In this document: piece after piece, positions 1-64,000 of the stretch | Position numbering within the stretch: position 1 is the first letter of the stretch | Layout of the letters: the number at the start of each line of letters is the position of its first letter | Assembly (NCBI GenBank): GCA_024277655.1 | Contig: JAJRUT010000063.1 | Coordinates: forward strand, 16,939-80,938 | Reading direction: 5' to 3' | DNA length: 64,000 nt | DNA from: Deltaproteobacteria bacterium | GTDB lineage: Bacteria; Desulfobacterota; Desulfobulbia; Desulfobulbales; SURF-16 | The notes under the pieces: model-generated | Databases searched by the model: none | Told to the model about the DNA's origin: nothing | What the model saw: the letters and a program-made list of their open reading frames with translations, nothing else | Made by a program: the position numbers and the translations under genes

Positions 1-281
1 TAAATAAGGGTGCCGATAAGATCTCCTGGCAGAAGATCTGGGGTGAATTGGATGCGGTTGTAGTGGGTACCTGTGGCCTGGGCCAGGGTGGTTACGGCCA
101 GGGTCTTGGCAAGTCCCGGTAACCCCTCGATGAGGATGTGATTGTTGCAGAGCATCCCGGTGACAAGGCGGTCAAGGAGTGGTCCTTGGCCAATGATCAC
201 CTTGGCAATTTCATCTCTGATCTTGGTTAGTAGGGGGGCGATTTCATTAACTTTATTGTCAATCTCTGTGTGTGAGGTCAT
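1..281 (-). CDS. MoxR-family AAA+ ATPase, N-terminal part (gene runs off the window start)
   Basis: Not in the ORF track because it is open at the edge. My reverse-strand translation from ATG (281-279) gives MTSHTEIDNKVNEIAPLLTKIRDEIAKVIIGQGPLLDRLVTGMLCNNHILIEGLPGLAKTLAVTTLAQATGTHYNRIQFTPDLLPGDLIGT. It contains the GxPGxAKT Walker A and the FTPDLLPxD segment typical of MoxR ATPases. Confidence 0.8.
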   Translation of the reverse strand, partial: MTSHTEIDNKVNEIAPLLTKIRDEIAKVIIGQGPLLDRLVTGMLCNNHILIEGLPGLAKTLAVTTLAQATGTHYNRIQFTPDLLPGDLIGTLI

Positions 282-382
282 AAGTGTATGGTGTCACGGG
301 TTCTTAAATAGTTCCAAAAAATATAAATTACGCGAGATTCTATTTAAGAACGATTAGAGCTGATGTCAAGGGCGCTCTCTCT

Positions 383-577
383 CTAGTCGGGGAGCTTTTG
401 CTGGTTGTGTCTCTCCAGAAGCTCGGCAGCCTTTTTAGCCTTGTCGATGGGGGCCTTGATCCGCTCAACCTGACGATTGGCCTCTTTGTCGGTGGCACTC
501 TTGCGATCCTCTGCAGAGCAACCTGAAAGTGGGGTGAGAAGGGTGAGGGTAATGAGGATGAAAAGGGCGTGGCGCAT
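383..577 (-). CDS. small lipoprotein, function unknown
   Basis: 64 aa. Hydrophobic leader ending in the lipobox LSG-C (MRHALFILITLTLLTPLSGC), followed by a charged, predicted helical tail. Confidence 0.6.
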   Translation of the reverse strand: MRHALFILITLTLLTPLSGCSAEDRKSATDKEANRQVERIKAPIDKAKKAAELLERHNQQKLPD

Positions 578-763
578 GCTGGGTGGTCCTTGTTGGGGGG
601 GTAGGTGTTCACGCTAATGCCCAACGGGCAAGGGTGTTGCCCTTAGTTTTTTAGGCGTTTGGGGCTGGTGGACTATTCTGGGATATAGGGTATAAATTCT
701 CTGTTTCTGTTTAGGTTCGGCATGAATTTTTATGGGTAAAATCAGCCCCAGAAAATATTTCCC

Positions 764-2233
764 CTACGTTTTGATATCCAGTAAATTGCCAAGCATCTCA
801 TCGCCAATCTGAATCATCTTGATGTTGGCTTGAAAATAACGTTTGGTGAGCATCATGGATGGCAGTTCAATGGCAAGATCGACATTGGCCAGCTCGCTGC
901 CGTTTGGGATGAGGGAGCCGTTGCCGGATTCCCCTGGCGCTCCTGTGGTTGGGCTGCCTGAGGCTGATGTCGCCCTGAAGCTGTTGCCTTCCTGGGCCAA
1001 AAGGCTGGCCGGGTTGCTGAAATTTGCCAGAGCCAGTTGCCCCTTTCTTACCACCTGACCGTTGGAGTAGGAGGCGGAGATCATCCCGTTTGGACTGGTG
1101 TGAACAGCCTTGAGAAAACCCGAAGCCGAGCCATCCTGCTTTTGGCTGATGGTGGTGGCTGAGTTGGCGTACTGGGTGGTGGCCTGAGCTGATGGCGTAA
1201 AGTCGTTGCCTGTGCCACTGTAAACGGCACCAAAGTCCAGTTTTATCTGGTGGTTTTGGTTGTCGCCTGTGAAATTTACCGGAAAGGAATAGGTGGAATC
1301 TTCCGGGTTAAGGTTTATTTGGTTGTCAGGGGCTGTGGGGTTTACCTGCCCGTCAGCAGGAACGTTATAGGCCTTGATTCCGTTTATTTCGCCATTACTG
1401 CCAAAGCTGATGGTGCCATACAGTAAGGCCCCGCTACCCTTGTCCGTTGTGGCAGTGATGGGGCCTGAACTGGTATCCAGGCGCTGGTCACTTGTGGGGT
1501 CAGTGGTGACCAGAAACTCATACTCGTTGCTGTTGCTAGTTCGGTCATAGAGGATGGTTACATCTCGTTTGGCTCCCTGACTGTCGTAAATGGCAATTGA
1601 GCTGGTGTAATCGAAATTGTTGGCGTCAATGGCTGGAGTGGGGGGCTGAGTGGTTACATTGCGGCCATCCCAGGAATCAAAGAGAGGGATGTTAACCTCC
1701 TCCACCGGGATTCTTGAGTCAAGATTCACAATCTGGCTGATGGCACCTGTCGCCGCTGGAGGGCTTGTGGCCCCAAGTTGCAGGTCACCGATGGTGCCGA
1801 TCCGGTTACCGTTTTCCGGGTCAACGGACCAGCCCTGGACAATTTGGCCTGAGGGGTTGGTAAGGAACCCCTGTTTGTCGAAGGAGAAATTGCCATCCCG
1901 GCTGTAGGTATCAGCTTTAGAGGAGGATTGATCGCGGAGGATAAAATAACCGTTGCCGCTGATGGCAAGCTCAGTGGGGTTTTCGGAAGGGGCGATGCCA
2001 CCCTGACTGAGATTGGTGGAGATCGAGCCAACATTCACCCCGAGGCCAACCTGACCCGTACCACCTGCCGTCGGAACTCCCTGTGTTTGACCACTGGCGA
2101 GATTAAGTCTGCCACTCTTGAACCCTGTGGTGTTGACATTTGCAACATTGTTGGCCGTGACGTTGGATTTTTTTGATAAGCCGATCAGGGCCGATACTGC
2201 CGAATTAATGCCGGTAAGCATAGCTCCCTCCAT
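764..2233 (-). CDS. flgE: flagellar hook protein FlgE
   Basis: The N-terminus (MLTGINSAVSAL ... NNVANVNTTGFK) is the conserved rod/hook N-terminal motif. It also has the DGNFSFDKQGFLTNPSGQIVQGW hook segment and a conserved C-terminal helix (ANVDLAIELPSMMLTKRYFQAN). The true start may be the ATG at 2221. Confidence 0.85.
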   Translation of the reverse strand: MEGAMLTGINSAVSALIGLSKKSNVTANNVANVNTTGFKSGRLNLASGQTQGVPTAGGTGQVGLGVNVGSISTNLSQGGIAPSENPTELAISGNGYFILRDQSSSKADTYSRDGNFSFDKQGFLTNPSGQIVQGWSVDPENGNRIGTIGDLQLGATSPPAATGAISQIVNLDSRIPVEEVNIPLFDSWDGRNVTTQPPTPAIDANNFDYTSSIAIYDSQGAKRDVTILYDRTSNSNEYEFLVTTDPTSDQRLDTSSGPITATTDKGSGALLYGTISFGSNGEINGIKAYNVPADGQVNPTAPDNQINLNPEDSTYSFPVNFTGDNQNHQIKLDFGAVYSGTGNDFTPSAQATTQYANSATTISQKQDGSASGFLKAVHTSPNGMISASYSNGQVVRKGQLALANFSNPASLLAQEGNSFRATSASGSPTTGAPGESGNGSLIPNGSELANVDLAIELPSMMLTKRYFQANIKMIQIGDEMLGNLLDIKT

Positions 2234-2453
2234 GGATGATCTTTAATATCAGCCAATAGTGTAAGCATTAATATTGATTTTGACAAACCTTTTATAAGGT
2301 GAGCCAAGGTGCGAAGTTTCGCCTTGTTTCCGGCTGTTATGGGCCTTTTAGTATATTATGTTAATCTGTTCAGAGGGTTACAGGCTCTTGTCTTTTTAGT
2401 CACAGGCTTAATAGAAAAACACGGACAAAAACTGTTTGGCTTTGTGGCGGCAT

Positions 2454-2496
2454 AAAAAAAGCCCCTTAGCTGAAATATTTAAGCTAAGGGGCTTTT
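2454..2496 (-). terminator. rho-independent terminator downstream of the DUF1566 gene
   Basis: 11-bp perfect stem gccccttagct/agctaaggggc (2461-2471 and 2482-2492). An A7 run lies on the plus strand, which is U7 on the minus-strand transcript. It sits directly after the stop at 2502. Confidence 0.75.
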
Positions 2497-2501
2497 GGGT
2501 A

Positions 2502-3446
2502 CTAGATGTTTCGGCACATCTTGCCAAATCCACCGGGAATTGTGCCTGAGGCCCAGAATACAGTGCCCTGCTTGTAGTCACAGAACCAGTAGCCGCCCGG
2601 TTTGCGTTCCTCGGCGACAAAGATAAACGGGGTGTCATCTTTAAAGCAAGGATTCATGTGTAGGTCATTGTCTTGTACTTCTGGGGTCATAAGGGACAGG
2701 GCCTCCTCCAATGAGGGCAGACGCCAGTCGGAGAATCCTGCAAACTCGTCATCGTTTAAGCGGTCAACGTGGGCCCGCATCTTGCGAATTGAGGTGAGGT
2801 CTGCTCCGGATTGTTGCCACATAAGACCTGTGACCTTGTCCGTGATGGTCTGATTGTCACCGTTATCCACCAGGAAATTAGTAAAAGAGCCGGCCTGGTT
2901 GCGGGTGGAATCAAAGAAGTTATACTTGGATAAGCTGGCAGAGATGTCATCTTCCTGGCGCAATTTCGCCCGATTCTGCAACATTACTGGCTCAAGGTTT
3001 TCCGGTAGGGGGGTATCCCGCTGGGGAAGATTATAAGTGATTTCGGCCTGCTGTTTATGCTCTACAGGATGTACAGCCGATAATTCGCTGCTCTCGATAA
3101 TATTGTTAATGAGCCAATTCTTCAGGCTAGAATTGATGGCATAGTTGCGATCGAGGCTTTTGGAAAGACCGTCATCCTTAATGGCTTGGTCAATAAGATC
3201 TTGTGGGGCATCGATGGTTGCAAGGACTTGGGCATGCTTGATGCCACGCTCCATCAGGCATAATGTTGCCGGAGAGGTCCAGCCATCCACAAAGAAGTAG
3301 TAATGGCGTTCGTTGGGGCTACGTAGGCGTTGCTGGTCTTTCCCGCCCCAGCTTTCAAAGATGGCAAAGGTTTCGGCGGGAAGAAGATCCCAGTCAATGG
3401 TTGGGGTTAAGTTTTTGGCAATTCCAAGTTTTTCAAAAAGTTCCAT
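2502..3446 (-). CDS. DUF1566 (Lcl C-terminal-like) domain protein, cytoplasmic, N-terminal region unknown
   Basis: The C-terminal part has GLMWQQS ... FSDWRLPSLEEALSL ... YWFCD, the pattern I recognise as DUF1566. No signal peptide. Confidence 0.6.
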   Translation of the reverse strand: MELFEKLGIAKNLTPTIDWDLLPAETFAIFESWGGKDQQRLRSPNERHYYFFVDGWTSPATLCLMERGIKHAQVLATIDAPQDLIDQAIKDDGLSKSLDRNYAINSSLKNWLINNIIESSELSAVHPVEHKQQAEITYNLPQRDTPLPENLEPVMLQNRAKLRQEDDISASLSKYNFFDSTRNQAGSFTNFLVDNGDNQTITDKVTGLMWQQSGADLTSIRKMRAHVDRLNDDEFAGFSDWRLPSLEEALSLMTPEVQDNDLHMNPCFKDDTPFIFVAEERKPGGYWFCDYKQGTVFWASGTIPGGFGKMCRNI

Positions 3447-3571
3447 GGTAACCTCCGGCTAGATGTGAGTAAAATAAACTTTTTAGTTGTTAGATAATAA
3501 ACTCCCACTCTCCATTTCTAATATTCTCTATAAAAAGAAATGCAAAAGAAGTCAATGATAATTATTACTAA

Positions 3572-5683
3572 GTGAATAAAATGAACAGGTTACCTCTCGA
3601 TGTACATCAGGGTGTTGCCTTGCCCCTTGGTGTGAGTTTTCAGGCAAACAGGGTTAACTTTGCTCTGTTCTCGCGCCATGCCGAGGCCGTCTCCCTCGTG
3701 TTGTTTGAGCCGGGCATCACCGATGCCTGGATTGAAGTTGAGCTTGACTATAAGGTCAATAAAACAGGGGATATCTGGCATATCATGTTGAGTGATGTGC
3801 CTTATGGCACAGAGTATGGTTATCGCCTTGTTGGGCCCTATGATCCCCATGATTCAGGGCATTGTTATAGGCCGGGTCAGCTTGTCCTCGACCCGTATAG
3901 CCATTCCCTCTCAAATGCTGAGGTGTGGGGGGAGGAACGGAAACTAAAGGGTCGGACGAAATGTGGGCGGGATTTTATCCGCCGGGGAATTATAAAGCCT
4001 TCTAGCTTTGACTGGCAGGGTGATCGCCCCTTGAATATCCTTTTGAAAGACTCGATTATTTATGAGATGCATGTTCGGGGGTTTACGCAACATCAGAGTT
4101 CCGGGGTGAAAAATCCTGGCACCTATAGGGGGGTCATCGAGAAGATTCCCTACCTTAAAAAGCTTGGGGTAACGGCTGTTGAGCTTATGCCAGTTACGGA
4201 ATTTGTTGAGAGTGAAAAACTGTTCAAGGATCCGCAGACAGGGGAGTATTTAAAGAATTACTGGGGATATAACCCCATTTGTTTCTTTGCTCCCAAGGCG
4301 TCCTATGCTGTTGATGGCACGGCGGGCAACCAGGTCAACGAGTTTAAGGAGATGGTCAGGGAGTTGCATAAGGCGGGTATTGAGGTGATTTTAGATGTTG
4401 TTTTTAATCACACCGGTGAGGGGGATTATAATGGTACTACCTACTCCTTTCGTGGCATCGACAATGTGATTTACTACATTCTTGGGCCGAATAAGGAGTA
4501 TATGAATTACTCTGGTTGCGGCAACACTATCAACTGTAATCATCCCTTGGTTCGTAATTTTATTATGGATTGTCTGCGTTACTGGGTAATGGAGATGCAT
4601 GTGGATGGTTTTCGCTTTGATCTGGCCTCAATTCTTGGTCGTTCCCCTTCTGGAGAGGTTTTGATGAACCCTCCCATGGTGGAGCAGATTGCCGAGGATC
4701 CGGTGCTGGCCAATACCAAGATTATTGCCGAGGCATGGGACGCTGCCGGGGTGTATCAGGTGGGGAGCTTTTCAACCCACAAGCGTTGGGCTGAATGGAA
4801 TGGCAAGTTTCGTGATGATGTGCGGAGTTTTATGTGTGGTCAGGAGGGTAGTGTTGCAGATCTTGCCACCCGTATTGCCGGCTCCTCCGATTTGTATCAG
4901 TGGTCTAGTCGCACCCCTTATAATTCGATTAATTTTATTACAAGTCATGATGGTTTTACTCTGGCTGATCTGGTTAGTTATAACGGTAAGCATAATGAGC
5001 GAAATGGGGAGGAAAATCGTGATGGAGATAACCACAATATCAGCTGGAATTCCGGGGTTGAGGGGCAGACGGATGTTGCCGAGGTTCTGGTTTTGCGTAA
5101 GAGGCGAGTTAAGACCATGGCGGTTCTCCTTATGTTATCTCAAGGCGTACCGATGCTTGTGGCGGGAGATGAGTTTGGTCGTAGTCAGCAGGGGAATAAT
5201 AATGGTTGGTGTCAAGACAATGAGTTGAGTTGGCTTAATTGGCAGGATGCCAAATATAACAGTGGCTTACGCCTGTTTTTCACAAAACTTATCGCCCTGC
5301 GCAAAGGGCATAAGATCTTTAGGAGATGTGATTTTTTTGCCGATGATTCTGCCGGTCGTGAGGAAATCATCTGGTGGGGGGCGCAGGGAGAGGAGCAACG
5401 CTGGGATAGTGATGCCCGGAGCCTGGGGTTTATTTTGCAAGACCGTGCTGTGCAGGGGCCGGTGGATAATGATTTTCTTGTAATGGTTAACGGTGGTCTT
5501 GACTCTACTTTTTTCACCTTGCCACCCCTTGAAACCGGGCATTGGTGTCGTCTGATTAATACAGGTCTAAAGCACCCGGCAGATTTTGTTGAAGAATGTA
5601 AGGCTTTGCCGGTGGCAAAATCAGGTGTTACGGTTGCAGGGATGGTGGTCGTTGTCCTGATGTCCAAGAGGGGCAAGGCGTGA
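3572..5683 (+). CDS. glgX: glycogen debranching enzyme (isoamylase, GH13)
   Basis: GH13 conserved regions are present: DVVFNHTGEG, VDGFRFDLASILGR, IAEAWDAAG, FITSHDGFTL. It also has the GlgX-type N-terminal domain and the NRDGDNHNISWN segment. The start is probably the ATG at 3581. Confidence 0.9.
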   Translation: MNKMNRLPLDVHQGVALPLGVSFQANRVNFALFSRHAEAVSLVLFEPGITDAWIEVELDYKVNKTGDIWHIMLSDVPYGTEYGYRLVGPYDPHDSGHCYRPGQLVLDPYSHSLSNAEVWGEERKLKGRTKCGRDFIRRGIIKPSSFDWQGDRPLNILLKDSIIYEMHVRGFTQHQSSGVKNPGTYRGVIEKIPYLKKLGVTAVELMPVTEFVESEKLFKDPQTGEYLKNYWGYNPICFFAPKASYAVDGTAGNQVNEFKEMVRELHKAGIEVILDVVFNHTGEGDYNGTTYSFRGIDNVIYYILGPNKEYMNYSGCGNTINCNHPLVRNFIMDCLRYWVMEMHVDGFRFDLASILGRSPSGEVLMNPPMVEQIAEDPVLANTKIIAEAWDAAGVYQVGSFSTHKRWAEWNGKFRDDVRSFMCGQEGSVADLATRIAGSSDLYQWSSRTPYNSINFITSHDGFTLADLVSYNGKHNERNGEENRDGDNHNISWNSGVEGQTDVAEVLVLRKRRVKTMAVLLMLSQGVPMLVAGDEFGRSQQGNNNGWCQDNELSWLNWQDAKYNSGLRLFFTKLIALRKGHKIFRRCDFFADDSAGREEIIWWGAQGEEQRWDSDARSLGFILQDRAVQGPVDNDFLVMVNGGLDSTFFTLPPLETGHWCRLINTGLKHPADFVEECKALPVAKSGVTVAGMVVVVLMSKRGKA

Positions 5684-6234
5684 CCTGTCAGGTTGAGCGT
5701 ATTCTGTTTATTGGTGACTCTCTGATCGCTTTTTATGAGTGGCAGGAATATTTTCCCCAGTTTGACTGTGTTAACCTAGGAGTGCCAGGTGAAACAGTGG
5801 CTGGTTGGCAGGGGCTCACCGCGCAGGTTGGTGAGCGATATCCTGAGGCTCAGTACCTGGTAGTGATGCTAGGGACAAACAATATTTGCCAGCAGGATTA
5901 TGGTTTCTTCGGTGATTACAGGACATTGCTGGATGAATTGCGCTGTTTGTATCCTGAGGGAAAGATTGTTGTCTGTTCGTTATTGCCCCATATCTTGCCA
6001 TGGCTTGCCGAAACCGCAGTATCCCGGTTGAATGAAGCGTTGGCGCTACTGGTATACGAGCGGGGTGATGTGTTTCTTGATCTATATCCCCATTTTGTGG
6101 ACCAAAGGCATAGCTGTTTCCTGGAAGATGGTGTCCATTTGGCGGAAATGGGGTATAGGATATGGTCTGATTTGCTGGCCACTGTTTTGGCTGGGAGTGG
6201 GGCAGAGGGCGGTTCAAGTTCGCCGGGGACGTAA
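5680..6234 (+). CDS. SGNH/GDSL-family hydrolase
   Basis: Block I FIGDSL, block III LGTNN and block V DGVHL are all present. Its start overlaps the glgX stop by 4 nt. Confidence 0.75.
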   Translation: MTCQVERILFIGDSLIAFYEWQEYFPQFDCVNLGVPGETVAGWQGLTAQVGERYPEAQYLVVMLGTNNICQQDYGFFGDYRTLLDELRCLYPEGKIVVCSLLPHILPWLAETAVSRLNEALALLVYERGDVFLDLYPHFVDQRHSCFLEDGVHLAEMGYRIWSDLLATVLAGSGAEGGSSSPGT

Positions 6235-6361
6235 ATCTTCTTTTGCCGAGCTGTTGTTTCTGCTAGTCTAGGTGGTGATGTTGTGTGGTGGTTATAATTT
6301 GGTGAATGCTATCTGGGGTTACATTGTTTTACGGGTTACCAGTATATAAATAGGGGGTGTT

Positions 6362-6634
6362 ATGTTTTTTGCTCAAGTTGAAAAAGAGAAGTTTCATGCG
6401 GTTATTTTTGTTGGACGCTTAAAGATTGAAGGGGTGATTCATCTCCTTCCCCAAGAACGGGTAACCGATTTTCTGGATTCTGCAGATACAGAGTTTTTAC
6501 CTGTTACCTGCGCCACGGTCTACCATGTTGATAGTGGCGAAAAACTGCATTCGGCAAAATTTATGAGTCTCAATAAAAGAGAAATTCAGGTCATCTGTCC
6601 GGCTGAGGATGGCGCCGAAATGCCGGACTGTTAA
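6362..6634 (+). CDS. hypothetical small protein
   Basis: 90-aa ORF preceded by a GGGGGTG Shine-Dalgarno-like sequence. I recognise no motif. Confidence 0.4.
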   Translation: MFFAQVEKEKFHAVIFVGRLKIEGVIHLLPQERVTDFLDSADTEFLPVTCATVYHVDSGEKLHSAKFMSLNKREIQVICPAEDGAEMPDC

Positions 6635-6844
6635 TAGAGATTTCCTGGAAGTTGTTTTGTAGAGATCTTTACCCTTGGGCATGTTTGCATGTTCAGGGGT
6701 ATTTTTTTGTCGCGAGTGGGGGGGGAAATTTTACAAAACAGCAATAAGAGTGTCGTTTTTTTTTTCAATTTTGTAATATGATCCCCCTTTTGTAGGCAAG
6801 AGGCGCTGTTTTGGCGTGTCTGGCAGTTTTTTAATAAGTTTTAT

Positions 6845-8413
6845 GTGAGTAGGATGGATATGGGTCAGGATAAGATAAGTCAGGAACTTGCAGATATAAC
6901 CACGTTGTATGAGATTACCAAGGTGCTTGCGGGATCATTTGAATTACGTGAGTGCCTTGAGCAGATCATGGAAATTTTATCCGGCCAGCGGCAGATGCAT
7001 AATGGGACTGTAACTATTATTAACCCGGTCACTGCCCAGCTTGAAATTGAAATAGCCTATGGTTTGACGGCTGAGGCCCGTAAGCGTGGGAAATATGAGG
7101 TGGGTGAGGGGATTACCGGCCGGGTTGTGGCCAATGGTTCGCCCATTGTCGTGCCTTCCATCAGCGATGAGCCTCTATTTTTGAACCGGACACGGTACCG
7201 TGGCGACTTGAACCTGAAACAGCAGATCTCCTTCCTCTGTGTCCCGGTGAAGCATGGTCAGCAGGTGATTGGCGCCCTTAGTGTTGATCGTGAGTATAAA
7301 AAGGGGCTTGATTTTGAGTCTGATTTACAGTTTCTGGCGATCATTTCCGGCCTTATCGCCCAGTCCGTGGTGCGTATTCAGGCTTTTGCTGAAGAAAAAC
7401 GTAAACTTGTCAAAGAAAACAGCTCTCTCAAGCGCGAGTTGTCAGGCAAGTACCAGATTGGCAATATTGTTTCAAACTCCTCCAGGATGCGCGAGGTGTT
7501 TGAGATGATTCACCGAGTGGCTGAGTCCAATGCCACGGTTCTTCTGCGGGGTGAATCCGGCACGGGTAAGACCCTTGTGGCCAAGGCCATCCATTATAAT
7601 AGTAAACGGGCCAAGCAACCCTTTGTGGTGGTGAACTGTTCGGCTCTGCCGGAGACACTTCTTGAAAGTGAGTTGTTTGGTCACGAGAAGGGTGCCTTTA
7701 CCGGGGCCCATGCCGCAAAAAAAGGGCGTTTTGAGATTGCAGAGGGTGGCACGTTATTTCTGGATGAGATTGGTGAATTGAGCCAGACTGTGCAGATTAA
7801 GTTGCTCAACGTAATTCAGGATCGAGAGTTTCAGCGTCTTGGCGGTGTTGCCCCGGTGAAATGTGATGTGCGTATTGTCACGGCCACCCATGTCGACCTG
7901 GAAAAGGCGGTTGCGGCTGGTTCATTCCGGGAAGATTTTTATTATCGCCTCAACGTCTTTCCTATTTACTTGCCGTCACTGAGAAAGAGACGTACCGATA
8001 TCCTGCTTCTTGCCGAACATTTTCTGGTGGAATATTGCAAGGAAAACAACAAGTCTATTTCGCGCATCTCAACACCCGCCATTGATCTTTTAATGCAGTA
8101 TCATTGGCCGGGTAATGTTCGGGAGCTGCAAAACTGTATTGAGCGCGCCGTACTCATCTGTGATGAGGATGCCATCAAGAGTTTTCATTTGCCCCCGACC
8201 CTGCAAACCGCTGATAGTTCCACCAACAAAAATCCTCTGTCCTTTGCCGGGGCGGTGGAACATTATGAACGCGAGCTTATCGTTGAGGCCTTAAAGCATA
8301 CCAATGGTAATCAGACCAAGGCCTCTAAATATCTTGATACCTCCCTGCGAATCATTAATTACAAGATTCACAAGTATGAAATTGAACCCAAAGAGTATAA
8401 GGTTGCCAGCTAG
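6845..8413 (+). CDS. sigma-54-dependent transcriptional activator with N-terminal GAF domain (NifA-like architecture)
   Basis: GAF-like N-terminus. AAA+ core with [23 protein letters not shown] (GAFTGA loop) and [10 protein letters not shown]-terminal Fis-type HTH ([20 protein letters not shown]). Confidence 0.9.
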
Positions 8414-8437
8414 GAGCCGGTGGCGAGGGCTGGGCAA

Positions 8438-8992
8438 ATGAATCTTCTTCTCCATACCTGCTGCGGCCCTTGCTCGGTGTATCCCATCGCCGAGCTGCAA
8501 CAGCAGGGCCATGACATTACCGGTTATTTTTACAATCCCAATATTCATCCGTTTCGTGAATTTAAAAGGCGCCTTGCCTCCATGCGTTTATGTAGTGAGG
8601 GAAAGGGCATTTTTTGCGAATATGATACGGAGTATGGTCTGGTTAAGTATTTGCGCCGGGTAGTGTTCCATGAGGAGGAGCGCTGCGGACTGTGTTATGC
8701 GCTGCGCCTTGAGGAGGTGGCTCGGAAAACAAAGGAGCTTGGTCTTGACGGTTTTACCTCGACACTTTTGTACAGTCGCTATCAAAAACATAAGCTCATC
8801 TGCACTATTGCCGGTGAAATGGCGCAGAAATACGATGTCGAATTCTTCTACCAGGACTTTCGCGCCGGTTGGCAGGCCGGTATTGATGAGTCAATTACCC
8901 TGGATCTGTATCGTCAGCCCTATTGCGGTTGTATATATTCGGAACAGGAACGGTATGATAAGAGTAAACGCCGAAAAAAGGCTGGGAAGTAA
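8438..8992 (+). CDS. queH: epoxyqueuosine reductase QueH (DUF208)
   Basis: LLLHTCCGPCS ... YFYNPNIHP ... ERCGLCYALR ... YCGCIYS, the Cys pattern of QueH. The ORF track start is a GTG at 8420; the ATG at 8438 (MNLLLHTCC) is more likely. Confidence 0.85.
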   Translation: MNLLLHTCCGPCSVYPIAELQQQGHDITGYFYNPNIHPFREFKRRLASMRLCSEGKGIFCEYDTEYGLVKYLRRVVFHEEERCGLCYALRLEEVARKTKELGLDGFTSTLLYSRYQKHKLICTIAGEMAQKYDVEFFYQDFRAGWQAGIDESITLDLYRQPYCGCIYSEQERYDKSKRRKKAGK

Positions 8993-8995
8993 GAG

Positions 8996-10018
8996 ATGAC
9001 CCTCATTGCCGTAAAGGATGTTCTGGAGAACCCTGAACGTATTGTCGTGGATTTACGTACCCCCGCTGAATACGCCGGCGGTCATATTCCGGATAGTGTG
9101 AATGTGCCTCTTTTTACCGATGAAGAGCGGGCCAGGGTTGGCACCCTGTACAAGCAGGCTGGGAAGGAAATTGCCTTTCAGCATGGGTTAAAGTTTGTTG
9201 GGCCACGGCTGGCTGAAATGACCAAGCGGATTCGTAATCTTGCTAAGGGGAGGCCGCTGGCTTTTTATTGCTGGCGCGGTGGCATGCGTAGTGAAAGTGT
9301 CTGCTGGTTGATGGGGCTTGGCGGTATGGACGTCAACCGTATCAGGGGAGGCTACAAGGCGTATCGCCGCTATATTCGTAACGCCTTCACGGAGCCTGCC
9401 AATATGGTTATTTTGGGGGGCTACACCGGGACTGGTAAGACTGACGTTTTGCTTGAGCTTGAACGCCAGGGGGTGCAGATTGTTGATCTGGAGGGGGTTG
9501 CTAACCACAAGGGGTCTGTGTTTGGTCATATCAATGAATCCCCTCAACCCACCTCGGAGCAATTTGAAAATAATTTGTTTGAGGTGTGGCAGCGTATCGA
9601 TAAGAAACAGGTTGTGGTGATTGAGAACGAGTCAGCCTCGGTGGGCAGTGTATCTGTCCCCGAACCCCTATACCGGCAAATGCGTAAGGCGCCGGTAATC
9701 TCTATTTCGATTCCAATGGAAAAACGGGTTGGTCGCCTGGTGGGAGAGTATGGGGTGGATGATATTCAGGCGTTACTCGATGCCGTGGGTCGTATTGCCA
9801 AAAAGCTTGGGGGCCAGAAGAAGCAGATGGTGGAGACCTATATCCGAGCCCATCGTTTTGGTGAGGCGTGCGAGTTGCTCCTCGAATATTACGATAAGTA
9901 TTATGAACGTGGCGTGCAGGCCCGAGATATTAACACCTATCAGTTTATTGATCTTAAAGGTGTGGATCTTGCCCATGATAGCGCCAGGGTTAAAGATTTG
10001 CTGGAGTCTTCATATTAG
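8996..10018 (+). CDS. selU: tRNA 2-selenouridine synthase
   Basis: N-terminal rhodanese domain (VDLRTPAEYAGGHIPDSVNVP ... FYCWRGGMRSES), followed by the P-loop GGYTGTGKT and LEGVANHKGSVFG. Confidence 0.88.
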   Translation: MTLIAVKDVLENPERIVVDLRTPAEYAGGHIPDSVNVPLFTDEERARVGTLYKQAGKEIAFQHGLKFVGPRLAEMTKRIRNLAKGRPLAFYCWRGGMRSESVCWLMGLGGMDVNRIRGGYKAYRRYIRNAFTEPANMVILGGYTGTGKTDVLLELERQGVQIVDLEGVANHKGSVFGHINESPQPTSEQFENNLFEVWQRIDKKQVVVIENESASVGSVSVPEPLYRQMRKAPVISISIPMEKRVGRLVGEYGVDDIQALLDAVGRIAKKLGGQKKQMVETYIRAHRFGEACELLLEYYDKYYERGVQARDINTYQFIDLKGVDLAHDSARVKDLLESSY

Positions 10019-10065
10019 CCCTTGCCAGCCAAGGGCAACGGTAATATCACTTCTCACTTTACTAT

Positions 10066-10803
10066 TTATATAGTCTGCCGTGCCCCGATGTTTTTAAAGG
10101 TCTCCCAGTCCGGCATTCCAAGTTCAGGGATCCAGTCGGTCCAGGAACCAGGGGGCTTTTGGCCGGATTTAAGGATGGCCAGGAGTTCTTCCGCTTTTGG
10201 GACGGCATTGGTGTCAGGGTAATTGTCCAGAAGGTATTCAAGTCGGGTGGCGGCCTGTTTTAATTTATCTGTTTTTATAAAGAAGTTTGCCACATACAAC
10301 TCATGGTTTGCCAGAAAGTTTTCTGCGGCAATGGTCCTGGCTCTAGCCTCATCAATGTAGGGGGAGGTAGGATAGGTGCGGATAAGTCTGGAGAATGTCG
10401 AGATGGCGAGTTGAGCTGCTGAAGGGTCACGGTCAATGGTGGTGAGTTGTTTGTAATAGCTCATGCCGATCTGAAATTGGGTGTAGGGAATTGCTTCGTT
10501 GGTGGGGTGGTTCTGTTCAAATTCCTGGTAGCTGGTAATTGCCTCCGTGTATTGACCAAGGTAGAATTGGCAATCAGCTGTTTTAAGTTCTGCCATAAGG
10601 CTGTATTGACTGAAAGGAAAGCGATCCATCAGAATTTCAAAGTTTTTGAGGGCCGAACTATATTGGCCTGAATTGAAATTATCCATTGCATCTTTGGCCA
10701 CATATTCAGCCGAAGGCGGGAGGTCTTCGCCCCCAAACCAGGAGCAAGCGGAGGTGGAGAGGGCGAGGAGGCAGAGGAGGGCAATGCAGAGTAGTTTTTT
10801 CAT
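10066..10803 (-). CDS. bamD: outer membrane protein assembly factor BamD (TPR lipoprotein)
   Basis: Lipobox LSTSA-C after MKKLLCIALLCLLA. TPR-like repeats run throughout, with the typical BamD segments (YPxSxY). I take the start at the internal ATG (10803) rather than the track start at 10860. Confidence 0.8.
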   Translation of the reverse strand: MKKLLCIALLCLLALSTSACSWFGGEDLPPSAEYVAKDAMDNFNSGQYSSALKNFEILMDRFPFSQYSLMAELKTADCQFYLGQYTEAITSYQEFEQNHPTNEAIPYTQFQIGMSYYKQLTTIDRDPSAAQLAISTFSRLIRTYPTSPYIDEARARTIAAENFLANHELYVANFFIKTDKLKQAATRLEYLLDNYPDTNAVPKAEELLAILKSGQKPPGSWTDWIPELGMPDWETFKNIGARQTI

Positions 10804-10872
10804 AAAATAAGGCGTTGGGGGGTAAGGCTTAAAGGTGAGAACTAAGGGGTGTAACAACATAAAGTCTTTGTA

Positions 10873-10913
10873 CCGTGGAACCTTTTTTTATGCCATAAAA
10901 AAAGGTTCCACGG
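10873..10913 (-). terminator. strong stem-loop between trxB and bamD (possible terminator or processing site)
   Basis: 17-bp perfect inverted repeat ccgtggaaccttttttt/aaaaaaaggttccacgg with a 7-nt loop. There is no separate U-tract outside the stem, so it is atypical. Confidence 0.45.
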
Positions 10914-10963
10914 TTGTTTGTCTGGGGGCCTGTTTAATATGCGTTTTGGCGCAAACGTTTACT

Positions 10964-11893
10964 CTATTTCAGGTGAGCCAGATAATGTTCAGCCGAGAGG
11001 CAGGCTGTTGTGGCCTCGCCAACGGCGTTGGCAATCTGCCTGAAATTCTTGGAGATAAGGTCTCCGGCGGCAAAAACGCCGGGGACGGAGGTCAGCATCT
11101 CCTTATCGGTGATAATAAAACCGTTCTCTGTCTCAAGCTGGTCTAGGGGGATCATCTCATTATTTGGCTGGATGCCAATCAGAACAAAGACACCTTCAAC
11201 TGCTAATTTTGACGCCGTGTCAGTTTTTACATTTTTTAGCTCAATCCCGGTAACCCCCGTATTGTCGCCGGTGATGGCGGTGGGGATGGTGTCCCAGATA
11301 AATTCGATTTTGTTGTTGGCAAATACCTTTTCCTGCAGAATCTTGGTGGCCCGTAGTTCGTCCCGGCGGTGGATAACATACACCTTGTCGGCAAATTTGG
11401 TGAGATGTCCGGCTTCCTGGATGGCGGTGTTGCCGCCACCGATAACCGCCACGGTGCGCCCGCGATAAAAGGGGGCATCACAGGTGGCGCAGTAGGATAC
11501 ACCCCTTGCGGCAAATTCGGCCTCTCCGGGGATATCGATATGGTTCGGCCTGGCTCCGGTTGCCAGGATAAGGGTCTTGCAGGTTAATGTCCCGCCCTCT
11601 TCAAGATGCAGGGTCTTGATATCGTGCTTGAGGTCCATGCCGATAATGGGAGTCTGTTTAATCTCAAGCTCAAAACGTTTGGCCTGGGCCGTCATCTTGT
11701 CGGCCAGATCAAAGCCTGAAAGGCCGTCTGGAAAACCTGGATAATTGTCGACCCAGTCGGTGTTAAGAACCTGACCGCCAGTGGCTCCTTTTTCAAGCAG
11801 GACAACGTCAAGTTTGGCACGGGCGGCATATAGCCCTGCAGTAAGTCCTGCCGGGCCGCCGCCAACGATAATGAGTTCATGGTCAATAGTCAT
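10964..11893 (-). CDS. trxB: thioredoxin-disulfide reductase
   Basis: GGGPAGLTAGLYAARA FAD motif, redox-active CATCD, and GGGNTAIQEA NADPH motif. Confidence 0.92.
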   Translation of the reverse strand: MTIDHELIIVGGGPAGLTAGLYAARAKLDVVLLEKGATGGQVLNTDWVDNYPGFPDGLSGFDLADKMTAQAKRFELEIKQTPIIGMDLKHDIKTLHLEEGGTLTCKTLILATGARPNHIDIPGEAEFAARGVSYCATCDAPFYRGRTVAVIGGGNTAIQEAGHLTKFADKVYVIHRRDELRATKILQEKVFANNKIEFIWDTIPTAITGDNTGVTGIELKNVKTDTASKLAVEGVFVLIGIQPNNEMIPLDQLETENGFIITDKEMLTSVPGVFAAGDLISKNFRQIANAVGEATTACLSAEHYLAHLK

Positions 11894-11928
11894 AGGTGTA
11901 CCGTAAGATGTAGTTTGGCATAAAAGGC

Positions 11929-11968
11929 AAAAAAAAGAAGCGAAACAGATGTTTCACTTCTTTTTTTT
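11929..11968 (-). terminator. rho-independent (bidirectional-shaped) terminator after trxA
   Basis: Layout is A8 - gaagcgaaaca - ga - tgtttcacttc - T8. The 11-bp stem has one mismatch. It lies 25 nt downstream of the trxA stop. Confidence 0.7.
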
Positions 11969-11992
11969 AGACTGTGGTCAATGGTGAGAATC

Positions 11993-12316
11993 TTATTTGT
12001 CCATCATCGCCTTGAGCTGGGGTTTGCCCACCGCCCCGGTAACCTGGTCGGCTACTTCGCCATCTTTAAAAAAGATCAGGGTTGGGATGGCACGAATACC
12101 ATATTTGCCTGGGGTCTCTGGGCTGTCATCCACATTCATTTTGCAAATTTGCACCTTGCCATCATACTCGTCAGCCAACTCATCAATCATAGGGCCTATG
12201 GCCTTGCATGGTCCACACCAGGGGGCCCAGAAGTCCACGAGGGTTGGTAGGGCTGCCTTAAGGACTTTTTCGTCAAAATCGGCATCAGATACTTCTGTAA
12301 TTTTGTCACTAGCCAT
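11993..12316 (-). CDS. trxA: thioredoxin
   Basis: Active site WCGPC. The 107-aa form starts at MASDKITEVSDADFDEKV (ATG at 12316). The longer track ORF (to 12421) adds an implausible leader. Confidence 0.92.
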   Translation of the reverse strand: MASDKITEVSDADFDEKVLKAALPTLVDFWAPWCGPCKAIGPMIDELADEYDGKVQICKMNVDDSPETPGKYGIRAIPTLIFFKDGEVADQVTGAVGKPQLKAMMDK

Positions 12317-12586
12317 GGGATGTTGCTCCTTAAAAAAAGTAAAATATATGAAGTTTATATATAAAAAACGGGGTTCGTTTAGGCTGTTGCTTTGTAAGCT
12401 TCCACGTGAACAATATTTCAATGTTACAGGTTACAATCTGCAAAAACAAGGAAAAATAACGTGTTTTCTGAGATAGATAAAAAAATAGCAGGTGGAGGAG
12501 TATGTAGATGTTAAGTGCGTAATTTTGGTGGGTTAGGTGGGTTTATAACCGTGATCTTCTTTTCTTTTTGATAAATAAATTGCAAA

Positions 12587-12606
12587 TTTAAAACAAGTGT
12601 TTTAAA
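12587..12606. promoter_or_regulatory. candidate TetR operator palindrome
   Basis: TTTAAAACA-AG-TGTTTTAAA, with perfect 9-bp arms. It lies about 110 nt upstream of the tetR-efflux operon start. Confidence 0.4.
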
Positions 12607-12715
12607 TGTTTGTATGAATGGTGTATGATGGGTAACGCTTTTTGAGAACTTCGTGGCGTGGCGCTCCTCTGTTTGGAGTTGAGTGCTAAGGCCTTTTTTT
12701 GATGAGAATATTTAC

Positions 12716-13348
12716 ATGGAAACAAAAGCACAGATGCCAACCAAGACTAAAATAATGAAAGCTGCGGAGGAGTTGTTTGCTCATTCAGGCTTTCATCACA
12801 CCACCATGCGGGCCATAACTGCGAGTGCCGGAGTGAACTTGGCGGCAATCAATTATCATTTTGGTTCAAAGGAGTCGCTTCTTGCTGCTATTTTTGATGC
12901 GTATTTGAAACCAATCAATGCCGAGCGGGTTAGGCGATTAACCGAGGTGGCAGAAAAAGCCAGAATGACTAGTGTTATTCCTGATCTTGAGGAGGTGATG
13001 CGCGCCTTTTTGGAGCCAACTCTTGTCCTGTTTCTTGAAGGTGCCGGTGCTGAACATTTCAGGATCATTATTGGTCGGGCAATGAGTGAGCCGAACCAGG
13101 CTGTACGCCGGATTTTCCTAAAACGGGTGATGCCGGTTATTGATATTTTGCTTGGGCTGCTTCAGCAGTCTTTGGTTAAGTCAAGTCAGTCCGAGGTAGC
13201 GTGGAAGTTACGTTTTGCCCTCGGTGCCATGAGTCACACCCTTTCCAGTCATGCCCACCATTCCCCCTTTGCTATGGGGGACTCCAAGGAGCCCTCCGAA
13301 ATCGTAGAAATGCTTATTGTTTTTATCATTAAAGGGATGCAGGAATGA
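12716..13348 (+). CDS. TetR/AcrR-family transcriptional regulator
   Basis: N-terminal HTH: KIMKAAEELFAHSGFHHTTMRAITASAGVNLAAINYHFGSKESLL. It is the first gene of an efflux operon, and its stop overlaps the next start (ATGA). Confidence 0.85.
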   Translation: METKAQMPTKTKIMKAAEELFAHSGFHHTTMRAITASAGVNLAAINYHFGSKESLLAAIFDAYLKPINAERVRRLTEVAEKARMTSVIPDLEEVMRAFLEPTLVLFLEGAGAEHFRIIIGRAMSEPNQAVRRIFLKRVMPVIDILLGLLQQSLVKSSQSEVAWKLRFALGAMSHTLSSHAHHSPFAMGDSKEPSEIVEMLIVFIIKGMQE

Positions 13349-14763
13349 ACAGGATCATTGCAATAATAGGGCTTTGTTTTTTTGGTGTCCTTTTTGGCTG
13401 TGCGCTCCATGAGCCGCAAAGCCAAAAAGTGACATCCTTTGCCGACTCCTATATGCAGAGTTCGGCAGTTATTGCTGAGGGCCGGGTCACTACCCACCGC
13501 TGGTGGGAGATGTATGGCGATTCAAAGTTAAATGAGCTTATGGCGCGTGGCTTTGCCGGGAATCTTGATCTGGAAATTGCCTGGGCCCGTTTGCAACAGG
13601 CGCGGGCGTTAGAAGCAGTTGCCGGGGCTAGTCAATTTCCCGATATAAATGGTACTGGTGGCACTGGGCGCTCCCAGTCCACCCCTAGTCTTTCAAGCTA
13701 TCAAAATCACCAGCTATCGGTGGCGGCAAGTTATGAACTTGATGTGTGGCATAAGCTTGCAAATTAACGTAATAAGTCCTCCTTTTTGCGACGAGCATCT
13801 GTAGAAGATCTGAAGGCTGTGTATGTCAGTCTTTCTGCCCGGATAGCCGAGGCCTATTATTTGATTCTGGAGTTGCGGGCTAAGATTGTTTTAAATAGAC
13901 AAATTATTGATTTTTTTGAGAAAACAGTGGAACTTGTTAGGTTGCGCTATGAGCGCGGGGTGGTGCCAAGTCTCGATTTGTACCAGGCGCGCCAGAATCT
14001 GCTAAGTGCCAGGGCCGATATGCCAGTTTTTGAGAGTGATCTGGTGCATGCCGAAAACAGTCTTGCTCTCCTGCTTGGCTTCAGGCCGGGGCAGGCGGAT
14101 ATGGGTGATTTCACAAGTTTACCTGATGTTGAATCTTCGTATGTTGCCGGTCTGCCATCAGAGCTCCTTGCCAGGCGCCCCGATGTGGAGGCGGCTTTTC
14201 AACGTTTGCAGGCAAGTGATGCGGATATTGCTGTGGCTATCGCCGAACGTTTTCCAAGTTTTAGCCTTACGGCGGATTATGGTAGTCGAACAACGGATCT
14301 ATCTGATCTCTTGCAAAATCCCAATGTCTTTTGGAATGTGCTTGCCGGGGTGAGTGCGCCTCTCTTTGATGGTGGTAGGCGTAGGGCCAATGTTGTCTAT
14401 AAAGAGGCTCTGTTTCGTGAACGGCTCGCCGGATATCACCAGAGCGTAATCAGGGCCTTTGCAGACGTTGAGGACAGCCTTGCTCGGGAGCGCGGAACGG
14501 ATAATAGGTATATTGAGTTGCTCGCCTATAAGGAGGTTACAGAGGCTACCCTGCGTCTTTCCCTGCAACGCTACAGGTTTGGGGTGGATACCTTCTTGCC
14601 GGTACTCACAGCTCAGGCCAGCCATTCCAGGGCGCTTATGGCAGTGATTACGGCAAAACGTAAAAAAATATCAAGCCGTATCCAGTTGGCCCGCGCCTTG
14701 GGCGGGTCTTGGATGGTGGATGAAATAGCGCCAGAGCAAAATAGTAGTGGGGACACATTATGA
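13345..14763 (+). pseudogene. RND efflux outer-membrane factor lipoprotein (NodT/TolC family) interrupted by one in-frame TAA
   Basis: ORFs 13345-13767 and 13786-14763 are in the same frame. They are separated only by TAA at 13765-13767 (..DVWHKLAN*RNKSSFLRRASVEDLKA..). Lipobox LFG-C at the N-terminus. The combined length of about 472 aa is typical of NodT-family OMFs. Confidence 0.75.
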
Positions 14764-15968
14764 AAAATATGCAGAAGTTAAACAGGGTTATCCTCGTGCT
14801 GGTCATCCTTGGTCTTGCGGTTTTTGTGACCAGAAAGATGGTAGCCCATAAGGAGCGCCCCAAACGGCTGATCCACGAAAGTAACGGCGCTGTGGTGCAT
14901 GTGGTAACGGTTAAACGTGCCAGTCTGAATTTGCAGGTGTCAGGGACTGGTCTGGTCAAGCCATTGCGGGAGGTTGCTATTGCCCCCCAGGTGTCAGGGG
15001 CTGTTGTCTATACTTCTCCGCGCCTGGTTCAGTCAGGATTTTTTAAAAAGGGGGAGGTTCTTTTTAAAATTGAAGATACGGATTCCAGGCTGACCCTCGA
15101 ACAGGCCAAGGCTGATCTGGTTAAAAGTAAACTTGAACTTGCCAAGATCAAGGGGCAGGCCGAAATTGCCTTAAAGGAGTGGCAACTGCTCAACGAAGGC
15201 GAGGCAGAGCCACAGCCACTGGTGGTATATAAACCGCAACTTGCCAGTGCTATGGCGATGGTTTCCGCCGCCAGGGCTAAGGTTAAACGGGCCGAGCTTG
15301 ATGTACAACGAACCACAGTTACAGCCCCCTTTAATTGTTTTATTCGCAGTAAAGATGTTGAGATTGGGCAGTATGTTCGGGTGGGAAGTGTGGTGTTGAA
15401 CCTTGTGGGTACAGACCAGGCTGAGGTTTTGGTTCCCTTGACACTTGCAGATATTGCCGTTGTGGCCGTTCCTGCTAAGCTTGGGGCAAAAGGCGAAGTT
15501 CTGAGGCAAGGTTCCCCGGTGATCATCCGTTTAAATGTTGGTGGGGATTGTCATGTCTGGCATGGGACCATCGCCCGGCTTGCGGGTGAAGTTGATCCTG
15601 CAAGTCGAATGCTCGATGTGGTGGTGCTGGTGGATGACCCCTATGTCCTGAAAGAAAAGACCCGCCATAGTATGGCCCTTGCCATGGGGAGTTTTGTGAT
15701 GGTGGAGATTGAGGGGCGCAAGTATGATGATGTGGTGAGTATTCCGCGTATGGGTCTGCGCGATGAATCCACGGTGTGGATTGCCGCACCTGATTCAACC
15801 TTGGAGGTTCGCCCTGTTGCGGTGCTTCGTAAAAATCAGGAGAGCGTGATTGTTCATGGCGGTCTTGAAGATGGGGAACAGGTCATCATTACTCCCTTGC
15901 GCGGTGCCTCACCGGGGATGAAGTTACGTGTTCAAGGGCAAGATTCCCTTGCTGGAGATAAGTCATGA
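14760..15968 (+). CDS. RND efflux periplasmic adaptor (membrane fusion protein, HlyD family)
   Basis: N-terminal TM segment, coiled-coil hairpin region (LEQAKADLVKSKLELAKIKGQAEIALKEWQ), barrel-sandwich motifs, and operon position between OMF and RND pump. Confidence 0.85.
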   Translation: MKNMQKLNRVILVLVILGLAVFVTRKMVAHKERPKRLIHESNGAVVHVVTVKRASLNLQVSGTGLVKPLREVAIAPQVSGAVVYTSPRLVQSGFFKKGEVLFKIEDTDSRLTLEQAKADLVKSKLELAKIKGQAEIALKEWQLLNEGEAEPQPLVVYKPQLASAMAMVSAARAKVKRAELDVQRTTVTAPFNCFIRSKDVEIGQYVRVGSVVLNLVGTDQAEVLVPLTLADIAVVAVPAKLGAKGEVLRQGSPVIIRLNVGGDCHVWHGTIARLAGEVDPASRMLDVVVLVDDPYVLKEKTRHSMALAMGSFVMVEIEGRKYDDVVSIPRMGLRDESTVWIAAPDSTLEVRPVAVLRKNQESVIVHGGLEDGEQVIITPLRGASPGMKLRVQGQDSLAGDKS

Positions 15969-18900
15969 AGTCGGCAATTCGCTGGATGGCGGATAATCAT
16001 GTGGCTGCCAACCTCTTTATGTTTTTTTTCATTGTTGGCGGTGTTGTGGTTAGCTTTCAGATCAAGCAGGAGGTGTTTCCTGATATTGCCCTGGATTATA
16101 TTCAGATTCAGGTCGTTTATCCCGGTGCCGGGCCTGAAGAGGTAGAAGAGGGGATCATTCTGAAGATTGAGGAGAATCTCACCGGTATTGAGGGTATTAA
16201 GGAGCTACGTTCCACCGCATCTGAGGGGTTTGCCTCGGTGATGGCCGAGTTATATCCAGGTGAGGATCAGGATGTTGTTCTTCAGGAGATAAAAAGTGAG
16301 ATTGACCGAATTGTCACCTTTCCCGGTGACGCTGAAAAGCCTGTGGTTAGTAAGATCATGCGAAAAAAAGAGGTGCTCAGCCTCGCGGTATATGGCGATA
16401 TTCCTGAGCGCTCCTTACGGGAGATTGGCGATGATGTCCGTGACGAACTCCTGACCCTGCCAGCCATCACCCAGGCAGAGATCAAGGGTGTCCGCCCCTA
16501 TGAGATATCCATTGAGATTAGTGAAGAAAACCTCCAGCGCTATAAACTTACCCTTGATAAAGTTGCTCAGCGAATTCGTCAGGCCTCCCTCGATTTACCC
16601 GGGGGCACCATTAAGACCAGTAGTGGCGAAATTCTGGTGCGTACCAAGGAGCGTAAGTACACCGGAGCCGAGTATGGCCAGATTACGATATTGACTGAGG
16701 CCGATGGTCGTGAGGTGTTATTATCTGATATTGGTGTGGTTAGGGATACCTTTCAGGATACCGATGAAACCTCATACTTTGATGGCAAACCGGCGGTGAT
16801 GATTGAAATATACCGGATCGGGAACCAGACGCCCACCGAAATTTCAGAGGTTGTTTATCAATATGTGCAGGAAAAATCCGGCAATCTGCCTGGCTCGGTT
16901 AAGCTTGCCGTGTGGAAGGATCGCTCGGAGGCGTTGCAGTCGCGGATAACTCTGCTTATCAATAATGGTCTTCTTGGCCTCTGCCTGGTGCTTGTGGTGC
17001 TTGGTCTGTTTTTGGAGTTTAGGCTCGCCATGTGGGTAATGATGGGTATTCCCATTTCCTTTTGTGGGGCTTTTCTGCTTATGCCCACAGTGGGTGTCTC
17101 CCTTAATATGATATCCCTTTTTGCCTTTATTATGGCCCTCGGGGTGGTGGTGGATGATGCCATTGTCGTGGGGGAGAATGTCTATAGTCATCGGCGAATG
17201 GGCAAGTCTCCTTTGCAGGCTTCGGTGGATGGAGCCTATGAGGTGGCGGTACCCGTGGTGTTCGCTATTTTAACCTCGGTGGCAGCCTTTGTCCCATTGC
17301 TCTATGTCTCAGGGCATATTGGTAAGTTTGTCGATACCATTCCCAGGGTTGTAATTCTTGTTCTGGTGGTCTCTCTCTTTGAATGTCTCTTTATTCTGCC
17401 GGCCCATCTGGCTCGGCAAAAGAATCGTAAACCCTCTTCTTTTCTTCCGTTTAGAAAGATTGGCGCATGGCGGCAGGCGTTTGGCAAGGGGCTTATGGCC
17501 TTTATCAACACCCCCTATCGGCAATTTTTAAACAGGTGTATGCGGGAGCGGTATATTACCCTGGCTGTTGCCCTTGCCGTCCTCATGCTCACGGTGGGGC
17601 TTGTAAAGGGGCGCATCGTTAAGTTTGATTTTATGCCCAAGGTGCAGTCTGACACAATCAAGGTGAAGCTTGAGATGCCACCCGGTACTCCAATCACCAA
17701 AACTCGTGAAATACAGGAGATGATTGAGAAAAAGGGGAGGTCTACCATTGCTCATTTTGACGGGGAGCTTGCGGACGGCGGTTCTATTTTGCGCCATTAT
17801 TATTCCACTGTTGGCAGCGGAGGATCAAACCTTGCCCAGATGTCTTTATTTTTGATCTCCAGTGAGGATCGTGTTGTTGGTTCCAGTGAGGTTGCCGAGT
17901 ATTGGCGTAAGTCGGTGGGGGAGGTGGCTGGGGTGGAGTCCCTGTCCTTTGAGAATAATCTGGTACACATGGGTGCCAACATTGATATTCGCTTAAGTCA
18001 CAAGGATTATCATGTGCTGGAGGTTGCTGCCGCTAAGGTGCGCCAGGTTCTGGAAGAGTATCCCGGTGTTGGTGATATTACCAATAGTCTTTCCCGGGGC
18101 AAAAGGGAGCTTAAAATCACCCTAAATGCCCAGGGCCGAACCCTGGGTATCACCGAAGAGGATCTTGGTCGGCAGTTGCGAGGTGCTTTTTACGGCGCTG
18201 AAGCTTTGCGTCTGCAACGGGGGCGCGATGAGGTGAAGGTGATGGTGCGCTACCCTGAGAAGGATCGGCAGTTTCTGTGGAATCTTGAAACCATGCGTAT
18301 TCGCACGCCGTCGGGTGGTGAAATCCCCTTGATGCAGGCTGCCTCGGTGATTGAGTCCAGGGGTTTTAGTCAGATTAACCGGGCTGACCGTAAGCGGGTA
18401 ACTAACCTGACCGGCTCGGTTAATAAGAGAATAGCCAATAGCGGGGCTATTCTCGAAGAGGTGGAGCGGGATGTGCTGGCAAAGCTTAAATCAGACTATC
18501 CCGGTTTGACCTACGATCTTGAAGGCGAATCCAAAGAGTCCCGGGAATCGCAGATGTCCATGCTGACAGGATTCGGTATGGCAATGCTTGTAATCTACGG
18601 TCTGCTGGCCATTCCACTGCGCAGTTATGCCCAGCCATTACTCATCATGGTGGCAATTCCCTTTGGGGTTGTCGGGGCCATCTGGGGTCATCTCATCACC
18701 GGCTATGATATGGCTATTATGTCCATGTTCGGTATTGTTGCCCTGGCCGGGGTGGTGGTGAACGATTCCCTGCTTTTGATTGACTTTATCAACCAGAAAC
18801 GCAAAGAGGGTATCGTGGTGAAAGAGGCTATTGTTGAGGCTGGAATGCGCCGGTTCCGTCCCATTCTCCTGACCAGTCTTACCACCTTTTTTGGTCTGGT

Positions 18901-19060
18901 ACCCATTATTCTCGAAACCAGTACCCAGGCCCAGTTCCTGATTCCCATGGCTATCAGTCTTGCCTTCGGTATTTTGTTCGGCACGGTGATCGCCCTGGTG
19001 CTGGTGCCAGCGCTATACCTTATCTTTGAGGATATCAAGGGATTGTTTGTTACGCCGTAG
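15965..19060 (+). CDS. RND efflux transporter permease (AcrB/AcrD/AcrF family)
   Basis: 1031 aa with the 12-TM / two large periplasmic loop layout. Conserved LGVVVDDAIVVGENV and LAGVVVNDSLLLIDF segments. Confidence 0.92.
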   Translation: MKSAIRWMADNHVAANLFMFFFIVGGVVVSFQIKQEVFPDIALDYIQIQVVYPGAGPEEVEEGIILKIEENLTGIEGIKELRSTASEGFASVMAELYPGEDQDVVLQEIKSEIDRIVTFPGDAEKPVVSKIMRKKEVLSLAVYGDIPERSLREIGDDVRDELLTLPAITQAEIKGVRPYEISIEISEENLQRYKLTLDKVAQRIRQASLDLPGGTIKTSSGEILVRTKERKYTGAEYGQITILTEADGREVLLSDIGVVRDTFQDTDETSYFDGKPAVMIEIYRIGNQTPTEISEVVYQYVQEKSGNLPGSVKLAVWKDRSEALQSRITLLINNGLLGLCLVLVVLGLFLEFRLAMWVMMGIPISFCGAFLLMPTVGVSLNMISLFAFIMALGVVVDDAIVVGENVYSHRRMGKSPLQASVDGAYEVAVPVVFAILTSVAAFVPLLYVSGHIGKFVDTIPRVVILVLVVSLFECLFILPAHLARQKNRKPSSFLPFRKIGAWRQAFGKGLMAFINTPYRQFLNRCMRERYITLAVALAVLMLTVGLVKGRIVKFDFMPKVQSDTIKVKLEMPPGTPITKTREIQEMIEKKGRSTIAHFDGELADGGSILRHYYSTVGSGGSNLAQMSLFLISSEDRVVGSSEVAEYWRKSVGEVAGVESLSFENNLVHMGANIDIRLSHKDYHVLEVAAAKVRQVLEEYPGVGDITNSLSRGKRELKITLNAQGRTLGITEEDLGRQLRGAFYGAEALRLQRGRDEVKVMVRYPEKDRQFLWNLETMRIRTPSGGEIPLMQAASVIESRGFSQINRADRKRVTNLTGSVNKRIANSGAILEEVERDVLAKLKSDYPGLTYDLEGESKESRESQMSMLTGFGMAMLVIYGLLAIPLRSYAQPLLIMVAIPFGVVGAIWGHLITGYDMAIMSMFGIVALAGVVVNDSLLLIDFINQKRKEGIVVKEAIVEAGMRRFRPILLTSLTTFFGLVPIILETSTQAQFLIPMAISLAFGILFGTVIALVLVPALYLIFEDIKGLFVTP

Positions 19061-19244
19061 CTGTTGGTGCTCTGGCTAATCAGGTTTCACTATGTCCTTC
19101 GACATAGTTGTCGACTCTTTTACTTCAAGTGTCGATGTTCAGCTGGGGGATAGCGTTGCTTTACCATTGGTGTAATTGGAATTATTCTAGTTGTTACAGT
19201 ATGTTATGTGGGGAATGATGGGGCTGTTATACTTTTTTATTTAT

Positions 19245-19260
19245 TGGCATGGCAGATGCA
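19245..19260 (+). promoter_or_regulatory. candidate sigma-54 (-24/-12) promoter
   Basis: TGGCATGGCAGATGCA matches TGGCAC-N5-TTGCA, with GG and GC at the correct spacing. It lies about 95 nt upstream of the ATG at 19356, and an NtrC-type activator gene is 3.4 kb downstream. Confidence 0.6.
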
Positions 19261-19355
19261 ATTTGAATTGGCACGTGAGAAGTATAACCAGGAAGAATTG
19301 ATCTGGAGTAAGATCTGTTTTTTCTACAGAAAACATTTTAATTGGAGGAATAGAC

Positions 19356-19736
19356 ATGAAATCATTATTAAGCGCGGTGGTCGGCCTTGCCCTTGGAGCA
19401 CTTCTTTTTACAGTGCCAATGGCTGGTGCCGTTGCTGGTGATGGAACTGGACCTGATGGCAAGGGGTGCCCTAAAATGGAAAACGGCGGTCAGGGCAATG
19501 GTAAGATGATACAGGGTAAGGGTATGGGTTGCGGTTGTTGTGGTAAGATGAAGAACGGTAAGGGCGTGGGTTTTGTTGACGCCGATGGTGATGGTATCTG
19601 TGATCACTATGCCAAGGCCATGGCTAATAATAGCGGTAAATGCAAGGGCCAGGGGGCAGGTTTTGTTGATGCCGATGGTAACGGTATCTGTGACCACCAT
19701 CCTGATAACGCCAAAACGCAAGAAGGCGCAAAATAG
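19356..19736 (+). CDS. small secreted Gly/Cys/Asp/Met-rich protein with duplicated GFVDADG(D/N)GICDH module (putative periplasmic metal-binding protein)
   Basis: Signal peptide MKSLLSAVVGLALGALLFTVPMAGAVA. Mature part contains GCPKM, GCGCCGKM and two copies of GFVDADGxGICDH, encoded by near-identical 39-nt repeats at 19569-19607 and 19659-19697. Confidence 0.7.
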   Translation: MKSLLSAVVGLALGALLFTVPMAGAVAGDGTGPDGKGCPKMENGGQGNGKMIQGKGMGCGCCGKMKNGKGVGFVDADGDGICDHYAKAMANNSGKCKGQGAGFVDADGNGICDHHPDNAKTQEGAK

Positions 19737-19750
19737 GCTCATTGCTGAAT

Positions 19751-19787
19751 CTTTTAGTCCGGAAGGCTCTGGTCTCCGGACTAAAAG
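19751..19787 (+). promoter_or_regulatory. intra-operon stem-loop (attenuator or mRNA-stabilising hairpin)
   Basis: 13-bp perfect stem cttttagtccgga/tccggactaaaag with an 11-nt loop. It lies 15 nt after the stop of the small secreted protein. No U-tract follows. Confidence 0.5.
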
Positions 19788-19815
19788 AGGCTGATGGTGC
19801 GCCGGAAAAAAGAAT

Positions 19816-20232
19816 GTGAAGATGATGATTCCCAAAGTCTTTTGCATAACAGCATTTCTTGTGCTGTCTTTGGCTACGTTTGCTTGCGCTGACTATATCC
19901 AAGGCCATGTGGTTTTAGTTGATCGCCAGCAGGGGGTGGTGGATATTGTTTTATGTGAGACCTGTCCGGAGGGGAAAACATGCGTTGTTGATTTATCAGA
20001 GCATATGAAGACCCATGGTTCCGAGCCCGTAATTATCAGGGTTGTTGTCGCTTGGATTCCCCGCTGTTTGCGGGTTGGTACTATGGCTTTTGCCCGCGGT
20101 GTGTATTCGGCAGACGATAGGAGTCGTTTTGAGGCCGTTGAAATTTTTCCCCGTAAGCGCATGGGTGGTAGGGATGACACCGGAGTTCGTTCCCGTTTTC
20201 GTAATCATCGGGGACAGCAAGGGGCACCATGA
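19816..20232 (+). CDS. secreted hypothetical protein
   Basis: 138 aa, GTG start, signal-like leader MKMMIPKVFCITAFLVLSLATFACA. The stop overlaps the histidine kinase start (ATGA). Confidence 0.5.
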   Translation: MKMMIPKVFCITAFLVLSLATFACADYIQGHVVLVDRQQGVVDIVLCETCPEGKTCVVDLSEHMKTHGSEPVIIRVVVAWIPRCLRVGTMAFARGVYSADDRSRFEAVEIFPRKRMGGRDDTGVRSRFRNHRGQQGAP

Positions 20233-21731
20233 ACAATAAGTCTTCGCTGAAAAAGGTTTGGTCATGGAAGGTGAATCTTTTGATGATTACCTGGCTTGCC
20301 GGGGGGGTGTTGGTCTACTCCCTCATTCAGGTCTATCAGCTGCGCTACACCCTGAATCAACATCTGCTTGAAAATCGTGATATGGTTATTCGCACCGTGA
20401 ATCGTCAGATTCAGCAGGGTATGGCGGCTGAAGAGGCCCTGAATGAGACCATTGCCCTGTTTCTTGCCAATACCGCTCGTTTTATCCATACACTCAATCA
20501 GGTGGAGCCGTTTTCGGTGTCAGAGCTTGCCAGTTACGCCGATGAAAATGGTTTGACAGGGGTTCTTATCCTTGACCCTGCCGGTGGACAGATTCAGGGG
20601 CCGCCTCAGTGGTATGCCGATCCAATCCAAACCGTTGCCACCAGCCGTCTCTGGAAAAATCCCCAGGCGGGGGAGGTCGTTTTCTTTTGGCCGGCTCCAA
20701 AAGGGGGCATGGTTGTACTCGGTTTTCCCGATCGTCAGTTTACCAAGCTGCATCGGCAGTTTGACTTGGTTGAAATTTTAAATCACCTCTCCTCATCTCC
20801 TGAAATCAACTTCATCGAAATTAGAAAGCCTATGACTAGGTATACTGCAGAGGGGAGAGGTGTGATCATTGAGACAATCCCTGTGAATGGTCACGAGGTG
20901 GTTGTTGGTTTTGATACCAGTCGGTATGAAGAGCGGGTTGCCAAGGTATGGCATGATTTTTTTCTCTACGGGTTACTGCTCGGTGGTTTTGGGCTTTTCC
21001 TCTCCTATCTTCTTTATAAATATCAAAAACATTATTTTGTAAAAATCCAGAATTTTGAGCGGGTCCTAGCGCGGGAGCAGGAGGATGCAGCCCTTGGCCG
21101 AGCTGCCGCCACCATCGCCCATGAGGTTCGTAATCCGCTCAATGCCATTGGTTTGGGATTGCAACGTATAAGTTTTGAGGCGGATCTGGATGGGGAGCAA
21201 GAGAACCTTGTCTCGGCAATGGGTGAGGCGTTGCGCCGAACCAATACCATTGTTGAGGGGTTGCTCAACTATTCCCGTCCCTTGGAGGTAACGAGTAAGT
21301 GGTGTGATTTGGACAAGGTCTTGACCCAGGCGGTGCTTCTGCGTGAGCCCCAATGCCGTTCTTGTAAGATTGATCTGCGTTTTAGTCCTGGCTGCACAGC
21401 TCAGGTGCTGCTGGATAAGGATCTGTTTTGTCAGGTAATTGACAATCTGCTTAAAAATAGTATTGAGGCACAATCCTCAGGGGGCTGGATTACAGTTACC
21501 AGTCGCGTGGTGGATAGCTGGGTGCGGATCCGGGTGCAAAACCCCGGCTTTGACAAGGGTAGTGAAATTGCCCAACTTGCGGAGCCCTATTTTACGGGGA
21601 AAACAAGGGGTAGTGGTCTGGGGCTTGCTATCTGTGCTAAAATTATTCAGGCCCATGGGGGGAAACTTCTCTTCAAGGAGCCGGAGGCTGGGGTGTTGCA
21701 GGTTGATGTGATGCTACCGCAATTTGGTTAA
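20229..21731 (+). CDS. sensor histidine kinase (two TM segments, periplasmic sensor domain, HisKA + HATPase_c)
   Basis: H-box AATIAHEVRNPLNAI, N-box LLKNSIEA, G-boxes GSGLGLAICAKIIQAHGG. TM segments lie near residues 16-37 and 242-262. Confidence 0.88.
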   Translation: MNNKSSLKKVWSWKVNLLMITWLAGGVLVYSLIQVYQLRYTLNQHLLENRDMVIRTVNRQIQQGMAAEEALNETIALFLANTARFIHTLNQVEPFSVSELASYADENGLTGVLILDPAGGQIQGPPQWYADPIQTVATSRLWKNPQAGEVVFFWPAPKGGMVVLGFPDRQFTKLHRQFDLVEILNHLSSSPEINFIEIRKPMTRYTAEGRGVIIETIPVNGHEVVVGFDTSRYEERVAKVWHDFFLYGLLLGGFGLFLSYLLYKYQKHYFVKIQNFERVLAREQEDAALGRAAATIAHEVRNPLNAIGLGLQRISFEADLDGEQENLVSAMGEALRRTNTIVEGLLNYSRPLEVTSKWCDLDKVLTQAVLLREPQCRSCKIDLRFSPGCTAQVLLDKDLFCQVIDNLLKNSIEAQSSGGWITVTSRVVDSWVRIRVQNPGFDKGSEIAQLAEPYFTGKTRGSGLGLAICAKIIQAHGGKLLFKEPEAGVLQVDVMLPQFG

Positions 21732-22510
21732 TCTGTGCAAGGTAAGCAGTAACGCGTGATACAGGTTGCGATTCGTTCCCGTTGAATTGGTTTACGGATA
21801 ACCTCGAGAACACTGTTGTGTTGAACAATGGACAGTAGCTCGGCTAGGGACTGAACAGCGGTTTGGACAACAATATTTGCCGGGCCTGTAAGGTTACCAA
21901 GGGCGCGGTTTTTCTCAACGATGGCAATAAAATGATTACCATCAACTTCTGGCATCATGATATCCAGCAGTACAAGGTCGAATGGTTCGGTGAGGTAGTG
22001 ATAGATTGCCTCCGTAGCTGAGTCTATAGCGGTAATTTCGATATCTGGATGAAAGGACTTGATGAATTCAACCAGCAGGGTACGGTTGACCAGTTCGTCG
22101 TCAACCACCAGGATACGGACATCCTTAGCCTGCTTTTTTTTGGGGCGCTTACTATTTTTCTTGTCAGTGAAGGGGGTGAAACGCGCTATAATATTGTGGC
22201 TTTCCTGATTGGCAAAATCATTGTTGTTAAGTTCACCGATCTGATCAATCAGCATGATGGTGATGTTGATCAACTCTGCCGGTGTTTCTTGGTGTGTCTT
22301 GGCGGCAAAGCTATCTGCAGCAAGGGAGAGGACAAGACTTGCATTGTCAAGATTAAACAACTCGGCCACGCCTTGTAGGGTGCGGAGGGTGCCAACGGTT
22401 GCTGTTCTCAAAGCGGTATCTGCGGGGGATTGCTCCAAGGCTAGAAGGGTTTGCTCGGCCTCGGTGAGAAAAACATCGGCTTCGTCCTGGAATTCAATGG
22501 ATGATGACAT
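21728..22510 (-). CDS. response regulator with N-terminal Hpt-like domain
   Basis: C-terminal receiver: ILVVDDELVNRTLL ... DLVLLDIMMPEVDG ... IRKP. The N-terminal roughly 100 aa is a helical Hpt-like region (FLTEAEQTLLALEQ ... LRTLQGVAELFNL) that lacks the expected His. Confidence 0.7.
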   Translation of the reverse strand: MSSSIEFQDEADVFLTEAEQTLLALEQSPADTALRTATVGTLRTLQGVAELFNLDNASLVLSLAADSFAAKTHQETPAELINITIMLIDQIGELNNNDFANQESHNIIARFTPFTDKKNSKRPKKKQAKDVRILVVDDELVNRTLLVEFIKSFHPDIEITAIDSATEAIYHYLTEPFDLVLLDIMMPEVDGNHFIAIVEKNRALGNLTGPANIVVQTAVQSLAELLSIVQHNSVLEVIRKPIQRERIATCITRYCLPCTD

Positions 22511-22664
22511 TTAAAAGTCCTTTGGGGCAGTTGTTGAGAACCTAAAGTATTAGTTTCGTAACAAGTATATCTTATTTATTGTAAGGATTTCAAACTGAAA
22601 GTGGTGTCTGGTTGTGTTTTGGCTAGAGTGTTTTTTTTATCGTGTCTTATCGGGGGGATAGCCC

Positions 22665-24008
22665 ATGAAAATATTGATTGTTGATGACGAGGAGATGCAG
22701 CGGGATATGCTCCAGGGCTTTTTGTTAAAGCAGGGGTATGGGGTAGAGACTGCCTCCGGTGGCGATGAGGCCATGGTTCTTTTTGACCAGAATGGTTTTG
22801 ATCTCGTCTTGCTCGATCATCGTATGGACGGCATGAATGGCGATGAACTCCTGGCGCATTTAAAGAAAAAAAATCCTCTGGTTCGGGCCATTATGATTAC
22901 GGCTTACGCCAGTGTTGATACGGCGGTACGGGTGATGCGTCTTGGGGCCGATGATTTTCTGGAAAAGCCTGTTGATCTTGCTAATTTACTGGCAAAGATT
23001 GAGGCGATTAACCAAGAGCTTGCCATTGATGAGGAGGCCAGTGAGGTCGTAGATGTTCTAACTGAGCAGGAGTTGCCACTCCAGGTGATTGGTGAGTCGA
23101 AGGGGATGAAGGAGTTGTTGTCACTCGTCCACCGCATGTCCCAGACCCCCTGGACGGTACTGGTGCGGGGTGAGACCGGGACGGGTAAGGAATTGATCGG
23201 TCGTTTACTGCACCTCCTCTCCCCCCGGAAAGATCAGCCCTTTGTTGAATTAAACTGTGCGTCAATTCCGGAGAATCTGTTTGAGTCGGAGTTGTTTGGT
23301 CACGAAAAGGGTTCCTTTACCGGTGCTGACTCTGCTCGTAAAGGTAGATTTGAACTGGCTGATGGTGGAACCCTGTTCCTTGATGAGGTTGGTGAATTAC
23401 CCCTGTCTCTTCAGGCCAAGTTGCTGCGGGCTTTGCAGGAAAAACAGATTAGTAGGGTGGGCTCCGAGCAAGCTATTTCCATTGATGTAAGGGTGGTCAC
23501 CGCCACCAATCGCGATCTGAAAAAAATGACTGAGGATGGGTTGTTTCGAGAAGATCTCTACTACCGCCTAAATGTGTTGGAGCTTGAGATTCCACCCCTG
23601 CGCTACCGAAAGGAGGACATCCCCCTTCTTATTGAATTTTTCCTTGTAAAATACAGCTTTCGCCCCACCGGCTTTAGCCGGGAGGCGGTTGATGCCCTGA
23701 TTAAATATCAATTTCCTGGTAATATTCGTGAGCTTGAGCATCTGGTTCAGCGGGTTATTACCCTGGCTAGGAGTTCAACCATCGGTATTGCCGACCTTCC
23801 CCTTGAAATAAGGATGGGGCAGGCCGCAAGTCATGGTGATCTAGGCTCCCGCCTGGATGATATGGAGAGGGAGATGATTGTGGAGGGTTTGAAACAGTAT
23901 GACTGGGTACAGACCAGGGCTGCGGAGTCTTTGGGCATCAGTGAACGGGTGCTGCGCTATAAAATGGCTAAACATGGTATTCGCAAAGGTGGCCTATCTG
24001 CAAAATAA
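22665..24008 (+). CDS. sigma-54-dependent response regulator (NtrC/ZraR-like: REC + AAA+ + Fis HTH)
   Basis: Receiver [16 protein letters not shown] ... [17 protein letters not shown]+ core with [31 protein letters not shown]-terminal [24 protein letters not shown]. Confidence 0.92.
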
Positions 24009-24148
24009 TCGTGACCAATGGCGCCGAGTGGTTTACAAATCTAAAAAACTTGGGCGTTGTTTGCGTCTCGGCGGTGAGAAAATAGTTTGCCAATGTCGTT
24101 TGGGCAGCTATCACTGCCATCACTAAAAAAATATCAAAAGGAAACAAG

Positions 24149-24430
24149 ATGTCTGAAACAATAGAAGACTTGACCATTGACTGGGAAGAAGATGGGATCA
24201 TGACCTGTAAAGAGCTGGATAAGATTGTCCTGACCAAAGGTGCCTGGTCCACCATTATTTACCGCTACCAGCAATGGGATAAGAAGAAGGAAGAGTATGG
24301 CCCGGATCGCTACACGATCAGGCGTTACCAAAAATATCAGGGTGAGTACAAGCCTAAGAGTAAGTTTAATATTTCAAGTGCAGCCCAGGCCGAGAAGATT
24401 ATCGAGGCGTTGCAAGGCTGGCTGAAGTAG
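24149..24430 (+). CDS. hypothetical small protein
   Basis: 93 aa, charged and Lys/Tyr-rich, with the SD-like sequence AAAGGAAACAAG before the ATG. No motif recognised. Confidence 0.5.
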   Translation: MSETIEDLTIDWEEDGIMTCKELDKIVLTKGAWSTIIYRYQQWDKKKEEYGPDRYTIRRYQKYQGEYKPKSKFNISSAAQAEKIIEALQGWLK

Positions 24431-24435
24431 GGCTT

Positions 24436-24463
24436 GTGAGAAGTGAGAAGTGAGAAGTGAGAA
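24436..24463. repeat. GTGAGAA heptamer tandem array (4 copies)
   Basis: gtgagaa x4 read directly, immediately after the stop of the 93-aa ORF. The same heptamer occurs twice in tandem at 48282-48295. Confidence 0.9.
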
Positions 24464-24523
24464 TTCAGGAGTCGAGAAGAGGCCGCATTGTCTTTTTAAC
24501 TCCTGATTTTTTATAATAGGGGG

Positions 24524-24649
24524 CCACTTAGCGCAAGTGGCAGATTCCTATAAATTTAACGTTTTGGCCACAGAATCCACGGAAAACACAGAATATTTTT
24601 TCCGTGGATTCTGTGGCTAAAAGAAAAGCTGTAATGTTTGGCTAAATAA
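24524..24649. repeat. dispersed hairpin-rich intergenic element, copy A
   Basis: Starts with the palindrome ccacttagcgcaagtgg. Contains a 16-bp perfect hairpin gccacagaatccacgg/ccgtggattctgtggc (24567-24582 and 24602-24617). Ends in ggctaaataa. The reverse complement aligns end to end with 30330-30509. Confidence 0.85.
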
Positions 24650-24698
24650 TTCCGTTTTTTTGTAGTTTACTTGTGCTAGGTGTATATTCCCCCCCCCC

Positions 24699-26567
24699 TT
24701 ATAACTTGACCCTACCACTTCCTGTCCAGCCAGCCTTCCGTATCTCCCGGCTGAGTTGGGCGGTGATCTCCCATTTGTTAAGGGGGCTTATCAGATATAA
24801 CCCATCCACAAAGTTGGCGATGTCATCCATGAGTTTCCTGGTGTAATCCAGGGCGCATTTACGTTGGTCTTCGACCTTGTCATACTGCCAGAGCTTTTTA
24901 CGTAGCGATTCAGGGATGGAAATGCCCGGTACTTCATTATGGAGAAACTCGGCGTTGCGGGCTGAAATCAGCGGGAAGATTCCCGGCAGGATAAGTACGT
25001 CAAGATGGCTGACTGCCTCCATCATCTGTTCAACCTCTCGAGAGTCAAAGAGGGGCTGGGTCATGACAAATTTAAGACCAAGTTCCACCTTGCGTTCAAG
25101 TCTTCTTATTTGGACATCTGGGCGCGATGGCCTGAATGAAAATGCGCCACCAATGGAAAAATTGGTGGCCTCTTTCATCTCTTTGCCTGCCATGTTCTTG
25201 CCGTTGTTAAATAGGTCAATCATCCGCAGAAGACCAAAGGATTTCACATCAAAAACGCCACTGGTTCCTGGTTGATCAGATGAGGTTGCCGGATCGCCGG
25301 TGATGCCCAGAATACCGCCAATACCAAGGAGGTGCGCCCCCATTATTTGGGATTGCAGGCCGAGAATATTGCGGTCACGGCAGGTGAGGTGGATAATGGT
25401 CTGGGTGTCGAGTTCCTCGCTGATCAGATGAGCGAGGGAGAGGTTGTCGGCCCGCAGGATAGCCAGGGGGTTCTCGCCGAGGGAAATAGCGTCAGCGCCA
25501 CTTTCCTTGATGGCTCTTGCGCCCTCAAGGACGCCGGTGACATCGAGATGGGTGGGCGGGTCAAGTTCAACCACAATGGGCATTCTGCCCGGCGATAACG
25601 ACTTCAGAAACTGGCCTGTTTTAGAGTTTGAAACAATCTTTTCCGTGCCCTTGCTGTCGCCCTGAACATCCGCTGAGCGTTGCAGGGGGCGGCGTTTGAT
25701 TTTTAGCTGTTGCCTGAATTCGTTTATATGGGTTGGTGTGGTGCCGCAGCAGCCGCCGACCAGACGTGCGCCAAACTTAATCATTTCTGCCAGAACCTTG
25801 ACCATATAGGCCGGTTCGGCGGGATAGACCATACGGTGGCCAACAATTTCAGGGAAACCGGCGTTGGGGAAGGCGGAGAGTGGTGCCTTGTCTCGCAGGG
25901 GCGAGAGGTGTTCCATGGCGGTTAGGAGTGATGAGACACCACGCCCGCAGTTGCCCCCGATTACATTGGCACCAGCGTCCAGAGCGGCCGTGCCACAGGT
26001 CAGGGCATCGATACCGGAACTGGTCTTGCCGCGGGATGGATAGGCCATTTGGGCAATTATGGGGATATCGGAGAGGGCGCGGGCGGTGCGGATGGCGGTG
26101 ATTAGTTCATCAAGATGGGTGAAGGTCTCAAACAGGAGTACGTCCACCTCGCTTTCCAGAAGAATGGTAATCTGTTCCTTGAAAATATCAGCCAGCGACT
26201 CTAGGTTACGCTCTTCATCGGTGAAAATCTCAAGCCCGGTGGGGCCGATGGAGCCTGCCACATACACGTCTTGCCCAGCGGCTCTTTTGGCAAGAGTCAC
26301 CCCGGTCTGATTAATCTCCTTAAGCTTGCCCTCAAGCCCTGCGGACTCAAGTCTTGCCCGGTTGGCCCCGAAGGTGTTGGTTTCGATCAGTTGGCTACCT
26401 GCCCTGATATACTCCTCATGGATGGAGTAGATTAGGTCAGGTTCGCTGATATTCAAACGTTCAATATCCTTACCAAGTTCAATGCCTTTGCCGTAGAGAT
26501 AGGTGCCGATGGCACCATCGCCAAGGAGGATTTTGTTTTGCAGGTAGTCAATAAAGTCAGGTTTCAT
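24699..26567 (-). CDS. bifunctional homocysteine S-methyltransferase / methylenetetrahydrofolate reductase fusion protein
   Basis: N-terminal Hcy-binding domain (LLGDGAIGTYLY ... GGNCG ... GGCCGTTP). C-terminal MTHFR domain (HLTCRDRN ... ITGDP ... MTQPLFD). Confidence 0.85.
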   Translation of the reverse strand: MKPDFIDYLQNKILLGDGAIGTYLYGKGIELGKDIERLNISEPDLIYSIHEEYIRAGSQLIETNTFGANRARLESAGLEGKLKEINQTGVTLAKRAAGQDVYVAGSIGPTGLEIFTDEERNLESLADIFKEQITILLESEVDVLLFETFTHLDELITAIRTARALSDIPIIAQMAYPSRGKTSSGIDALTCGTAALDAGANVIGGNCGRGVSSLLTAMEHLSPLRDKAPLSAFPNAGFPEIVGHRMVYPAEPAYMVKVLAEMIKFGARLVGGCCGTTPTHINEFRQQLKIKRRPLQRSADVQGDSKGTEKIVSNSKTGQFLKSLSPGRMPIVVELDPPTHLDVTGVLEGARAIKESGADAISLGENPLAILRADNLSLAHLISEELDTQTIIHLTCRDRNILGLQSQIMGAHLLGIGGILGITGDPATSSDQPGTSGVFDVKSFGLLRMIDLFNNGKNMAGKEMKEATNFSIGGAFSFRPSRPDVQIRRLERKVELGLKFVMTQPLFDSREVEQMMEAVSHLDVLILPGIFPLISARNAEFLHNEVPGISIPESLRKKLWQYDKVEDQRKCALDYTRKLMDDIANFVDGLYLISPLNKWEITAQLSREIRKAGWTGSGRVKL

Positions 26568-26630
26568 AGTTTTTTTTTGTGCGTGGGTTGCGGGCGGATG
26601 CGATGGGTCAACATACCATAGATGGCATGT

Positions 26631-27899
26631 TTAATCACGGTTGGGTGTTGTGATTCTGATTCCGGTTCCTGGACGGTATTGGCCGTCTCTATCTTTGCGC
26701 CCGTTGATTGAAATGCCGGTGGCTTTTCGTGGTTGTTGGTAAGGCTCTGTCTTTTGCCTATTGCGGCGGATTTTTTGGGATTCAGGCGTAATAATTTTAA
26801 CGGCAGTTTCGGGTATAGCAGGCGCTTTCTTATTCTTGACGGTTTTTGAGATGATTGGTTTGGGCGGGGTGGTAACCTCTGTTGTCAGAGGGGTTGGTTC
26901 ATCCCGCATGCCGAAAAAGAGGGTGGCAATGATGATGAGTAGAATTGCGCCACCAATATAGAGGGCGGGGGATGGGCGTATGGTCTGGTTCTGGGGGCGG
27001 CGGTTTTGGCTCAAAATGGTTTTGTTGGTGGCCTTGTCCGTGATTTGCCGCGGCATGGTGGTGTGGGGCGGGATCTTCTCGAAGGCAAGCAATAACGCTT
27101 TTTTTAACTCGGAGGCTGAGCCAAAGCGCTTATTTGGTCGTTTTGATAATGAGGTGCGGAGCAAGGTGTCGAGCTTTTGGGGGAGCTGGTCATTGATGTT
27201 GGAGGGGTGGGGCGGATGTATGTTCACCACCTGATGCATGATGAGGGACATGGTCTCGCCGGTGAACGGTTTCAGGCCGGTCAAGAGTTGGTACAGGATT
27301 ACGGCGGCCGAAAACAGATCGGTGCGATGATCGACCTTTTCTCCGGTGAACAGTTCCGGCGCCATATAGGCGGGAGTGCCCATGATGGTGCCGATCTGGG
27401 TGAGGTTTGATGACTCCATCCTGGCGATGCCAAAATCCATAATCTTGATCTGCCCGTCACTTGTGAACACCAGATTGGCTGGTTTGATATCCCGGTGGGT
27501 TACGTTATGGGTGTGGGCGTAATCAAGCCCTGCGAGCAGTTGCACCATGAAGTCTTGCACCTGACCGATAGTGAGTTGGTCGTGGAGCATGATCTCCTGC
27601 AGGGTGCGGCCTGAGACATACTCCATGGAGATGAAGGCGGTATCCTCATCTTCGCCATACTCATAGACCATGACGATATTGGCGTGGCTCAGCTTTCCCG
27701 CTGCCTGTGCCTCGCGTTTGAAGCGGGCCATGGCCTCCTGCTGTTCATTGTCGTCAAAGCTTGTTTTACTAATGACCTTGATGGCCACCGTCCGGTTGAT
27801 GATTGGATCGTGTCCCTCATACACCATACCCATGGCCCCCCGACCAAGGGGTTTTGTAATGGTGTATTTGCCAATTTTTTCAGGATGAGATGGCGACAT
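26631..27899 (-). CDS. Hanks-type serine/threonine protein kinase with one TM segment and a basic, proline-rich extracytoplasmic tail
   Basis: GRGAMGMVY ... VAIK ... HRDIKPANL ... DFGIA ... GTPAYMAPE. TM segment YIGGAILLIIIATLFFG. Confidence 0.9.
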   Translation of the reverse strand: MSPSHPEKIGKYTITKPLGRGAMGMVYEGHDPIINRTVAIKVISKTSFDDNEQQEAMARFKREAQAAGKLSHANIVMVYEYGEDEDTAFISMEYVSGRTLQEIMLHDQLTIGQVQDFMVQLLAGLDYAHTHNVTHRDIKPANLVFTSDGQIKIMDFGIARMESSNLTQIGTIMGTPAYMAPELFTGEKVDHRTDLFSAAVILYQLLTGLKPFTGETMSLIMHQVVNIHPPHPSNINDQLPQKLDTLLRTSLSKRPNKRFGSASELKKALLLAFEKIPPHTTMPRQITDKATNKTILSQNRRPQNQTIRPSPALYIGGAILLIIIATLFFGMRDEPTPLTTEVTTPPKPIISKTVKNKKAPAIPETAVKIITPESQKIRRNRQKTEPYQQPRKATGISINGRKDRDGQYRPGTGIRITTPNRD

Positions 27900-28017
27900 A
27901 GTTGGGTCTGGGAGTTTTGTTTTACATTCAGGTGCTTTGGCTCAGTGTAGCATAAAAAAGGACTAAATTTACGGTTTATCTAAAATGCCAGGGCTGACAT
28001 CCCCTGTCCATGTGGTG

Positions 28018-29295
28018 TCATAAACAAAGCCCGGACTGGTCGGCATCATGGGGTGTGCCTGGTTGTCTGGAGAAATCACTGCCGGTTGGGTATTGATAAA
28101 TTCGCAGTTTAAACTCCGGGATAATGGCAAGGAGATGGTCAAAAATGTCGGCCTGGATCGCCTCATACTGAGTCCAGCGGGTGTCGCTGGTAAAGACATA
28201 TATTTGCAGGGGCAAGCCCTGTGGCGTTGGTTGCAAGTGGCGGACAAGAAAGGTCATGTCCGGGTGAATCTGGTTGTTTTTTTTAAGGTATGCCTCAATA
28301 TAGGCCCTGAATAGACCAAGATTTGTTTGGTGGCGACCATTGATGTTTGAACTGCTTATGGTCTTGTTCATCTCGTTAATCTCAGTTTCTTTTTGGGCTA
28401 TGTAGGGCGAGAGTATATCGATCTGGCGGAGATGGTTCAGCAGGTCTTCAGAGCAAAAGCGAATGGAACTCATATCAATATAGAGGGAGCGTTTGATCCG
28501 TCTGCCGCCTGATTTGAACATTCCCTGCCAGTTCTGAAAGGGGTGTTCCAGGAGTTTAAAGGTCGGAATGGTAATCAGGGTGTTGTCAAAGTTGCGGACG
28601 GTGAGCATGTTGATCGAAATATCTTCCACTACACCATCGGCGCCAAGGCTATCCATGGTAATCCAGTCCCCTTTTTGCAGAGCCTTTGAGGAGGAGAATT
28701 GGATGTTGGCGGTGATCCCGAGCAGGGAGTTGCGAAACACCAGGACAATAACGGCGGTGAGTCCGCCGAGGACTCCGATGATGCCCATGATGGATTTGCC
28801 AGAGATAATGGCAATAATGGCGAGAATGGCAAGGATATAATAGATGATCCGTAGGGCTCCGAGATAACTGCGGATGGACAAACCACTCTTTAGCTTTTTA
28901 TTGTCATAAATGGCTTGGGTTGCTGTGAGGGTTGCATCGAGGATACGGAGGCACGTAAAAATAAGGCAAATCAGAAAAATCCCACCGATAACACGCAAAA
29001 TATCCGGGGAGTCGATAAAGATAAGGTTACTTATTAGATAGCAGGCGGTAAGAGGCAGGATTCGGGACAGGCGTTGAAAAAAAAGGGCTCTGTGGAAGGC
29101 GTCATCCCAGGTGTTACTTGTCCTTGCGATCAGCTTTTCCAGATAGGTGGTAAGGACCCTGCGGCTAAACCAGCTGAGCAGGAACCAAGTGGCGAGTATT
29201 AGTAACGCAGCCAGGCCTGTGTTTATGGCGAGGATGATCGTCTCGCTGAACCCTTGCGCGTTGAGGATTTTACTGAGGGGGGTAGTAAAAGTCAT
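28018..29295 (-). CDS. mechanosensitive ion channel family protein (MscS-like)
   Basis: Several N-terminal TM segments, then the MscS beta-domain pattern (GDWITMDSLGADGVVEDISINMLTVRNFDNTLITIPT). Confidence 0.82.
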   Translation of the reverse strand: MTFTTPLSKILNAQGFSETIILAINTGLAALLILATWFLLSWFSRRVLTTYLEKLIARTSNTWDDAFHRALFFQRLSRILPLTACYLISNLIFIDSPDILRVIGGIFLICLIFTCLRILDATLTATQAIYDNKKLKSGLSIRSYLGALRIIYYILAILAIIAIISGKSIMGIIGVLGGLTAVIVLVFRNSLLGITANIQFSSSKALQKGDWITMDSLGADGVVEDISINMLTVRNFDNTLITIPTFKLLEHPFQNWQGMFKSGGRRIKRSLYIDMSSIRFCSEDLLNHLRQIDILSPYIAQKETEINEMNKTISSSNINGRHQTNLGLFRAYIEAYLKKNNQIHPDMTFLVRHLQPTPQGLPLQIYVFTSDTRWTQYEAIQADIFDHLLAIIPEFKLRIYQYPTGSDFSRQPGTPHDADQSGLCL

Positions 29296-29506
29296 GGTGT
29301 TTTTGATGGGTTGGCTGTTATGTATTGGAATTAACTATTTTTAAAGGGATTTGTATTTGTTTATTCTAATCCGTTTTAAGTTAAATATCCTATTAATAAA
29401 CAGTGATGTTCGGTTAGAAAATCGAAATATACGCTATCTCCCGTAGATTTAACCCGGATTGTTATGGACCTTTATTCCGCTTCCACTCCACATTTCTTGA
29501 TTTTAA

Positions 29507-29575
29507 AACATTTTGTCTCCCCTTTTCATCATGCGAGTCCCTCGCTATGACAGATAAAAGGGGAGACAAAATGTT
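29507..29575 (+). other. 20-bp perfect stem-loop in the yedF upstream region
   Basis: aacattttgtctcccctttt (29507-29526) pairs with aaaaggggagacaaaatgtt (29556-29575). The 29-nt loop contains a nested gcgag-tcc-ctcgc hairpin. Confidence 0.8.
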
Positions 29576-29703
29576 AAGAAAATACTACGAAATTTGCAGA
29601 ATTACGCTCCATAAAGGGGCATAAAAATCCTCTTGCAGGTAAGGTACGACTCTGAGTTCTATACGAACACCACTGACAACACCATCATTACACAAGGAAA
29701 ACC

Positions 29704-30312
29704 ATGTCTACACCACTAATTCTGGACTGTACAGGTCTTGTCTGTCCGCGTCCTGTTATTCAGACCAAAGAGGCCCTTGAGCAGGGTGCGACGGACCTTA
29801 TTTTATGCGTTATCGTTGATAATGAGGCGGCCTGCGATAATGTCCGTCGTTTTGCTGAAGGGCAGGGTGGCAATGTAACAGTGACGCGAAAAGGGGCCAC
29901 CTGGGAGTTGGTGATTAAGGATGGGCAAAAGGCTGAGGCTGAAAGTACCATCGTCTGTGGCGATGGTGCCATGGCAAAGAGGATTGTGGTGCATATTTCC
30001 TCTGAGTTTATGGGGCAGGGAGATGATGGTTTGGGGGCACGGTTGATGCTGGCCTATTTTGACACCCTTGGCCAATTTGCCCAAAATATAACGGACCTGA
30101 CCCTGGTTAACTCCGGGGTGAAGCTAATCTGTGCTGGTTCTCCTGTTTTGCCGGAGGCCCAGGAGCTGGCAAAACTAGGGGTGCGAATCACCGCCTGTGG
30201 AGTTTGTCTAAATCATTATGGCCTAACGGACAAGGTACAGGTGGGTGCAGTGTCAAATATGTTTTCCATCCTCGCGGCCCAAAAGGAGGCAGATCTGGTT
30301 TTGCGTCCTTGA
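29704..30312 (+). CDS. yedF: YedF-type selenium metabolism protein (TusA/SirA-like domain fused to DsrE-like domain)
   Basis: N-terminal LDCTGLVCPRPVIQTKEAL (CPxP motif of the TusA/SirA family). About 200 aa with a C-terminal DsrE-like half (IVVHISSEFMGQGDD ... ACGVCLNHYG). Confidence 0.75.
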   Translation: MSTPLILDCTGLVCPRPVIQTKEALEQGATDLILCVIVDNEAACDNVRRFAEGQGGNVTVTRKGATWELVIKDGQKAEAESTIVCGDGAMAKRIVVHISSEFMGQGDDGLGARLMLAYFDTLGQFAQNITDLTLVNSGVKLICAGSPVLPEAQELAKLGVRITACGVCLNHYGLTDKVQVGAVSNMFSILAAQKEADLVLRP

Positions 30313-30329
30313 TGGGGGGGAGAGAGGAA

Positions 30330-30509
30330 TTATTTAGCCAAACATTACACTTTTCTTTTAGCCACAGAATCCACAGAAAAACACGGACAAAATATTCTGT
30401 GGCTAAACCTTTACAATATCAATTTCCATGATAAATTCGGCAGATAGATCCCAAAAAAAATGGACATAAAACGTTAAATTTATAGGAATCGGCCACTTGC
30501 GCTAAGTGG
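30330..30509. repeat. dispersed hairpin-rich intergenic element, copy B (inverted relative to copy A, with an internal insertion)
   Basis: Left end ttatttagccaaacattaca...ttagccacagaatccac and right end aaaacgttaaatttataggaatcggccacttgcgctaagtgg match the reverse complement of 24524-24649. An 18-nt core agaaaaacacggacaaaa (30375-30392) also occurs at 2413-2430. Confidence 0.85.
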
Positions 30510-30580
30510 ATACTCCCCATCACCAACAACCAAACCGAACCAACATTGACATTTCCGCTCCCTGATTTTATCGTAAGAGT

Positions 30581-30790
30581 ATGATTAATAATTACAGGAT
30601 AGATTATATCGCTCAGACGGCGGATAATTATATGACCTTCCCCCAGACCGAGCAGAGCCAGAAGATACTGCAACGCAATCAAACTGCATTGATTACCACG
30701 GCGGATAATTTGGGGCGTAATATCGCTGCCAAGGCACGGGCGCAGGTTGAAAGGCATGGCCCTTCAAGCCGGGTCGATGTGATTGTCTAA
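30581..30790 (+). CDS. hypothetical small protein (uncertain)
   Basis: 69-aa ORF followed 37 nt later by a strong terminator. Weak SD and no recognisable motif. Confidence 0.3.
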   Translation: MINNYRIDYIAQTADNYMTFPQTEQSQKILQRNQTALITTADNLGRNIAAKARAQVERHGPSSRVDVIV

Positions 30791-30826
30791 ACCACAGTGT
30801 TGGTGGCAGTCTTTCAAGCTTTTCAC

Positions 30827-30867
30827 AAAAAAATGGGGGTGTCGAATTTTCGACACCCCCATTTTTT
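30827..30867. terminator. bidirectional rho-independent terminator
   Basis: aaaaaaatgggggtgtcgaattttcgacacccccatttttt. GC-rich stem flanked by an A-run and a T-run. It lies between the small + ORF and the 3' end of the minus-strand metV-like operon. Confidence 0.8.
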
Positions 30868-30889
30868 CAACTCTTAATTCTTCAGTCTT

Positions 30890-31558
30890 TTAAACTGTTA
30901 AATCATCACGCACCTCGGTGCGTGGGCCACCGTGGGTTGAGGTGGACCAGTCACGGATGGGGGCGATGCGATCCATTCCGGCAGACTGGCCAATGGCGTC
31001 CATGCGGTCGTGGATGTTTTGCCATACACAGTCGACAGAGGAGTGTATCTCACAGTGTCCACCCACGGAACCGCCGCAGGGGCCATTCATCAGGCTTTTG
31101 GCACAGCGGACAACGGGGCAGAGGCCACCGGTGAGGTGGAGGACACAGTCGCCGCAACCGGCGCATTGCTCCGCCCATATTCCCTGCTCTTCAGAGCCAC
31201 CCATAAAGGTGGTATTGAGAGCAGGATAAACAACGTCTTTTTCACGAAGGTTGGCGATGAAGTTTACGCCAACACCACAGGCCGTGGAGACAATGGCATC
31301 ATACTTACCTTTCCAGTCGTCGATACTGGCAATAAATTCCTTATCGCATTGACGAACCAGTGATCCTTCAATGACCTTGATTTTTTTACCAGCTTTTTTC
31401 ATGCCGATGCGGATAAGAGAGGCGAGGATTTCAACCTCCCGTTCTCCACCGGCAGAACAGACAGAGACACAGCTACGACAACCAAGAACAAGGACCTTCT
31501 TAGCATCCTTGACCATCTCTAAAATTTCATTTACGGGCTTACGCTTTGCAACAATCAT
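30890..31558 (-). CDS. MetV-like protein (MTHFR C-terminal zinc-ribbon domain protein)
   Basis: CAGCGDCVLHLTGGLCPVVRCAKSLMNGPCGGSVGGHCEI, the CxK..NGPCGG..G.CE signature I associate with MetV/MTHFR_C. The N-terminal part is KKVLVLGCRSCVSVCSAGG. Confidence 0.65.
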   Translation of the reverse strand: MIVAKRKPVNEILEMVKDAKKVLVLGCRSCVSVCSAGGEREVEILASLIRIGMKKAGKKIKVIEGSLVRQCDKEFIASIDDWKGKYDAIVSTACGVGVNFIANLREKDVVYPALNTTFMGGSEEQGIWAEQCAGCGDCVLHLTGGLCPVVRCAKSLMNGPCGGSVGGHCEIHSSVDCVWQNIHDRMDAIGQSAGMDRIAPIRDWSTSTHGGPRTEVRDDLTV

Positions 31559-31971
31559 TTTGAATCTCCAAATGCTGGACCCATGGCAGTGATGCGGTCG
31601 TTCATGGTTTGAGCGGCGGTGACAAACTCTGGGTGGAAGCCACGTTCGGTGTGAAACATCTCAGCCCGATCACTTCCAAGGCCAAGCTCTTCAAGGGAGT
31701 TTTTAATGGCAATAACCCTTTTGGCCGCCCGGGCAGAACCCTTGCGGTTATGGCAGGTCTCTTCCGGGCAACCCACCACGAAAACACCGTCAGCCCCATT
31801 TTCAAAGGCCTTGAGGATGGTGACTTCCTGCAATTTGCCGGTGCAGACAACGCGGTTTAACGTTACATTCTCTGGCATACCGTCGGCCTTAAGCTGCTCG
31901 GCTGCCTCAGCAATTGCCTGCTGGGAGGTGTAGTGGCAACAAAATGCCTGTATATCTGGAGTAAAGCTCAT
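31555..31971 (-). CDS. mvhD: MvhD/FlpD-like (methyl-viologen-reducing hydrogenase delta subunit domain) protein
   Basis: From the internal ATG at 31971 (GGAG SD 7 nt upstream): MSFTPDIQAFCCHYTS ... NRVVCTGKL ... ILKAFENGADGVFVVGCPEETCHNRKGS. Stop/start overlap with the next gene. Confidence 0.75.
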   Translation of the reverse strand: MSFTPDIQAFCCHYTSQQAIAEAAEQLKADGMPENVTLNRVVCTGKLQEVTILKAFENGADGVFVVGCPEETCHNRKGSARAAKRVIAIKNSLEELGLGSDRAEMFHTERGFHPEFVTAAQTMNDRITAMGPAFGDSK

Positions 31972-31997
31972 GGTAATCTCCGTAAATTTCGTATCGA

Positions 31998-32576
31998 TTA
32001 GCTGGCTGCAGCAATAAGTTTGTCGTCGGCGGATACCGGTTGCTGGATGGCCTGGGCCGGGCATTCTGAAACGCAGATTCCACAACCGCGACAGTCGGCA
32101 GCGTTGATGTTAGCCACACCCTTGTCGTCAATAACTGGGACTTCAAAGGGACAGACTCGAACACAGGTGAGACAGGATACACATTGGTCACGCTCAACCC
32201 AGGCAATCCGGCCTTTTTCGCGCAGGTCCTGCTCAGTGATAATACCTTCTTTCATGGCCATTTTCTGGATGGCGGTCATGATCTCGGCAAAACGAACATC
32301 CTGGGGACAGACAAAGACACAGTTCTGGCATTGTGAACAGTACCAGAGCAGATCGGCATTGAGCACTTTATCCTTTAAACCCATGCGAACCATATGGATG
32401 ATTTTACGCGGGTCAAAATCAGGAATAGCCTGGCTGACAGGACAGGCACCGCTACAACCGCCACAGGAAAAACAGGAGTTGAGGTGTTCGCCCCCTGGCA
32501 TTGCAGTGATTTCGGCAGCAAAGGTGGAGTTTATCTCCTTACTGGTAATGGCCATGATTTCCTCGTTGCTATGCAT
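31998..32576 (-). CDS. iron-sulfur protein: HdrC-like domain plus 2x[4Fe-4S] ferredoxin domain
   Basis: Four CxxCxxCxxxCP-type motifs: CFSCGGCSGACP, CSQCQNCVFVCP, CVSCLTCVRVCP, CRGCGICVSECP. Confidence 0.75.
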   Translation of the reverse strand: MHSNEEIMAITSKEINSTFAAEITAMPGGEHLNSCFSCGGCSGACPVSQAIPDFDPRKIIHMVRMGLKDKVLNADLLWYCSQCQNCVFVCPQDVRFAEIMTAIQKMAMKEGIITEQDLREKGRIAWVERDQCVSCLTCVRVCPFEVPVIDDKGVANINAADCRGCGICVSECPAQAIQQPVSADDKLIAAAS

Positions 32577-32800
32577 GGGGTTACCACGCTTTATCCACAG
32601 AGTGGAATCGTCAATAAATTTGGGATAAATAAGTTCAAATATAATCCGTAAACTAGAAAAAGATCGACGCCGAATTTAATCAAAGTTTTGAACAATGTCA
32701 AGTATCCAGTGGGCTAGCTATGTCGTTAATTTGACGATTCTCTAGGTACTTGTACGTGTCTACGGTGATGGGGGGCTTGCTTTTTGGGGAGAGTGGCGAA

Positions 32801-33769
32801 TTAAACCATCATCCTGAATTCACCCTTGCCAAGCAGGTCGTGGAGGTGAAGGATGCCAACGAGATCCGGGCCGTTAGTGATGGGCAGGATGGTGACTTCG
32901 TAGCGTTGCATCAGGCTCAGGGCGTCGGCGGCAAGCAGGGTTGGTTTAATGGTTTTGGGAGCCTTGGTCATGATCTCACTGGCGATGGATTCGGTCATCT
33001 GGTCGAGATCGGGCAAGAGCCTGCGCAGATCACCATCGGTAATGATGCCGCAGAGTTTGTCCCCCTCAAGAACGACAACGGCGCCAAGACTTTTGGAGTT
33101 CATAATGGTGACAATTTCGGCAAATTTGGAGTTTAGGCTGGCGATAGGCAGGTCAGATCCTGTGAGCATGACTTCGGAGACTGAAACCTTCAAGCGTTCA
33201 CCGAGGCTACCGCCAGGATGGTTTTTGCGAAAATCCTCAGGGGCAAAGTTTTTGCGATCTATCAGAACCACAGCCAGGGCGTCACCCACAGCCAAAGCAG
33301 CCGTTGTGGAAGCAGTGGGGGCAAGACCAAGCGGGCAGGCCTCTTTAGGGACTGCGGCAAGCAGGGTGGCATCAGCAAAACCAGCCAGGGTGGACTCTGG
33401 CTTGCCGGTTAAGGCAATGATTTTCATCCCGCGATTCTTCAAGGTGGGGATGAGGAGATTTAGTTCGGTGGTTTCACCTGAATAGGACAGGGCCAGGATT
33501 ACATCCTTGGGGTCAACAATTCCTAAATCACCATGTATGGCCTCTACTGGGTGGAGGAAAATGGAAGGGGTGCCGGTGGAATTTAAAGTGGCCGCGATCT
33601 TTTGACCAATTATACCTGATTTGCCAATGCCGGTAATAACCAGTCTGGTTGGACAGGCAAGAATCAGATTAATGGCCTTGTCAAAATCACTGTCGAGTAG
33701 GTCTTTAACCGCCAGGATGCCATCGGCTTCAATCTGGAGTACCTCTTTGGCGCGGGTTAGAGAGGACAT
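32801..33769 (-). CDS. kpsF: arabinose-5-phosphate isomerase (KpsF/GutQ family; SIS + tandem CBS domains)
   Basis: SIS motif LVITGIGKSGIIGQKIAATLNSTGTP followed by two CBS domains. I use the internal ATG at 33769 (MSSLTRAKEVLQIEADG). The longer track ORF would overlap purF. Confidence 0.85.
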   Translation of the reverse strand: MSSLTRAKEVLQIEADGILAVKDLLDSDFDKAINLILACPTRLVITGIGKSGIIGQKIAATLNSTGTPSIFLHPVEAIHGDLGIVDPKDVILALSYSGETTELNLLIPTLKNRGMKIIALTGKPESTLAGFADATLLAAVPKEACPLGLAPTASTTAALAVGDALAVVLIDRKNFAPEDFRKNHPGGSLGERLKVSVSEVMLTGSDLPIASLNSKFAEIVTIMNSKSLGAVVVLEGDKLCGIITDGDLRRLLPDLDQMTESIASEIMTKAPKTIKPTLLAADALSLMQRYEVTILPITNGPDLVGILHLHDLLGKGEFRMMV

Positions 33770-33770
33770 G

Positions 33771-35189
33771 TCAGCACCCGCAACTAAGGGCATTTTTGGT
33801 GAAATCTTTATCAGGTTTAATCGGGTACTTGCCGGTGAAACAGGCAAGGCAATAGTCATCAGCCTTTTTGCCCGATGCTTCAACCAGACCATCAACACTG
33901 AGGTAATAGAGGGTGTCGAGGCCAAGGTATACCCTGATTTCTTCAATGGATTTCTGGGCGGCGATGAGTTGCTTGCGATCCGGGAAGTCAATGCCGTAAA
34001 AGCAAGGGTGGGCGGTGGGCGGGCAACTGATCAGCATGTGAATCTCTTTGGCTCCGGCTCGGCGCAGAGAGGCGACACGGCTCTTGCCGGTGGTGCCCCG
34101 GATAATGGAGTCTTCGATGATGATAACCCGTTTGCCTTCAAGGAAGGAGCGTACCGGATTGAGTTTGACCCGAACCGAAAAATCACGCATGGACTGGGAG
34201 GGTTGAATAAAAGTCCGGCCCACATAATGGTTGCGGATAACCCCAAATTCCAGGGGGATGCCCGAGGCCTGGGAGTAACCAATGGCCGCATAATTACCCG
34301 AATCAGGAAACGGCATAACAAAATCCGCCTCGATTTTGCATTCACGGGCTAGGATCTCACCCGTTCTCTTGCGGTAATTATAGACATTGAGGCCAAAAAT
34401 GTCTGAATCTGGGCGGGCAAAGTAGACCTGCTCGAAGATGCAGAAACTGGTTTTTTGTTTGCCTTGGGGAAAGAAGGACTCAATACCGTTTTTGCTAATA
34501 ATGACCGCCTCACCCGGCTCAATGTCACGGACGTACTCCGCCTCGATCAGATCGAGGGCACATGTTTCCGAGGCAAGAACAAACCCGCCATTGGCCAGTT
34601 TGCCAAGGCAAAGGGGGCGAAACCCCTGGGGGTCACGCATGGCAACCAGCTCCGTCTTGGTCATAACAAGGATAGAATAGGCCCCGGCAATGCGATTGGC
34701 GATGGAGGTGATGGCATCCTTTAATGACTTATGTTTGCAACGCTCCCTGGCAAGAATATGGACAACCGCCTCACTGTCCATGGTGGATTGGAATATGGAA
34801 CCCTTGTTTTCAAGTTCATCCCGAAGTGCTCTGATGTTAACGAGGTTGCCGTTATGGGCCACCGCAAAGGTTTCACCACGATGATTGGCAGTGAAAGGCT
34901 GGGCGTTGACGAGATTAGATGCGCCGGTGGTGGAATAGCGGACATGACCGATGGCCAGATGGCCTTTTAACTTGTCAAAGTCATCCTCTTTAAAGACCTC
35001 GGAGACAAGCCCCATATTCTTGTGTTCATAGACATTTTTTCCGTCAGATGACGTGATCCCTGCACTTTCCTGGCCCCGGTGTTGTAGTGCATAGAGGCCA
35101 AAATATGTTAGTTTTGCTGAGTCTTGGTTGCCGAAAATACCACAGATGCCACATTCTTCTTTGGGGCGGGAGGAGTCGTGCATATTCAT
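33771..35189 (-). CDS. purF: amidophosphoribosyltransferase
   Basis: Short propeptide then CGICGIFG (Ntn Cys). PRPP-binding VIIIEDSIIRGTT. C-terminal Cys ligands. Confidence 0.93.
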   Translation of the reverse strand: MNMHDSSRPKEECGICGIFGNQDSAKLTYFGLYALQHRGQESAGITSSDGKNVYEHKNMGLVSEVFKEDDFDKLKGHLAIGHVRYSTTGASNLVNAQPFTANHRGETFAVAHNGNLVNIRALRDELENKGSIFQSTMDSEAVVHILARERCKHKSLKDAITSIANRIAGAYSILVMTKTELVAMRDPQGFRPLCLGKLANGGFVLASETCALDLIEAEYVRDIEPGEAVIISKNGIESFFPQGKQKTSFCIFEQVYFARPDSDIFGLNVYNYRKRTGEILARECKIEADFVMPFPDSGNYAAIGYSQASGIPLEFGVIRNHYVGRTFIQPSQSMRDFSVRVKLNPVRSFLEGKRVIIIEDSIIRGTTGKSRVASLRRAGAKEIHMLISCPPTAHPCFYGIDFPDRKQLIAAQKSIEEIRVYLGLDTLYYLSVDGLVEASGKKADDYCLACFTGKYPIKPDKDFTKNALSCGC

Positions 35190-35583
35190 GCCGAAAATCC
35201 TTTTGGTGTTCTGTTTTGATGAAAGAGTAATTCGTAATTATACAGGATTACTTGTGTCTTCCGCAGCAACTAAGCCGTGGCCTTAATAACATTAAGGCTC
35301 GACAGTGGTTGTGGAGGCAGTCCTGATCAGAAATCTTCCTGAAAAAGGGGTCAACTTACCTCATTATAGGGGGGGGCGCAATTTTTTTTGGCGGATTTTC
35401 TCTTGGAATGGAGAGTTTGGGAATTTATTGGCCCATTGGAGAATATCGTAGGAATGGGACTTGCAATCACCTATACTCGTACTGGGTTCAGGCTGAATCT
35501 ACTCGGCTACCGGTCCTTTGGCTGAAAACGAAAATAATTACGGCGGAGTGCCGAGAAAATATCTGCAAGGTGGTGGGTGAAAT

Positions 35584-35949
35584 ATGGCAAAATTTAAGGA
35601 GAGGCGAAGCCGGGTACGGATTGATTATGATGCGGTCGTCGTCATTTGTCCTAAAGGGAAGCCAACCATTACTGGTTACGGTACCAATGTCAGTATGGCT
35701 GGCATCTTTGTGAAGACGCAAGCCTTGTTGCCCGTGGCGACTGAGTGTGGGATTCAGATCTCCCTGCAGGGACCAAACTCAACCTTAACCATTAATATTG
35801 CCGGTATTGTTGCCCGGGTTGGAGAGGAGGGGGTAGGGTTGCAATTTTATGATAATCTTGAGTGGTGGGCCATTTTTACTATTTATGCCCAGTACAGTGG
35901 CAACCCTCCTACGAATTGCTCTCTATGCTGTCCTGGAAAAGTGGTGTGA
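35584..35949 (+). CDS. PilZ domain protein
   Basis: RRSRVR (RxxxR) and NVSMAGIF (D/NxSxxG) motifs. The 3' end overlaps the convergent ade gene by 41 nt. Confidence 0.6.
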   Translation: MAKFKERRSRVRIDYDAVVVICPKGKPTITGYGTNVSMAGIFVKTQALLPVATECGIQISLQGPNSTLTINIAGIVARVGEEGVGLQFYDNLEWWAIFTIYAQYSGNPPTNCSLCCPGKVV

Positions 35950-37573
35950 AGGAGAATTGATCCACATCAAACAGTCCCTTGTCAGTAATTTTCAGGTGAG
36001 GAATGACAGGCAGGGCCAAAAAGGACATGGCCATAAACGGGGCGCGCAGGTGGCAGCCGTTTGCCTTGACCTGTGTTTCAATATGCTGATGCCGTTTGGC
36101 TGTTTCGGCGCAGGAACCCTGTCCCATAAGTCCGGCGATGGGGAGGGCAAGGCTGGTTGTTTCTGTACCGGTGGTGCAGGCGATGCCGCCCTGGCTGTGG
36201 ATTACCGCATTAATGGCCCCACATAGGTCATCGTCGTTACAGCCAATGGCAATAATATTATGACTGTCGTGGGCGATGGACGAGGCGATGGCGCCTCTCT
36301 TTAAACCAAAGCCTGAGACAAGGCCAAGGGCTGGCGTGGCCTCTGCGCTGTAGCGATTCAATACGCATATCTTGAGCAGATCCCGACTCGGGTCAGCACA
36401 GCACTGCCCCCCTTTGCTGGGGGAGCTTTCCGTTGTCGCGCCGGTAATCAGATCCCCATCCACCACCTTAATTACCCGAACAAATGATCCTGTAGCTGGG
36501 ATGTGCAGGTCGGATTCCTGTATTGGTCGTGCTTTAAAATGATTTAGGACTGGTGGAGTCTCGGCCTCAAACAAGGCAGAGCCCCGCTCCGCAATTTTAA
36601 TTCCCTTGGCGTAATGGCTGATAACATTAAAATCATCCAGATTGTCAATCACAATAAAATCGGCCACGTCACCAACCTGTAATAATCCTGTTTTTAAATG
36701 ATAATGTTGCACCGGATTGACACAGCTATACTGGAGAATGTCGAGAATGTCATGTCCGGCCCGAAGACTTTTTTTGACCAGTAGATTTAGATGACCCTTG
36801 AGGAGATCATCCGGATGGAGGTCGTCACTGCATAGCATGCCGTCCGCCGGATGGCTTGAGATCAGGGAGTGCAGGGCGTCAAAGTCCTTGGCACTGGAGC
36901 CGTTGCGGATCAGTAACTTCATGCCCTTGCCTATCTTTTCAAGGGCTTCTTTAAGGGTTGTAGCCTCATGATCGGTACTGATGCCGGCCTTGATATAGGT
37001 GTCGAGATCATCGGCGCTGAGATGGGGGGCATGCCCGTCCACCGGTTTATGGTTGGTCCTAGCGTGGTTTATTTTGGCCATTACCTCTGTATCGTTATGG
37101 ATGACACCGGGAAAGTTCATCATTTCGCCAAGAAAATGGATATCGTTCCGGCCCATGAGATCTGCCGTGGCTTTGGCATCAATCACCGCTCCTGCCGATT
37201 CAAAGGGCGTAGCCGGGACGCAGGAGGGGGCGCCGAAATAAAAGGATAACGGCACGGTTTTGCCGTCCCGGATCATAAAATCAATACCGGCAACGCCAAG
37301 GACATTGGCAATCTCGTGGGGGTCGGCCACCACCGCGCCCGTGCCGTGACATACGGCAGTTTTTGCCCATTGACCTGGGGTGAGCATGGAACTTTCGATG
37401 TGGATATGGGCGTCAATCAGCGGGGGAAGGAGGTACTTTTTTTCTCGGACTTTTTCATCCTCAATGATACTGCTGATTCGCCCATTCCGGATATGGATAT
37501 GACCGGGGAAGATTCTCCTGGCGATGGGATCAAGAATATGCCCCGAGATCTGGTGTGGAGTGTGTTTATTCAT
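35909..37573 (-). CDS. ade: adenine deaminase
   Basis: LLPPLIDAHIHIESSML metal-binding motif, about 550 aa, amidohydrolase fold segments (DGHAPHL, STDHEA). Confidence 0.85.
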   Translation of the reverse strand: MNKHTPHQISGHILDPIARRIFPGHIHIRNGRISSIIEDEKVREKKYLLPPLIDAHIHIESSMLTPGQWAKTAVCHGTGAVVADPHEIANVLGVAGIDFMIRDGKTVPLSFYFGAPSCVPATPFESAGAVIDAKATADLMGRNDIHFLGEMMNFPGVIHNDTEVMAKINHARTNHKPVDGHAPHLSADDLDTYIKAGISTDHEATTLKEALEKIGKGMKLLIRNGSSAKDFDALHSLISSHPADGMLCSDDLHPDDLLKGHLNLLVKKSLRAGHDILDILQYSCVNPVQHYHLKTGLLQVGDVADFIVIDNLDDFNVISHYAKGIKIAERGSALFEAETPPVLNHFKARPIQESDLHIPATGSFVRVIKVVDGDLITGATTESSPSKGGQCCADPSRDLLKICVLNRYSAEATPALGLVSGFGLKRGAIASSIAHDSHNIIAIGCNDDDLCGAINAVIHSQGGIACTTGTETTSLALPIAGLMGQGSCAETAKRHQHIETQVKANGCHLRAPFMAMSFLALPVIPHLKITDKGLFDVDQFSFTPLFQDSIESNS

Positions 37574-39075
37574 GGCTTTCGGCAGTCTTTGCTGGTGTTA
37601 TCAAGTCCTGTGTAAAAATTCACCCAGGAGGATTTGTTTTTTAGTGACCAGTTGCGGGGTGGGATGAACTGTCTGCCAAATTGATTGATACTGTTTCTGT
37701 TTTTTAGTCGTTCATAGCTTAGGACATAATGACATTTTTTCTGACCGGGGTACACCTCACACCAGCCATCATCTGAGCCACCACATGGCCCGTTCAAAAG
37801 GTATTTGGCGCAACCGGATTGGGGGCAGAGGTAGCCGTAGTGATCCAGGGTGCAGTCACCGCAGTTGCGGCAGGAAAAAAGGATGAATTTGGAGAGGTGC
37901 TCAAGCCAGAAGAGGGGACGCCTGAAGACGGTCTGGTTGAGGCCAAGGCAGCAACTCTTTGCCAGAGGGTAGAGAGCGCCTTTGGGGCTAAAGACCTGAT
38001 TATGTAAGCCTTGGCTGACATGAAAGAGGGGTGACCTGATTTTTTTGGGTGTTCTGGCACTGAGCGTGGTGCTGTTTAACTTTTCCCCGTTATCCTTAAA
38101 ATAATAAAATCCAGCGGTGGGGCGGTAGTTGAAGTTTTGAAGAAGTTGACGCCAGTTCTGTTGTCTGCGTTCAGCCTCACTTATGAGAAAATCAAGATCA
38201 GCCATGCCAAGACCGGGACCGCCGATATGAGCGCCGTCATAGCCCAGGCCACGCATAATGGCAAGCTGGCTTGCACCTCGTTCGAGCCTGGCCTGTTTGC
38301 CCTTGTCAGCGGCCTGACTCTCATCGCGGATCTGCTTAAACAGCTCCTCCGGCATGATGCAACCGGGGATTTGTCTCTGGTGCATCAGGTGGGCCACTTT
38401 AGGGGTTGGTAAAAAGACGTTGCCGAGGATGGGGAAATCTGCGCCAAGGGTTGGGCGATACTGGATCAGTTCGTGGTATTTACGACAATCAAAGCCCAGT
38501 TGGCTGATGCCAAAATGGGCCCCGGCATGCACCTTGCGTTGTAGTTTAAGGTATTGCATGACAAGCTCTGCTTCAGAATACTTAAACGGGGAAATGGCGA
38601 CACCGATATAAAATGAGGTGGCCGGGCCATCGGCACTACCGCTGTTCAGCCCTGTAATCAGGTCAATGGCCTGAACCGAATCAAGGTCAAAGACGGGCTT
38701 AGGTTGACCGCAGTACCCCTGTTGCGGGTAATCTCCGGTGATGACCAAAAGATTCTGTAGCCCTATGCGATCCAGACCATAGAGTACGCTCTCCATTTTA
38801 TTACGGTTTTTGTCTTTGCAGGAAAAATGACCGATGACATCCATGCCAAGACTCATAATTTCCCGGCCGATAACATCGGGCGACAGGGTGGCATAGCCCC
38901 CGGCATTGTCGGTGATGGATACGGCACAGATACGACCGTCAGTAACCAGATCCCTCGCCAGGGCAAGTGCCTTGGTGTGGACGGCGGTTTGGCTGCCCCG
39001 GCCTGGAACCAGCTCAAAGGTGAGAGTGAAGAGATCCTTGTTGTTTAGAGAACTCTTGAAAGTGATGGGTGGCAT
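37570..39075 (-). CDS. methylenetetrahydrofolate reductase-like protein fused to a MetV-type C-terminal zinc-ribbon domain
   Basis: N-terminal MTHFR-like domain (FELVPGRGS ... HFSCKDKNRN ... ITGDYP). C-terminal CRNCGDCTLDHYGYLCPQSGCAKYLLNGPCGGSDDGWCEV. 4-nt overlap with ade. Confidence 0.75.
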   Translation of the reverse strand: MPPITFKSSLNNKDLFTLTFELVPGRGSQTAVHTKALALARDLVTDGRICAVSITDNAGGYATLSPDVIGREIMSLGMDVIGHFSCKDKNRNKMESVLYGLDRIGLQNLLVITGDYPQQGYCGQPKPVFDLDSVQAIDLITGLNSGSADGPATSFYIGVAISPFKYSEAELVMQYLKLQRKVHAGAHFGISQLGFDCRKYHELIQYRPTLGADFPILGNVFLPTPKVAHLMHQRQIPGCIMPEELFKQIRDESQAADKGKQARLERGASQLAIMRGLGYDGAHIGGPGLGMADLDFLISEAERRQQNWRQLLQNFNYRPTAGFYYFKDNGEKLNSTTLSARTPKKIRSPLFHVSQGLHNQVFSPKGALYPLAKSCCLGLNQTVFRRPLFWLEHLSKFILFSCRNCGDCTLDHYGYLCPQSGCAKYLLNGPCGGSDDGWCEVYPGQKKCHYVLSYERLKNRNSINQFGRQFIPPRNWSLKNKSSWVNFYTGLDNTSKDCRKP

Positions 39076-39247
39076 GGATGGTATACTACTGTTTCAACAG
39101 CCCAGTTTCAAGTCGCAAGTTGGTGGACGGTAACAGACATAAGGGGTATATAGTTTTAATTACAGCTTATTTGCTTAGTGTAGGTGCTTTTCAACTTCTA
39201 AAATCCTTATTTCTCAAATTCTTGGCATAAAAACAGGTTCAAGGACA

Positions 39248-39919
39248 GTGATGGTGCTTGGCGCGATGACCCCTATTTGGCAGAAGGCTGCTCGCATCTT
39301 TGACGAGCGCGCCAAGGAGTATGACAGCTGGTTTGAGGATAGTCTGGTCTTTGAAATTGAGCTTCAGGCTCTGGCGGATCTTGTCACGCCCCTTGTTGAA
39401 CCCAGGATTGAGGTTGGGGTGGGGCCTGGCCGTTTTGCTGAAAAGCTTGGCGTTGGGTTGGGGATTGATCCAGCCCTCGCTCCACTCAAACTGGCCTGCA
39501 AACGGTTGGGTTTGGTCTGTCAGGGGGTGGGCGAAAATCTTCCCCTTTGTTCTCGTTCTATTCCCACGGTGTTTTTACTATTTAGTCTCTGCTTTACAGA
39601 AAAGCCCAGAAGTGTACTTGGGGAGATTGCCAGGGTTCTAAAGCCGGGGGGGTATCTGGTGCTGGGTATGGTGCCTGGGTCTAGTGCTTGGGGAAAGGTA
39701 CTTGCTAAGAAAAAACAGGAGGGGCGCGGCTTTTACAGACATAGTTATCTTTTCGAGGTCGAGCAGGTCACGGCCTGGCTCCTGGCGGCAGGATTTACCA
39801 TTGTTGAGGAGCGGTCTGCCCTATTGCAACCACCGGGCGAGGCGGTAATGTTCGAGTCCTCCAAGGCTGGCATATTTGCGGCTGCAGGTTTTGTACTGCT
39901 TGTGGCTAAGAAGTTGTAA
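39248..39919 (+). CDS. class I SAM-dependent methyltransferase
   Basis: Motif I EVGVGPGRF and post-I/II segments (LKPGGYLVLG). The start codon is ambiguous among the first Met residues. Confidence 0.7.
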   Translation: MMVLGAMTPIWQKAARIFDERAKEYDSWFEDSLVFEIELQALADLVTPLVEPRIEVGVGPGRFAEKLGVGLGIDPALAPLKLACKRLGLVCQGVGENLPLCSRSIPTVFLLFSLCFTEKPRSVLGEIARVLKPGGYLVLGMVPGSSAWGKVLAKKKQEGRGFYRHSYLFEVEQVTAWLLAAGFTIVEERSALLQPPGEAVMFESSKAGIFAAAGFVLLVAKKL

Positions 39920-39927
39920 CAGCCTGT

Positions 39928-40164
39928 TTAATCGTCTGTGTTGGTAACATCTTGTGGGGCTTCCGGATTATAGCCTGCGCGAAGAATTGCCCCCAGGCCA
40001 ATCACCATGGCGGCTCCGATCAGGAGTGGCACCCATGACGGATCTTTGGGCCGAAATGCTGGCGGAATGTTTGGCGGCAGATCTCGTCTACAGTAGCGGC
40101 AGACGATGGCATTCGTGTAAATTGCTTCCTGACAATAGGGACAACGTTGTGTTTTTTTATCCAT
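39928..40164 (-). CDS. zinc-ribbon membrane protein, function unknown
   Basis: CPYC ... CRYC zinc ribbon followed by one TM segment (WVPLLIGAAMVIGLGAIL). Confidence 0.55.
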   Translation of the reverse strand: MDKKTQRCPYCQEAIYTNAIVCRYCRRDLPPNIPPAFRPKDPSWVPLLIGAAMVIGLGAILRAGYNPEAPQDVTNTDD

Positions 40165-40312
40165 GATCTTATGATGTCTGGTAGTGCTGATTTTTTAAAC
40201 TGGTGGTTAATGGGTCATCCCAGCAAGCTCATATTTCTGTTTTGGCCTGGTTATTTTAGTACTGTATCGGTCAACCTGTCCGGTGTCAAGTTTTTGGAGT
40301 ATTCTGTTTGTT

Positions 40313-41002
40313 ATGATTTTTAAATTAGGTAACGATCTTATATTTCCTCCGGTGGAGCTTGCGGAGGCTGATGGGCTACTTGCTGTGGGTGGTGACTTAA
40401 GGGTTGATCGTCTGCTTCTCGCCTACTCCAAAGGGATTTTTCCATGGTATTCCCATGGTGATCCCATTCTCTGGTGGTCACCAAATCCCAGGATGGTACT
40501 GTTCCCGGAAGAGTTTCACTGTTCAAAACGGTTGGCCAGGACCCTTCGCCAGCAGAAGTTTACTGTTACCCTTGATCAGAATTTTTGTGGTGTTATTCAG
40601 GGTTGTGCTGCGCCCCGGCGTGATCACACCGGGACATGGATCATCGATGAAATGATCGCGGCCTATATCAAGTTGCATGATGAGGGTTGGGCCCACTCGG
40701 TGGAATGTTGGCAGGGAGAAGAACTTGTTGGTGGCTTGTACGGGGTGGCGATTGGTGGCATGTTTTTTGGGGAATCGATGTTCAGCCGAGTTGCCGATGG
40801 CTCCAAGGTGGCCCTTGCCCACCTTGTTACAAGGCTTAAGGAGTGGCAGTTTGACCTGATTGATTGTCAGATGAATACACCGCATCTAGAGAGCCTGGGG
40901 GCAAGGGAAATAGCTGGTGAGGAGTTTCTTAGATTGCTGGATGCCTCAGTCGTGCGTCCGGATTGTTGGGGTGGCGGGGTGGGTGAAGGAGATAGGGCCT
41001 AG
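40313..41002 (+). CDS. aat: leucyl/phenylalanyl-tRNA--protein transferase
   Basis: GLLAVGGDL ... LLLAYSKGIFPWY ... WWSPNPR ... GGLYGVAIGGMFFGESMF. The start is taken at the ATG at 40313 (MIFKLGNDLIFPP) by comparison with the known Aat N-terminus. Confidence 0.88.
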   Translation: MIFKLGNDLIFPPVELAEADGLLAVGGDLRVDRLLLAYSKGIFPWYSHGDPILWWSPNPRMVLFPEEFHCSKRLARTLRQQKFTVTLDQNFCGVIQGCAAPRRDHTGTWIIDEMIAAYIKLHDEGWAHSVECWQGEELVGGLYGVAIGGMFFGESMFSRVADGSKVALAHLVTRLKEWQFDLIDCQMNTPHLESLGAREIAGEEFLRLLDASVVRPDCWGGGVGEGDRA

Positions 41003-41055
41003 CTTGGTATCAGCCATGGGGGCTGTATTGGCGAGATTATGCAGGGAACAATAAG

Positions 41056-41088
41056 AAGGCCCACCTGAAAAACAGGTGGGCCTTTTTT
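41056..41088. terminator. bidirectional rho-independent terminator between aat and apbE
   Basis: aaggcccacctg-aaaaa-caggtgggcctt followed by tttt. 12-bp perfect stem. Confidence 0.85.
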
Positions 41089-41110
41089 GTGAATATAAAA
41101 ATTCTAAAGT

Positions 41111-42142
41111 TTAAGCGATAGACCAGCCTGTTGACCTGTGGGATGAGCCGTCCTTGCCAAGAATAAAGCACTCGGAGTCTGTCCGTTTATTGATATAGGA
41201 AAGGCCATTTGTCGGTTGCATAACAAAAACTGCGGTGGACAGGGCATCGGCATCCATGACGGTGGCGGTTCTGATGGTTACGGAGGTGGATAGGGTTGGT
41301 GATACACCTGTTTTGGCATTGATGATGTGATGGAACATCTTTTCGTTATCATAGAAAATTTCATAGTTGCCTGAGGTGGCAATGGCCCCGTTGTGCATCT
41401 CAATGACGTTGGGGTAATCCTTGCCCTTGGCCGGATCTTGAATGGCAACAGTCCACGGCTTTGAATTGGCCGCCAGGCCTACGGTGCGGATATCGCCACC
41501 GGCATTTATAAGATGATTGCCAAGGCCGTTTGCTGACAGGACTTCAGAGGCCTTGTCAACGATATAGCCTTTGGCGATACCATCCAGGGTGATTCCCATG
41601 TCATCTCTGGCAAAGGAGATATTGCCGTCTGTAAAGATGATCTGCTCGGCACCAATCCGTTTTAAGGTGGCTTGGACTTCGGTTTCAGTTGGTTTAGCTC
41701 CGGCGGCAAAGGAGTTCTTGTACAGGTCGATCAGCGGGGCAACGGTGATGTCAAAGGCGCCACTGGTCTGTTTATGGTAGGCCAGTGAGCGGCCAACCAG
41801 TTCCAGCACCTCAAGGGGTGCATCTTGCAAGGAGCCGGTACGGTTTAAAACCGCAATGGGGGAAGATTCATCGTAGCGGCTGAGCAGATTGCTCAACCGA
41901 TCAATTTCGTTAAAGGCCAGGCCAAAGGCCTCCTGGGCCTCATCCTTGGAGGAATGAATGGCGGTCATGGAGATGTATGTTCCCATGCCAAGCTTGGTAG
42001 TGCTGACCTTATATTCTTTCTTGTTGAACCACAATGCTTCTGCCGATATGGCGGGCAGAACCGTTGCCGCAGTGGCACCAAGGCCTAAGAGGGCGGATTT
42101 CTTGAGGAAAGAACGTCTGTTTTGTTGATTGGTAGTCATCAT
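41111..42142 (-). CDS. apbE: FAD:protein FMN transferase (flavin transferase ApbE), Tat-exported
   Basis: Twin-arginine leader NRRSFLKKSALLGLGATAA. ApbE motifs GGAFDITV, LDGIAKGY, INAGGDI. Last gene of the rnf cluster. Confidence 0.88.
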   Translation of the reverse strand: MMTTNQQNRRSFLKKSALLGLGATAATVLPAISAEALWFNKKEYKVSTTKLGMGTYISMTAIHSSKDEAQEAFGLAFNEIDRLSNLLSRYDESSPIAVLNRTGSLQDAPLEVLELVGRSLAYHKQTSGAFDITVAPLIDLYKNSFAAGAKPTETEVQATLKRIGAEQIIFTDGNISFARDDMGITLDGIAKGYIVDKASEVLSANGLGNHLINAGGDIRTVGLAANSKPWTVAIQDPAKGKDYPNVIEMHNGAIATSGNYEIFYDNEKMFHHIINAKTGVSPTLSTSVTIRTATVMDADALSTAVFVMQPTNGLSYINKRTDSECFILGKDGSSHRSTGWSIA

Positions 42143-42262
42143 ACCATTTCCTTATATACTATTTATGAGTAAGGCCTATTGGGGAGCCTTGTTGTTCTCG
42201 GTCGTTTTTTTGTACTGCTTCTATTACTTAAATGTCCAACGTTCGTTGTTGGGCGTTCTTTT

Positions 42263-43135
42263 CTACCCCGCCATCTTCAGGCCGCCAGCATCGCGTTTTA
42301 AAACAGCAGGGCCAGCATATTTTCTAAAGATGCCCCTGGGACATTTTTCCGTACAGACCATCTCGCAACCATCGCCGTAGTCGATACATTTGGGGTGATC
42401 GACGCCAATTAATCCAGCCTCATAACTGACAGCATCGGCAGGGCATTTTTTCACGCAGATCTGGCAGGAAATGCAGCCGACCTCACACACCTTCTTCACA
42501 TTCTTACCAAGATCCTTGGTGGAGCAGGGCACATGGACTCTGGCCTTCAGGGTCTGTAGTTCAATAATCTTCTTGGGGCAGGCCTTGACGCAGGTGCCGC
42601 AACTTACGCATTTGTCCGGATTAACCATGGGGAAGTTGTCAACCATGGCAATGGCATCAAAGGGGCAACTGGCCGCACATTCACCCATACCGATACAGGC
42701 ATACTGGCATTTCGACGGGCCGCCAAAACCAAGATTGGCCGCCGTACAGGAGGCAAAACCGATATACTCATGCTTGTGGCTGACCCGGCCTTCAATGCGT
42801 GAACAACGCACCGAGGCGATCATGTCTTCCATGGCGGTCATCTTCTTGCCGGTCAAGGTGGCGACCCTCTCTGCCACCGCCTCTTTGCCGGGATAACAGA
42901 GGTTGGGTGGGACATCAGGGTCGTTGACCACAGCAATGGCGTACCCCTCGCAACCTGGATAACCGCAACCGCCACACTGGGCACCGGCCAGAGACTCCAG
43001 AACCTCTTCAATTAAAGGATCGGTCTCAACGGCAAACTTGTGGGCGGCAAGAGCAAGCCCGATACCGAAGAAGAGACCAATACAGCCAAGCATGGCAATG
43101 CCGCCGATGGCTATTTTTACTAATGCTGGATCCAT
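42263..43135 (-). CDS. rnfB: Rnf complex subunit B (polyferredoxin)
   Basis: N-terminal TM anchor, CGGCGYPGCEGYA motif, then several CxxCxxCxxxCP clusters. Confidence 0.88.
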   Translation of the reverse strand: MDPALVKIAIGGIAMLGCIGLFFGIGLALAAHKFAVETDPLIEEVLESLAGAQCGGCGYPGCEGYAIAVVNDPDVPPNLCYPGKEAVAERVATLTGKKMTAMEDMIASVRCSRIEGRVSHKHEYIGFASCTAANLGFGGPSKCQYACIGMGECAASCPFDAIAMVDNFPMVNPDKCVSCGTCVKACPKKIIELQTLKARVHVPCSTKDLGKNVKKVCEVGCISCQICVKKCPADAVSYEAGLIGVDHPKCIDYGDGCEMVCTEKCPRGIFRKYAGPAVLKRDAGGLKMAG

Positions 43136-43180
43136 ATTTTATACTCTAAAATTAATGTTTATTCGTAGTTTAGGAAAAGC

Positions 43181-44116
43181 TTAAAAAATCTTCAGTCCTG
43201 AAAAACCAAGGAAGGCCAGGGCAAACTGACCTGCGACAATAAAGGCGATGGGAATGCCTTCAAAGGTCTTGGGTATCTGGGCAAATTCCATTCGTTCCCG
43301 TACCGAACTCATAAGATACAGCGCAAGGAGGAAGCCACTACCGGCCCCAAGGGACAGCATCAGGGTTTCCAAGAAATTATACTCATTGTCGGCAAGGATC
43401 AGGGGTACCGCGATAATAACGCAGTTGGCAATTACCAGAACCAGATAGACCCCGAAGGACTGGAAGAGAGCCGGATTCACCTTACGAAGTACTGTATCCA
43501 CCGCCTGCACGGTGAGGGATACAAGGCCGATAAAGACGACAATTTGCAGGAAGTTTAAGTGGAAGGGCTTCATGACATATTGGTAGAAGAACCAACTCAT
43601 GATGGCACTGACCACCATGACAATGGTGAAGGTGAAACCCATGCCCTTGGCGGTGTCCTTTCTTTTGGAGGTACCAAAAAAGACGCAGAGTCCGAGGTAT
43701 TTGGTGAAGACAAAGTTGTTGATCAGAAGGGCTGAAATCAAAATAGAAAAGAGATAACCCCAGTATGATTTTGCCACCTGAAAGATAAAGGGCGATACCT
43801 TGTCGTGGGTCATGACTGCCACCACATGGGTCTCGGTGGTGTTGAGCGGCTCACTGAAGATGAGATGTGCCGTCTTGCCATCGGCAGACAGGGTTATGGT
43901 GTCAATGGTAAGACGAATGTCCGGGTCTGGCTCTTCATAGACCGTGTAATTGTTGATATCTGTGGCTATGGCCGCACTCGTAGGGGCAGCGAAGGTCAGA
44001 ATAATCTCGTTCGGCTCGCCAAAACTCTTACTGGTGATAAGATCACCGGCCTGAGCAAGACTGGGTAAGAGGGCGAGGACAGCGAGGAGGAAAAGCTTGC
44101 ACACGAATGATTTCAT
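43181..44116 (-). CDS. rnfA: Rnf complex subunit A with an extra N-terminal signal peptide and a roughly 80-aa Ig-like domain
   Basis: Residues about 117-311 are canonical RnfA (LINNFVFTKYLGLCVFFGTSKR ... GIPIAFIVAGQFALAFLGF). Residues 1-23 form a signal peptide ending in AQA. The ATG overlaps the rnfE stop (ATGA). Confidence 0.85.
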   Translation of the reverse strand: MKSFVCKLFLLAVLALLPSLAQAGDLITSKSFGEPNEIILTFAAPTSAAIATDINNYTVYEEPDPDIRLTIDTITLSADGKTAHLIFSEPLNTTETHVVAVMTHDKVSPFIFQVAKSYWGYLFSILISALLINNFVFTKYLGLCVFFGTSKRKDTAKGMGFTFTIVMVVSAIMSWFFYQYVMKPFHLNFLQIVVFIGLVSLTVQAVDTVLRKVNPALFQSFGVYLVLVIANCVIIAVPLILADNEYNFLETLMLSLGAGSGFLLALYLMSSVRERMEFAQIPKTFEGIPIAFIVAGQFALAFLGFSGLKIF

Positions 44117-44736
44117 GAGGCCACCTGCTTTAATTTTCTGTAGCGGATTTCGATATAGTTGAAAAATGCCATCATCAGGCCTACCACAAAGAAACCGGCA
44201 CAGGGCAGAACGAAGAAGAGCAGAGGTCTTACTCCGCCCAGCACTTCAAAACCGAGGATGGTGCCAAGGCCAAGCAGTTCGCGAACCAGGCCAATCGCCA
44301 TCATACCTGCCATAAAGCCAAGTCCCATGCCAACCCCATCCCAGAATGAGGCGTTGACCGACTCCTTGCAGGCAAACATTTCAAGGCGCATGGTGATGAT
44401 GGCAAAGGCCACAATGAGTTTGATAAAGACGCCCATCTGTGAATATGGCCCTGGCATATAGGCTGCCATTACCAGGTCAATAACCGTTACCCAGGTAGCA
44501 ATGGTCAAGGTGTAGGACGGAATCCGGATACGGGGGTGAATCTTGTTTTTAAATAACGAGATTGTCACACTGGAGAAGACTTGGACAAAGAGTACAGCAA
44601 GCCCCAGCATAATGCCGTTCATCACGGTTGTGGAAATGCCAACCGCCGGGCACATGGATAATACGAGCCGGAAGATCGGGTTTTCATTGAGGATGCCGTT
44701 GGCAACCAGTTGCATATTTGATTTATCGTTGGCCAT
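44113..44736 (-). CDS. rnfE: Rnf complex subunit E
   Basis: NENPIFRLVLSMCPAVG and a 6-TM pattern homologous to RnfA. Operon position. Confidence 0.88.
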   Translation of the reverse strand: MANDKSNMQLVANGILNENPIFRLVLSMCPAVGISTTVMNGIMLGLAVLFVQVFSSVTISLFKNKIHPRIRIPSYTLTIATWVTVIDLVMAAYMPGPYSQMGVFIKLIVAFAIITMRLEMFACKESVNASFWDGVGMGLGFMAGMMAIGLVRELLGLGTILGFEVLGGVRPLLFFVLPCAGFFVVGLMMAFFNYIEIRYRKLKQVAS

Positions 44737-44760
44737 GTAGATTAAACCTTTGGTTTCGTT

Positions 44761-45657
44761 CTAAAAGGGAACGGCGATGTTTTGTTCCTGAATGACCGCA
44801 TCCAAAATACCAATGCGGTAGGCAAATTTCTTGGTAATGCCCTTCACCCCGTTTGTTACCGATACACTGGAAATGGTGGCGCCGGTCAGGGCATAAATAT
44901 TTTTGTCCTTATAATTTTGTTGAACCAGGGCAACCTCTTCCTTGGAAATCTTACCATCAAGGGCCTGCCGGTAGTCATCGGGCAGGGGAACCTTGTCCAC
45001 CTCAAGATATTTCACGGCGGCAAAGGACTTGCCAATAAACTGGTTTTTAAAATAATCTTCTTTGATTTCAGCGCCGAGACCCGGATCTTCCTCGTGTTCC
45101 ATGATTTCCAGACCAAGGATGGTGAAGTCAGGTTCAAGGGCCAGCATAACATGGATGAATGTCTTAAAGCCGGGGAATTTACCCGACAGAAGATAGGCCG
45201 TGCGTTGGTCATTTGCGGTGGCGATAACGGTTTGATCGGCATAACGAATCGTCTTGCCTTTGCCAAGTGCTGTAAGGATGGCCTGATCGCGGTCGCTCTC
45301 ATCCCGTACGGAGGCATGATCGATATCCACGGGGTACTGACCGATGAAAGAACCGTCAAGGCTTATACTGATGAAGGTGAAACCGCCATGTTCGCCATGG
45401 CCTGTCGGCACAAGATAGCCCACGGAAAGTTCGTCGCCGGTGGTAACAACATAACGGAAGAGTTCATGCAGTTTGACTTCTGCAGGGATTCCCTTGCTCA
45501 CATCGTAACCGAGCAACCCGTAGGAGACCTTTTGTTCATTCTTGTATTTGTTCTGTTTTTTTGCATCGGAGGTGATGATGAATGTGGCTCCCATCACAGC
45601 TCCGGCCATCAGACACGATACGGTCAGTCTGATGATAATGGTCATGATATCTTTCAT
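44761..45657 (-). CDS. rnfG: Rnf complex subunit G (FMN-binding), unusually long
   Basis: N-terminal TM anchor. FMN_bind domain with the flavinylation motif ALTGATISS. 298 aa. Confidence 0.82.
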   Translation of the reverse strand: MKDIMTIIIRLTVSCLMAGAVMGATFIITSDAKKQNKYKNEQKVSYGLLGYDVSKGIPAEVKLHELFRYVVTTGDELSVGYLVPTGHGEHGGFTFISISLDGSFIGQYPVDIDHASVRDESDRDQAILTALGKGKTIRYADQTVIATANDQRTAYLLSGKFPGFKTFIHVMLALEPDFTILGLEIMEHEEDPGLGAEIKEDYFKNQFIGKSFAAVKYLEVDKVPLPDDYRQALDGKISKEEVALVQQNYKDKNIYALTGATISSVSVTNGVKGITKKFAYRIGILDAVIQEQNIAVPF

Positions 45658-46745
45658 TTGCCACCCCCTGGAGGTGGAGCAAGTGGGGCAAAACGCTTGG
45701 GTTTAAACATGGTATCAAGCACACTGCTAACAGGGTTCATAAGAAGAATGGCGTAACAGATCCCCTCCGGATAACCACCCTTTAGGCGGATCAGTACCGT
45801 CAAGGCGCCAATGCCTACGCCATACACGAGTTGCGCGGTTTTATTGGTCGGGCAGGTGACGTAGTCATTAGCCATAAAGAAGGCTCCAAGCATGGCGCCA
45901 CCCGTTAAAATGGCAAGGAGCGGGTCGCCGCTACAATACACGTCCCCGCCAAATATCCAAGTAAAGGCGGCAATGGAGCCTAAGGTTGAGGCCGGTATAT
46001 GCCAGGTGATATAGCCCTTATACATGAGGTAGAGGCCACCGAGTAAAATAAGCAGGGCCGAGGTCTCACCGATTGAGCCTGGTTGGATACCCACAAAGAA
46101 ATTGGTGTAGATATTACTTGCTGTACCAAACTGGGCTTGAAAGGCCTCAATTCCCTGCTCCTTCATGACGGCAAGGGGTGTTGCCGAGGAGACGCTATCC
46201 ACTGTGGTGCCGAGAAAGGTGAAGAGGCTGTTGTTTGGGGCAATCCAGGCTGATGTCATGGCCACAGGAAAGGTTGCCAGCAGAAAAGCGCGGGCTAGGA
46301 GTGCCGGGTTAAAGATGTTGTAGCCAATACCACCCAGGAGATGCTTGCCGATGTAAATTGCCATCACTGCCCCAAGGACAGGGAGTAGAAACGACACATC
46401 CGGCGGGATCATAAAGGCAATGAGCATACCGGTGATTACGGCACTGCCGTCGCTTACCGTGATCTTGCGGCCCAAGGATTTCTGGCTGATGGCTTCCATG
46501 GCCACGCAACTTGCCACAGACACCGCTGTGATCAACAGGGTCTGTACTCCAAAAATAAAGACAGACAGCACAAGGGGTGGAACCAGACAGGCCACCACCG
46601 ACCACATGATTTTTTCGACTGACTCAGGGGATTTGACGTGGGGAGATATGGAAACCTTCCATAACCTCCGATGGGTGCCCTGGTTATCTGATGCTTGCTG
46701 ATTAATGACTTCTCTCCTTTCTGCATTAAGTTTCACGATCGTCAC
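45654..46745 (-). CDS. rnfD: Rnf complex subunit D
   Basis: SISPHVKSPESVEKIMWSVVACL (the SPH motif of RnfD/NqrB), a polytopic membrane profile, and a SGAT-like TGGAMLGAFFMAND segment. The exact start is uncertain because there is no good ATG near the SPH motif. Confidence 0.82.
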   Translation of the reverse strand: MTIVKLNAERREVINQQASDNQGTHRRLWKVSISPHVKSPESVEKIMWSVVACLVPPLVLSVFIFGVQTLLITAVSVASCVAMEAISQKSLGRKITVSDGSAVITGMLIAFMIPPDVSFLLPVLGAVMAIYIGKHLLGGIGYNIFNPALLARAFLLATFPVAMTSAWIAPNNSLFTFLGTTVDSVSSATPLAVMKEQGIEAFQAQFGTASNIYTNFFVGIQPGSIGETSALLILLGGLYLMYKGYITWHIPASTLGSIAAFTWIFGGDVYCSGDPLLAILTGGAMLGAFFMANDYVTCPTNKTAQLVYGVGIGALTVLIRLKGGYPEGICYAILLMNPVSSVLDTMFKPKRFAPLAPPPGGGK

Positions 46746-46837
46746 TTGCGTGACTTGAAACCCAACCTACTTATAACGAACGAAGCTAGAAAACTAATCT
46801 AGCCTGCGTATTTTTTGTAAAGCTACAACCCAATAAA

Positions 46838-48157
46838 CTATCTTTTGGCCTTCATCTTTGCCAAGCGAATAAACTGAACCAGTGGTCGTTTTGCCGGACA
46901 AACGTAGGCGCAACAGCCACATTCAAAACATTCAAAGACTCCGAACTGGTTGGTGTCCTCTCCCTTGCCAGCCTCGACATGGATGGCAATTTCTTTGGGT
47001 TCGAGTCCCATGGGGCACGCCTCAAGGCACCAGCCACAGCGGATGCAATTGGAGTGCGGGGTGGTGTCAATCTCCTCTTCGGCCAGAAAGAGGATGGAAC
47101 CGGTGGTTTTGGTGATGGGGATGTCTAGACTCGAGACATTAAAGCCCATCATGGGGCCGCCCATGATGATTTTGGATAACCTGTCGTTGGTGCCGCCACA
47201 ATATTCGACGATGTCGCTAAGCTTAGTGCCGACCTTGATCTTGAAGTTACCAACCTTGTTGATGCCAAGGCCGGAAACGGTGACGATCTTCTCGTAGAGT
47301 GGTTTGCCAAGGACAACCGCCTCGTAGATGGCGCGTGTTGTGCCAACGTTATGGACCACAACGCCGACGGATGAGGGCAGGGCAAAGCCTTTGACCTTAC
47401 GGCCGGTAAGGGACTGGATGAGTTGTTTTTCCGATCCTTGGGGGTATTTTACCTCAAGAGGGGAGACTTGGACATTGAACTCCGATGTTGACCCCTCTGC
47501 GGCCGCCTCACCCATGACCTTGATGGCCTCAGGCTTATTGGCTTCAATGCCGATTATGCAATTCTTGACGCCGAGAATCTTAAGGATAATCTTGGCCCCC
47601 TCGACAATCTCTGTGCTCATTTCAAGCATCTGGCGATAGTCGGAGGTGATATACGGTTCGCATTCTGCCCCGTTTAAAATCAGGGTGTCGATGGGGTCAG
47701 AGGGCGGGGGGGAGAGTTTGACGTGGGATGGGAACCCTGCGCCACCGATACCAACCATGCCGGCATCACGCACCAGACCAACAAGCTCTTTTGCATCCCG
47801 TTGCGACCAGTCACTAACATTATGCTCGTTGGCACTGGCCTCGTGATCCACCTTGATGGTGATGGAGGGTGCCTTGACCTGCATGGGGTGATCGGACATT
47901 CCCATAAGCTTGATGGTGCCAGCGGCAGGGGCGTGGAGCGGCACTCCAAGCCCTTTTTTTACCTCGCCAATCATTTGCCCTTCGCTCACGGTGTCACGCC
48001 GTTCCACGGTTGGAGTGCAGGGGGCACCAATATGCTGACCCAGGATGATTTCAAGCTCATCAGGGGTGGGGATGGTCTCAATGGGACAATCCGCAGTGAG
48101 CTTTTTTGCGTCCGGTGGGTGAACACCACCCTTGGGGAAGGTGAATAAGGTTGTCAT
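46838..48157 (-). CDS. rnfC: Rnf complex subunit C
   Basis: MTTLFTFPKGGVHPP N-terminus, GIGGAGFPSHVKL nucleotide-binding motif, and two C-terminal 4Fe-4S motifs (CIRCGWCLEACP, CFECGCCAYVCP). Confidence 0.92.
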   Translation of the reverse strand: MTTLFTFPKGGVHPPDAKKLTADCPIETIPTPDELEIILGQHIGAPCTPTVERRDTVSEGQMIGEVKKGLGVPLHAPAAGTIKLMGMSDHPMQVKAPSITIKVDHEASANEHNVSDWSQRDAKELVGLVRDAGMVGIGGAGFPSHVKLSPPPSDPIDTLILNGAECEPYITSDYRQMLEMSTEIVEGAKIILKILGVKNCIIGIEANKPEAIKVMGEAAAEGSTSEFNVQVSPLEVKYPQGSEKQLIQSLTGRKVKGFALPSSVGVVVHNVGTTRAIYEAVVLGKPLYEKIVTVSGLGINKVGNFKIKVGTKLSDIVEYCGGTNDRLSKIIMGGPMMGFNVSSLDIPITKTTGSILFLAEEEIDTTPHSNCIRCGWCLEACPMGLEPKEIAIHVEAGKGEDTNQFGVFECFECGCCAYVCPAKRPLVQFIRLAKMKAKR

Positions 48158-48281
48158 ATCACTTCATTTGAAAATATGGATAAAAGACGTTTTTTTAGCG
48201 TCATTTTAAAATGCAATAGGGGCAGAAACATTCTGCTACTTAGGCAAAATTGACTAATGTGTTTCTGGATTTTTGTCAAGA

Positions 48282-48295
48282 GTGAGAAGTGAGAA
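48282..48295. repeat. GTGAGAA heptamer, 2 tandem copies
   Basis: gtgagaagtgagaa read directly in the rnfC/flagellin intergenic region. Same unit as 24436-24463. Confidence 0.8.
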
Positions 48296-48809
48296 GATGC
48301 TATTTAGTGGATTGAGAGTGCCGGAGTGAGAGGTGAGTATTCATGAGACTGGAGTCTGTGATTTGGGTGGGCAGGAACTTTGCGGTGGTAAATCTGGTGC
48401 TGCTTCAGGTCAAAATGGTTTTTAGACCAGTTTTTTTGGTTTATGAAAAGTCTTTTATTTCAGTGTGTTGCGCTTCATTCTTGGCGGTTGCTCCGGCGTT
48501 TCCCGCTGGCAACCAGGGAATTATTATCATCTTATCTTGGTTTTATGGAGTAAAATCCACAGGTTGCCCCTCTGGATAAAAACGAGGAATCACATATCGG
48601 CAACTTCCCTGTAAAACTTTAACAAAATTTGCTTTTTTTTAAAGAAGCTCTATAGTTTTTTGATCGGCAGTGTTGATGTCGTGGCAATTTGTTTCTTTTC
48701 TGCTGAAGGGATTTCGGTGGGAGGATGAGTTGTATCAGTCCAAAAAAAAGGCTGTCAGGGAGGAGTGTGACGCCGTCTTGACGCCAAAACCACGGAAGGG
48801 GTGACGATC

Positions 48810-51209
48810 ATGGCAATTTCAGGTGTAGGGAGCTCGGCAAGTCTTATAGCGTTGTATAATTTTAATCAGTCCACTGCCGGTTTAAACAGGTCGGTGGAGC
48901 GCCTGTCATCTGGTCTGCGGATTAACCGGGCGGCGGATGATGCGGCCGGAATGATCATCGCCGATGGCCTGTCCAGTCAGGCCAAGTCCATGGGCCAGGC
49001 GATTCGTAATGCCACCGATGGTATCTCCATCATGCAGGTGGCGGATTCGGCACTTAGCGAGTCGGTCAGTATTATGAACTCGGTGAAGACCAAGGCCGTG
49101 CAGGCGGCTCAGGACAGCCAGACCACGGCGTCGCGTAAGGTGCTACAGAATGATATCAATAAGCTCCTTGAGGAGTTTGATCTTATTGCCCGGAGTTCAA
49201 AGTTCAATGAAAAGCCGCTTTTAACCGGTGTTTTTTCCGGCAAGGAGTTTCAGGTTGGGGCCACCAGTCGCGAGACGATCGCCGCCTCTCTCTTCTAGGC
49301 TGAATCCACCAAGGTTGGTCATTTAAATACGGCTAAACTTTCCATAACTAATAGTACGGGTGGCTCGGTGGCCTTAAGCTTTACCAGTAGTGGTGGTGAG
49401 ACTCTGGTCTTGCAGTCGGTGCCAGTGGAGTACGCCAATGATATCGAGAAATCCATGCAGGCGGTGGCAGATAACATCAATAATTATAAGGATCAGACCG
49501 GGATCTCGGCTCGGGCTGTTGTCGAGTCCACCGGTACCGATGCCGTGCAGGCTGGGACTACGGATACCACCTTTGCCATCAATGGTATTACCATCGGCAC
49601 GGTGACGAGTTCAGCTAATGATAGTGACGGCGCCTTGACCAGTGCTATCAATCAGGTGACCTCGTCAACCGGGGTTACTGCTGCGATTACAAGTTCTGGG
49701 CAGTTGCAACTCACAAGCGACGGACGACCCATTCAGGTCTCCGGTGTCGGCACGGCTCTTACGGCAAGTGATGCCAGCGCCGCCTCAACCTTTGGTCATA
49801 TTCAGCTCTATCAGCGGGGGGCGTATTCTATTGATATGACTGATCTCTCCAGTGGCCTTGCCGTGAGTTTTAGTGCAAATCTGGACTTTACGGGTACCAT
49901 GACCACCACGATTGATTCCACCCTCGCCACCTCATCGGTGTTGGGGGCGGGTTCGACCCTCTCGGCAGGTTTTACCACAGGTGCTATCCTCACCGACACC
50001 AGTCTGGCTGGTGATATTACCACGACCAGTGATTCCACCTTAAAGTCCACCACAACTCTGGCAACGACCTCGGTGATTGCCAGGGACTCGGTCTTTGGTG
50101 GCAGTGGGGTGAGCAGTAACCAGGTGACCTCGGTTGGCGACACCCTCCTTGCGGCTGGCTCCACCCTTATTTCCGGCTCCACCCTTGCCGCTGGAACCTA
50201 TCTTACCAACGACATCAGTACGGCCTCCGGAACTATATCGGCTGGAACGACATTGTCGGCGGCAACTACCACTGATGCCGATACTACAATCACCAATGCC
50301 ATGCTGGCCCTGACCGGATCTGTACTTGGTACGGGTTCTACCTTTGCCAGTGATTCCACCGTGGGGGGTAATGTTACCCTGGCCTCCACCATGACCCTGT
50401 CTCAGGATATGAGTTTAAAATCTGGTTCCACCATTGTTGATGCGGCAGGTCTGAGTCTGGCTGCCGGTTCTGTCATTGGCGGAGCCGCTACCGTTGCTGG
50501 GGGTGATGTAACCATGACCTCCTCCATGACGGTAAAGTCCGGTTCTGTGTTATCGGCAACCTCATCGCTTGCCACTGGTTCCACCATCGGTGGCTCGGCA
50601 ACCTTGAATGGAGCCCACACCACCACGGCGGATCTCTCGTTATCCGCTGGTACTGTAATTGCTGATGCTAGTGTGCTCAAGCAGGGCACTGAACTCACCA
50701 ATGATATCGTCACCACCCTTGGCACCATTAGCGCTGGGACTACCCTTGAGCAGGACTATACTACCCAGGGTTCCAATACCTTGCTTTTCGCCCAGACTGT
50801 ACAATCCGGCTCGGTTCTTGCCGATGCTAGTGTTCTTGCTGCCAATGCCGGGGGCGCAGCATCAACGGCACTCACTGAAGAATCCATGAATCGCCTGGTA
50901 GACCTGTCAGTTCTCACCCAGGAGTCAGCCCAGATGGCCATGGAAATTGCCGATGCGGCCCTGGCCGATCTGTCCAGTATCAGGAGTTCGGTGGGCTCAA
51001 CCCAAAATCAGTTCACCTCAGCCATTGCCTATCTCACCACCTCTAAGATGAATCTGGAATCAGCCACCTCCGCCATAATGGATGTGGATCTCGCTGAGGA
51101 GTCCATGGTCTTTGCCCGGATGCAGGTGCTTAACCAGTCCGGAGCCTTTGCCTTGACCCAGGCCAATGCCATTTCCGGCAATGTTCTCAGCTTGTTTCAG
51201 GGAGCATAG
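48810..51209 (+). pseudogene. fliC: giant flagellin interrupted by a single in-frame TAG (or a split flagellin)
   Basis: ORFs 48801-49298 and 49368-51209 share one frame. The only stop between them is TAG at 49296-49298 (..ETIAASLF*AESTKVGHL..). The first ORF holds the N-terminal flagellin domain (LSSGLRINRAADDAAG). The second ends in the C-terminal flagellin domain (IRSSVGSTQNQFTSAI ... NVLSLFQGA). The likely start is the ATG at 48810 (MAISGV). Confidence 0.75.
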
Positions 51210-51280
51210 GTGTTTGGATAGGAGGTAGAGGAGGTAAAGAATTAAAGAAGACTATTGACATGGCACATGGGTGCAGTAGC

Positions 51281-51397
51281 CTTCTCTATCTTCTCTATCT
51301 TCTCTATCTTCTCTATCTTCTCTATCTTCTCTATCTTCTCTATCTTCTCTATCTTCTCTATCTTCTCTATCTTCTCTATCTTCTCTATCTTCTCTAT
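51281..51397. repeat. perfect tandem repeat, 9-bp unit CTTCTCTAT x13
   Basis: Counted directly: 13 identical units from 51281 to 51397. Intergenic, between the flagellin stop and the glutamate synthase operon. Confidence 0.95.
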
Positions 51398-51448
51398 CTA
51401 TAACCCCTCGTATTCTTTACCTTCCTAATTTAATGTCTTTACGTCCTC

Positions 51449-51477
51449 TTGACAATTTTCCGATTGTGCAGTATTGC
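51449..51477 (+). promoter_or_regulatory. candidate sigma-70 promoter for the glutamate synthase operon
   Basis: TTGACA-N17-TATTGC, about 105 nt upstream of the ATG at 51582. Pattern match only. Confidence 0.35.
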
Positions 51478-51581
51478 AACGAGTCGTCAAATTCCCCTTC
51501 TAGGGTTATTTTTGACCCTTATATAATGATGTATTTGTTTTTTTGGCCACGGGCCATAAATTTTAATAGAAGGAGTTCTCC

Positions 51582-52724
51582 ATGTGTCGGTTAGCTATGA
51601 AAACCGCAAGTGAAGCCTTTTCCCCTTTCTCGGTGATTTCCGCCATGGAAGCCATGCAGGAGGGGTATGATGGTAGTGGTCTTGGGCTACTGCTACGGGG
51701 GCTTGAGTTCGCGGACTATAAGTATAATGGTAAAGATCCGGTTTTATCTGGAATTGCCCATTCCAAAGAGGCTCTTCATCGTCTTGATGAGATCATGGAA
51801 GGTAAGGGGTTTCAGTTAAAATATGATCATGAGTTTGAGACTGATCGTGCTATGGTTGAGGCCACGGACCGGTTTAAATATATCCTCCGGGTCTACAAAC
51901 AGCCGACAAGTTGGGATTCTTTCAGTGAAAAAAAGGTTGAAGAGGAATTGATGACAACTCGCATCGGCATTCGTCTTGATGGTGAAGCCCATGGTGCGGA
52001 TCTCACGGTATTTTCCCTCTGGCCTGATGTTGGGATGATTAAAGAGGTGGGTTGGCCCCTTGAGATCGGTTACGCTTTCAAGCTCAATGAAGATCGGGTC
52101 AAGTCGCGGATCTGTTTTGCGCAAGGGAGACAAAACACCAACTATGGTATTAATCTCTATGCCTGTCACCCCTTCTTTTTGCAAGGGGTGTGTACCATGA
52201 CCAATGGTGAGAACACCGCCTTCATCCCAATCAAGGATTGGCTGATGGGCAAAGGGTTCCCAGGCTATATGGGCTATCAATCAGACTCAGAGGTGTTTGC
52301 CCATATCCTCCATTATGTGACTAAACAGCTTGGCTTGCCGCTCCAGGCCTATAAGCATGTGATGACGCCACTTAGCAATAAGGAGCTTGCCGACCACCCC
52401 CAGGGTGATTTTCTTCTTGGTCTGCGGCAGGTGTGTCGTCGTCTTATTATTGACGGCCCCAATGCCGTTATCGGTTCCCTGCCAGGTGAAACCTGCATGA
52501 TTGCCATGGATGCCAAGAAACTGCGTCCCATGATGATCGGTGGCAACCCCGGTGAATGGGCCGCGGCCTCAGAAATGTGTGGTGTAGACGCCATGATCCC
52601 GGTACGTGACCGGGCAAACGACTTTCAACCAATGCGTCAACACACTGTTATTATTCCTCCAGATAGACAGGAGCTCGAGATATGGTCTCAATTCGATCAA
52701 TTCCCTCAGAACCAGGCAGCCTAA
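51582..52724 (+). CDS. glutamate synthase glutamine amidotransferase subunit (class II, Ntn type; archaeal-type split GltB domain 1)
   Basis: Begins MC- (catalytic Cys2). Class-II GATase-like sequence. AGGAG SD. First gene of a three-gene glt cluster. Confidence 0.7.
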   Translation: MCRLAMKTASEAFSPFSVISAMEAMQEGYDGSGLGLLLRGLEFADYKYNGKDPVLSGIAHSKEALHRLDEIMEGKGFQLKYDHEFETDRAMVEATDRFKYILRVYKQPTSWDSFSEKKVEEELMTTRIGIRLDGEAHGADLTVFSLWPDVGMIKEVGWPLEIGYAFKLNEDRVKSRICFAQGRQNTNYGINLYACHPFFLQGVCTMTNGENTAFIPIKDWLMGKGFPGYMGYQSDSEVFAHILHYVTKQLGLPLQAYKHVMTPLSNKELADHPQGDFLLGLRQVCRRLIIDGPNAVIGSLPGETCMIAMDAKKLRPMMIGGNPGEWAAASEMCGVDAMIPVRDRANDFQPMRQHTVIIPPDRQELEIWSQFDQFPQNQAA

Positions 52725-54319
52725 GTCCAAACGACTTGCCCTGGCGAATCGTACATGACGAAAACCGCTGTACCCTGTGTGGTAAGTGTGCGGCTGTCTG
52801 TCCGGTTAATACCTTAAAACTTACCTATATGCGTAAGCGTATGCCACGGTTGGTGCTTAACTCATCAGAGCGTGGCAGTAACTTTAAAACATTTGTTGGC
52901 ATTCGTCAGAATACCGATGTCGGACGCCGTTGTATTGGTTGCGGAACCTGCTCCATGGTTTGCCCCAATGAGGCGATTAGCCCGGTACATAACTCCGAAG
53001 ATCGCTACAAGTTCCAGGCCACGGCTGGTGGTGATGCCGTCAAGCGTGGTGGCAGGCGTAACGATACCAGTTCCAGTCTGCTTGACCGGATCATCTTTAA
53101 TCGTATTTCCATGCTCACCGACCCCGCCCTTGATGCTGGTCGCCATGAGTTTACCTATAATACGATTTTAGGTCGTCTTCTGCCCCCCGAAGAATATGTA
53201 AAGCGGAAGCTTGCCGGAGAGTGGATTCCACCAACCCGGGAGATCTTCCCCTTTATTATTGGTTCCATGTCTTTTGGCGCCCTGTCACCGAATATGTGGC
53301 TTGGTCTGCTTCAGGGCGTGGCCTATTGTAATGAAGTTCTTGGGATTCCTGTTGTTATGGCGACCGGCGAGGGTGGTTGTCCGCCATGGGTGTTAAGGTC
53401 GCCTTTCCTTAAATACATCATCCTGCAGGTAGCCTCCGGTTATTTTGGCTGGGATGAAATCATTCGTGCCATCCCTGAGATGCAATGTGAGCCTGCCGCC
53501 ATTGAAATTAAGTATGGACAGGGCGCAAAGCCCGGTGATGGTGGACTGCTTATGTGGTTTAAGGTGTCAAAGCTTATTGCCCGTCTGCGTGGTGTGCCCC
53601 AGGGTGTTGATTTGCCTTCACCTCCTGTCCACCAGACCCTGTACTCCATTGAAGAGTCGGTGATGAAGATGATCCAGTCCATGTCCATGGCCTGGGACTT
53701 CAAGGTGCCGGTCTATCCCAAGATTTCCGGTTCAACTTCGGCAAAATCGGTGCTTAATAATTTGGTTCGTAACCCCTATGCCTCAGCTCTTATGATTGAC
53801 GGCATTGATGGCGGAACCGGTGCGGCCTACGATGTTTCCCTAAATGCCACGGGTCATCCCATCGCTACAAATGTTCGGGATTGTTATCTTGACCTTTGCA
53901 AGCAAGGCAAGCAAAACGAGATTCCGATCTTTGCCGCCGGTGGTGTGGGCAAGAACGGTAACGTGGTGCAAAATGCCTTGGCTCTTATCATGCTCGGCGC
54001 CTCCGGTGTCCACATGGGTAAATTCATTATGCAATCAGCCGCCGGTTGTCTTGGCTCTGAACGCAACCGTTGTAACGTTTGTAATATCGGCATTTGCCCC
54101 AAGGGAATCACCAGTCAGAATCCAAAACTCTATCGCCGTCTCGACCCCGATAAAGTCGCCGAACGGGTTGTTGAGACCTTCCAGGCCATCCAGATAGAAG
54201 TGAAGAAGGTCATGGCGCCGCTTGGTCGTTCTCAGAGTCTGCCTATTGGTATGAGTGATGCCTTGGGGATTGCTGATAAGGATGCCGCGGATCGACTTAG
54301 TATTCAGTATGTATGTTAA
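52682..54319 (+). CDS. glutamate synthase FMN/Fe-S central-domain subunit with N-terminal 2x[4Fe-4S] ferredoxin domain
   Basis: CTLCGKCAAVCP and CIGCGTCSMVCP, then GltB FMN-domain segments (IGSMSFGALS, EIKYGQGAKPGDGG, IDGIDGGTGAA, IFAAGGV). The start is uncertain; the ATG at 52682 would overlap the upstream gene by 43 nt. Confidence 0.8.
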   Translation: MVSIRSIPSEPGSLSPNDLPWRIVHDENRCTLCGKCAAVCPVNTLKLTYMRKRMPRLVLNSSERGSNFKTFVGIRQNTDVGRRCIGCGTCSMVCPNEAISPVHNSEDRYKFQATAGGDAVKRGGRRNDTSSSLLDRIIFNRISMLTDPALDAGRHEFTYNTILGRLLPPEEYVKRKLAGEWIPPTREIFPFIIGSMSFGALSPNMWLGLLQGVAYCNEVLGIPVVMATGEGGCPPWVLRSPFLKYIILQVASGYFGWDEIIRAIPEMQCEPAAIEIKYGQGAKPGDGGLLMWFKVSKLIARLRGVPQGVDLPSPPVHQTLYSIEESVMKMIQSMSMAWDFKVPVYPKISGSTSAKSVLNNLVRNPYASALMIDGIDGGTGAAYDVSLNATGHPIATNVRDCYLDLCKQGKQNEIPIFAAGGVGKNGNVVQNALALIMLGASGVHMGKFIMQSAAGCLGSERNRCNVCNIGICPKGITSQNPKLYRRLDPDKVAERVVETFQAIQIEVKKVMAPLGRSQSLPIGMSDALGIADKDAADRLSIQYVC

Positions 54320-54340
54320 TTCGAATTTTGTTGAACGCCG

Positions 54341-54448
54341 AACATCGAACATTCAACATCGAATTTTGAATTACAAAAAATTGAGTTGCGCAGGTCATTA
54401 TGAAAGAAAAGTAACATGTTGGATATTCGACGTTGAATGTTCGATGTT
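54341..54448. repeat. AACATCGAA-type inverted-repeat element, copy 1
   Basis: 24-nt arms aacatcgaacattcaacatcgaat (54341-54364) and attcgacgttgaatgttcgatgtt (54425-54448) are complementary at 23 of 24 positions, with a 60-nt spacer. Related to 61684-61814. Confidence 0.85.
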
Positions 54449-54518
54449 TATTCACGCTTACCTGTACGTTTAACCTGTTCACTTCTGACTCAAAGAATAG
54501 TGAAGTAAGGAAAATATT

Positions 54519-56855
54519 ATGAGTAAAAAAATAACAGTAAAAGGCCTTGATAAAGAAGGTCAGCGGATCTCCACCCAGGTTTTTGAACGATTGGTCCAGG
54601 ATGCGTTTACCAAATCCAGAGATCTGGTGCTTGAGACCTATGGTCAGCATAATGTTGGTGGTCGCCTGAAATCTGGCGGTGAAGCCGTTAACATCGAGAT
54701 CAATGGCCCCTGTGGTCAACGGGTTGGTTGTATGGGTATGCCCGGCACTAAGATTGTGGTTAATGGCCCGGCCTCTGACGATGTTGGTTGGCTTAATATC
54801 GGGGCAGATATCACCATTAAGGGTGATGCCACCAATGGTGTGTGTAACGCCATGGCTGAGGGTAAGGTGTATATCGGTGGCAGTATCGGTGCCCGTGGTC
54901 TCACCATGACTAAATGGAACCCTGAGTACAAACGGCCTGAACTGTGGATTCTTGGTTCCTGTGGCGATTCATTTGCCGAGTTTAATTGTGGCGGGATTGC
55001 CGTTGTCTGCGGGATTGACGCCAAGACACCTGATAATGTTCTGGGTTATCGTCCTTGCGTGGGTATGGTTGGTGGTTCTATTTACTATCATGGTAAGATT
55101 GATGAATCTTACTCCCAGATCAATGTCAAGGCGGTACTGCCCAGTGACGAGCAATGGCAATGGCTTATGGCCAATATGCCTGTCTATCTTGAAGCCATTG
55201 GTCGCTTGGAACTGCTGGATGAGTTATCAAAGCGTGATGATTGGTCGATTCTTGATGCTATTCCGCCTCAAGAACGGGCCCTTATGAAGACAGGGCCCAT
55301 GCCTATGTCTGAGTTCGTTCAGAAGGTGTGGAATCCCGGTTTTGGTGGTGGTGATCCGATTCGTGATCTGGCCCCAGGGCTTGACCGTTCCCCTATCGGC
55401 CTTATTGAGACCGGAGATCTGCGGCGTAAGAAGCCCTTTTGGGCTAATCGTGACAAGGCGGCCCCCTGTTCCTATTACTGCCCGGTACATATCCCAACCA
55501 TCGACCGCTTGAAGCTTATGCGGGAAGGAAAAGCCGATGAAGCGTACGATATGTTGATGGAATATACGCCGCTCCCTGCCTCTGTCTGTGGTCATATCTG
55601 CCCGAACCTCTGTATGCAGAACTGTTCCCGTCAGAAGGTTGATGAGAAGATTGATGTGCAGATGCTCGGTCGTGCTGCCAAGGATAAAAAAGCTCCAAAA
55701 TCAGCACCTTCTCTCGGTAAAAAAGTTGCCATTATCGGTGGTGGTCCTGCCGGAATGAATGCCGCCTGGCAATTGGCCAAGGCCGGTGTTGAGGCTCATA
55801 TCTTTGAAAAAGACACGATCATTGGTGGTAAGCTTGCCCAGGTTATCCCCTGGGAGAGGATGCCAAAGGCCATTTGGGATGCTGAGATTGAGCGTTTTAT
55901 GTCGGTCGATAATATCACCGTTAATTTTGAAGTAGATATGACGGCGGAGAAGTTTGCTGAACTGCAAAAGGATTTTGATCATGTGATTGTTGCCGTTGGT
56001 ACTCATTCGCCACGCACCATTCCTTTCCCCGGTCATGAAAGGGTAATTCCAGCCCTTGATTTTCTAAAAGACGCTAAATCGGCAAAGCCCACAAAGTTAA
56101 AGGGTAATGTCGTAATTATTGGTGCCGGTAACGTAGGTTGTGACGTGGCCTGTGATGCTTACGCCTTGGGTGCCAAGCAGGTAACCTTGGTTGATATTCA
56201 AAAGCCATTGGCCTTTGGTAAGGAAAAAGCGGCGGCTGAGGCCCTTGGGGCCAAGTTCAAGTGGCCGGTGATGACCAAGGAAGTCACCGATGAGGGTCTG
56301 ATTGATGCAGCGGGTCATCTGATTCCGGCTGATACGGTAATTATTTCCATCGGTGATGTCCCAGCCCTGAAATTCCTGCCTGATTCCGTTGAGGTTCTCA
56401 ATGTTGGTGGGGCGGCCTGGGTGAAATGTGATCCGGCAGGTCGTACCTCAGATGCCGGGATCTCTGCCGTGGGTGATGTTGAACGTCCAGGTCTTGCTAC
56501 AAATGCCCTCGGTGCCGGTAAGAACGTGGCAGAATCGCTTATTGCCGAGTTTAAGGGTGAAGAGTATAAGCCCTTTGCCAAGGAAGTAATCCCGCAAAGG
56601 AGTCTGACCCATACTCACTATGCGCCGGATAATCAATGTGGCTCTTCTGAAGAGGCTGAAGCTGATCGGTGTCTTAGTTGTGGAAGCTGTCGCGACTGTC
56701 ATCTCTGTGAAACCATCTGCCCTGAGGATGCAATCTCCCGCGAGAAGCTTCCTGATGGCAGTTTTCGCTATGTTTCTGCTGATGATAAATGTATTGCCTG
56801 TGGTTTTTGTGCCGATACCTGTCCCTGTGGTATCTGGTTGATTAATGCGTTTTAA
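54519..56855 (+). CDS. fusion of glutamate synthase GXGXG domain, GltD-like NAD(P)H-dependent FAD oxidoreductase and C-terminal ferredoxin domain
   Basis: N-terminal repeated G-x-G beta-helix segments (GQRVGCMGMPGTKIVVNGPASDDVGWLNIGADITIKGDA...). Central VAIIGGGPAGMNAA and VVIIGAGNVGCDVA dinucleotide motifs. C-terminal CLSCGSCRDCHLCETICP and CIACGFCADTCP. Confidence 0.82.
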   Translation: MSKKITVKGLDKEGQRISTQVFERLVQDAFTKSRDLVLETYGQHNVGGRLKSGGEAVNIEINGPCGQRVGCMGMPGTKIVVNGPASDDVGWLNIGADITIKGDATNGVCNAMAEGKVYIGGSIGARGLTMTKWNPEYKRPELWILGSCGDSFAEFNCGGIAVVCGIDAKTPDNVLGYRPCVGMVGGSIYYHGKIDESYSQINVKAVLPSDEQWQWLMANMPVYLEAIGRLELLDELSKRDDWSILDAIPPQERALMKTGPMPMSEFVQKVWNPGFGGGDPIRDLAPGLDRSPIGLIETGDLRRKKPFWANRDKAAPCSYYCPVHIPTIDRLKLMREGKADEAYDMLMEYTPLPASVCGHICPNLCMQNCSRQKVDEKIDVQMLGRAAKDKKAPKSAPSLGKKVAIIGGGPAGMNAAWQLAKAGVEAHIFEKDTIIGGKLAQVIPWERMPKAIWDAEIERFMSVDNITVNFEVDMTAEKFAELQKDFDHVIVAVGTHSPRTIPFPGHERVIPALDFLKDAKSAKPTKLKGNVVIIGAGNVGCDVACDAYALGAKQVTLVDIQKPLAFGKEKAAAEALGAKFKWPVMTKEVTDEGLIDAAGHLIPADTVIISIGDVPALKFLPDSVEVLNVGGAAWVKCDPAGRTSDAGISAVGDVERPGLATNALGAGKNVAESLIAEFKGEEYKPFAKEVIPQRSLTHTHYAPDNQCGSSEEAEADRCLSCGSCRDCHLCETICPEDAISREKLPDGSFRYVSADDKCIACGFCADTCPCGIWLINAF

Positions 56856-56989
56856 TGGTTTATTGCCGTTGTAAATGGTTTTGGCTGTTAGTAAGGTTGA
56901 AGGTGTAAGATGGGGGAGCGGTCTTTTAGTCCTTATACCTTTCAAATCTTTAAGCCTTTAGAGTATATCCAGAAATCTCTTGCTAAGAT

Positions 56990-57361
56990 ATGGCAGAGAG
57001 CAAACTTATCGACAGGATTATTATGCGAGGAAGAAAAAGACATTTAAAAAAGGCGGCTAGGAAAACAGAACTTCTGGCTGCAAAGAAGGGCAGTTGCACG
57101 AGTTGTGTTTGCAAGAAAAAAGCAACCACAGTAAAGCCTGCTCCAGTAAAGCCTGCCGCGTCCCCAACAGGTGCGGGTACCAAATTATCCTACTACGGTA
57201 AGAGCAAGGTTTGTCATATTGTTACCGTTGCTGGAGATGGTGTGGTTACAGCCCTCTGTGGTGATATTTGGGCTCCTGGCGATGAGAAAGCGGCACCAAC
57301 AATTATTGATGCCATCACCGATGACCGCAGGCTCTGTAAAAAATGTGAGAAGAAGCAGTAA
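56990..57361 (+). CDS. hypothetical basic protein with C-terminal Cys pairs
   Basis: 123-aa ORF (or shorter, from MRGRKRH). Lys-rich N-terminus, CTSCVC and CKKC motifs. Followed by a strong terminator. Confidence 0.45.
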   Translation: MAESKLIDRIIMRGRKRHLKKAARKTELLAAKKGSCTSCVCKKKATTVKPAPVKPAASPTGAGTKLSYYGKSKVCHIVTVAGDGVVTALCGDIWAPGDEKAAPTIIDAITDDRRLCKKCEKKQ

Positions 57362-57397
57362 TTCCTTCGGTGTTTTCGGAGGAGTCGTTGTCTACTT

Positions 57398-57444
57398 AAA
57401 AAAGGCTACATTCACCACAATTGTGGTGAATGTAGCCTTTTTTT
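57398..57444 (+). terminator. rho-independent terminator
   Basis: Perfect 34-nt palindrome ggctacattcaccacaattgtggtgaatgtagcc, flanked by an A-run and a T7 run. Confidence 0.85.
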
Positions 57445-57505
57445 ATGGCAAATACGGATTAAAAGAGGCAGACCCTTGACAGGGGAAAGGGCAATTCCAT
57501 AGACT

Positions 57506-59599
57506 ATGGAAATGAAAAGTCTTTGCCATGCTCAAAAGATAATAGTTGTCCTCCTCTGCATCATCGTATGGCTTTTGGGAGTTGTTCCTGTTTGGGGGCA
57601 AGACCCCCCAATTCTCCATGTCGATTCTGACTTTAGCCGGGTATCAATTGGCACATGGGTCTCTGTTCTCGAAGACCCAAGTGGGGAACTCACCCTTGCC
57701 GAAGTAATGGCTGCTGATACGCCCTTTGTCGTTTCGACAACGGATATTATTTTTAAAGGATTTACTTCTTCTGTCTACTGGTTGAAGTTTCAATTGCAGG
57801 CGAAGGAGGCCCACTTTGCTAATCTTTTTTTGGAGCTTAAGTATCCGCCTATAGATTTCTGTTCTCTTGATCTTGTTTTTGACACAGGGGAGGTGGTGCA
57901 TCAGGAGGGGGGGGATATGTTGCCCTTTGTCGACCGGGCAGTGGCCTATCAAAATGTTATTTTCCCGATCACTCTGAAACCAAACCACTCAGTTACCGGG
58001 TATTTAAAGGTGAGGAGTGAAGGGTCTTTAAAATTACCCTTTGTCCTCCATTCAGATAGTAATATGATTGTCGCAGCCGGCCGGGAACAGATGGCCCTTG
58101 CTCATTATCTCGGGGCCCTATTGGTTATGAGTGTCTTGAATCTGTTTATTTTTTTTAAGTTGCGGGACATCTGTTTTCTCTACTATGTGATCTTTACCTT
58201 CCTTTTTGCCAATTTTATGGCGTCTTACTATGGCTTTTCTGGCATGTACCTCTGGCCTGAGTGGATCTGGTGGGCAAATAATAATATTCCCTTTTTCATC
58301 CTTCTCTCCATTTCGGGGGCCTTTCTTTTTCCAAGGGCCTTTCTTGAAACTTGGCAGTATCCAGCCATTGACCTAGCTTTGCAGTACGCCATGTGGTTTT
58401 TGGCGGTAACTGCGGTGGTTAGTTTGGCAGTACCTTATGCCATTGGCATTCGTTTTGCCAGTCTCTGCGTGCCATCTGCTCTATTTTTGATTTGGGTTAG
58501 TTGGTATAGCATGCGTAGCGGCGACCGGCTGGGGAAATACTATCTGGTGGCCTGGGTTGGTTTTGTGTTTTTTTTGCTGATTCAGGTTTTGCAGGTCTTT
58601 GGTTATTTGGCCTCTTTTACCCTGGCTGGCGGGGGGCTTTTGCTCGGCTCCGCGTGGCAGGTGGTTGTCTTTGCCCTGGGGCTTACTGAGCGGTTCCGGA
58701 TGAAGATTGTTGCCTCGGCTGGAGAGGCTGTTGCCGTCGCTGATCGCATGGCCATGGGGGACTTATCCTCGGAGATTTCAATGGCGACTGTCGACTCCAG
58801 AGAGGAGTTGTCCGGTCTGTTTGATGCAATGCGCCGGATGCAGGAGAAGCTTGGGGTGATGCTTGCTGGGGTCCAGGAAACCGTACAGATGGTAAATGTT
58901 TCCAGTGATTCTGTCTTGTACAGTAGTAGTGAAATTGCCAGCTCCTCAGCTCGACAGGCCGAGGCTGTGTCGGATGTTACCCAGGCCTTGGAAAGGGTGT
59001 CCTTGGTAATTTATCATAATGCGGGGGATGCCAGGGAGACCTCGGAGCTTGCCACCAAGGCTTCGTTGGAGATTCTTGAAGGCAGTAAGGTGGTGCAGGA
59101 GACGGTTCTTGCCATGCGGTCGATTGCTGAACGGATCAATGTGATCCAGGAGATATCCCGGCAGACCAATCTGTTGGCGCTTAATGCTGCCATTGAGGCG
59201 GCACGGGCCGGGGAGCATGGCAAGGGTTTTGCCGTGGTTGCTACTGAGGTTCGCAAGCTTGCTGAACGCAGCCAGGTGGCGGCGACTGAGATCCTGGGTA
59301 TGGTCGAAAACAGTGTTAGTGTCTCTGAAAAAGCCGGGGAAATGATGGAGGCGGTGGTACCGATGATAGAGCAGACGGCGACCCTTGTTAAGTCCATTGA
59401 TAAGGATAGTGGCGTGCAGGCCGAGGATCTGCGGAGTACGGTGGGGCGTATGTCGCAACTTGATGTGATTGCCAGCGACAATAAACGCGCTGCCGAGCAA
59501 CTCTCTGGTTACAGCCATGAACTTGCAGTTCTTGCCAAAGAATTACAACAAAAGATTGATCAGTTTAAATTTCACGATCAACTTCTCCTTTCGGAGTAA
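57506..59599 (+). CDS. methyl-accepting chemotaxis protein with 7TMR-DISM sensor (extracellular DISMED2-like domain + 7 TM)
   Basis: Signal/TM, then a periplasmic domain ([15 protein letters not shown] ... [10 protein letters not shown]). Seven hydrophobic segments follow. C-terminal MCP signalling domain [37 protein letters not shown]. Confidence 0.85.
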
Positions 59600-59607
59600 C
59601 TATTTTT

Positions 59608-61524
59608 ATGACAACAGACAAACAACATACTGTGCTTGTGGTGGATGACTCTGCGGCTATTCGCACCATTATGAAGAAGGAACTTGAAAAACGGGGTTAC
59701 CGGGTTATCACGGCCGCAGATGGAATTCTGGGGGTAGAGGCATTCAAGCTGGAGCATCCGGATGTAGTTACCCTTGATGTTAATATGCCAAATATGGATG
59801 GGTTTCAGGCCTGTGCTGTGATTCGCTCCTCCGTTGGTGGGTTGCAGGTGCCTATAGTTTTTATTACTGGTAATGATACCCTGGAGGATCGCGAGCGGGG
59901 TTTTGCCCTGGGGGCCATGGATTTTGTCTCCAAGTATTCAGAAAAAGCCTGGGCTGAGGCGGCGGATGTGGTGGATAAGGTTCTGGCCAAGGACAAGAAA
60001 CTTGGTGGGGTTATGGCCATGGTTGTCTCCACCCGCGATATTAGTCTGCGAATTATGACCTCGTCTCTTACCCGGTTTGGTGTTGATGTCATACAGGCCA
60101 AAACAGATGAGGCGGTGCTTAGCACTCTCCAGGAGAAACGGGAGCAGCTTGATCTGGTGTTGGTGGATTTTACCACCATCGGTCTTGATTGTTTTAAAAT
60201 TTGTGATGTTATTCGCAACCATCTCCATCTCCACGATCTGCCCGTTATCTTTCTTGTCGCCCCGGAACACCAGGATATGGTGCTTGAGATGTATCAGGCA
60301 GGAATTACCGACCAGATTAGAAAGCCCTTCACCCAGGAAGAACTGCGGGGCAAGATTATCAGTCATCTGGAGTATCGAAGTCATATTAAAAAACTTGGCA
60401 TAGAGATCACCAAAAACAGAATGATTCTGGAGGTGGCCGATGAGGGGATTGTTGGCGTTGATCGTGAGGGGGTTGTGAATTTTGTAAATCCTGCCGCCGC
60501 CGAGATGATTAAGCTGCATATCGGGGATTTTGTTTCCCGTTATTTTGCTGAATTTATTGCTGTTGCCGAGACGGGTGAAGATCATGTTGTTATTCCTCAT
60601 TTTTATGAGAGAAATGATGGTCGTTCAGTGTTGCGGAAGAGTTCCGGTGAGTCGTTCCCTGTCCATTTTTCGGCAGCTCCGGTCAGGCTTGGTAAGGAGA
60701 ATCTGGGAGGGGTGATTGTTTTTAACGATATTACTCGTTCTTTGCAGCTTGAACAGGAGAGAAGGGATACCATAAAAATCCTTGAACAGGAGATGAACGC
60801 CGCGGGTAGTCTGCAACGCTCGCTACTACCGAAAAAGAGTGATGTTGAGGCAATTTCTAGCCTTGATATTGGTTATTTCTGCAAGGCCTACTCTCCTGTT
60901 TCTGGTGATTTTTTAATCGTTGAGGAGGTGGCTGAAAACAAGGTTGCGGTGCTTGTGGTTGATGTCATGGGGCACGGGGTGAAGGCCGGGCTTGCCACTA
61001 TCCGTATAAAGACCCTGTTTGATGATTTTAAACGTGATTATACCGATCCCGGCAAGCTTGTGACGCAAATAAATAACAAGGCCTTTACCTTGGCTGATAA
61101 TGGCTTGTTTCAGACTGTACTTCTAGCCGTGTTCGATCTGGAGCAGAACAGGGTGGTTATCGCTTCAGCCGGAGGTATTCCGCCCCTGTTCTACACCCAA
61201 GCGACAAAGGAAATGGTGATTCATGAAACTTCTGGCAATCCGGTCGGTATTACCCAGGGTGAGGATTTTGAGGTTGATGTTCTGACCTTGGAGTTTAAGC
61301 AGGGTGATGGTCTTATTCTGCAAACCGATGGTACTCTTGAATGTGTTAATAATGCCGGTCTTGCCTTTGATGGTTACTTAACTCAGGCAACGGGTAAGGC
61401 GCACTTGGGTCAGGGTAAGACGAGCCAGGCCATTGTCGATGATATTATATATGATGCCACCACCTTTGTTGGTGAACACGGTTTCGATGATGACCTTACC
61501 CTCGTTGTGGTGCAGAGGGGCTAG
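59608..61524 (+). CDS. response regulator with two receiver domains, PAS domain and PP2C (SpoIIE/RsbU-type) phosphatase domain
   Basis: REC1 VLVVDDSAAIRT ... VVTLDVNMPNMDG. Second receiver-like domain LDLVLVDFTT ... IRKPF. PAS ILEVADEGIVGVDREGVVNFVNPAAAEMI. PP2C GDFLIVEE ... VVDVMGHGV ... DDDLTLVVV. Confidence 0.85.
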   Translation: MTTDKQHTVLVVDDSAAIRTIMKKELEKRGYRVITAADGILGVEAFKLEHPDVVTLDVNMPNMDGFQACAVIRSSVGGLQVPIVFITGNDTLEDRERGFALGAMDFVSKYSEKAWAEAADVVDKVLAKDKKLGGVMAMVVSTRDISLRIMTSSLTRFGVDVIQAKTDEAVLSTLQEKREQLDLVLVDFTTIGLDCFKICDVIRNHLHLHDLPVIFLVAPEHQDMVLEMYQAGITDQIRKPFTQEELRGKIISHLEYRSHIKKLGIEITKNRMILEVADEGIVGVDREGVVNFVNPAAAEMIKLHIGDFVSRYFAEFIAVAETGEDHVVIPHFYERNDGRSVLRKSSGESFPVHFSAAPVRLGKENLGGVIVFNDITRSLQLEQERRDTIKILEQEMNAAGSLQRSLLPKKSDVEAISSLDIGYFCKAYSPVSGDFLIVEEVAENKVAVLVVDVMGHGVKAGLATIRIKTLFDDFKRDYTDPGKLVTQINNKAFTLADNGLFQTVLLAVFDLEQNRVVIASAGGIPPLFYTQATKEMVIHETSGNPVGITQGEDFEVDVLTLEFKQGDGLILQTDGTLECVNNAGLAFDGYLTQATGKAHLGQGKTSQAIVDDIIYDATTFVGEHGFDDDLTLVVVQRG

Positions 61525-61683
61525 GGTATTTTTATGTGCGTATACCGAGTATTGATTGTTTCTGTTTAGGGTTAAAACCTTCGCCCTTCGGAGTATCATC
61601 CCTCACTTACCGGGCGAATAACAGCAAAGCTGTGTCTGTTTTGCTAGCAGTCGTCGCGTTGCTACTGTTTTCTTTGAACGTTC

Positions 61684-61814
61684 AACATCGAACTTCCAAC
61701 GTCCAACATCGAATATGGAAACGCTACGCTTGTCTGTTTTCATAAAGAGTAGCGAAGCGACGAAAGTTCCATCTCGAAGTCTAACGCTTATCTCAGCGTT
61801 GGAATTTCGATGTT
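61684..61814. repeat. AACATCGAA-type inverted-repeat element, copy 2
   Basis: Arms aacatcgaacttccaacg (from 61684) and cgttggaatttcgatgtt (to 61814) are complementary with one mismatch. The left flank ttgaacgttcaacatcgaa resembles copy 1 (ttgaacgccgaacatcgaa). Confidence 0.8.
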
Positions 61815-62003
61815 AATTTGTTTGTTGTACTGTCAATGAAACCGGCCTGTGCCGGTGATGGACTTCTCGAAGTCGCGTTGGCCTCGCTAATCGGTCCGCA
61901 TTCTACCCCACCTGCTTGAGCGGGTGGTAGTTGAGTAATACCCAAGTAAGAGCAATTAGCTGAAATCTTTGCTTATCTCCCACCTCCATGGTTAAAGAAG
62001 CCT

Positions 62004-63662
62004 ATGAAATTTTTTTTAAGACTGTTTCTGGCTAAACCGCTTTTTCTTCTTGTGCTGGTCTTTACGCCCTTTTTTACGGCAACTATCTCTCTTGCCCAGA
62101 CAACACTCCATGTCGGTTTTACCGATAATCCCCCTGCGGTGTTTCGGGGTGATGATGGTACGCCCCAGGGGATTTATATTGATGTTATGGATTATATTGC
62201 CGAGCGGGAGGGGTGGCGTCTTGAGTATCAGGGAGATCTCTGGGTCAACAACCTCATAAAACTCCAGAACGGCGAGCTAGATCTCCTCCTTGATATTGCC
62301 AGATCCCCAGAGCGGGCCAGGATTATGGCCTTTTCTTCTGTGCCTTTGGTGGAGGATTGGGCGCGTGTTTTTGTCGCGCCTGATTTAATGGTGGCAGGCT
62401 TTGCTGATCTTGCCGGTAAACGGGTTGGTCTGGTGCGGGGTGATATTCATACCGAAGTGTTTCTGCAAATCACAACCCTGCTGGGGATTGAGCCCATCAT
62501 GGTGTTTACTGAGAGTTCCGAGATGGGTATGGATCTCCTGGCAAGAGATGAACTTGATGCCCTGGTCTTGCCTAATTTGCAAAGTAAGGTGGTTAGTCAT
62601 AGGGTGAGTTGTGTAAAGACTGATCTGATTTTTAATCCGGTGGAGTTGCGTTTTGCCGCGCCCCTTGTTGGTAATGCCAATATCCTTGAACGGATTGATT
62701 ATCATGTAACAAGGCTTAAACAGAATCCCTCCTCACTTTATTATAAATCCATGACTAAATGGGTGGAGGGGGTTGGTCGTATTGTAATCCCCCAGTGGCT
62801 TAATGCTGCCTGGCTTGTTGGTGGTGTGGTTGGCTTAATTTGTATTATTGTACTTTTTAATATTCTCCTACGCCATCAGGTGCGGGTCAAGACGCGGGCC
62901 TTGGCAAGGTCCATTGCTAGTCAACAGAGGCAGGACAGTGAGCTTTCCGTGGCAAAGGATATTCAGCTAGGTCTTCTGCCACCCCCGGCCTTTAGTGTTG
63001 CTGATTATGACCTGTCGGCCTATCTGCAACCGGCTAAAATGGTGGGTGGGGATTTCTTTGATTTTTTCAGCCTTGCCGGTGATCGGTTCTGCTTTTTGAT
63101 TGCTGATGTGGCCGATAAGGGAATTCCTGCGGCCCTGTTTATGGCCTCCACCAAGACCTGTCTGGCGGTGATGGCCAAGGATTTTCGTTCCCTTGCGGGG
63201 CTTATGACTGCAGTGAATCGGGAAATTTCCGAAAATAACCCCCGCTGCATGTTCGTAACGATGTTCTGCGCGGTTCTTGATCTTAAAAGCGGTGTTTTGA
63301 CTTACACTCTGGCAGGTCACGAACCACCATTTCTGCGGCGGGCAAATGGTGAAATACTGGTGCTTGACCAGGCCCACTGCATGGCCCTTGGCCTTGATGA
63401 GGATGCCCCGTATGAACAGGCTGAAATAATGCTGCTTCCAGGAGACACGCTGTTTATGTTTACCGATGGTGTATCTGAGGCCATGGATGGCAAAGGGGAG
63501 CAATTCGGTGAGGCGGCGATCAGGTCGACCCTGGTTAAGGCCAGTTACGGGGAGAGTGCTAATAAGGTGGTTTTGGCTGTGCAAGAGGCGGTTAAGCGAC
63601 ATGTTGGCACGACACCTCCCCATGATGATATCACCATGCTCTGTGTGCGGAGGAAGGCCTGA
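62004..63662 (+). CDS. periplasmic solute-binding (SBP family 3) sensor fused via one TM segment to a PP2C (SpoIIE-type) phosphatase
   Basis: Signal peptide. SBP_bac_3-like domain (LHVGFTDNPPAVFRGDDGTPQGIYIDVMDYIAE ... ELDLLLDIARSPER). TM segment AAWLVGGVVGLICIIVLFNIL. PP2C motifs GGDFFDFF ... IADVADKG ... HDDITMLCV. Confidence 0.85.
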   Translation: MKFFLRLFLAKPLFLLVLVFTPFFTATISLAQTTLHVGFTDNPPAVFRGDDGTPQGIYIDVMDYIAEREGWRLEYQGDLWVNNLIKLQNGELDLLLDIARSPERARIMAFSSVPLVEDWARVFVAPDLMVAGFADLAGKRVGLVRGDIHTEVFLQITTLLGIEPIMVFTESSEMGMDLLARDELDALVLPNLQSKVVSHRVSCVKTDLIFNPVELRFAAPLVGNANILERIDYHVTRLKQNPSSLYYKSMTKWVEGVGRIVIPQWLNAAWLVGGVVGLICIIVLFNILLRHQVRVKTRALARSIASQQRQDSELSVAKDIQLGLLPPPAFSVADYDLSAYLQPAKMVGGDFFDFFSLAGDRFCFLIADVADKGIPAALFMASTKTCLAVMAKDFRSLAGLMTAVNREISENNPRCMFVTMFCAVLDLKSGVLTYTLAGHEPPFLRRANGEILVLDQAHCMALGLDEDAPYEQAEIMLLPGDTLFMFTDGVSEAMDGKGEQFGEAAIRSTLVKASYGESANKVVLAVQEAVKRHVGTTPPHDDITMLCVRRKA

Positions 63663-64000
63663 TGTGGCATCTCGATATCAATACTGGCAACTTTTCCATG
63701 ACTGAGGTGGCGCAACGGATTGCAGCGTATCTTGCTGAGTGCAGGTGTCCGGAGGGGATAATCTTTGCAATTCATCTGGTGGTGGAGGAGCTTCTTACCA
63801 ATGTGGCGTGCCATGGTCATTCCCCGGAGATTAGACTGGGGATTGAAATGACCGCAGGCCATGTACTGCTGGAGGTTGTTGATTCCGGTGTTCCGTTTAA
63901 TCCCCTTGAGTATGAGGTGCAGGGGCTTGATCAGGCCTTTGCTGACCGTGAAGTTGGCGGTATGGGCATTTATCTGGTGAAAGAAATGATGGACGAATTA
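63662..64000 (+). CDS. RsbW/SpoIIAB-like anti-sigma factor serine kinase (HATPase_c), partial at window end
   Basis: Not in the ORF track because it is open at the edge. My translation from the ATG at 63662 (which overlaps the upstream TGA) gives MWHLDINTGNFSMTEVAQRIAAYLAECRCPEGIIFAIHLVVEELLTNVACHGH ... LLEVVDSGVPFNP ... REVGGMGIYLVKEMMDEL. The N-box EELxxN and G-box GGMGI are typical of RsbW-like kinases. Confidence 0.7.
   Translation, partial: MWHLDINTGNFSMTEVAQRIAAYLAECRCPEGIIFAIHLVVEELLTNVACHGHSPEIRLGIEMTAGHVLLEVVDSGVPFNPLEYEVQGLDQAFADREVGGMGIYLVKEMMDEL

Follow-up and report, generated by a model that had tools for sequence, protein, structure and literature searches.

When bacteria sense and survive envelope and metal stress, small accessory proteins of the periplasm (for example, CpxP, Spy, ZraP, and SilE) play a central part. 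To our knowledge, few families of this type have been described, nearly all of them from Enterobacteria. Here, we consider a window of 64,000 nucleotides (the whole stretch of DNA that was analyzed) in which a small secreted protein, ORF1, with two copies of a short Asp-rich module is encoded upstream of a histidine kinase and an NtrC-type activator. Does ORF1 have its own sigma-54 promoter, does it belong to a known family, and could it be another effector of this kind?

Anatomy of the locus

The initial annotation described a secreted protein of 126 amino acids with a duplicated module, and the signal peptide, both modules, and the underlying nucleotide repeat are all present (Table 1). ORF1 translates as MKSLLSAVVGLALGALLFTVPMAGA/VAGDGTGPDGKGCPKM...GMGCGCCGKM...GFVDADGDGICDH...GFVDADGNGICDH, and its mature part is rich in Gly, Lys, Met, and Cys. 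The composition is of low complexity, with about 25% Gly and 7-11% hydrophobic residues. At the nucleotide level, the repeat finder reported a direct repeat of 57 nt (19554-19610 and 19644-19700; 81% identical), and the 39-nt cores that encode the two modules differ at four positions, as counted by hand.

Table 1. Features of the ORF1 locus, in window coordinates
Feature	Position	Strand	Description	Basis
Candidate enhancer site (UAS)	19099-19135	+	Perfect palindrome TCGACATAGTTGTCGA at 19099-19114 and third half-site TGTCGA at 19130-19135	Conservation
A/T-rich block	19191-19210	+	GTTGTTACAGTATGTTATGT; moderately conserved, between UAS and promoter	Partly conserved alignment columns
Sigma-54 -24/-12 promoter (very likely)	19245-19260	+	TGGCAT-GGCAGA-TGCA (TGGCATGGCAGATGCA)	GG at 19246-19247, GC at 19258-19259
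ORF1	19356-19736	+	126 aa; signal peptide 19356-19430; two GFVDADG(D/N)GICDH modules at 19569-19607 and 19659-19697	Translation, repeat search
Stem-loop 3′ of ORF1	19750-19788	+	14-bp perfect stem (19750-19763 and 19775-19788), 11-nt loop, no T-run	Repeat finder
ORF2	19816 (or ATG 19822) to 20232	+	136-138 aa; signal peptide; mature N terminus DYIQGHV	Translation
Sensor histidine kinase	20229-21731	+	500 aa; HisKA and HATPase_c	Pfam
Receiver-domain protein	21728-22510	-	260 aa; Response_reg (1.1e-13); convergent with the kinase gene, 4-nt overlap	Pfam
NtrC-type sigma-54 activator	22665-24008	+	Receiver, AAA+, and Fis-type HTH	Response_reg, Sigma54_activat (3.6e-72), HTH_8

A hairpin follows ORF1, as had been annotated, but its stem is 14 bp, not 13 bp. 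A strong hairpin follows the ORF1 stop codon in every ortholog locus, with an unrelated sequence each time, and in two loci (L005 and L007) a T-run lies 3′ of it. The stem-loop in the window is probably a partial terminator or an RNA-stabilizing hairpin. The next gene, ORF2, had been described as a second secreted ORF whose stop overlaps the kinase gene. We agree: the product has a signal-peptide-like N terminus, and the TGA of ORF2 overlaps the ATG of the kinase gene at 20229.

The reverse-strand gene that follows the kinase gene encodes a receiver-domain protein whose N-terminal ~125 amino acids have no match in Pfam. Its synteny is retained in loci L001, L003, and L007. The activator gene had been called as NtrC type, and all three expected domains were found in its product. 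As judged from the translation, its AAA+ domain carries a GSFTGA loop, which is of the GAFTGA type. Its NCBIfam scores (414.8 bits for AtoC, 392.1 bits for NtrC, and 379.5 bits for ZraR) are all under the equivalog cutoffs. No rpoN gene lies within the window, and no RNA families from Rfam were found across the whole window. We also considered whether the RND pump that is encoded upstream might be a metal exporter. However, it scores as a multidrug type and not as a heavy-metal type, and the context therefore does not point to metal stress.

A conserved, probable sigma-54 promoter and candidate enhancer site

The -24/-12 element upstream of ORF1, which the initial annotation had proposed as a candidate sigma-54 promoter, matches the consensus TGGCAC-N5-TTGCA at 14 of 16 consensus-length positions and at 9 of the 11 specified bases, with the correct spacing from GG to GC. 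It is the sole zero-mismatch -24/-12 site in a scan of the whole window. A lone match proves nothing by itself, because 0.81 matches to the degenerate pattern are expected per window by chance (58 of 100 shuffles contained at least one). The call gains its weight from conservation: the element is invariant in eight orthologous loci, and the intergenic DNA in which it lies averages 60% column identity. Each of the eight loci has one copy, 90-98 nt 5′ of the ATG, and TGGCA, G, and TGCA are invariant columns in an alignment of the upstream regions of six loci.

Farther upstream, we found a candidate enhancer site, which the initial annotation had missed. It has the form TCGACA-N4-TGTCGA plus a half-site and lies ~115-145 nt 5′ of the -24/-12 element, which fits the expected distance of ~80-150 bp between an activator site and its promoter. 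The exact palindrome occurs once in the window. Paired TGTCGA half-sites are present in all eight ortholog loci, 213-270 nt 5′ of the ATG, and in the six-locus alignment the columns of CGACA..TGTCGA and of the later TGTCGA do not vary. The ortholog in one of the eight loci is distant, with 38% identity in the segment that matches best, and this locus too keeps the element and the palindrome at fixed distances. With conservation of both the -24/-12 element and the palindrome upstream of it, this is very likely a genuine sigma-54 promoter with an enhancer site. Phylogenetic footprinting thus bears out the original proposal, and the palindrome adds support.

The ORF1 transcript would start near 19271. 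A second TGGCAC, at 19269, was not counted as a promoter: it lacks the -12 GC and sits at this putative start. No sigma-70-like site was found on the forward strand upstream of ORF1 (19061-19355). The A/T-rich block between the enhancer site and the promoter has a weak likeness to the IHF consensus, and we take it to be a possible bending (IHF-like) site.

A calcium-loop-like module in a protein of no named family

The initial annotation could not name a family for ORF1 and saw no resemblance to ZraP. Our searches lead to the same view: ORF1 had only spurious sub-threshold matches in Pfam, NCBIfam, and PADLOC and no significant sequence match in the PDB, and no paper was found with the module motif strings. 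The exact sequence is present in a public collection, but without a name. Two of the sub-threshold matches were rejected as spurious: LAGLIDADG_1 (E = 0.066), which was due to the string DADG, and DUF2613, which fell on the signal peptide. The N-terminal GDGTGPDG prompted us to consider DUF5320/MJ0753_N. The only sign of it was a precomputed "faint" flag for PF27309 on one protein (P0002). An hmmscan of five orthologs was empty, with the caveat that PF27309 may be missing from the copy of Pfam used, and the literature held nothing useful on this idea. Similarly, a metagenome scan with the N terminus of ORF1 yielded no confirmed relatives.

The AlphaFold2 model of ORF1 (from an alignment of eight sequences) has a mean pLDDT of 39.4. 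No helix precedes the loops, and those that follow them are short and of low confidence. The product is thus predicted to be largely unstructured, although a low pLDDT from so few sequences is only a weak sign of disorder, and the model is otherwise uninformative. Among orthologs, the only invariant Cys residues are the two in the modules. Orthologs have between 3 and 8 Cys in total, which speaks against a fixed disulfide scaffold.

The two modules, DADGDGICD and DADGNGICD, satisfy the Dx[DN]xDG rule for such loops, which calls for Asp at position 1, Asp, Asn, Ser, or Thr at position 3, Asp or Asn at position 5, Gly at position 6, and a later acidic residue (PMC3123361). Across the family, conservation is 100% at loop positions 1, 4, 5, and 6 and 99% at D9. 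The Cys at position 8 is 84-98% conserved, and some modules carry Asn or Pro instead. The likeness to loops that bind Ca2+ or other metals, which was noted at the outset, is upheld by the fit to the rule and also by cross-matches between the module profile and true thrombospondin type-3 proteins. Judging from the residues, the Asp-rich loop predicts Ca2+-type (hard) ligands, and the Cys, His, and Met residues predict soft metals.

We compared the module to three known kinds of Asp-rich repeat. First, the loop of ORF1 resembles VDADGDGTIDF of calmodulin, with similar spacing between loops, and sub-threshold matches to lanmodulin occurred in relatives, but none of these matches was significant (E = 0.03 to 1.5). 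Unlike these EF-hand proteins, ORF1 has no predicted flanking helices, and its loop position 12 is Ala or Pro, not Glu. EF-hand_1 matched just one ortholog (E = 0.23), and we rejected this assignment. Second, the Excalibur domain has the motif DxDxDGxxCE, with a Cys-Glu pair at loop positions 9-10. This was rejected as well: ORF1 has Cys-Asp at positions 8-9, one residue earlier, and no Excalibur match in Pfam at E ≤ 10.

Third, the module profile retrieves proteins with bacterial thrombospondin type-3 repeats (TSP3_bac, PF18884) at E values of 1e-20 to 1e-28, with the common core F-x-D-x-D-G-D-G-V-x-D. However, module position 8 is Cys where TSP3_bac has Pro, and the Pfam model, with a gathering threshold of 25 bits, scores 11-12 bits on relatives and does not match ORF1 itself. 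Also, the module proteins are tiny, contain little besides modules, and are linked to signaling genes, whereas TSP3_bac repeats are embedded in large surface proteins, some of which have type IX secretion signals. This cross-match and the Gly-rich, low-complexity composition would suit a structural protein of the envelope or matrix, in which the Ca2+ loops would form bridges between anionic polymers or mineral surfaces, like the thrombospondin-3 repeats of bacterial surface proteins. We consider this improbable: ORF1 is small and has no anchoring motif, and tight linkage to regulators and a predicted inducible promoter would be unusual for a constitutive structural protein.

A large family linked to signaling genes

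The initial annotation suggested searching with a profile of the module and checking its genomic neighbors. The search identified at least 2302 protein clusters (at 50% identity) from many phyla. Most of the proteins have 90-260 amino acids and a signal-peptide-like N terminus, and together they make up a large family of secreted repeat proteins, which is so far undescribed. The module is common in gut Clostridia, Coriobacteriia, Bacteroidales, Chloroflexi, and some archaea; although the family is common overall, the His-bearing subfamily (CDHY or CDHH) is rare when taken alone.

In 63 of the 77 loci with enough flanking sequence to be informative, the module gene lies beside either a pair of genes for an ECF sigma factor and an RsgI-like anti-sigma factor or a two-component system. 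ECF sigma genes cluster near the module gene, at 0.235 per kb up to a distance of 1 kb, versus at most 0.017 per kb beyond that. Furthermore, 26 of 35 ECF loci have the ECF-type promoter GAA[TAC]GGA-N15-CGT[AG]T 5′ of the module gene (shuffles, 0.07). Because of this linkage and the conserved ECF-type promoter, the module gene appears to be the first induced gene in a second, unrelated signaling architecture too. The partner anti-sigma factors have Gly/His-rich extracytoplasmic tails that resemble the module proteins.

These neighborhoods raise the possibility, which we put forward tentatively, that F-V-D-x-D-G-D-G-[VI]-C-D proteins are undescribed pan-phylum extracytoplasmic partners, encoded by the first self-induced gene in three unrelated transmembrane signaling architectures (ECF sigma factor with RsgI-like anti-sigma factor, OmpR-type two-component system, and, as here, sigma-54 two-component system), and that they act as a common metal- or redox-responsive module for envelope sensing and buffering. 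The linkage itself gives many uncharacterized signaling systems a common, testable handle: one short motif, one predicted class of ligand, and defined promoters. The module also offers a simple peptide scaffold (a Ca-type loop plus a thiolate) for metal-binding studies.

The distribution of the family bears on two other explanations. Most of the named carriers (Clostridia, Coriobacteriia, Anaerolineae, Desulfobulbales, and Methanoperedens) are presumably anaerobes. This, the conservation of the Cys at loop position 8, and the varying number of Cys among orthologs would all fit a thiol-based stress protein of anaerobes that responds to redox conditions, oxygen, or sulfide/polysulfide, in which the module Cys would supply the functional groups and the Asp/Gly loop would only be scaffolding. 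This is unlikely, since the Asp and Gly positions are under stricter conservation than the Cys (100% versus 84-98%), which Asn or Pro replaces in some modules. Also, no thioredoxin-like or CxxC-fold partner recurs among the neighbors of module genes.

A small secreted protein with near-identical repeated cores, encoded directly upstream of a sensor, might instead be a precursor that gives rise to repeated secreted signaling peptides or to a modified peptide, with the adjacent kinase as the sensor of this autoinducer. Pheromones diverge quickly, but the core motif is near-identical across Chloroflexi, Clostridia, and archaea. In addition, ORF1 has an ordinary Sec signal peptide, and no protease, exporter, or maturase recurs among the neighbors of module genes. 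We find this explanation very hard to credit.

Comparison with ZraP and SilE and a proposed role for ORF1

ZraP is a small periplasmic metal-associated protein whose sigma-54 promoter is under the control of an adjacent kinase and an NtrC-type regulator (PMC4987338). The ORF1 locus likewise pairs a small exported protein and a very likely sigma-54 promoter with a nearby kinase and an NtrC-type regulator. However, ORF1 has no match to CpxP/Spy/ZraP-type families in Pfam or NCBIfam, even at E ≤ 10. ZraS is the best NCBIfam match for the kinase, but at 137.8 bits versus a cutoff of 479, and the regulator scores 379.5 bits versus a cutoff of 760 for ZraR. Furthermore, zraP and zraSR are divergent, while ORF1 is co-directional with the kinase gene, and ORF2 and the reverse-strand receiver gene are interposed. 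The locus had been called ZraPSR-like, which is apt for the layout but not for its identity, given the sub-cutoff scores, an effector that is not of the CpxP/ZraP type, and the different gene order.

In the literature, SilE is portrayed as an intrinsically disordered sponge of the periplasm with a part in silver resistance (PMC5008109). Like SilE and PcoE, the ORF1 product is small, exported, predicted to be disordered, and rich in potential metal ligands, but it has no sequence relationship to them, and it has Asp/Gly loops with Cys. SilE has His/Met motifs and folds into helices upon binding Ag+. Sponges of the SilE/PcoE type are expressed under two-component control.

We give roughly an even chance to the view that a dedicated circuit senses the state of the envelope, that ORF1 is its main output gene, and that the ORF1 product is induced and binds metal in the periplasm, as an effector that parallels ZraP or SilE without sharing their ancestry. 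The compact, bounded unit of enhancer site, sigma-54 promoter, effector, co-sensor, kinase, and activator points to a new type of effector. The kinase would sense a periplasmic condition, probably together with the translationally coupled, Cys/His-bearing ORF2, and would phosphorylate the NtrC-type activator. The activator would bind TCGACA-N4-TGTCGA(+TGTCGA), ~130 nt upstream, and open the sigma-54 promoter, and ORF1 would be made in quantity. The hairpin after ORF1 would pass only part of the transcription on to ORF2 and the kinase gene, which would provide feedback. Once exported by Sec, the largely unstructured product would bind divalent metal ions at its two thrombospondin-3/EF-loop-like sites (D-x-D-G-(D/N)-G-I-C-D-H), with Cys, Met, and His of the linkers as extra ligands. 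Like ZraP or the SilE/PcoE sponges, though unrelated to them, it would act as a periplasmic buffer or sink for the ion, and it may signal back to the sensor. Our analysis shows the layout of the locus, the conserved promoter and enhancer-like sequences, the agreement of the module with the loop rule, and the linkage to signaling genes across the family; induction by the neighboring regulator, metal binding, the choice of metal, and the buffering role are what we infer from the sequences. It is also conceivable that the activator acts at a different promoter and that the kinase in fact pairs with the reverse-strand receiver protein.

Alternatively, ORF1 might be an input. As a co-sensor that depends on a ligand, it would bind to the kinase at its periplasmic domain (in other phyla, to the anti-sigma factor) and switch it, with metal- or redox-dependent folding as the signal. 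CpxP acts in this way on CpxA, as does ExoR on ExoS. This would suit the linkage of the module gene to three different signaling architectures and the resemblance of the anti-sigma tails to the module proteins. Also, according to references cited in PMC4987338, ZraP is an output of its own system and also represses it. However, the dedicated strong promoter and the hairpin before the kinase genes suggest that ORF1 is expressed far above the sensor, which fits a bulk effector, and the gene that is translationally coupled to the kinase gene is ORF2, not ORF1. We consider a co-sensor rather unlikely and prefer the induced effector. The output and co-sensor roles are compatible with each other.

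The sensor kinase and ORF2

By eye, the kinase has two hydrophobic segments that bracket ~200 residues, a predicted periplasmic domain. This sensor part is conserved in the orthologs. It has no match in Pfam and no significant match in the PDB, and a homology search with the sensor half of the kinase gave one partial match only.

Scans of ORF2 against Pfam, NCBIfam, and PADLOC gave only spurious sub-threshold matches. It has no significant sequence match in the PDB, and a metagenome scan found no confirmed relatives. ExtJ (NCBIfam NF040942) was considered and rejected: ORF2 scores 16.6 bits versus a cutoff of 52.5, and the model also matches the N-terminal residues 1-31 of unrelated secreted proteins. 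Seven residues of ORF2 are invariant: C47, C50, C56, C84, H31, H63, and H67. The AlphaFold2 model of ORF2 is beta-rich (pLDDT of 63) and had no significant match in Foldseek (best E = 0.44). OB folds recur prominently in its top matches (CusF and YobA are examples), which is a hint only.

Conserved probable promoter and gene order

The initial annotation described a sigma-54 promoter-like element, a gene for a secreted protein with internal repeats (ORF1), a hairpin, a second secreted ORF (ORF2) that overlaps a histidine kinase gene, and a sigma-54 activator, and all of these could be seen in the sequence, the ORFs, or the Pfam matches (table). Taken alone, a single match to the degenerate -24/-12 pattern is no more than chance: 0.81 are expected per window, and at least one turned up in 58 of 100 shuffles. 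The promoter call carries weight because the element is conserved among orthologous loci. ORF1 has seven orthologs (47-83% identity) in a collection of 5.8 billion proteins; we fetched their contigs, and a further locus came from a genome scan, in a Desulfurivibrionaceae MAG (L007). A regex scan found exactly one -24/-12 element in each of eight loci, 90-98 nt 5' of the ATG, and TGGCA-G and TGCA do not vary when six upstream regions are aligned (column identity averages 60%). Also invariant in this alignment is TCGACA-N4-TGTCGA together with a further TGTCGA about 15 nt on. This element sits 115-145 nt upstream of the promoter, the customary position for an enhancer-binding-protein site, and the window has a single exact copy of the palindrome. 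We searched the ORF1 upstream region for a sigma-70-like site and found none. Thus, as judged from conservation, both the sigma-54 promoter and a dedicated candidate activator site are very likely real. The GG/GC spacing puts the predicted transcript start near 19271. A second TGGCACG (19269-19284), without the -12 GC, directly follows the promoter and lies on that start; orthologs semi-conserve the stretch around it as GGCA[AC]GTGAGAAG.

Features of the ORF1 locus and its downstream flank
Feature	Position	Strand	Description
Candidate sigma-54 promoter	19245-19260		TGGCATGGCAGATGCA, upstream of ORF1; from sequence
Ribosome site	19344-19348		GGAGG, upstream of ORF1; from sequence
ORF1	19356-19736	+	126 aa; N-terminal signal peptide MKSLLSAVVGLALGALLFTVPMAGA, classic type
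DNA repeat in ORF1	19554-19610 / 19644-19700		57 nt, 81% identity
Stem-loop	19750-19763 / 19775-19788		Perfect 14-bp stem after ORF1; no T-run
ORF2	19816/19822-20232	+	Secreted; TGA overlaps kinase ATG at 20229
Histidine kinase	20229-21731	+	HisKA and HATPase_c (Pfam)
Receiver-domain protein	21728-22510	-	N-terminal ~125 aa without assigned domain; convergent with kinase gene, 4-nt overlap at its end; synteny kept
Sigma-54 regulator	22665-24008	+	Response_reg, Sigma54_activat (3.6e-72), AAA_lid_14, HTH_8 (Pfam); GSFTGA loop visible in translation
93-aa ORF	24149-24430		Directly 3' of regulator; no match in Pfam/NCBIfam; 93-aa gene at matching position in orthologous locus L001
622-aa ORF	24699-26567	-	Outside the ORF1 finding; same-length L001 gene at matching position has S-methyl_trans and MTHFR domains
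422-aa ORF	26631-27899	-	Outside the ORF1 finding; same-length L001 gene at matching position has a Ser/Thr protein kinase domain

The order of the five genes from ORF1 to the sigma-54 regulator is retained in the orthologous loci, to the limits of the contigs. In every one, a strong stem-loop lies 3' of the ORF1 stop; the sequences of these stem-loops are mutually unrelated, and two of them (in L005 and L007) lead into a T-run of the kind seen in canonical terminators. The stem-loops would fit a short, abundant transcript of ORF1, with some transcription continuing into ORF2 and the kinase gene. The RND pump encoded upstream is of the multidrug type and probably forms a unit of its own: L002 has a TetR gene dedicated to the pump, and in L001 the pump and ORF1 are separated by the insertion of a hybrid kinase.

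For ORF2, only five relatives are known, each of them an ortholog, and four Cys and three His are among the invariant positions. The predicted ORF2 structure is beta-rich, with moderate confidence (pLDDT of 63); Foldseek gave no significant match, and OB folds, including CusF and YobA, were prominent among the top matches. The translational coupling of ORF2 to the kinase suggests that its product may be a stoichiometric partner of the sensor, whose periplasmic domain matches no family. ORF1 itself might act as a co-sensor rather than an effector, which we consider a minor possibility. The receiver-domain protein might serve as a phosphate sink, or the kinase might use it as an alternative partner.

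The ORF1 protein and its proposed role

Consistent with the initial view that the effector belongs to no nameable family, ORF1 has no match in Pfam, NCBIfam, or PADLOC, and a literature text search for DGDGVCD and DGDGICD found no paper with either string. The mature protein holds GCPKM, GCGCCGKM, and two GFVDADG(D/N)GICDH modules. In the mature orthologs, Gly makes up 24-31% of residues and hydrophobic residues only 6-11%, with varying shares of Met (3-10%), Cys (3-8%), and His (2-7%), and the AlphaFold2 model of ORF1 has a pLDDT of 39. The only invariant cysteines among orthologs are the two in the modules. A role as a thiol redox protein seems improbable. The L007 ortholog (433-1008) has four modules, and its internal stretch GFVDKDGDGVCDHYKGAMPG...GRMMQGRCCAGQGQMT is tandemly repeated, near-exactly save for a short insertion, which implies that module number changes by recent duplication.

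The proposed likeness to Ca2+/metal-binding loops holds: each module follows the Dx[DN]xDG rule, with Asp at position 1, D/N at positions 3 and 5, Gly at position 6, and an acidic residue further on. This motif binds Ca2+ in the same mode in at least 16 folds (PMC3123361). The PDB sequences closest to ORF1 are calmodulin loops (for example, VDADGDGTIDF), although these matches are not significant. The Asp loop is predicted to favor Ca2+-type ligands, and the Cys-Asp-His-His/Tyr residues and the Met/Cys/His linker are predicted to favor softer metals. A structural Ca-bridging role is improbable.

On the best-supported reading of these sequence features, ORF1 would encode a metal-binding effector that is inducible, exported, and largely unstructured and that is controlled by a dedicated sensor. 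It would work in the manner of ZraP, a zinc-dependent, sigma-54-driven periplasmic chaperone (PMC4987338), or of SilE, described in PMC5008109 as a disordered periplasmic sponge. Both are analogies only, as ORF1 is in neither family. Similarly, the locus had been called Zra-like, and the analogy of layout stands, but membership does not: the kinase and the regulator score far below the ZraS and ZraR equivalog cutoffs, and the gene order differs from that of ZraPSR. The initial interpretation is otherwise supported, with one further correction, which concerns the motif.

A large family linked to signaling genes

The module motif is part of a large, unnamed, signaling-linked family related to thrombospondin-3 loops. 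A profile of two-module segments, compared to 1.84 billion representatives, matched 2,302 proteins at E ≤ 1e-3 and 663 at E ≤ 1e-10; the best 139 small matches have a median length of 160 aa, and 127 of them have a signal-peptide-like N terminus. The family logo is G-x-[NG]-F-V-D-[AE]-[DN]-G-D-G-[VI]-C-D-N; what marks the window's subfamily is that the Cys-Asp pair is followed by His (CDHY, CDHH) and not by the Asn usual in the family. We scanned six large profile matches, and four (P0045, P0046, P0100, and P0138, but not P0099 or P0131) match Pfam TSP3_bac. The module is therefore related or analogous to the bacterial thrombospondin type-3 loop (FxDxDGDGVPDY) but bears Cys. The TSP3_bac model is below threshold on the small module proteins.

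The genome scan found relatives in 169 species-level genomes. Except for L007, these are not orthologs but different small secreted proteins that carry between one and six CD-type modules, at times with additional degenerate copies, from Clostridia, Coriobacteriia, Bacteroidales, Chloroflexi, Nitrospirota, Myxococcales, and Methanoperedens. Because the motif is kept across phyla, ORF1 is unlikely to be the precursor of a peptide signal. Longer variants (L029, L030, and L076, from Nitrospinota and relatives; L074, L081, P0094, and P0150) have an N-terminal extension, some beginning with a lipoprotein-like Cys, and alternate Cys-type (GDGVCDY) and Asn-type (GNGVNDY, GDGINDN) modules; signaling genes are not adjacent in the loci examined.

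We clustered all ORFs within 6 kb of a module gene in 85 loci. The recurrent neighbors were ECF-type sigma factors (Sigma70_r2 / r4_2; 38 loci), RsgI_M-domain anti-sigma factors (33), histidine kinases (22), and OmpR-type regulators (20). When loci were typed with HMMs made from the neighbor clusters, 38 were ECF, 25 were two-component, and 14 were neither; a further eight were truncated by a contig end. Thus, 63 of 77 informative loci were signaling linked, or 56 of 70 once the ortholog group of the window is set aside. The enrichment falls off with distance: the density of ECF sigma genes is 0.235 per kb in the first kilobase around the module gene versus at most 0.017 per kb beyond, and that of kinase genes is 0.123 per kb at 1-2 kb versus about 0.005 per kb at 4-8 kb.

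In 26 of 35 ECF loci (among L009-L086) from Clostridia and relatives (0.07 in shuffles), GAA[TAC]GGA-N15-CGT[AG]T lies 67-88 nt 5' of the module-gene start. We take this motif to resemble an ECF-type promoter, which implies that the module gene is first in a self-induced sigma operon. Together with the sigma-54 promoter here, it predicts that the module protein is the induced first gene in both settings. An A/T tract often precedes the motif; Coriobacteriia have a GCAAGGA...CGT variant and Bacteroidales a differing pair, GCAAGTTTTT...TTGTCTAAA. In L009-L085, the anti-sigma genes are found about 1.0-1.3 kb 3' of the module genes, and as far as about 2 kb away in L054. The RsgI_M-domain proteins mostly have Gly/His/Gln-rich extracytoplasmic C-terminal tails (such as GHHGHHGYGGGR or GHGHHHGYGHQ), which are like those at the C termini of the module proteins.

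Follow-up and report, generated by a model that had tools for sequence, protein, structure and literature searches.

A review of Rnf describes the RnfA/RnfE core of the complex as exceptionally conserved and covers the inverted topology of the two subunits (PMC12174285). RnfA and RnfE each contribute two cysteines with a role in the intramembrane [2Fe-2S] cluster, and the four have been termed invariant or conserved (PMC9588780, PMC11889175); mutants of the cluster cysteines are inactive (PMC11889175). The N-terminal helix of RnfA lies near RnfG, which shuttles between RnfA/E and RnfD (PMC9588780), and the main contact of RnfG is in a cavity enclosed by RnfA and RnfE (PMC11889175). Solved chains of RnfA (A. 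woodii, 9ERI chain A; C. tetanomorphum, 7ZC6 chain A; Azotobacter vinelandii, 8AHX chain A) and of NqrE (Vibrio cholerae, 7XK3 chain E) have 190–198 residues (190–191 for the three RnfA chains) and begin at TM1. The Rnf of Methanosarcina acetivorans has a multihaem cytochrome subunit, MmcA (bioRxiv 10.1101/2022.07.20.500911, PMC11024163).

We analysed an rnf operon in a stretch of 64,000 nucleotides of Desulfobulbales DNA (hereafter the window), in which RnfA has about 120 additional N-terminal residues, predicted to comprise a signal peptide and an Ig-like domain. An exported Ig-like domain on RnfA has apparently never been described before: we found no description of one in the searchable literature, and family models annotate the core of the protein only.

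The rnf operon of the window encodes a long RnfA

The genes are arranged in the order rnfCDGEAB-apbE:

46838–48157, minus strand: rnfC, with RnfC_N, Complex1_51K, SLBB and Fer4 domains
45654–46745, minus strand: rnfD (PF03116, E = 1e-106)
44761–45657, minus strand: rnfG, long form of 298 aa with the FMN-attachment motif LTGATISS (domain search, alignment)
44113–44736, minus strand: rnfE, 207 aa, its stop overlapping the rnfA start, without the helix-IV cluster cysteine (PF02508, E = 2e-49; alignment to 7zc6_E, 9eri_E and 7xk3_D)
43181–44116, minus strand: rnfA, long form of 311 aa consisting of signal peptide, Ig-like domain and Rnf-Nqr core (ORF list, PF02508, TIGR01943)
42263–43135, minus strand: rnfB, with FeS and several Fer4 domains
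41111–42142, minus strand: apbE, flavin transferase for the covalent attachment of FMN to RnfG and RnfD (PF02424, E = 8e-74)

The order rnfCDGEAB is repeated in 83 related loci, most of which have apbE after rnfB, and this gene setting is shared with canonical RnfA. The sole recurrent neighbour, a same-strand gene that looks dihydroorotate-dehydrogenase-like by eye, is upstream of rnfC in 49 loci and absent from the window.

The RnfA ORF is identical in sequence to the one given in a preliminary description of the window, which had set its 311 residues against a canonical length of about 190 and placed the start of the core near residue 117. Both points were borne out. The Rnf-Nqr family PF02508 covers residues 123–308 (E = 1e-44; profile positions 2–173 of 174), and the rnfA model TIGR01943 covers residues 122–308 only. 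A phmmer comparison with 9eri_A gave E = 3.5e-50 over window residues 123–310; solved RnfA proteins align from their own residues 3–6 to window residues 122–125, and residues 3–191 of A. woodii and C. tetanomorphum RnfA are matched by the window core:

43181–43768, minus strand: canonical six-helix RnfA core, aa 117–311, with C144 and C232 (alignment to solved RnfA)

The six-helix core is shared with all four solved RnfA and NqrE chains, as are both cluster cysteines. C144 and C232 are the helix I and helix IV cysteines, aligned to C25 and C113 of A. woodii RnfA, and are invariant across 58 homologues. The window protein departs from the canonical picture of some 190 residues, in which only a short N-tail in the periplasm precedes TM1, but the operon has its true RnfA in this 311-aa ORF. 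It scores below the curated cut-offs of TIGR01943 (196.9 versus 229.3 bits) and NF003481 (179.1 versus 240), and long RnfA proteins are named inconsistently among sources. Judged by sequence, the sub-cut-off scores mark the long RnfA as a divergent subfamily.

Several features indicate that translation begins at the upstream ATG. The rnfA start codon (44116–44114) overlaps the rnfE stop codon TGA (44115–44113) as ATGA and is preceded by a ribosome-binding sequence:

44121–44126, minus strand: Shine–Dalgarno-like AGGTGG, 4 nt 5′ of the rnfA ATG, within the end of rnfE (read from sequence)

Related loci have purine-rich GGGG or GGAG motifs at the same place, and the rnfA start lies −4 to +13 nt from the rnfE stop in 77 of the 81 junctions found, 39 of them with the 4-nt overlap. 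The internal Met102 (ATG at 43813) exists in the window; relatives have K, R or A there, which argues against an internal start at this codon. The earlier proposal that the long form is translated is thus supported by the conserved junction, by the non-conserved Met102 and by a dN/dS of 0.30 in the upstream domain.

The extension is conserved across Desulfobulbales

The extension is no peculiarity of the genome of the window. It is lineage-wide, although still unannotated as a domain. Long RnfA occurs in at least 170 species genomes, and the 80 that were listed are nearly all named Desulfobulbales; it also occurs in a Desulfomonile clade and in a clade with a lipoprotein signal. Carriers belong to the Desulfobulbaceae, Desulfocapsaceae and Desulfurivibrionaceae (Desulfobulbales) and to relatives of Desulfomonile, and the nearest relatives of the window protein are from Desulfobulbales MAGs. 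Cultivable carriers are Desulfobulbus propionicus, Desulfopila, Desulfofustis glycolicus and Desulfomonile tiedjei. Lengths in the best 120 homologues range from 294 to 317 aa (308–317 in all but one). Mean pairwise identity is 38% in the signal peptide, 52% in the Ig-like domain and 89% in the core, and dN/dS is 0.30 in the Ig-like domain and 0.07 in the core. The domain evolves under purifying selection. The fusion is conserved, under purifying selection, in Desulfobulbales, the Desulfomonile clade and the lipoprotein-signal clade.

A predicted signal peptide probably exports the N-terminal domain

The first 23 residues resemble a Sec signal, as the preliminary description had noted:

44048–44116, minus strand: Sec-type signal peptide, aa 1–23 (MKSFVCKLFLLAVLALLPSLAQA), predicted cleavage after AQA (heuristic n-, h- and c-region features)

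The window sequence has K2 and K7, LFLLAVLALLPSL as its hydrophobic run, and a G directly after AQA. Signal and cleavage site were called by heuristic features rather than by SignalP; by the same features, 78 homologues have an n-region net charge of +1 to +3 and an uncharged run of 12–21 residues, and position −1 is A or G in 75 of them. A full-length AlphaFold2 (AF2) model has a helix at residues 2–24. Divergent homologues have a lipobox (LAGC) or a signal-anchor at the position of the signal peptide, which also fits export.

Sääf et al. 1999 reportedly concluded that the N-terminus of RnfA lies outside. Loops 1–2, 3–4 and 5–6 of the window RnfA hold nine K/R residues versus one in loops 2–3 and 4–5, a positive-inside count that fits an N-out topology and the earlier remark that a periplasmic appendage is topologically possible. 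Taken with the inverted arrangement of RnfA and RnfE in the review (PMC12174285), these points suggest that the N-terminus is periplasmic. The predicted cleavable Sec signal would then send an Ig-like domain of about 95 residues to the periplasm. A folded domain this large could not be expected to cross without a signal, so the signal peptide is probably a biogenesis device that enables the fusion.

The N-terminal domain has a predicted Big_5/S-layer Ig-like fold

Between the signal peptide and the core lies a predicted domain:

43769–44047, minus strand: periplasmic Ig-like (Big_5/S-layer type) beta-sandwich, aa 24–116 (AF2, Foldseek, Big_5 matches, dN/dS)

Residues 24–118 were modelled as eight strands with a pLDDT of 92.2 and a pTM of 0.83. 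The beta-rich Ig-like domain of the preliminary description is upheld by this model, but its extent, given as about residues 24–100, is not, as the domain reaches about residue 116. The last strand (aa 110–114) runs directly, within about three residues, into TM1. With a pLDDT of 63, the full-length AF2 model is too poor to place the domain relative to the core.

Foldseek matched the domain model to SbsC (4uic, TMq 0.82) and Sap (8rx2, TMq 0.74) with E values of 3e-5 to 7e-5, and the top 18 matches were all SbsC or Sap (TMq 0.71–0.82, E ≤ 7e-4). A profile search of the PDB with the domain returned the Ig domain of Sap (E = 0.002). The window sequence itself gave no Pfam or NCBIfam match over residues 1–117, and neither residues 1–117 nor 24–118 matched a Pfam family at E ≤ 1, but 39 of 58 homologous domains match Big_5 (PF13205; best E = 4e-6). 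A profile of the domain (A2) also matches multi-repeat proteins (E = 7e-67 to 1e-30) that are themselves Big_5 (E = 3.5e-84 to 1e-42). Membership in Big_5 is thus supported by relatives and profiles rather than by a Pfam match of the window sequence.

Big_5 Ig-like domains are typical protein–protein or surface-interaction modules. The RnfA domain has the beta-sandwich fold in common with Geobacillus SbsC (4UIC, 2RA1) and Bacillus anthracis Sap (8RX2, 6HHU; TMq 0.72–0.82, Foldseek probability 1.0), and the patterns ...vtFsxp..., ...NYxV... and ...tLxFxxPLxxxxxHvv... in common with Big_5/S-layer Ig domains. Those domains are repeated in tandem within large proteins that are secreted or lie at the surface, whereas the RnfA domain is a single copy and, unlike SbsC and Sap, is joined to a polytopic respiratory membrane subunit at its N-terminus. 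It also differs from them in an invariant hairpin, YEExDPDI, that is lineage-specific:

43910–43948, minus strand: acidic beta-hairpin, Y57-TVYEEPDPDIRL-69, with D64, P65, D66 and I67 invariant (invariant alignment columns)

The hairpin is on model strands 57–61 and 64–68, and its motif is kept in the Desulfomonile and lipobox clades. It is a lineage hallmark that may have a functional role. The domain has no Cys and no haem or metal-cluster motif of its own. We also considered a CopC-like metal site, as a few members match CopC weakly and Foldseek returned 9c14 with a TM of 0.56; this was rejected since His is missing at the mature N-terminus and there is no conserved His pair; the Desulfomonile clade has Tyr in place of H97.

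RnfG and RnfE are altered in the same operons

Long RnfA always co-occurs with an enlarged RnfG. RnfG and NqrC sit at the periplasmic face, where the RnfA Ig-like domain is also predicted to be. The window RnfG keeps their FMN-attachment motif, but at 298 aa it is about 90 residues longer than RnfG in solved Rnf (189–207 aa) and also exceeds NqrC (257 aa). Almost all related loci have an RnfG of 294–303 aa, and that of the lipobox clade has 303 aa. In the window RnfG the additional length falls ahead of and within the FMN_bind domain; the RnfG-specific segments are aa 31–60, about 60–140 and 212–232.

The partner of canonical RnfA, RnfE, has the fourth cluster cysteine, whereas that of the window does not:

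44401–44406, minus strand: RnfE F111-A112, replacing the canonical Asn-Cys (Cys108/109 of solved RnfE, a membrane [2Fe-2S] ligand) (alignment)

C29 of RnfE is kept. The NqrD counterpart is C112 by our residue numbering, and the alignment shows NC there. F/A is found at the Asn-Cys position in 83 of 83 loci with long RnfA, so that RnfE is one cysteine short of the four-Cys intramembrane [2Fe-2S] arrangement of two RnfA and two RnfE ligands. RnfE has no invariant replacement Cys (C123 is present in 68 of 83 loci), and the lineage-invariant residues include no convincing replacement ligand: S27, T115, M116 and M120 lie close to the site, and H67 belongs to a cytoplasmic loop.

Possible roles of the periplasmic domain

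We favour, with a rough probability of 0.55, a reading in which the domain serves as a fixed brace in the periplasm, alongside the mobile flavin domain of RnfG, within a divergent Desulfobacterota Rnf subfamily. The Ig-like domain would be rigidly tethered on the periplasmic face, beside the RnfA/E groove in which the mobile FMN domain of RnfG docks. As a fixed wall it would touch the lineage-specific parts of RnfG, and possibly loops of RnfD and RnfE, and so may shape or stabilise the shuttling of RnfG between RnfA/E and RnfD. The exported domain, the enlarged RnfG and the lost RnfE ligand would together define a mechanistically divergent subfamily. The constant co-occurrence with an enlarged RnfG favours a role inside the complex at least as strongly as one with an outside partner. 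Against the brace, long RnfA and long RnfG may occur together through shared ancestry rather than physical coupling, and the acidic hairpin is predicted, by strand order, to be at the membrane-distal end, which would suit an external ligand or cation.

The main rival, which we consider possible but unlikely, is that the domain docks a periplasmic or envelope partner (a c-type cytochrome or other redox protein, peptidoglycan or an outer-layer component) and so links Rnf to the periplasm. Big_5/S-layer Ig domains are generally interaction modules, the nearest sequence relatives of this one are repeats of giant surface proteins, and its invariant acidic hairpin is outside the general Big_5 pattern. 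MmcA, an extracytoplasmic accessory subunit, is a precedent (bioRxiv 10.1101/2022.07.20.500911, PMC11024163): in M. acetivorans, as in the window, Rnf has an added extracytoplasmic component beyond RnfG. However, MmcA is a redox-active haem protein with a gene of its own in the operon, whereas the window has a cofactor-less Ig-like domain fused to RnfA and no cytochrome gene in its rnf operon. The earlier suggestion of a tether to an envelope partner found no backing in gene neighbourhoods, as no conserved exported or cytochrome gene is beside the operon in the 83 loci and none lies between rnfC and the neighbouring divergent genes in the window. The lack of Cys and of haem or metal-cluster motifs in the domain also counts against docking, as does the short reach of a single domain about three residues from TM1, and the ever-present RnfG extension offers an internal partner.

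A broader reading, which we regard as doubtful, is an Rnf subfamily altered in its electron path or coupling. Its periplasmic face would be rebuilt by the RnfA Ig-like domain and the enlarged RnfG, and its cluster would have three Cys ligands. Electrons might then enter or leave at the periplasm, or the RnfG shuttle and ion coupling might be gated unlike those of characterised Rnf and Nqr, with the Ig-like domain as a docking or gating element.

We give low weight to a role in biogenesis or topology without one in catalysis, in which signal and folded domain irreversibly lock RnfA in the N-out orientation or stabilise the subunit during assembly. RnfA and RnfE are paralogues of inverted topology (PMC12174285), a big exported N-terminal domain would fix orientation, and the domain evolves faster than the core. 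However, the core shows no relaxation of its positive-inside bias (nine K/R versus six counted by eye in A. woodii RnfA), so that no topology lock seems needed. The surface-type residues E37, E61/E62, D64, D66 and N92 are invariant across clades at 38–45% identity, which suggests a specific interface, not bulk.

Finally, an annotation artefact is very unlikely. RnfA would then be translated from Met102 or from a point close to TM1, or its N-terminal part would be a small gene of its own or a frameshift fusion, and the upstream 100 codons would fall outside RnfA. An in-frame ATG is present at 43813 and family models cover the core alone, but Met102 is not conserved, a start there would leave a truncated half-strand before TM1, the domain has a confident predicted fold and a dN/dS of 0.30, and frame, length and rnfE-adjacent start are kept in hundreds of sequences from independent assemblies.

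Implications for Rnf in sulfur-cycling bacteria

The Rnf core of these environmentally important sulfur-cycling lineages departs three times from the described one, in an added RnfA domain that is predicted to be exported, an enlarged RnfG and a missing RnfE cluster ligand. One comparative study reported Rnf to be absent from Desulfobulbales; with the sub-cut-off scores and the inconsistent naming, this suggests that metabolic reconstructions may miss Rnf in such organisms. Should the domain dock an outside partner, the periplasm would gain a link to ferredoxin/NAD+ chemistry. If the domain contacts RnfG, these lineages would serve as a natural experiment in the guidance of the RnfG shuttle, a contested step of coupling.

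Long RnfA is a conserved gene product

The 311-aa reading frame named in the preliminary description was found again with the same sequence, in a complete rnfC-D-G-E-A-B operon that is followed by apbE.

43181-44116, minus strand: rnfA, 311 aa
RnfA residues 1-23: predicted Sec/SPase I signal (K2 and K7, hydrophobic run, AQA before Gly24)

Pfam Rnf-Nqr and TIGR01943 reach only residues ~122-308 of this protein. RnfA of the solved complexes of A. woodii, C. tetanomorphum and A. vinelandii is 190-191 aa long and its residue 3-6 aligns to residues 122-125 of the window protein, so that ~120 N-terminal residues of the latter are additional. The best 120 full-length matches were 294-317 aa each and covered 92-100% of long RnfA; when 58 of these were aligned, F32, E37, D64, P65, D66, I67, F87, L91, N92 and H97 were invariant in the N-terminal part. 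Pairwise identity averaged 38% for the signal region, 52% for the domain that follows (residues 24-116) and 89% for the six-helix core (residues ~118-311), and codon alignments from 78 genomic loci gave dN/dS values of 0.30 for the domain versus 0.07 for the core.

The rnfA ATG overlaps the rnfE stop codon as ATGA, with an AGGTGG motif four bases 5′ of it. Among 81 rnfE/rnfA junctions scored, rnfA starts with the same 4-nt overlap in 39 and at −1 to +13 nt from the rnfE stop in 38 more; in two, the start-picking heuristic took a GTG 23-35 nt within rnfE. Purine-rich, Shine–Dalgarno-like motifs precede rnfA starts at the related junctions. The internal Met102 is not conserved, relatives having Lys, Arg or Ala at this position. 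Given these results, an internal start and a chance fusion are both excluded for practical purposes, and comparative sequence evidence indicates that the long form, read from the ATGA start as originally argued, is the real RnfA product.

RnfA carries a tethered Ig-like domain

Modelling of residues 24-116 from an alignment of 58 orthologous domains gave a confident beta-sandwich (pLDDT 92.2, pTM 0.83). The 18 PDB structures that Foldseek ranked highest were all Ig-like domains from two S-layer proteins, SbsC and Sap, at TMq 0.71-0.82 and E-values of 3e-5 to 7e-4; the domain's sequence profile retrieved the same Sap domain from the PDB (E=0.002). Pfam Big_5 matched 39 of the 58 orthologous domains and did not match the window's own copy. 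Searched against 1.84 billion representative proteins, the profile retrieved giant proteins with as many as 44 repeats, at E-values down to 7e-67, and these are genuine members of Big_5. Homology searches and structure prediction both bear out the earlier "Big_5/SbsA-like" assignment. The domain's closest relatives outside RnfA are repeats of giant Big_5 proteins (P0122-P0129) of up to 5729 aa and 44 repeats, several of which have a C-terminal FlgD_ig-like domain. The last strand of the RnfA domain (residues 110-114) enters TM1 after ~3 residues, which holds the domain tight on the membrane surface.

The n-, h- and c-region features of a Sec/SPase I signal are kept across 78 homologues, in agreement with the signal peptide first read in residues 1-23, and cleavage is predicted after AQA. 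In N-tail translocation, a folded N-terminal domain of 95 residues needs an export device for membrane passage, which would explain the presence of the signal peptide. The core loops after TM1, TM3 and TM5 hold 9 Lys/Arg versus 1 in the alternate loops, and the positive-inside rule thus places the start of TM1 outside. This agrees with the inverted RnfA and RnfE topologies for which a review (PMC12174285) cites Sääf et al. 1999, and with the periplasmic N terminus of the preliminary description. In the P0147 group of homologues a lipoprotein signal (LLAGC) stands before this domain, and in the homologue P0179 a signal-anchor-like helix does; that one domain is found behind three distinct export devices is a strong argument for its periplasmic location. 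We conclude that RnfA carries an exported, conserved and closely tethered Ig-like module.

The lipoprotein signal (…LLAGC…) replaces the SPase I signal at the related locus L081 (4965-5927, encoding P0147) and in P0145, P0150, P0151 and P0184, from metagenome-assembled genomes labelled Desulfobacteraceae or Thermodesulfobacteriota. RnfA in this lipobox clade would be a lipid-modified polytopic membrane protein.

Distribution and annotation

When GTDB species were scanned with one genome each, at least 170 genomes encoded the domain. The matches listed (80 of 170 genomes) are nearly all named Desulfobulbales, from Desulfobulbaceae, Desulfocapsaceae and Desulfurivibrionaceae, and cultured carriers among them include Desulfopila, Desulforhopalus, Desulfofustis, Desulfoprunum, Desulfosediminicola, Hydrosulfovibrio and Desulfobulbus strains. 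A second large clade (RnfA of 317-318 aa; domain 45% identical to the window's) comprises Desulfomonile tiedjei and Desulfomonilaceae; the third is the lipobox clade (320 aa; 38%). The YE(E/K)xDPDI hairpin is kept in all three. The extension is thus widespread within Desulfobacterota. The preliminary description would have taken an extension both widespread and already annotated as evidence against its reading: the former holds, whereas the latter does not, family models ending at the core.

Orthologues are named "RnfA", "NADH-quinone reductase" or "Rnf-Nqr domain containing protein" across sources, and only one of the best 120 full-length matches had a precomputed Big_5 label. Window RnfA scores under the curated NCBIfam cut-off (TIGR01943, 196.9 versus 229.3), as does RnfE for TIGR01948 (176.5 versus 213.4), yet RnfE exceeds that of NF009070. 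A full-text literature search found no description of an RnfA N-terminal extension or Ig-like domain; the sole matches for the latter were one article on an unrelated toxin and the preprint of that article. The 2025 RNF/NQR review (PMC12174285) does not mention the extension. The S9 Fig legend of a comparative study scores Rnf as absent from Desulfobulbales (PMC10553843), which 80 long-RnfA loci contradict.

A three-cysteine RnfA/E site and a long RnfG

Two further subunits differ from those of solved complexes.

44401-44406, minus strand: RnfE F111-A112, Asn-Cys replaced by Phe-Ala
44761-45657, minus strand: rnfG, 298 aa

Alignment to solved RnfE shows that the cysteine of helix IV is missing from the window protein, which has LIVAFAIITMRLEMFACK where LIVVNCIILGRAEAFA is canonical. 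Residues 111/112 are Phe/Ala in 83/83 long-RnfA loci, and helix-I Cys29 is invariant. Among these loci we found no invariant replacement cysteine in RnfE (C123 occurs in only 68/83) and, among lineage-invariant residues, no convincing substitute ligand. In A. woodii, the membrane [2Fe-2S] cluster is ligated by RnfA C25 and C113 and RnfE C25 and C108, and mutants of the cluster cysteines lost all activity (PMC11889175); Vitt et al. term the four cysteines invariant (PMC9588780). Solved Rnf and Nqr have a four-cysteine site, whereas three cysteines are present here. At the level of sequence, this loss shows long RnfA to be part of a divergent Rnf subfamily rather than a decorated ordinary Rnf.

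Long RnfG accompanies long RnfA at nearly all related loci with a complete rnfG, measuring 294-303 aa (303 aa in the lipobox clade), in contrast to 189-207 aa in solved complexes. The extra residues, which are moderately conserved, partly precede the FMN_bind domain and partly fall inside it; they include AKKQNKYK (RnfG residues 32-39), a conserved basic stretch directly behind the membrane helix.

Neighbouring genes

41111-42142, minus strand: apbE flavin transferase, beginning MMTTNQQNRRSFLKKSALLGLGATAATVLPAISAEA
48801-49298 and 49368-51209, plus strand: adjacent flagellin-like ORFs, like one flagellin in two pieces

The ApbE start MMTTNQQNRRSFLKKSALLGLGATAATVLPAISAEA resembles a twin-arginine (Tat) signal, consistent with attachment of flavin to RnfG and RnfD in the periplasm. 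The first flagellin-like ORF (165 aa) contains the N-terminal motif of flagellins (…LSSGLRINRAADDAAG…). The second starts with GTG and is 613 aa long; its C terminus resembles that of a flagellin, and its long middle part is rich in Thr, Ser, Gly and Ala. Possible explanations for the pair (48801-51209) are a frameshift or pseudogene, an error in sequencing, or a giant flagellin of an unusual kind. At 49/83 related loci, a ~334-aa gene lies directly 5′ of rnfC on the same strand, ~5 kb upstream of rnfA; its product (…NPIVAGSCGLTGS…) looks dihydroorotate-dehydrogenase-like by eye. It is absent from the window, whose flagellin-like genes, in divergent orientation, occupy this place.

Possible role of the RnfA domain

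The FMN domain of RnfG is mobile, docking in the periplasmic RnfA/E groove for an electron and then swinging to RnfD (PMC12174285, PMC9588780, PMC11889175), and the N-terminal RnfA helix is close to RnfG (PMC9588780). The Ig-like domain would lie beside this groove and most likely works within the complex, serving the enlarged RnfG as a brace or wall that may shape or stabilise its shuttle. We favour this reading because long RnfG consistently co-occurs and because no conserved exported partner gene was found near the operon at the 83 loci examined. The same result speaks against the main alternative, docking of an outside partner, which the preliminary description had suggested and for which the Methanosarcina Rnf–MmcA cytochrome would be a precedent (PMC11024163). 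Both a brace and outside docking would be compatible with the invariant acidic hairpin; our reading of the strand order would put this hairpin and the F32-E37 loop membrane-distal and the EPLN loop membrane-proximal. Since the core shows no relaxation of its positive-inside bias, a role in topology or biogenesis alone is less probable.

To our knowledge, an Rnf with a periplasmic Ig-like domain fused to RnfA, conserved in several Desulfobacterota lineages, has not been described. Its interest rests mostly on the combination of Ig-like RnfA, long RnfG and a three-cysteine RnfA/E site, which opens both the cluster chemistry and the RnfG shuttle of the subfamily to direct tests.
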